Notes under the pieces: model-generated
What the model was told of the DNA's origin: nothing
What the model saw: only the letters and a program-made list of their open reading frames with translations
Database searches by the model: none
Made by a program: the position numbers and the translations under genes
Shown here: positions 1 to 15,787 of the stretch, piece after piece
Layout: each line of letters opens with the position of its first letter
How positions within the stretch are numbered: position 1 is the stretch's first letter
NCBI GenBank assembly: GCA_047495785.1
Contig: JBLDXI010000135.1
Span: 1 to 15,787 of the forward strand
DNA length: 15,787 nt
Source of the DNA: Lepidodermella squamata
Lineage: Eukaryota; Animalia; Gastrotricha
Direction: 5' to 3'

Positions 1-2
1 GC

Positions 3-953
3 TACTCCAAACTCAGCAGAATATTGAGAATCGATTACGGGCTATTGAAGACCGAATTGCTACAGTCGTATTTAAAAAAGGCGTTTGCCGATTGTAATAC
101 AATTTTCGCAGAAGAGCTGATCGAACTCGGCGTCATTGGCTCCTTATGCCAGGCTTTTCGCTGTTCCTGCTGCGACGATGGATTGATGACACTAATCAAA
201 AATGGAGCTAATCTGCTGGAAAAGGAACGCGGCCACACAATTTTGACATACGCCTGCACCGAAGGAAGACGCGATCTCATAATGAAGCTGTTGGACCTCG
301 AAAACAGTGACCAGCTCGTCAAGCTTGGGGGTGATCACACTTTGACGAGGATGGTTCATAGTGGCGAGCTCGATACGGCATCTTGGCTAGTCATTAGCCC
401 TAAAACGGAATGCCTCGCGCGTTTATCAGAAGAAGCTGTGAGATCCGCTTGTTTGGAATCGCCTCTTGATTGGGTTTCGAGTCGAATCAGCGCGATTCCC
501 GAGGGCGAAGATGACCCAAGAGTAGTCACTTTTATCAAGTCGATGGTCCTAGCAGGTTGCCGAACTTCTCACTCGTATTATCAACTTGTCGCAGTAGCCA
601 GGCTAGCAACTGCTGCTGCGAATCGCCTCCCGATTTACGACTATGAGGTCGACTTAATCGATGTTTTACTTTCGACAAAGCGCGACTCATCGTACAAGAA
701 GTTCGAGAGTCATGAGATCCGGGAGATACATGAACTGGCGAGATCTTCGGCTCACCTTGTCTTTCCAATGCGGTTGCAATTCATGGCCCGCATGGCTGTG
801 CTCAATAGCTTACCGATAGGTTACGTCAGTCGAATGACGGCTATCGACGAAGGACTGAAACCTTACCTACCATTAGCCTTGCGCAACTATTTGAAGTTTC
901 AAATGGGATACCAGTCCCCAGAACTTTTATCTAGGATGAAACAAACTCGATGA
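3..953 (+). CDS. Ankyrin-repeat and SOCS-box protein (ASB-like Cullin-RING E3 substrate adaptor), 5'-partial
   Basis: The frame is open from position 3, so the TTG at 24 is not the real start. Ankyrin-like motif LIKNGANLLEKERGHTILTYACTEGRRDLIMKLLD. C-terminal SOCS box: BC box PMRLQFMARMAV and Cul box LPLALRNYL. AATAAA at 954-959 directly after the stop. Confidence 0.8.
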   Translation, partial: YSKLSRILRIDYGLLKTELLQSYLKKAFADCNTIFAEELIELGVIGSLCQAFRCSCCDDGLMTLIKNGANLLEKERGHTILTYACTEGRRDLIMKLLDLENSDQLVKLGGDHTLTRMVHSGELDTASWLVISPKTECLARLSEEAVRSACLESPLDWVSSRISAIPEGEDDPRVVTFIKSMVLAGCRTSHSYYQLVAVARLATAAANRLPIYDYEVDLIDVLLSTKRDSSYKKFESHEIREIHELARSSAHLVFPMRLQFMARMAVLNSLPIGYVSRMTAIDEGLKPYLPLALRNYLKFQMGYQSPELLSRMKQTR

Positions 954-979
954 AATAAAACGATCTTGTGCTATCGACT

Positions 980-1274
980 TCTCCGACTTCTTCACTTTTC
1001 CGACGTTTGGAAGGATAGCTCTTTTTTCTGCAGCAGATTTCTTTTTTCAGCAGCAGAATACTGTTTTCTGCAGCAGATACTTTTCCCAGCAGCAGATACT
1101 TTTTTCAGCAGCAAATTTTAAAATATCGATTTTCATGAATTATACTTTAACCGTCAGCAAATTCCTTCTTTTCGCAGCAAAATCCTTTTTCTCACAGCAA
1201 TTTTTTTTTTCGCGAGGAACATCTTTTATTTGCAGCACATCCCGTTTTATTTCAGGAGAAAAGAAAAAAAATTG
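980..1274. repeat. Left arm of a perfect 295-bp inverted repeat (partner 1827-2121)
   Basis: Reverse complement of 1827-2121 (paired coordinates sum to 3101). Pairing fails at 979/2122 and 1275/1826. Built from ~19-bp CAGCAG/T-tract subrepeats. Confidence 0.95.
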
Positions 1275-1321
1275 CAAGTTGAAATTGAAATTAACCACGC
1301 GATTCAGCGTCGCGTGTTTAG
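1021..1321 (+). mobile_element. Truncated, internally shorter copy of the putative non-autonomous Helitron at 3280-4298
   Basis: Reverse complement of 3279-3450 and ~4113-4249. Ends in the hairpin CACGCGA-N7-TCGCGTG (1296-1316) followed by TTTAG|T, where similarity to the other copy stops. Confidence 0.55.
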
Positions 1322-1327
1322 TCGTAA

Positions 1328-1822
1328 CAACACCTTAAAAAGGTTGAAAAGTATGGGCACGTGGAAAAAAACAAATTAAAAAAGTAGATCTGCTTACTAC
1401 TACAAATTAAAGCTGCTGGGCAAGCAAGCGCGGCAAGTGCGGCTGGTGTGGCTGAAAATGTCTCCACTATGAACACATTACAGCTGAAAGAATGGGTTGA
1501 AGCACATTCGGAGTTACCGACCAATCTTGACGAGCCGTACTGCGTTGAAGCTCAAATTGCCAACCTTCTGGGCAAGTTGCTTCGACAACTGGGTGGAGAA
1601 TCGACGGAATCGCCGCAGTTCGCTGAAGGTCACCCAGTTCCCGCCACCTTGTACCGGCGTGCCTGGATAAACCTGAAACTTGCAAAGTGTTGCCAAGAAA
1701 ATCCAATAAAAAAGAAGCCGCACATGAAGGTTTTCAATGTCGATGGGGACTTCTACGTCGTCACCAGTTGTCATGTCGAAACCGATTCGCTAGATCGCTG
1801 CGTCACAAAACACATCTCGTGA
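1328..1822 (+). pseudogene. Probable decayed, internally deleted Mutator-like (MULE) transposase remnant
   Basis: STMNTLQLKEWVEAHSELPTNLDEPYCV resembles the segment before the DDE core of invertebrate MULE transposases. FAEGHPVPATLYRRAW...FYVV resembles the segment after the core. No DDE core or SWIM finger is visible, and there is an in-frame stop upstream. Based on recalled motif resemblance only. Confidence 0.4.
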
Positions 1823-1826
1823 GAGT

Positions 1827-2121
1827 CAATTTTTTTTCTTTTCTCCTGAAATAAAACGGGATGTGCTGCAAATAAAAGATGTTCCTCGCGAAAAAAAAAA
1901 TTGCTGTGAGAAAAAGGATTTTGCTGCGAAAAGAAGGAATTTGCTGACGGTTAAAGTATAATTCATGAAAATCGATATTTTAAAATTTGCTGCTGAAAAA
2001 AGTATCTGCTGCTGGGAAAAGTATCTGCTGCAGAAAACAGTATTCTGCTGCTGAAAAAAGAAATCTGCTGCAGAAAAAAGAGCTATCCTTCCAAACGTCG
2101 GAAAAGTGAAGAAGTCGGAGA
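1827..2121. repeat. Right arm of the perfect 295-bp inverted repeat
   Basis: Exact reverse complement of 980-1274. 1827-2080 is repeat-family sequence; 2081-2121 is not shared with the third copy and runs into the OTU reading frame. Confidence 0.95.
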
Positions 2122-2180
2122 GAAAGAAGGCGAAGCTGTTGAGTCAGTAGGCGAAGAAGTCAAGAAAAACGAAGAAAAAG

Positions 2181-3172
2181 ATGGCAATTTCAGGCTGTTT
2201 CTTGACAGAACATAACGGTCTCGAGAAACCGAAGTCTCGTAAGCGCAGCAAGGCAGCTCGGTCACCTGTTACGTCGAACGAATCGTCGCTACATTCTCCT
2301 GAACCTTCGCCGATCAAATCAAAAGCGAAGACTCGTAAGCGTCGAGCTTTGCGCAGAAAGGCAGGTCGTTCATCTGCTACGTCCACCGAATCTTCACTGC
2401 TTTCTCCGGAACCTTCGCCGATTAAATCCAAAAAGAATCGCAAACAAGTTCAGAAGTCTCCGCCTGCTGGTGACGGTTGCCCTCGTGACGGTGACCGATA
2501 CGACCGATTCGCCGTGCACGATGTTCTGGGTGACGGGAACTGTGCCTTCCGTGCGATGGCACTACTCCTCCACGGTTCGGAGGACGACCATGCATTGCTG
2601 GGGGCTGAGGCGGTAGACTGGCTCACCGACAACGCTGAATTGGTGATGCCTTACTTCGCCGGGATTCACCCGGGTGACAAGGAGAATACGCCCTACGGCT
2701 TGGAAGATTATTTGGAATTTGGTAAATTAATTTGCGTCGCGTTTCATGTGTGCAAAACTTGATTAACTTTATTTGCAGTTCTACGCCTGTCGGAACTAGG
2801 CTACTGGGGCGGGGAGGAGGCCCTTACAGCAATCGCAGTGAGCCGTAATATCAATATTGAGGTCCATCAAATGGAATCTGTCCCTTACGTCATCAGGCCC
2901 GTCGGCCATCGCGGTGCCGGGCGGAAGCCAACACAGGGGCGTAACTAAGGGGGGGCCAGGGGGGGGGGGCACCGGCCCCACCAGCTGGAAAAATACTCTC
3001 AGGGTACAACAGGGGGGACCCTGTGGTCTGAAAAATTCGGGGCCGCAAATACGTAGAAAAGATGTGCTGGCCCCAAGGCTGGCCCCATCAGTTTGGTAGA
3101 CCTAGTTACGCCGCTGAGCCAACATACCATGTTTTTTTTTGCAACAATCACTACATGGCCCTGGGGAAATAG
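2181..3172 (+). pseudogene. OTU-family cysteine protease/deubiquitinase, probably transposon-borne, disrupted by a MITE. Reconstructed coding parts: 2181-2721, 2779-2933, 3125-3172
   Basis: Cys loop DVLGDGNCAFRAMA (Cys codon 2541-2543). GT-AG intron 2722-2778 (57 bp) joins to VLRLSELGYWGGEEALTAIA...INIEVH. Removing the MITE and one TSD restores the frame to KPT-YHVFFCNNHYMALGK* (His codon 3149-3151). The K/S-rich N-terminus continues upstream past a TAG at 2148-2150. Confidence 0.85.
2934..3116. mobile_element. 183-bp hAT-superfamily MITE
   Basis: Exact 8-bp target-site duplication AGCCAACA (2926-2933 and 3117-3124). Imperfect terminal inverted repeats CAGGGGCGTAACTA / TAGTTACGCCGCTG. An 8-bp TSD with CAG termini is typical of hAT elements. 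Confidence 0.92.
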
Positions 3173-3465
3173 GGTGACGTGGAAAATTGGGAAATGTTCA
3201 TTTCAGAAAAAGCTGACATTTTTTCCGAATAATTTAGCAATAATTTACTGACAATGCTACTGACATGTGATGATGCTAACTATACACGCGACGCTGAATC
3301 GCGTGGTTAATTTCAATTTCAACTTGCAATTTTTTTTTCTTTTCTCCTGAAATAAAACTGGATGTGCTGCAAATAAAAGATGTTCCTCGCGAAAAAAAAA
3401 ATTGCTGTGAGAAAAAGGATTTTGCTGCGAAAAGAAGGATATTGCTGACGAAAAAACTATGGTCC

Positions 3466-4120
3466 ATTTTCATTAAAAAAATTTAACCATTTTGATAGAC
3501 ACGCTTTCCTGAGTTCAAATATGTATACATATTTCGTTACATATTTCGTTATAAGCAGCAACCGCGCCTAAAATGATTTATTTCCATATACTCGTCATTA
3601 CTCTTGTTAGATTTAACATCCGAGAATGGAAAGTCAGTTAATTCAGTCTGTTCTATCAAGAAAAATTCAGCGGCCTAGGGCCATGTAGTGTGCACCCGTG
3701 TAAAACAAGGATATAGTCTTTTTACGGCCTTTACCGCTTTTCAAGGGCAAGATTTCAATCAAAGGGCATTCAACTAGCCGATGCCGTCGCCCAGTCGGGG
3801 AACCGGTTTTCTGAGTAGACATAGACTACCGCCTTTCCTCGCACCCGGGCCGAAGTCTCCACGTCGGATTGATCAGGGGAGCTTTTTATGGTAGAAGGCG
3901 ATGACAACAGTAGTTCTCTCATAATCAATTTGATTTAAACTTTGTGCTTGAATCACATAAATATTTCAAACGAACAGTTGTGAAAATAGCCAGTCGCGTG
4001 CGCTTATTTTGTAAACAGCACGTGTTCATCTAATGCTGCCCATTTCATATGGGAACTTATGTATTATTGAACTCATGAAAACGTGTCTATCAAAATGGTT
4101 ACATTTTTTTTAATGAAAAT
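3466..4120. repeat. Imperfect ~54-bp inverted repeats (3466-3518 and 4067-4120) enclosing an internal module
   Basis: ATTTTCATTAAAAAAATTTAACCATTTTGATAGACACGCTTTCCTGAGTTCAA pairs with TTGAACTCATGAAAACGTGTCTATCAAAATGGTTACATTTTTTTTAATGAAAAT with few mismatches. The enclosed module is absent from the copies at 1021-1321 and 1827-2080. Confidence 0.9.
3667..3822 (-). pseudogene. C-terminal fragment of a second, paralogous OTU protease
   Basis: Manual translation gives MSTQKTGSPTGRRHRLVECPLIEILPLKSGKGRKKTISLFYTGAHYMALGR*. This aligns with the reconstructed OTU end HQMESVPYVIRPVGHRGAGRKPTYHVFFCNNHYMALGK*. It is too short to appear in the ORF track. Confidence 0.75.
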
Positions 4121-4909
4121 CGATATTTTGAAATTTGCTGCTGAAAAAGTATAATCTGCTGCTGAATAAAGTATCTGCTGCTGGGAAAAGTATCTGCTGC
4201 AGAAAAAAGTATTCTGCTGCTGAAAAAAGAAATCTGCTGCTGAAAAAAGGTTTCTTCGTTTGGAAATAGGGATTTCAACCCTGTGAAATATATAAAGATA
4301 TTGGTTAGAAAATTCCCCCAAATAAGAAATTTATTGATTTTGATATCGATCGGTATCGATTTAGACATATCGATATTTTCCGAAGCTGATGATGGAGTGA
4401 TTTTGACTTCGGAATCTTGTTCGGCGGCCTCGATTTGACTTGTCATGAAGATTCCGGTAACCCACTTCGACATGAAACTATTGGCCGCGCCAATAACAAT
4501 GGATCATTTTTGCGTCGGAACGCGACGTTTTACAAATTATTGGAATTGAAATGAAATGACAGCGATCGGTAAAAATGAAAGATCTCTGAATGCAATCCTG
4601 CAGGGAAAATCAGCTTTGCGAAAGGAAGCTTTCATAGAAGGGGATGTCAGCCTAGTTGAATTAACGACAAATGAAAATGCCGGTGTGGAATAAAATTTCA
4701 TCGCTAAAGAAAATAATACGCGATTATATTCTATTCATAATTATTCAAATATTATTGTTAATTTTATGATGCTAAAATAGGTTTTTTGCGGCTGACACGT
4801 GAGAGGGAAAGGACAGCTGAACTTGCTTGGAGAAGTGCCATGACTAACGGCAACCCTGGATCGCAAGCATAATAGACAATTCATCTAGCGCAACTAACGA
4901 TCGCTCGCC

Positions 4910-4916
4910 TATAAAA
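4910..4916 (+). promoter_or_regulatory. TATA box of the repeat-precursor gene
   Basis: TATAAAA about 110 bp upstream of ATG 5023, with initiator-like TCAATC/TCATT about 30 bp downstream of it. Confidence 0.55.
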
Positions 4917-5022
4917 CCATAGCTGAAAGGTGAAAATTTCAATCTTCATTGAATACCAACGTTTCATCAAAAGCAATTTCCTTTTTCGAATATTTTATCA
5001 GCCATTTTATTCAAGCCGAATT

Positions 5023-6240
5023 ATGATCTGCAAGCTAACGATAGCAGCATGCCTGGTGAGTTTCTGCAACCGATGTGCATATCATATAACTAATGGCATG
5101 ACACATTTGTTTTGAAACTAGGTAGCAGCGGTCCTTTCGAATCCGCTTGGGGAGACCATGAGGCGTGAGAGCGCCTACGAAGAAGCCAAGCGCGGGGAAG
5201 CTGGCTACGAAGAGGCCAAGCGTGGTGAAGCTGCCTACGACGAGGCCAAACGTGGTGAAGCTGCCTACGAGGAAGCCAAGCGCGGTGAAGCTGGCTACGA
5301 AGAGGCAAAGCGCAAGGAAGCTGGTTACGAGGAAGCCAAGCGTGGTGAAGCCGCCTACGAGGAAGCCAAGCGCGGTGAAGCTGGCTACGAAGAGGCAAAG
5401 CGCGGTGAAGCTGGCTACGAAGAAGCCAAGCGCGGGGAAGCTGGTTACGAGGAAGCCAAGCGTGGTGAAGCCGCCTACGAGGAAGCCAAGCGCCGTGAAG
5501 CTGCTTACGAGGAAGCCAAGCGCGGTGAAGCTGGCTACGAAGAGGCAAAGCGCAGGGAAGCTGGTTACGAGGAAGCCAAGCGTGGTGAAGCCGCCTACGA
5601 GGAAGCCAAGCGCGGTGAAGCTGGCTACGAAGAGGCAAAGCGCGGTGAAGCTGGTTACGAAGAAGCCAAGCGCGGGGAAGCTGGCTACGAAGAGGCCAAA
5701 CGCGGCGAAGCCGCCTACGAGGAGGCCAAGCGCGGTGAAGCTGCCTACGAAGAGGCCAAACGTGGTGAAGCTGCCTACGAAGAGGCCAAGCGCGGTGAAG
5801 CTGCCTATGAGGAAGCCAAACGTGGTGAAGCTGCCTACGAAGAGGCCAAACGTGGTGAAGCTGCCTACGAAGAGGCCAAACGTGGTGAAGCTGCCTACGA
5901 AGAGGCCAAGCGCGGTGAAGCTGCCTATGAGGAAGCCAAACGTGGTGAAGCTGCCTACGAAGAGGCCAAACGTGGTGAAGCTGCCTATGAAGAGGCCAAG
6001 CGCGGTGAAGCTGCCTATGAGGAAGCCAAACGTGGTGAAGCTGCCTACGAAGAGGCCAAACGCGGCGAAGCCGCCTACGAGGAGGCCAAGCGCGGTGAAG
6101 CTGCCTACGAAGAGGCCAAACGTGGTGAAGCTGCCTATGAAGAGGCCAAACGTGGTGAAGCTGCCTACGAAGAGGCTAAACGTGGTGAAGCTGCCTATGA
6201 AGAGGCCAAGCGCGGTGAAGCCGCCTACGAGCAGGCTTGA
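5023..6240 (+). CDS. Secreted multicopy peptide precursor (383 aa): signal peptide plus 36 dibasic-site-delimited acidic Tyr peptides. Exons 5023-5055 and 5122-6240
   Basis: A phase-0 intron GTGAGT...CTAG (5056-5121, 66 bp) gives MICKLTIAACL|VAAVLSNPLGETMRR, a signal-peptide-like N-terminus. Then ESAYEEA-KR, 34 x (8 aa + KR) and a terminal GEAAYEQA*. Differences between repeats fall mostly at third codon positions in this frame. AATAAA at 6456-6461. Confidence 0.88.
5161..6240 (+). repeat. Coding tandem array, 36 x 30 bp
   Basis: 1080 bp = 36 units with no indels; consensus CGYGGTGAAGCTGSCTACGARGARGCCAAR. Confidence 0.97.
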
Positions 6241-7182
6241 ATAATTTGAGCGATGGCTGCTCTGTTTTATTCCATTACAAGGGAAGAGACTTGTATTATG
6301 TGCTTTCGCCCGAGTTGTTTTTATTCGTTTCGTTAATTTATAAATCATAATCCTTTTTATTATTGATACTCAATGATGGCTGGAAAAGTCAAACTTTTCT
6401 TATTGCAATCATGGAATCAATCGTTTCTTTTGTTAGTCCCTGTCGCCATCGCGTAAATAAATATTGCAGTTAACTGATGAATTTTTGCTTTCGTACTATT
6501 TCTGATTTCTGCCCAGCTACTTAATTAGGTTGATCGCGACTGGGCATAACAACGAATTTCAAGATTTCCTCTCATGTGAACATTTTGTCAGTGATAAATG
6601 GAGGATAATAGCTAGTGAAAAATTTTAGCTAAAAAGTGTAAGGGAAAATCTGTGTTATATACCGTCCACAAGTTTCCAACACTGTCAAATCTATGCATTC
6701 GGCATTATTCAAGCTTTCTCCGTGTCGGCAAATCGGCTCTCAATTCTGGAAATTCTCTATCCTATGAGAAATTGGTCAAATCCCACTGAAAGCTGTGAAT
6801 ATGGTCTGCATACCGTTCGGTTATTGTAAACATTGTGTGTGGGTACTGCGCTCAGCTTTTTTCAAGCTTTTAAGTCTCACCGGGAAGATTCCTTGATGTT
6901 AGCAAAAGGGGTTCTTCGTGCATTACGCTTAACAAATTGAAAAAGTACTTCAGAATCCTACGCCATTACAGCTTTTGTTTATTTTATTGTCTAAATTGTT
7001 ATAACACGAACCTTTCGCCAAGCACTGTCGTTTTCCAGTTATAAAAATTGTTCAATATCATGTGATTATGTAGACATTGACGAAGGTCGTAGGCGAGTTT
7101 CTTCCAACGCGAATGAATCTCGTGATGGTTGCTATTATTAAGGGTAAAAAAGGTGCCCCCATTTCGGATAGATGAAACCAGC

Positions 7183-7190
7183 TATAAGTA
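7183..7190 (+). promoter_or_regulatory. TATA-like box of the methyltransferase gene
   Basis: TATAAGTA about 65 bp upstream of ATG 7251. Confidence 0.4.
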
Positions 7191-7250
7191 CAGGCTAGGT
7201 GTAGCGCGAACAGCCAAAATACCTTGCATTTTTCAAATTACGACAAAGCA

Positions 7251-8297
7251 ATGTCTGCCATGCGATCCGACTACAATCTGCTCTCCAAGGGCCAGCGTCA
7301 AACTCTGGACATCGCTCGAATCTTTGTGAAAAAAGGAATCGACGCTCACTCGGCCGAGTTGACGCATCCCCTGATCATCGCAGACTTCGGCAGCAGCACT
7401 GGGGCTAATAGCTCAGCTGCCGTTTCTGAGATCATCACCGCAATTCGCGATAAATACGGTTTTGAAGCTACGAAATCAATTTTTTCCATACACGAAGACC
7501 TGCCTGAAAGTAACTGGTCTGAATTTTTCAACTTCATACGCCAGGATAGTAAGTCCTACGTGAAGAGACACGCTGGAGTTCAGTGCTTAGCTGCTGGTTT
7601 CTCGTTCTACCAGCAAATTTTACCGGATGACTGCTTACAGGTCGGTTTTTCAAGCAGTTCCCTACATTGGTCTTCCGGCGCTCCGTGCAAGCTAAAAAGC
7701 CACATTTACACCCCAATGGCTAGTGATGAAGAGAAGGCTCTTTGGCATAAACAGGCAGAGGAAGATTGGAGAAGTTTCCTCGGGTCGAGATCGAAGGAAC
7801 TAAGAAAAGGAGGTGTGTTGATTCTGAATGTAATAACAGGAGGTTATACTTCAGATCGATTGTTCGATGGCCTCTACAAAGCAGCGAAAGAGCTCGAAAT
7901 TTCTGGGTTTATCACCAGCGAAGAACTGGAAGACTTTACTATGCATTTAGTGTTTCGGACACTTGAGGATATTACGAAAACTGATATTTTGGAACCCCTT
8001 GGCTTGGAAGTAGTTACAGCCGAGCTTTGCCCGACCCCGAAAAGCGTCTTTTACGAAGCTTATGAAAAACATCGCGATTACGATCGTTTTATAACAGATC
8101 TCGCGTCGATTTTGGAACCGTGCTGCGAGCCTTCGTTTCTAGCAGCTCTTTCCAATGAGAGGACAGCAGATGAAAAAGCGGCAATTTGTTCGAGGCTGTG
8201 GGGCCATTACAAAAAGGTTCTGGCTCGGGATAATCGCCGAGCGGAGGATATGTCGCTGACTTGGGACAACGCATTTGTGGTGCTCAAGAAGCGATAG
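7251..8297 (+). CDS. SAM-dependent carboxyl methyltransferase, SABATH / Methyltransf_7 family (348 aa, intronless)
   Basis: Family motifs occur in order: YNLLSKGQ; IADFGSSTGANS (SAM motif I); HEDLPESNWSEFF; GFSFYQQILP; GFSSSSLHW; QAEEDWRSFLGSRSKELRKGGVLIL. First ATG at 7251 (the track uses a TTG at 7224). AATAAA at 8333-8338. Confidence 0.92.
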   Translation: MSAMRSDYNLLSKGQRQTLDIARIFVKKGIDAHSAELTHPLIIADFGSSTGANSSAAVSEIITAIRDKYGFEATKSIFSIHEDLPESNWSEFFNFIRQDSKSYVKRHAGVQCLAAGFSFYQQILPDDCLQVGFSSSSLHWSSGAPCKLKSHIYTPMASDEEKALWHKQAEEDWRSFLGSRSKELRKGGVLILNVITGGYTSDRLFDGLYKAAKELEISGFITSEELEDFTMHLVFRTLEDITKTDILEPLGLEVVTAELCPTPKSVFYEAYEKHRDYDRFITDLASILEPCCEPSFLAALSNERTADEKAAICSRLWGHYKKVLARDNRRAEDMSLTWDNAFVVLKKR

Positions 8298-9092
8298 CGG
8301 GAAAAGAATCGACAAATTCGAATAACATTTTGAATAAAAACGGTCCTAGCATTGATAATCACAGGTGGAGCATTTTTCAGTAATATGTACGAGACTTTTC
8401 GGTTTCTGGATATGAATCATTTGAAGATAGTCTCGGCTATGCTGTTTTTACGAGCGACTAGAATGTCAGATAATATATCGAAATCCCGAATCAATTTCAT
8501 TCATCATGTTCATCCGTATCATTAATGAACCAGCAAAAAGACCTTCATCCTATTTAATATGAATTAAAACTTCGTTAAACATAGTAACCCTGCCTGCCCA
8601 AGTAAGCCTGCATTTCACAATCCTCAGCAGCTGTCCAAGTGATGGTGATGAAAGAAATAAAGATCACCATCATAATCAGCGTCATTTGTTACGCTATAAC
8701 AATTCCTCAAGTTTTTTATGAGGTGCTGTCAGATATTACAAATGGGGTGCCCATAGACAACACTGTAACAGATAGGAAACTAACGATCTTTCCATAGTGA
8801 ATTTATTCGAGCTCGAGAATTTTTTCGAATGGCTAAATGGCTAAATACATTTCTCGTACAACTTTTCAAGGTAGATCAGTTTGAAACAAGCACTTCGGGA
8901 ATAATCCGACCACACCTGCTCTTTAATTTGCTGAAAACCACGTCTTTGCATCCCTTACGGTTGAAAGGTTATTCAAAAAAACGATGCAAAAAGGTTTGCT
9001 GACACTTTATTCTCATCGTTCTCCATGAACATCATTTGATTATTGAATAAACTTTTGGTGCACAAGTTGTAATGTAAACATTTTCTTTGATT

Positions 9093-9904
9093 TTAACCGG
9101 ACATTGGACTGAACGAATCCAGCATCTGTTTTTGGAGTTCATCGGAGGTGTACTTTTCGACGTTCGAACCATCAACTTTCCAGTTCTGGCATTCACATCC
9201 AGACTTCTTCCATTGCATTAGTGCCATCAGGACGCATCTCATTTCAACTTCTGACATTTGCTTCTGATCATCGTGGAAACCGTCTGCGCGTGTGTTAAGC
9301 GATACCGAATTCCAGACAAGTTTGTTGTTTTGAAACGAGAAACCAGCACCCACGATTTGATCGTCGAGTTCAACGCCGAACAACGACTTGTAAAGTTTCC
9401 CATGAACCTGACCCTCTGCGGCGTCGATGGACATAATCGATGACGATTTCCTCAAATAAATATAACCAGCTTTGCAGTGAACACCGTTCAGACGCCAATC
9501 TGTTTGACCGTTGTACATGAGCAGCATCATTCCGGCATAGTTTTCGCCCAATAATAATTTGTCTGATTTACAGGAAACGTGAAACGTATTGACGGCAATT
9601 TCAATTCCAGGTCTCGGAGGCCCATTTGAAAAAAAAAAACAACACAATCGTCACGAAAGAACGCCGAGGGTATTCCACCGCCACGAAATCGCAGCACCAT
9701 GTGCAGTGTACACTCCTTTTGGATGTTGTAATCTGCTAACTTCCGCTCGTCTTCGAGTTGTTTCCCATTGAAGATTAATCTTTGTTGGTCTGTTGGTATA
9801 CCATCTTCATATAGGACAAGCTGTTTGACCTTGCCGATTGTGTACGACGGTTCAACTTCCAACGTCAACGTCTTCCCTGTGAGAAGCTTAACAAAAAGTT
9901 TCAT
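9093..9904 (-). CDS. Divergent ubiquitin fused to an uncharacterised ~190-aa domain; frame broken at an A11 homopolymer (9629-9639)
   Basis: Residues 1-76 ([20 protein letters not shown]...[13 protein letters not shown]...[11 protein letters not shown]) are clearly ubiquitin-like. The long ORF 9093-9647 overlaps in another frame and joins if the run were 12 or 9 nt. Probable 5'-UTR intron 9908-10007 ending 3 nt before the ATG. Minus-strand AATAAA at 9006-9011. Confidence 0.75.
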
Positions 9905-10222
9905 GGTCTAAAATGATAGCAACAACATTATTGATATTATTGCTATTGACAAGATATTGTTTTGAACAAATTAAATATTTGGCACATGGAGAATAGAGTT
10001 ACCATACCTAGTATTGCTAACTGTTATAAAGCAAAATGCACAATAAAATCAGGATCACAATTAGAATCAGCTATGTGATAATATGGTACGATTAATAGTG
10101 CAGATATAATCTTCTTTATTATTGTCAGTATTGATGTTTTTACGGAAAAGAGTGTTATTTTCACGAGAAATATTAGTACATTCTAGGCAGATGTGATATA
10201 TCGGATATAATCGGAATCATGT

Positions 10223-12674
10223 TTACTGTTCAGTATTGTAATTGTACATAATATTGATAAAGTCAAAGTTTTTAAATAGATTTCCGGCCATCGTCTGTGC
10301 GATCCCGTCTTCGATCGTCGACATCGCAATTGGTTCGTTCAAAAAATCGTCCTCAAAATAACTGACATCCACTTCATCAACTTCATCGCCGATCGTGACT
10401 GGCATTTTTCGCTGGATGCGGGGCGGTAGGAGTGGCGGAGGCTCTGCACGCCCTGTTTCTATTAAACGCCAGTCAATGGCTGCAAAAAATGGCTGGTCTC
10501 GAACTTGGCCGGCCGGGCAGTTCAGACTGCCTAGTCGCAGATCAGGATTTCTCTCGAATAGCAGCTTCAAAATCGACCTGGCGTCTTGGTCCTCAATTTC
10601 ATCATAATTCGGCTGAGATGGATCTTCGTATTGTTGCGCTAGCAGTGTGTAAATGTCATGGCCGGACTCAGTCAGGAAAGGAACAAGGCCAACCAGCATT
10701 TCGTAGAGAAAACATCCGAATGCCCACCAGTCGACTGGGTACGAATAGCTTTTTCGATAAACGATTTCTGGCGACATGTGAGATGGCGTGCCGCAAATGG
10801 TTCGAGTTCCACGATCGTCGTAATCGTACTTAGACAACTCGAAATCAATCAAGCGGACATGTCCTGACAAATCCAACATGACGTTGTCGGATTTCAGATC
10901 GCGGTATATTATGCGTTTTTCATGCAAATAGTTCAACGCACAAACCACCTAAACATGTGTCAATCTCCGAGTGAAATATTAACCATAGCGAGTGAAGGAA
11001 TTACCTCTGCTCCATAAAAACGGGCACGATCAACTTCAAAATAACCATTTTGTGATAACAGTTGAAGATGGAACATGATCGCACCCCCAGCAACAAAATC
11101 CACGGCGTAAACTGTTACAAATATTCGAACTTGAAATTTTCCAGCTTCGGTATCATGTAAACCTACACAAGTGGCTGTTTGATTGGAATGTACACAGCAT
11201 GTGGAGCAGAAACGGCGATTTTGAACTAGCCTGTAAAACTCGTAGCTCGGCTTTTTTGATCTCCAAATGCGTAGCAATTCTGTCTTTCCGAACAGCTTTC
11301 AAAGCGACGTATTTCGGCCGCAGGTCATCAGCCGTATTTGAGTGAGCTGTGAAACGCGCAAGATAAACTTTCCCGTAGCTGCCTTGGCCCAAGAGGCATA
11401 TTATTTGAAAATTCGGCAAATTGTACGGCTCGGGAGGGCGCAACCAGCTGGGTGCCTTGTTTTGTCTTTCTACGGCATCAGGGTCCAGTAAGTGCGTAGG
11501 ATATTGGCGAATGGTGTAGTCAGCATCTTCCTCGTCGATGTCTCCCGTAACATCAAGATTGTCTCCGAGGCCAACACTAGTTGCAATTATTCTCGCACGA
11601 CAAACCTGCTCAACCGCTTCCGAGCAAACCGAATGAACGCTGATGCTGCAAAATTTGCACTTTTGTGATGAAGTGCACATCCACATCAAACGCCTGTCGC
11701 CTGAACATCGCTTCGGCGCCACGCAAGTAGTCGGTACAAACTCGTGAGGCAGTTGCTGGAAGTTATCGGTTTAATTTACTGCTCCAATCAAGGTACATAA
11801 ATATCGGATCTTACCTGCATAGGGCAGATCGGGAAATCTTCATTCCAGCAAGATTTGTGTATGGTTAGCCGGCAAACTGCAAAACGTTTTTATAGCAAGA
11901 TTAACTAATGTTTTCGTGTCCTTACATCGGCACCGTAATCCTGGTCTTTGAAATCCCCTAATGGAAATATGAATCTGTGACTGATATTAAACCACATAGT
12001 CAGGCGTGTCTAGTTAGGTCATGTGCTATGCCGAAGCGAATTGTTAGTATTTCCCGAACCTTCTTATGTGCTCTAAATGCAAACCAAAAGACTTCATTGC
12101 AAGCCGAACAAGTCGTCAATTCCGGAATTAACTGAACTTCAAAGTGATGCCCCAATTTAGCATAACTCCTATCCATTCTTTGAGCCCCTCTGCGCCACAA
12201 GGCTCGATCTCTTTGAGGACAGACTTGCGCTACAAGATTAATAGATCCATTTGGGATGAGTTCTCTCTTGAACATAATGGAATTCGTTATAGCGAGATAA
12301 AAATATAAAACTCACGGTGATTATTGCACGGCCACCTCGCCGTGAGTAGCAGGTCTCCAGACACTCTCTGAGGTTGAAGATACAACGCGCCAGAACTTCT
12401 TCGCTATGTTCACTCTCCATTAACGAGACCTCCACCATTCTTTCGGGTATGAATACGGTATTGTCAAAAATTCTCCCACTCCTTTGAAGAAAGGATGCCT
12501 CTCAGGAACTGGAAAAGTGAACTGCGACTTCTCACACACCTGCATAAAAACAAACTTACCCAGCTCGCCATCTTTCATCAAACCACGGCGAATAGCAAAG
12601 ACACCAGCGCTGAAATTGTCCACCGACTGAACAAATAATCTAACGAATACCTCCGTGTTCGCTGATCGACTCAT
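10223..12674 (-). CDS. Divergent novel protein kinase C (delta/theta-like): C2-like, pseudosubstrate, C1a, C1b, AGC kinase and C-tail. Exons approx. 12674-12560, ~12500-12316, 12266-12085, 11957-11926, 11876-11815, 11755-11167, 11111-11005, 10948-10223
   Basis: GT-AG introns of 49-127 bp join in phase from exon 2 onward. Pseudosubstrate RRGAQR; C1a HHF...CSAC...WGFQRPGLRCRFC...HKSC...C; LGQGSYGKV; VALK; YRDLKSDN; TICGTP; VDWWAFG; hydrophobic motif FKNFDF. The exon 1/2 junction and the start codon (12674 or 12713) are unresolved. Confidence 0.88.
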
Positions 12675-13308
12675 AACTTGATAACTTTGATACGTAAAAC
12701 ACTTGAGAAACATGCACCTTTATTGCAATAAGTTGAGAAGAAACTGAGTTTCGATGGAATTACTTACAATAAAGGTATGAAGATATAAAGAGCTAGGGCT
12801 AAGACTGTTGGTCAGAATACTGCTTCGGGCTTCGGGGTACCTTACACAAATTGAGAGAGTCGGGCTAATGCCAGAATTAACCAGATATTACTTGCGGAAA
12901 ACGGAAATTCATTTACGCAGAGATTGGAGATCTACGAAAATCCGAAAACGCGAAAGTGATCAATTTATTTCTTCATTTATGAGCCATACATAATATCGTT
13001 GGAAAGCTCGTTGTATGATCAGGGATTAACTGGCGAAGGGATAATCCCTGCGCCTGCACAAGTAAAACAAACATGAGTAGAGCTATGCTCTTAAAATTCT
13101 GTGACTTGCTAAGCAAAACATACAACATCTTCGCCATTTGTCCATTCAGCGTTTACAACTTCGGCTGGCTCGTCAAGTGAGTTTTAGAAAGTTTTAGGGC
13201 GCCTTTGATCGAAACTCACCTGATCATTAACAGAAGTGCGAACTCTTGAATGTGGGTGGGGCTTCACTTGATATGGAGTTTGGGACAGGAAGTCAAGTCT
13301 CAACCGCA

Positions 13309-13378
13309 TAAGACATAAGACATAAGACAATGTTATTCGTATCGCCTCAGACAGATACGACTATCAATTAATGATCAC
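13309..13378 (-). mobile_element. 70-bp 3' stub of a LINE/SINE with 13-bp target-site duplication
   Basis: Flanked by AGTCTCAACCGCA (13296-13308 and 13379-13391, with a third copy at 13392-13404). Minus-strand tail (TGTCTTA)3 at 13309-13329, preceded by AATAAC and a 7-bp stem-loop TCGTATC/GATACGA (13337-13360). Confidence 0.7.
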
Positions 13379-13877
13379 AGTCTCAACCGCAAGTCTCAAC
13401 CGCAAGCAAAATCCATAAGTGGCAACTTGATTTCATGTGCATTGGTACGAAAGTTTCAATTTTTCACCACGACCTCTACGATCGTAATACGTTTTCATTT
13501 TTCTATTGGTAGGGCAAAAAGATTTGTCTCACTTAGTTTTAGCGCGCATTCAGCGTCAATTTTCCTTCAGAAATAAAAATTTTAAAACATACAATTTTGT
13601 TATATAAATTGATTTGTGTAATACATGAAATCGCGCACAATAATTATTTTATTTCAAAATCTGCTGTTTAGTTCAGTTTTTCGGTCCAGTTTTAGTTTTC
13701 TGCGTGTTTTAGCTCCCCTGCGGTCAAGTTCTTGTGTCGTGGGTCAGTTGTGGTGACCAGTGACCAGAGCGGAGACCTCCCTACTAGAAAATGCTCAGTG
13801 AGCTAGTCCTACTAGTTCCGAGAAGATCAGCTCAGAATTTTCGCTTGTCGCTAGTCGCCCGCCTCGTGCCACGTTTC

Positions 13878-14977
13878 TCATCATCATCATCATCATTGTA
13901 TTGTTTTCCTTCTGATTACACCATTTTTTTTAATTTTATAAAAGAATAACAGTATTTAGGAATGGATTTATAAATGGGCAAAAGAGGATCGAGCGCAGAA
14001 GTAAGGCGACCGTGCACAGCATATAAGAATGTTTATTATAGGATGATGCGCGCAAGGCACGCATACATTAGATAAGGTGATTAAAATAATAATTAGTTTT
14101 ATTTAACTAAGGCCAAATTTGTAAGGACAGGCCATTCTTCCAATATAAATTTTTTGCACGAGTTAACAAAAAGATTTATCGAAGTAATGTTAGTGATAGA
14201 GGCAGGTAGAAGGTTCCATAATTTGGCAGTTCTAATAGCAAAGCTAAAGCCCCTAGGGCAAAGTGAATGTTGAGGAATTGTTAATTTGTTATTAGAATGA
14301 TGTCGAGTAGTAGAGAGATTAGGTTTGAGAAAGAAAGTATCGAATTCTAGAGGATGAGACATATTATTAATTATTTTAAACGCCATCGTAAGGTCGCGGA
14401 GTAACCATCTTTGGTTTAAGGATAGCAATTCAAACTTAGCCAGCCTCTGAATATAGTCGAGGGGAGCCATAGGGGGAGATATAAATCTAGATGTGAAGTT
14501 TTTTAAGCACTTTTCTAAAAGATTACGATGCTTGATTAAATAAGGCTGCCAGACGCATGAGGCATATAGTAGGTTGGGTAAGACATAAGAATTGAAAGCA
14601 CAAATTAGAACTGAGTGATTTCTGGTGGAAAAAGAGTTCAGGATCAAACCACAAAGGCGACGGCTTTTAGCGTATAGTTTGTTGCAGTGAGACGAGAAGG
14701 TCAACCTGCTATCTATGATGACGCCAAGATCGCTAGTTTCTGTCACCGAGTTGATAATGTGAAAACCGAGTAGATAGTTATGGAGTAAGTTCTTGGATCC
14801 AAGACGAAGAATGAAACATTTTTTAAGATTAACTGATAGTTAGTGGGAAGTGAAAAAAGAATAGATAGAGTTAATATCCTGCTGTATATCAGCCGGGTTT
14901 TTACCCAATTTGGCGTAAATTTTTACATCGTCAGCAAATAATCGAATAATGCAAGATTTCACACAGGATGGCAAGTC
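13878..14977 (-). mobile_element. 5'-truncated non-LTR retrotransposon (CR1/L2-like clade): RT C-terminus, 3' UTR and (GAT)n tail
   Basis: Manual translation DLPSCVKSCIIRLFADDVKIY...IQQDINSIYSFFTSH*LSVNLKKC... continues into ORF 14099-14746 (DLGVIIDSRLTFSSHC, YVLPNLLYASCVWQP, FAIRTAKLWNLLP). Premature TAA at 14840-14842. (TCA)6 at 13878-13895 forms the tail. Confidence 0.9.
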
Positions 14978-15615
14978 TCAATCTCATGTTTCATTCAAAC
15001 TTGCGCACTGCTATATTACTAGGAGTCCGAACTGCATTTTCGGCGTATGAGATGAGAGAGACACACTGAAATAGGAAATATTTCTAAGAGTCAAGCACTG
15101 CTGTCTCATATTCATTCTTTGCAGCGAACGTCAAACGCCAAGCTCCATGATCATTTGATTTTGATGATCTATGAATAATGTTTATTAGTGCGATTGAAGG
15201 TTAATTTGGCTCCCCGGGTTGTTTGAGCAATGAGCAATGGATAGTTGGGAGTACTTTCCATCGTTTCCTATGGCCTATGGTACTCTCGATTTTCTGCTTC
15301 TGCCCTCGAAATGATTTTCTAACCAGGTTTTTGGACGACCTCAAAAACATTAATTCACAAGTATTAGACTTGAAGTGAAGCTTTTAGCTATTTATCTGTA
15401 CACGGCTACTGTCTCAAAGTTGCGGATAATTAGTGACCTAGAATCTTCTGCGGTTAAATACCTGGTTCTACTGCTGCGCTTCTGTTTGCGGCAGCTCTTT
15501 TCCATATTTGATTTTACTTCTAGCGTAACAGTCATTTTCTTGTTGATCAAGATAGAATTTAGAGAGTTGGCAAGAACATCAGCTTGAACTTAGTTTCTAG
15601 CTGTAGTCGTTCGTG

Positions 15616-15777
15616 ATGGCTAAGTCCCTGAAAGATCTGGGATGGTAAGTCTTGCCATACCTATTATCGGCTGTTTACAACATTCTTAAACGTTCTAATA
15701 GGCATCTCAACGTGAGTGCCATTCCAGACCTTGCTGCGGGCGCCTCTGTGAACGATATCGTTAAACGAGCGTTAGAT
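15616..15777 (+). CDS. First two coding exons (15616-15644, 15702-15777) of a gene leaving the window; product unknown
   Basis: Two consensus GTAAGT donors (15645, 15778) and a TAG acceptor at 15701 define a 57-bp intron. The spliced frame is open: MAKSLKDLGWHLNVSAIPDLAAGASVNDIVKRALD. Confidence 0.55.
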
Positions 15778-15787
15778 GTAAGTTGCT

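Follow-up and report, generated by a model that had tools for sequence, protein, structure and literature searches.

What does a long array of 30-nt repeats in the genome of the gastrotrich Lepidodermella squamata encode, and does its product act as one protein or as a store of many small peptides? The window analyzed here, a 15,787-nt stretch of contig JBLDXI010000135.1 that was eukaryotic by its ORF content, contains a tandem repeat at positions 5165–6230 (period 30 nt, 35.5 copies, TRF score 1416), which lies inside a single plus-strand ORF (5158–6240). An earlier sequence-only reading of this region had proposed a prohormone-like precursor of acidic, tyrosine-containing peptides, with a signal peptide separated from the repeats by an intron.

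A spliced two-exon gene

We found that joining positions 5023–5055 to 5122–6240 produced an uninterrupted CDS of 1152 nt, coding for 383 amino acids (Table 1). The first exon is invisible to an ORF track: a TAG at 5119–5121, whose final AG belongs to the 3' splice site, is in frame with exon 2. This is the arrangement that the sequence-only reading had anticipated, with the leader restored by splicing. RNA run X1 and DNA run X2 were compared over positions 4700–5200. RNA depth, which is a sum over variant contigs and a poor measure of expression, was 0 over 4700–4937 and 5074–5107, and 10^3–10^4 over 4938–5056 and 5121–5200; the DNA run covered the whole interval, intron included. Because RNA depth was zero upstream of the gene and in the intron while the exons were deeply covered, X1 represents RNA free of contaminating DNA at this locus. 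Two X1 contigs carried the GT..AG joint that skips the 66 nt, and contigs starting at 5121 had a loose end identical to the end of exon 1 (ACGATAGCAGCATGCCT). Retention of the intron is ruled out by these RNA contigs, and the predicted splicing was borne out.

At the upstream end, three X1 contigs at 4941 ran into a loose end ...GTATCAACGCAGAGTAACATGGGG, which we take to match a SMART-type template-switch adaptor. The adaptor at 4941 marks the 5' end of the mRNA and its plus orientation. The ATG at 5023 is the first AUG of this transcript and has A at position −3. Among words sampled from 6241–6480, a share of 0.70 was present in the RNA run, the same share as in the DNA run, and the 3'UTR is transcribed. 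The locus is a real, spliced and strongly transcribed two-exon gene with a TATA promoter. A 437-aa ORF on the minus strand was rejected on account of the GT..AG signals on the plus strand and the adaptor at the plus-strand 5' end; the synonymous excess of that ORF is the mirror of the plus frame, with which this antisense frame shares third positions.

Table 1. Features of the precursor gene and of the downstream methyltransferase gene in the window.
Feature	Positions	Strand	Basis or remark
TATA box TATAAAA	4910–4916	+	~31 nt upstream of transcript start; sole TATAAA in 4800–5023
5'UTR, 82 nt, without ATG	4941–5022	+	X1 RNA contigs begin at 4941
Exon 1, coding part; 11 codons MICKLTIAACL, first part of predicted signal peptide	5023–5055	+	sequence and X1 depth
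Intron, 66 nt, GTGAGT...CTAG, phase 0, 36% GC	5056–5121	+	X1 RNA versus X2 DNA
Exon 2 start; VAAVLS (rest of predicted signal peptide), pro-piece NPLGETM, first dibasic RR	5122–5166	+
Array of 36 units (9, then 34 x 10, then 8 aa), x-E-A-[A/G]-Y-E-E-A then KR	5167–6237	+
Stop codon TGA, directly after the last, KR-less unit	6238–6240	+
3'UTR	6241–6480	+	poly(A) signal AATAAA at 6456–6461
SABATH-type carboxyl methyltransferase	7251–8297	+	Pfam Methyltransf_7, E = 2.7e-33

Layout of the protein

The spliced product reads MICKLTIAACLVAAVLS, followed by NPLGETM, the pair RR and then 36 units; its N-terminal part through the pro-piece is MICKLTIAACLVAAVLSNPLGETM, directly before RR. The leader passed a rule-based check, with Lys at position 4, a hydrophobic core at residues 5–16 and Val-Leu-Ser at −3 to −1 before Asn18, and is predicted to be an N-terminal ER signal peptide. 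An independent count of the units matched exactly the census given in the earlier reading: GEAAYEEA occurred 21 times, GEAGYEEA 9 times, and six versions were found once each (ESAYEEA, GEAAYDEA, KEAGYEEA, REAAYEEA, REAGYEEA and GEAAYEQA). KR was present at 35 of 35 internal junctions, RR stood before the first unit and no KR followed the last. The start of the array right after RR and the end of the final unit without KR, both noticed before, were also confirmed on the spliced CDS. Lys-Arg was never swapped or replaced in the 35 junctions, though both codons vary synonymously.

The residue after KR was Gly, occasionally Lys or Arg, and basic residues were confined to unit positions 9 and 10 and occasionally 1. 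Tyr was invariant (36/36 units), Gly opened 32 of the 36 units, and a second Gly was found at position 4 in 11 units. Ala precedes every KR and Gly comes after it, so there is no amidation signal, as had been expected. The full-length protein is ~40 kDa with a pI of 4.8, and its composition is dominated by Glu (29%), Ala (26%), Gly (12%), Arg (11%), Lys (10%) and Tyr (10%). The protein thus contains short repeated cores with dibasic sites at their borders.

Selection on the repeated unit

Codons were compared among the 34 full units, whose 20 distinct nucleotide versions encoded only 6 peptides; GEAAYEEAKR alone was written in 10 ways. Third codon positions were polymorphic in 9 of 10 cases (summed minor count 83), and only three first or second positions varied (summed count 15). 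Pairwise comparisons gave 1740 synonymous versus 381 non-synonymous differences, corresponding to dN of ~0.04, dS of ~0.78 and dN/dS of ~0.05; these NG86 values are noisy for units of 10 codons, and a few amplified lineages account for the units, but the direction of the result is still unambiguous. The reverse pattern was observed in other reading frames, except for the antisense frame that shares third positions. Given a dN/dS of ~0.05 and variable third positions, the amino-acid sequence of each unit is under strong purifying selection. Also, X2 contained a second haplotype or copy with 5 listed intron differences and one 1-nt insertion, but with a single change, a synonymous one, in the flanking exon.

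Cleaved polyprotein or intact repeat protein

Our best explanation, to which we assign a probability of roughly 0.55, is that the product is a convertase-processed polyprotein giving rise to ~36 anionic, non-amidated octapeptides. Signal peptidase would cut after Ser17, a kexin- or prohormone-convertase-type enzyme of the late secretory pathway would cut behind RR and behind all 35 KR pairs, and a carboxypeptidase would trim the basic residues, so that the cell would release ~36 copies of the acidic octapeptide GEA[A/G]YEEA (~0.83 kDa, net charge ~−3, non-amidated). Including the single versions, the computed cleavage products have 7–8 residues, masses of 0.80–0.94 kDa and net charges of −2 to −3. 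Such processing predicts KR followed by Gly, KR that is never lost, clustered basic residues and a last unit without KR. According to insect and mollusc surveys, convertases cut no site of invertebrate precursors more reliably than a KR that precedes a small residue. The clustering of all basic residues of the unit in cleavage-type sites also speaks against a structural helix.

On the other hand, the protein may be secreted and remain uncleaved, as an acidic (pI 4.8) repeat protein of ~40 kDa with a helical or disordered chain. Matrix, eggshell, adhesive or protective material would be possible uses; Tyr and Lys (10% each) could allow dityrosine or quinone cross-linking, or the chain could act as a polyanion in a coacervate. 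We regard this main alternative as possible but less likely than cleavage. The composition of Glu, Ala, Lys and Arg is helix-friendly, and by its sequence the unit allows Glu-Lys/Arg pairs at i to i+3 and i+4. AlphaFold2 without an alignment modeled the exon-2 product as two long helices (residues 8–170 and 191–371, pLDDT 70–85; overall mean pLDDT 74, pTM 0.20), but it gives long helices for most E/A/K-rich sequences. The hydrophobic moment at 100 degrees was only 0.025, with peaks limited to 72, 108 and 144 degrees, which are harmonics of the 10-residue period, and this period fits neither the heptad of coiled coils nor the 11-mer of LEA-type proteins. Moreover, the Gly residues that open most units, and occur twice in 11 of them, argue against selection for a rigid helix. 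An LEA protein or a coiled coil was rejected on three grounds: the absence of a Pfam LEA match, the period of 10 and the lack of 100-degree amphipathicity.

The choice between an intact chain and released peptides also depends on the cell. Glu at P4 disfavors the furin-type enzymes of the constitutive pathway and would protect the sites in a constitutive cell; furin-type cutting should thus be poor, and cleavage would depend on cell type. The abundance of the mRNA is what is expected of a bulk product, and strict Tyr/Lys decapeptide repeats do occur in cross-linked secreted materials, for example in mussel foot protein 1 and flatworm eggshell precursors, which are secreted intact and keep strict units. 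Against an intact chain stand Lys-Arg pairs unchanged in 35 junctions despite synonymous codon variation, the exact framing of the array by RR and a KR-less last unit, an acidic pI unlike that of known DOPA adhesives, and the absence of a Pfam match to LEA or any other family. In general, ER/K single alpha-helices, group 3 LEA proteins and Tyr/Lys adhesive or eggshell proteins resemble the L. squamata product in being rich in Glu, Lys, Arg and Ala, in predicted helix and in short tandem repeats, and the Tyr/Lys decapeptide proteins further share one Tyr and one Lys per decapeptide. In contrast to these uncleaved helical or repeat proteins, the L. squamata product has a predicted signal peptide, no 100-degree amphipathicity, an acidic rather than basic pI and no Pro or Ser; group 3 LEA proteins in particular differ by their 11-mer period and their Pfam LEA_4 domain, which it did not match.

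Searches for relatives and neighboring genes

No Pfam family, LEA families and Apidaecin included, was found for the precursor. A word-indexed search of 5.8e9 proteins returned 62 candidates, none of them significant. With phmmer, 1.84e9 representatives were searched exhaustively and 857 matches obtained; the 150 listed were screened for unit motifs and composition, and unit motifs were sporadic at most among them. Judging from these 150, we take the phmmer matches to be probably unrelated repeat proteins or proteins of similar composition. The PDB yielded only pentapeptide-repeat proteins such as DotG, and a protein-atlas search based on a protein language model gave only weak leads (scores of 0.76 or less). 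In metagenome contigs, 431 patterns were matched by a back-translated scan and none was confirmed, and an exact degenerate pattern of 1.2 units had no match. Similarly, nothing was found for the peptide strings in a full-text literature search, exact-protein look-up of the ORF and of the neighboring methyltransferase retrieved no record, and Rfam and tRNA scans were empty. Known neuropeptide signatures (Y-G-H-M-R-F-amide, RFamide and the FD.I/LDSIG type) were absent from the unit. The earlier impression that the peptides belong to no recognizable neuropeptide family was therefore upheld by Pfam, protein libraries, metagenome contigs and the literature.

Among the scanned ORFs of the window, Pfam matches were obtained for ankyrin repeats, Methyltransf_7, a ubiquitin-like domain and an AGC kinase. 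The nearest protein-atlas clusters of the ankyrin-repeat ORF were Ank/SOCS-box proteins of Mollusca or Platyhelminthes, the kinase exon had matches with 35–42% identity, and the SABATH-type methyltransferase had a single sequence match (32% identity), with Rotifera as the nearest atlas clusters. The lineage is poorly sampled, the best matches of these neighbors being only 32–42% identical, and the absence of relatives therefore means that the precursor is not found in sequenced or annotated relatives, not that it is unique in nature. By these comparisons, the sequence family is new and the predicted architecture, a multi-copy precursor with dibasic processing, is known.

Comparison with known precursors

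Multi-copy precursors are well represented among animal neuropeptides, for example FMRFamide, pedal peptide and orcokinin, the latter two types being non-amidated. The Antho-RFamide precursor of Renilla contains 36 copies (PMC7266959). The L. squamata precursor is similar to metazoan precursors of this kind in its predicted signal peptide, tens of near-identical tandem units, dibasic junctions and a last copy without a site. It differs from them by the lack of sequence similarity, of a C-terminal Gly and of spacers, and its predicted peptides are strongly anionic: the whole unit is the acidic piece.

Fungal KEPs are defined by an ER signal peptide and highly repeated short cores separated by KR (PMC7329392), and include the alpha-factor and ustiloxin-type precursors (PMC7329392, PMC6339444). 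The L. squamata precursor likewise combines a predicted signal peptide with KR-separated repeats, and some KEP cores also have an invariant Tyr. In the protein-language-model search, alpha-factor and Ascomycota repeat clusters were among the nearest (scores 0.66–0.76), which we treat as leads only. However, the gene content of the window is of animal type (e.g., the Ank-SOCS-box-like neighbor), the unit lacks a Y-x-I core and KR is not followed by an X-Ala dipeptide spacer. Unlike RiPP-type KEPs, it was not accompanied by a DUF3328 or tyrosinase match among the scanned ORFs.

The possibility that the precursor feeds an animal RiPP-like pathway, with the neighboring SABATH-type enzyme methylating Glu or C-terminal carboxyls, bears on the same comparison. 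The methyltransferase gene lies ~1 kb downstream on the same strand, the octapeptides would be rich in carboxyl groups, and fungal KR-processed repeat precursors feed RiPP pathways, some of which use Tyr (PMC7329392). Yet the methyltransferase gene has its own TATA-like element, and its ORF starts MSAMRSDYNLL..., without a hydrophobic leader or an obvious upstream signal exon. An enzyme without a leader would be cytosolic, whereas the precursor is predicted to enter the ER. In addition, the known substrates of SABATH enzymes are small molecules, two adjacent genes in an animal genome are weak evidence, and the scanned ORFs included neither DUF3328 nor a tyrosinase family. We therefore consider a pathway of this kind highly improbable, and a functional link to the SABATH gene was rejected for want of a leader on the enzyme.

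Further similarities were seen with precursors from spiders and insects. In spider venom linear-peptide precursors, anionic pieces are bounded by iPQM (Arg and Glu within 3 residues) at their start and PQM (Glu...Arg) motifs at their end, the commonest PQM being EEAR, and serve as linkers between cationic cytolytic peptides (PMC8290080). The L. squamata units end in EEAKR and start with R-GEA, satisfying both motifs, and many pieces are present per precursor; in contrast to the spider precursors, there is no cationic cargo between the anionic pieces and the site is dibasic KR. An apidaecin-type insect polyprotein ranked 6 in the feature search (score 0.68). Apidaecin precursors also contain tandem short secreted peptides, basic processing sites and acidic Glu-Ala-rich stretches, but apidaecins are cationic and Pro-rich with EAEP dipeptidyl spacers, and the L. 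squamata precursor had no Pfam Apidaecin match.

Expressed copies and possible function

X1 depth over exon 1 was 12,000–15,000 versus 420–710 over the gene's own 5'UTR, a difference of 20–30 times in sums over variant contigs. In several X1 contigs the shared start codon was preceded by different upstream sequences, some spliced contigs had Val replaced by Ile at residue 12, and a variant continuing ...RRE-AQ-RR-EAG... was found in X1 and X2 alike. We read these observations as several expressed paralogs or alleles with a common signal exon; a second copy of exon 1 was not found within the window.

If octapeptides are released, their single tyrosine may be O-sulfated. The classical consensus for sulfation calls for an acidic residue at −1, at least three acidic but no more than one basic residue within ±5, and a neighborhood with a turn-inducing residue but without Cys or glycan. 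In the context R-G-E-A-A/G-Y-E-E-A-K-R, three acidic residues are located within ±5 and Gly at −4; however, Ala or Gly occupies position −1, and before cleavage three basic residues fall within ±5. Tyrosine sulfation is possible, but the context agrees with the consensus only in part.

A classical neuropeptide or hormone family that acts via a receptor, with sulfotyrosine as pharmacophore, would account for the processing layout, which is that of multi-copy neuropeptide precursors, as well as for the invariant Tyr and the strict selection on the unit sequence, and orcokinin- and pedal-peptide-type precursors provide examples of acidic multi-copy neuropeptides without amidation. We nevertheless doubt this explanation. 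Similarity to known neuropeptide families was not detected in Pfam, protein libraries or literature strings, the sulfation consensus is incomplete, and all-acidic, unamidated octapeptides without spacers are atypical for neuropeptides; a C-terminal Gly before the basic pair, absent from all units, is not obligatory for them. Besides, the high apparent RNA abundance and the several paralogs with a common signal exon fit a gland product better. Because the predicted octapeptide has no cationic, hydrophobic or amidated pharmacophore, we consider an anionic peptide secreted in bulk no less likely than a classical neuropeptide. Exocrine, defensive or pheromone-type roles would be conceivable for such a peptide, as would that of a counter-ion to cationic secretory peptides.

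A bolder and distinctly improbable proposal is that L. squamata has an undescribed animal signaling or allomone system, in which a lineage-specific, rapidly duplicating gene family with one common signal exon would supply ~36 all-acidic sulfotyrosine octapeptides per precursor, and these would signal via a receptor of their own or serve as a secreted anionic effector. One example of such an effector would be a release or neutralizing factor for cationic secretory peptides or adhesives.

Implications

A short phase-0 intron that splits off the signal peptide is missed by ORF-only tracks in this genome, and secreted peptide genes will therefore be systematically under-called by such tracks. If the protein stays uncleaved, it would be an ordinary repeat protein specific to its lineage. 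Octapeptides that are released would constitute a new and easily testable peptide family in a lineage of which almost no relatives have been sequenced, and their chemistry, anionic, non-amidated and possibly sulfated, would be unusual.

Internal organization and variants of the precursor

The array of acidic tyrosine units encoded by the precursor gene (window positions 5167-6237) was found to consist of two parts. Units 1-18 carried either A or G at position 4 in a mixed order, and the K/R variants at position 1 were also located here, whereas GEAAYEE/QA was encoded throughout units 19-36. When array units were compared at the nucleotide level, mismatches were fewest between units lying 4 or 8 units apart, hinting at a higher-order repeat of 120 nt within the array.

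Variant contigs from an RNA run (X1) and a DNA run (X2), both aligned to window positions 4700-5200, indicate that paralogs or alleles of the precursor are present. In some of these contigs the same start codon was preceded by different 5'UTRs, and in one variant residue 12, the first residue encoded by exon 2, was changed from Val to Ile. Another variant, which read on as ...RRE-AQ-RR-EAG..., was found in both X1 and X2. In addition, exon 1 had a depth 20-30 times that of the 5'UTR of the precursor gene itself in X1, although these depths were summed over variant contigs and are a poor measure of expression.

Other features of the window

Additional features in the window
Feature	Position	Strand	Evidence
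Short tandem arrays, 19-20-nt unit	1021-1113, 1888-2080, 3365-3456, 4132-4249		Tandem repeat scan
ORF with duplicated Ser/Pro/Lys-rich segment and ...GDGNCAFRA... motif	2181-2762	+	
SABATH-type SAM carboxyl methyltransferase	7184-8297	+	Pfam Methyltransf_7, E = 2.7e-33
Ubiquitin-like domain and adjoining 184-aa ORF	9093-9904	-	Pfam ubiquitin, E = 3.3e-25
AGC-type protein kinase gene	10223-11722	-	Pkinase + Pkinase_C
ORF, candidate non-LTR retrotransposon polyprotein, C-terminal part	14099-14746	-	

The SABATH-type methyltransferase belongs to a family that is unusual in animals. Its gene was a single exon with a TATA-like element at 7184 and an ATG at 7251, and the ORF starting at this ATG lacked a signal peptide. 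Only one sequence match (32% identity) was detected among 5.8e9 proteins, and the closest feature cluster was composed mostly of rotifer proteins.

The ubiquitin-like domain ended in ...RGGG, and the 184-aa ORF next to it had no Pfam family. Similarly, neither the Ser/Pro/Lys-rich ORF nor the ORF at 14099-14746 showed Pfam matches at E <= 0.01. The motif of the former is reminiscent of OTU proteases, and the latter is a candidate for the C-terminal portion of a non-LTR retrotransposon polyprotein. The short tandem arrays were built of TGCTGCTGAAAAAAGTATC and its relatives; the first array (1021-1113) was inverted relative to those at 1988-2080 and 4136-4249. The arrays may represent a foldback element, or one resembling a MITE; alternatively, they may form a local satellite.

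Judged from its ORF layout, the AGC-type kinase gene appears to be split into several exons. Its best database matches, those with names being fungal, reached only 35-42% identity, which illustrates how sparsely this lineage is sampled.
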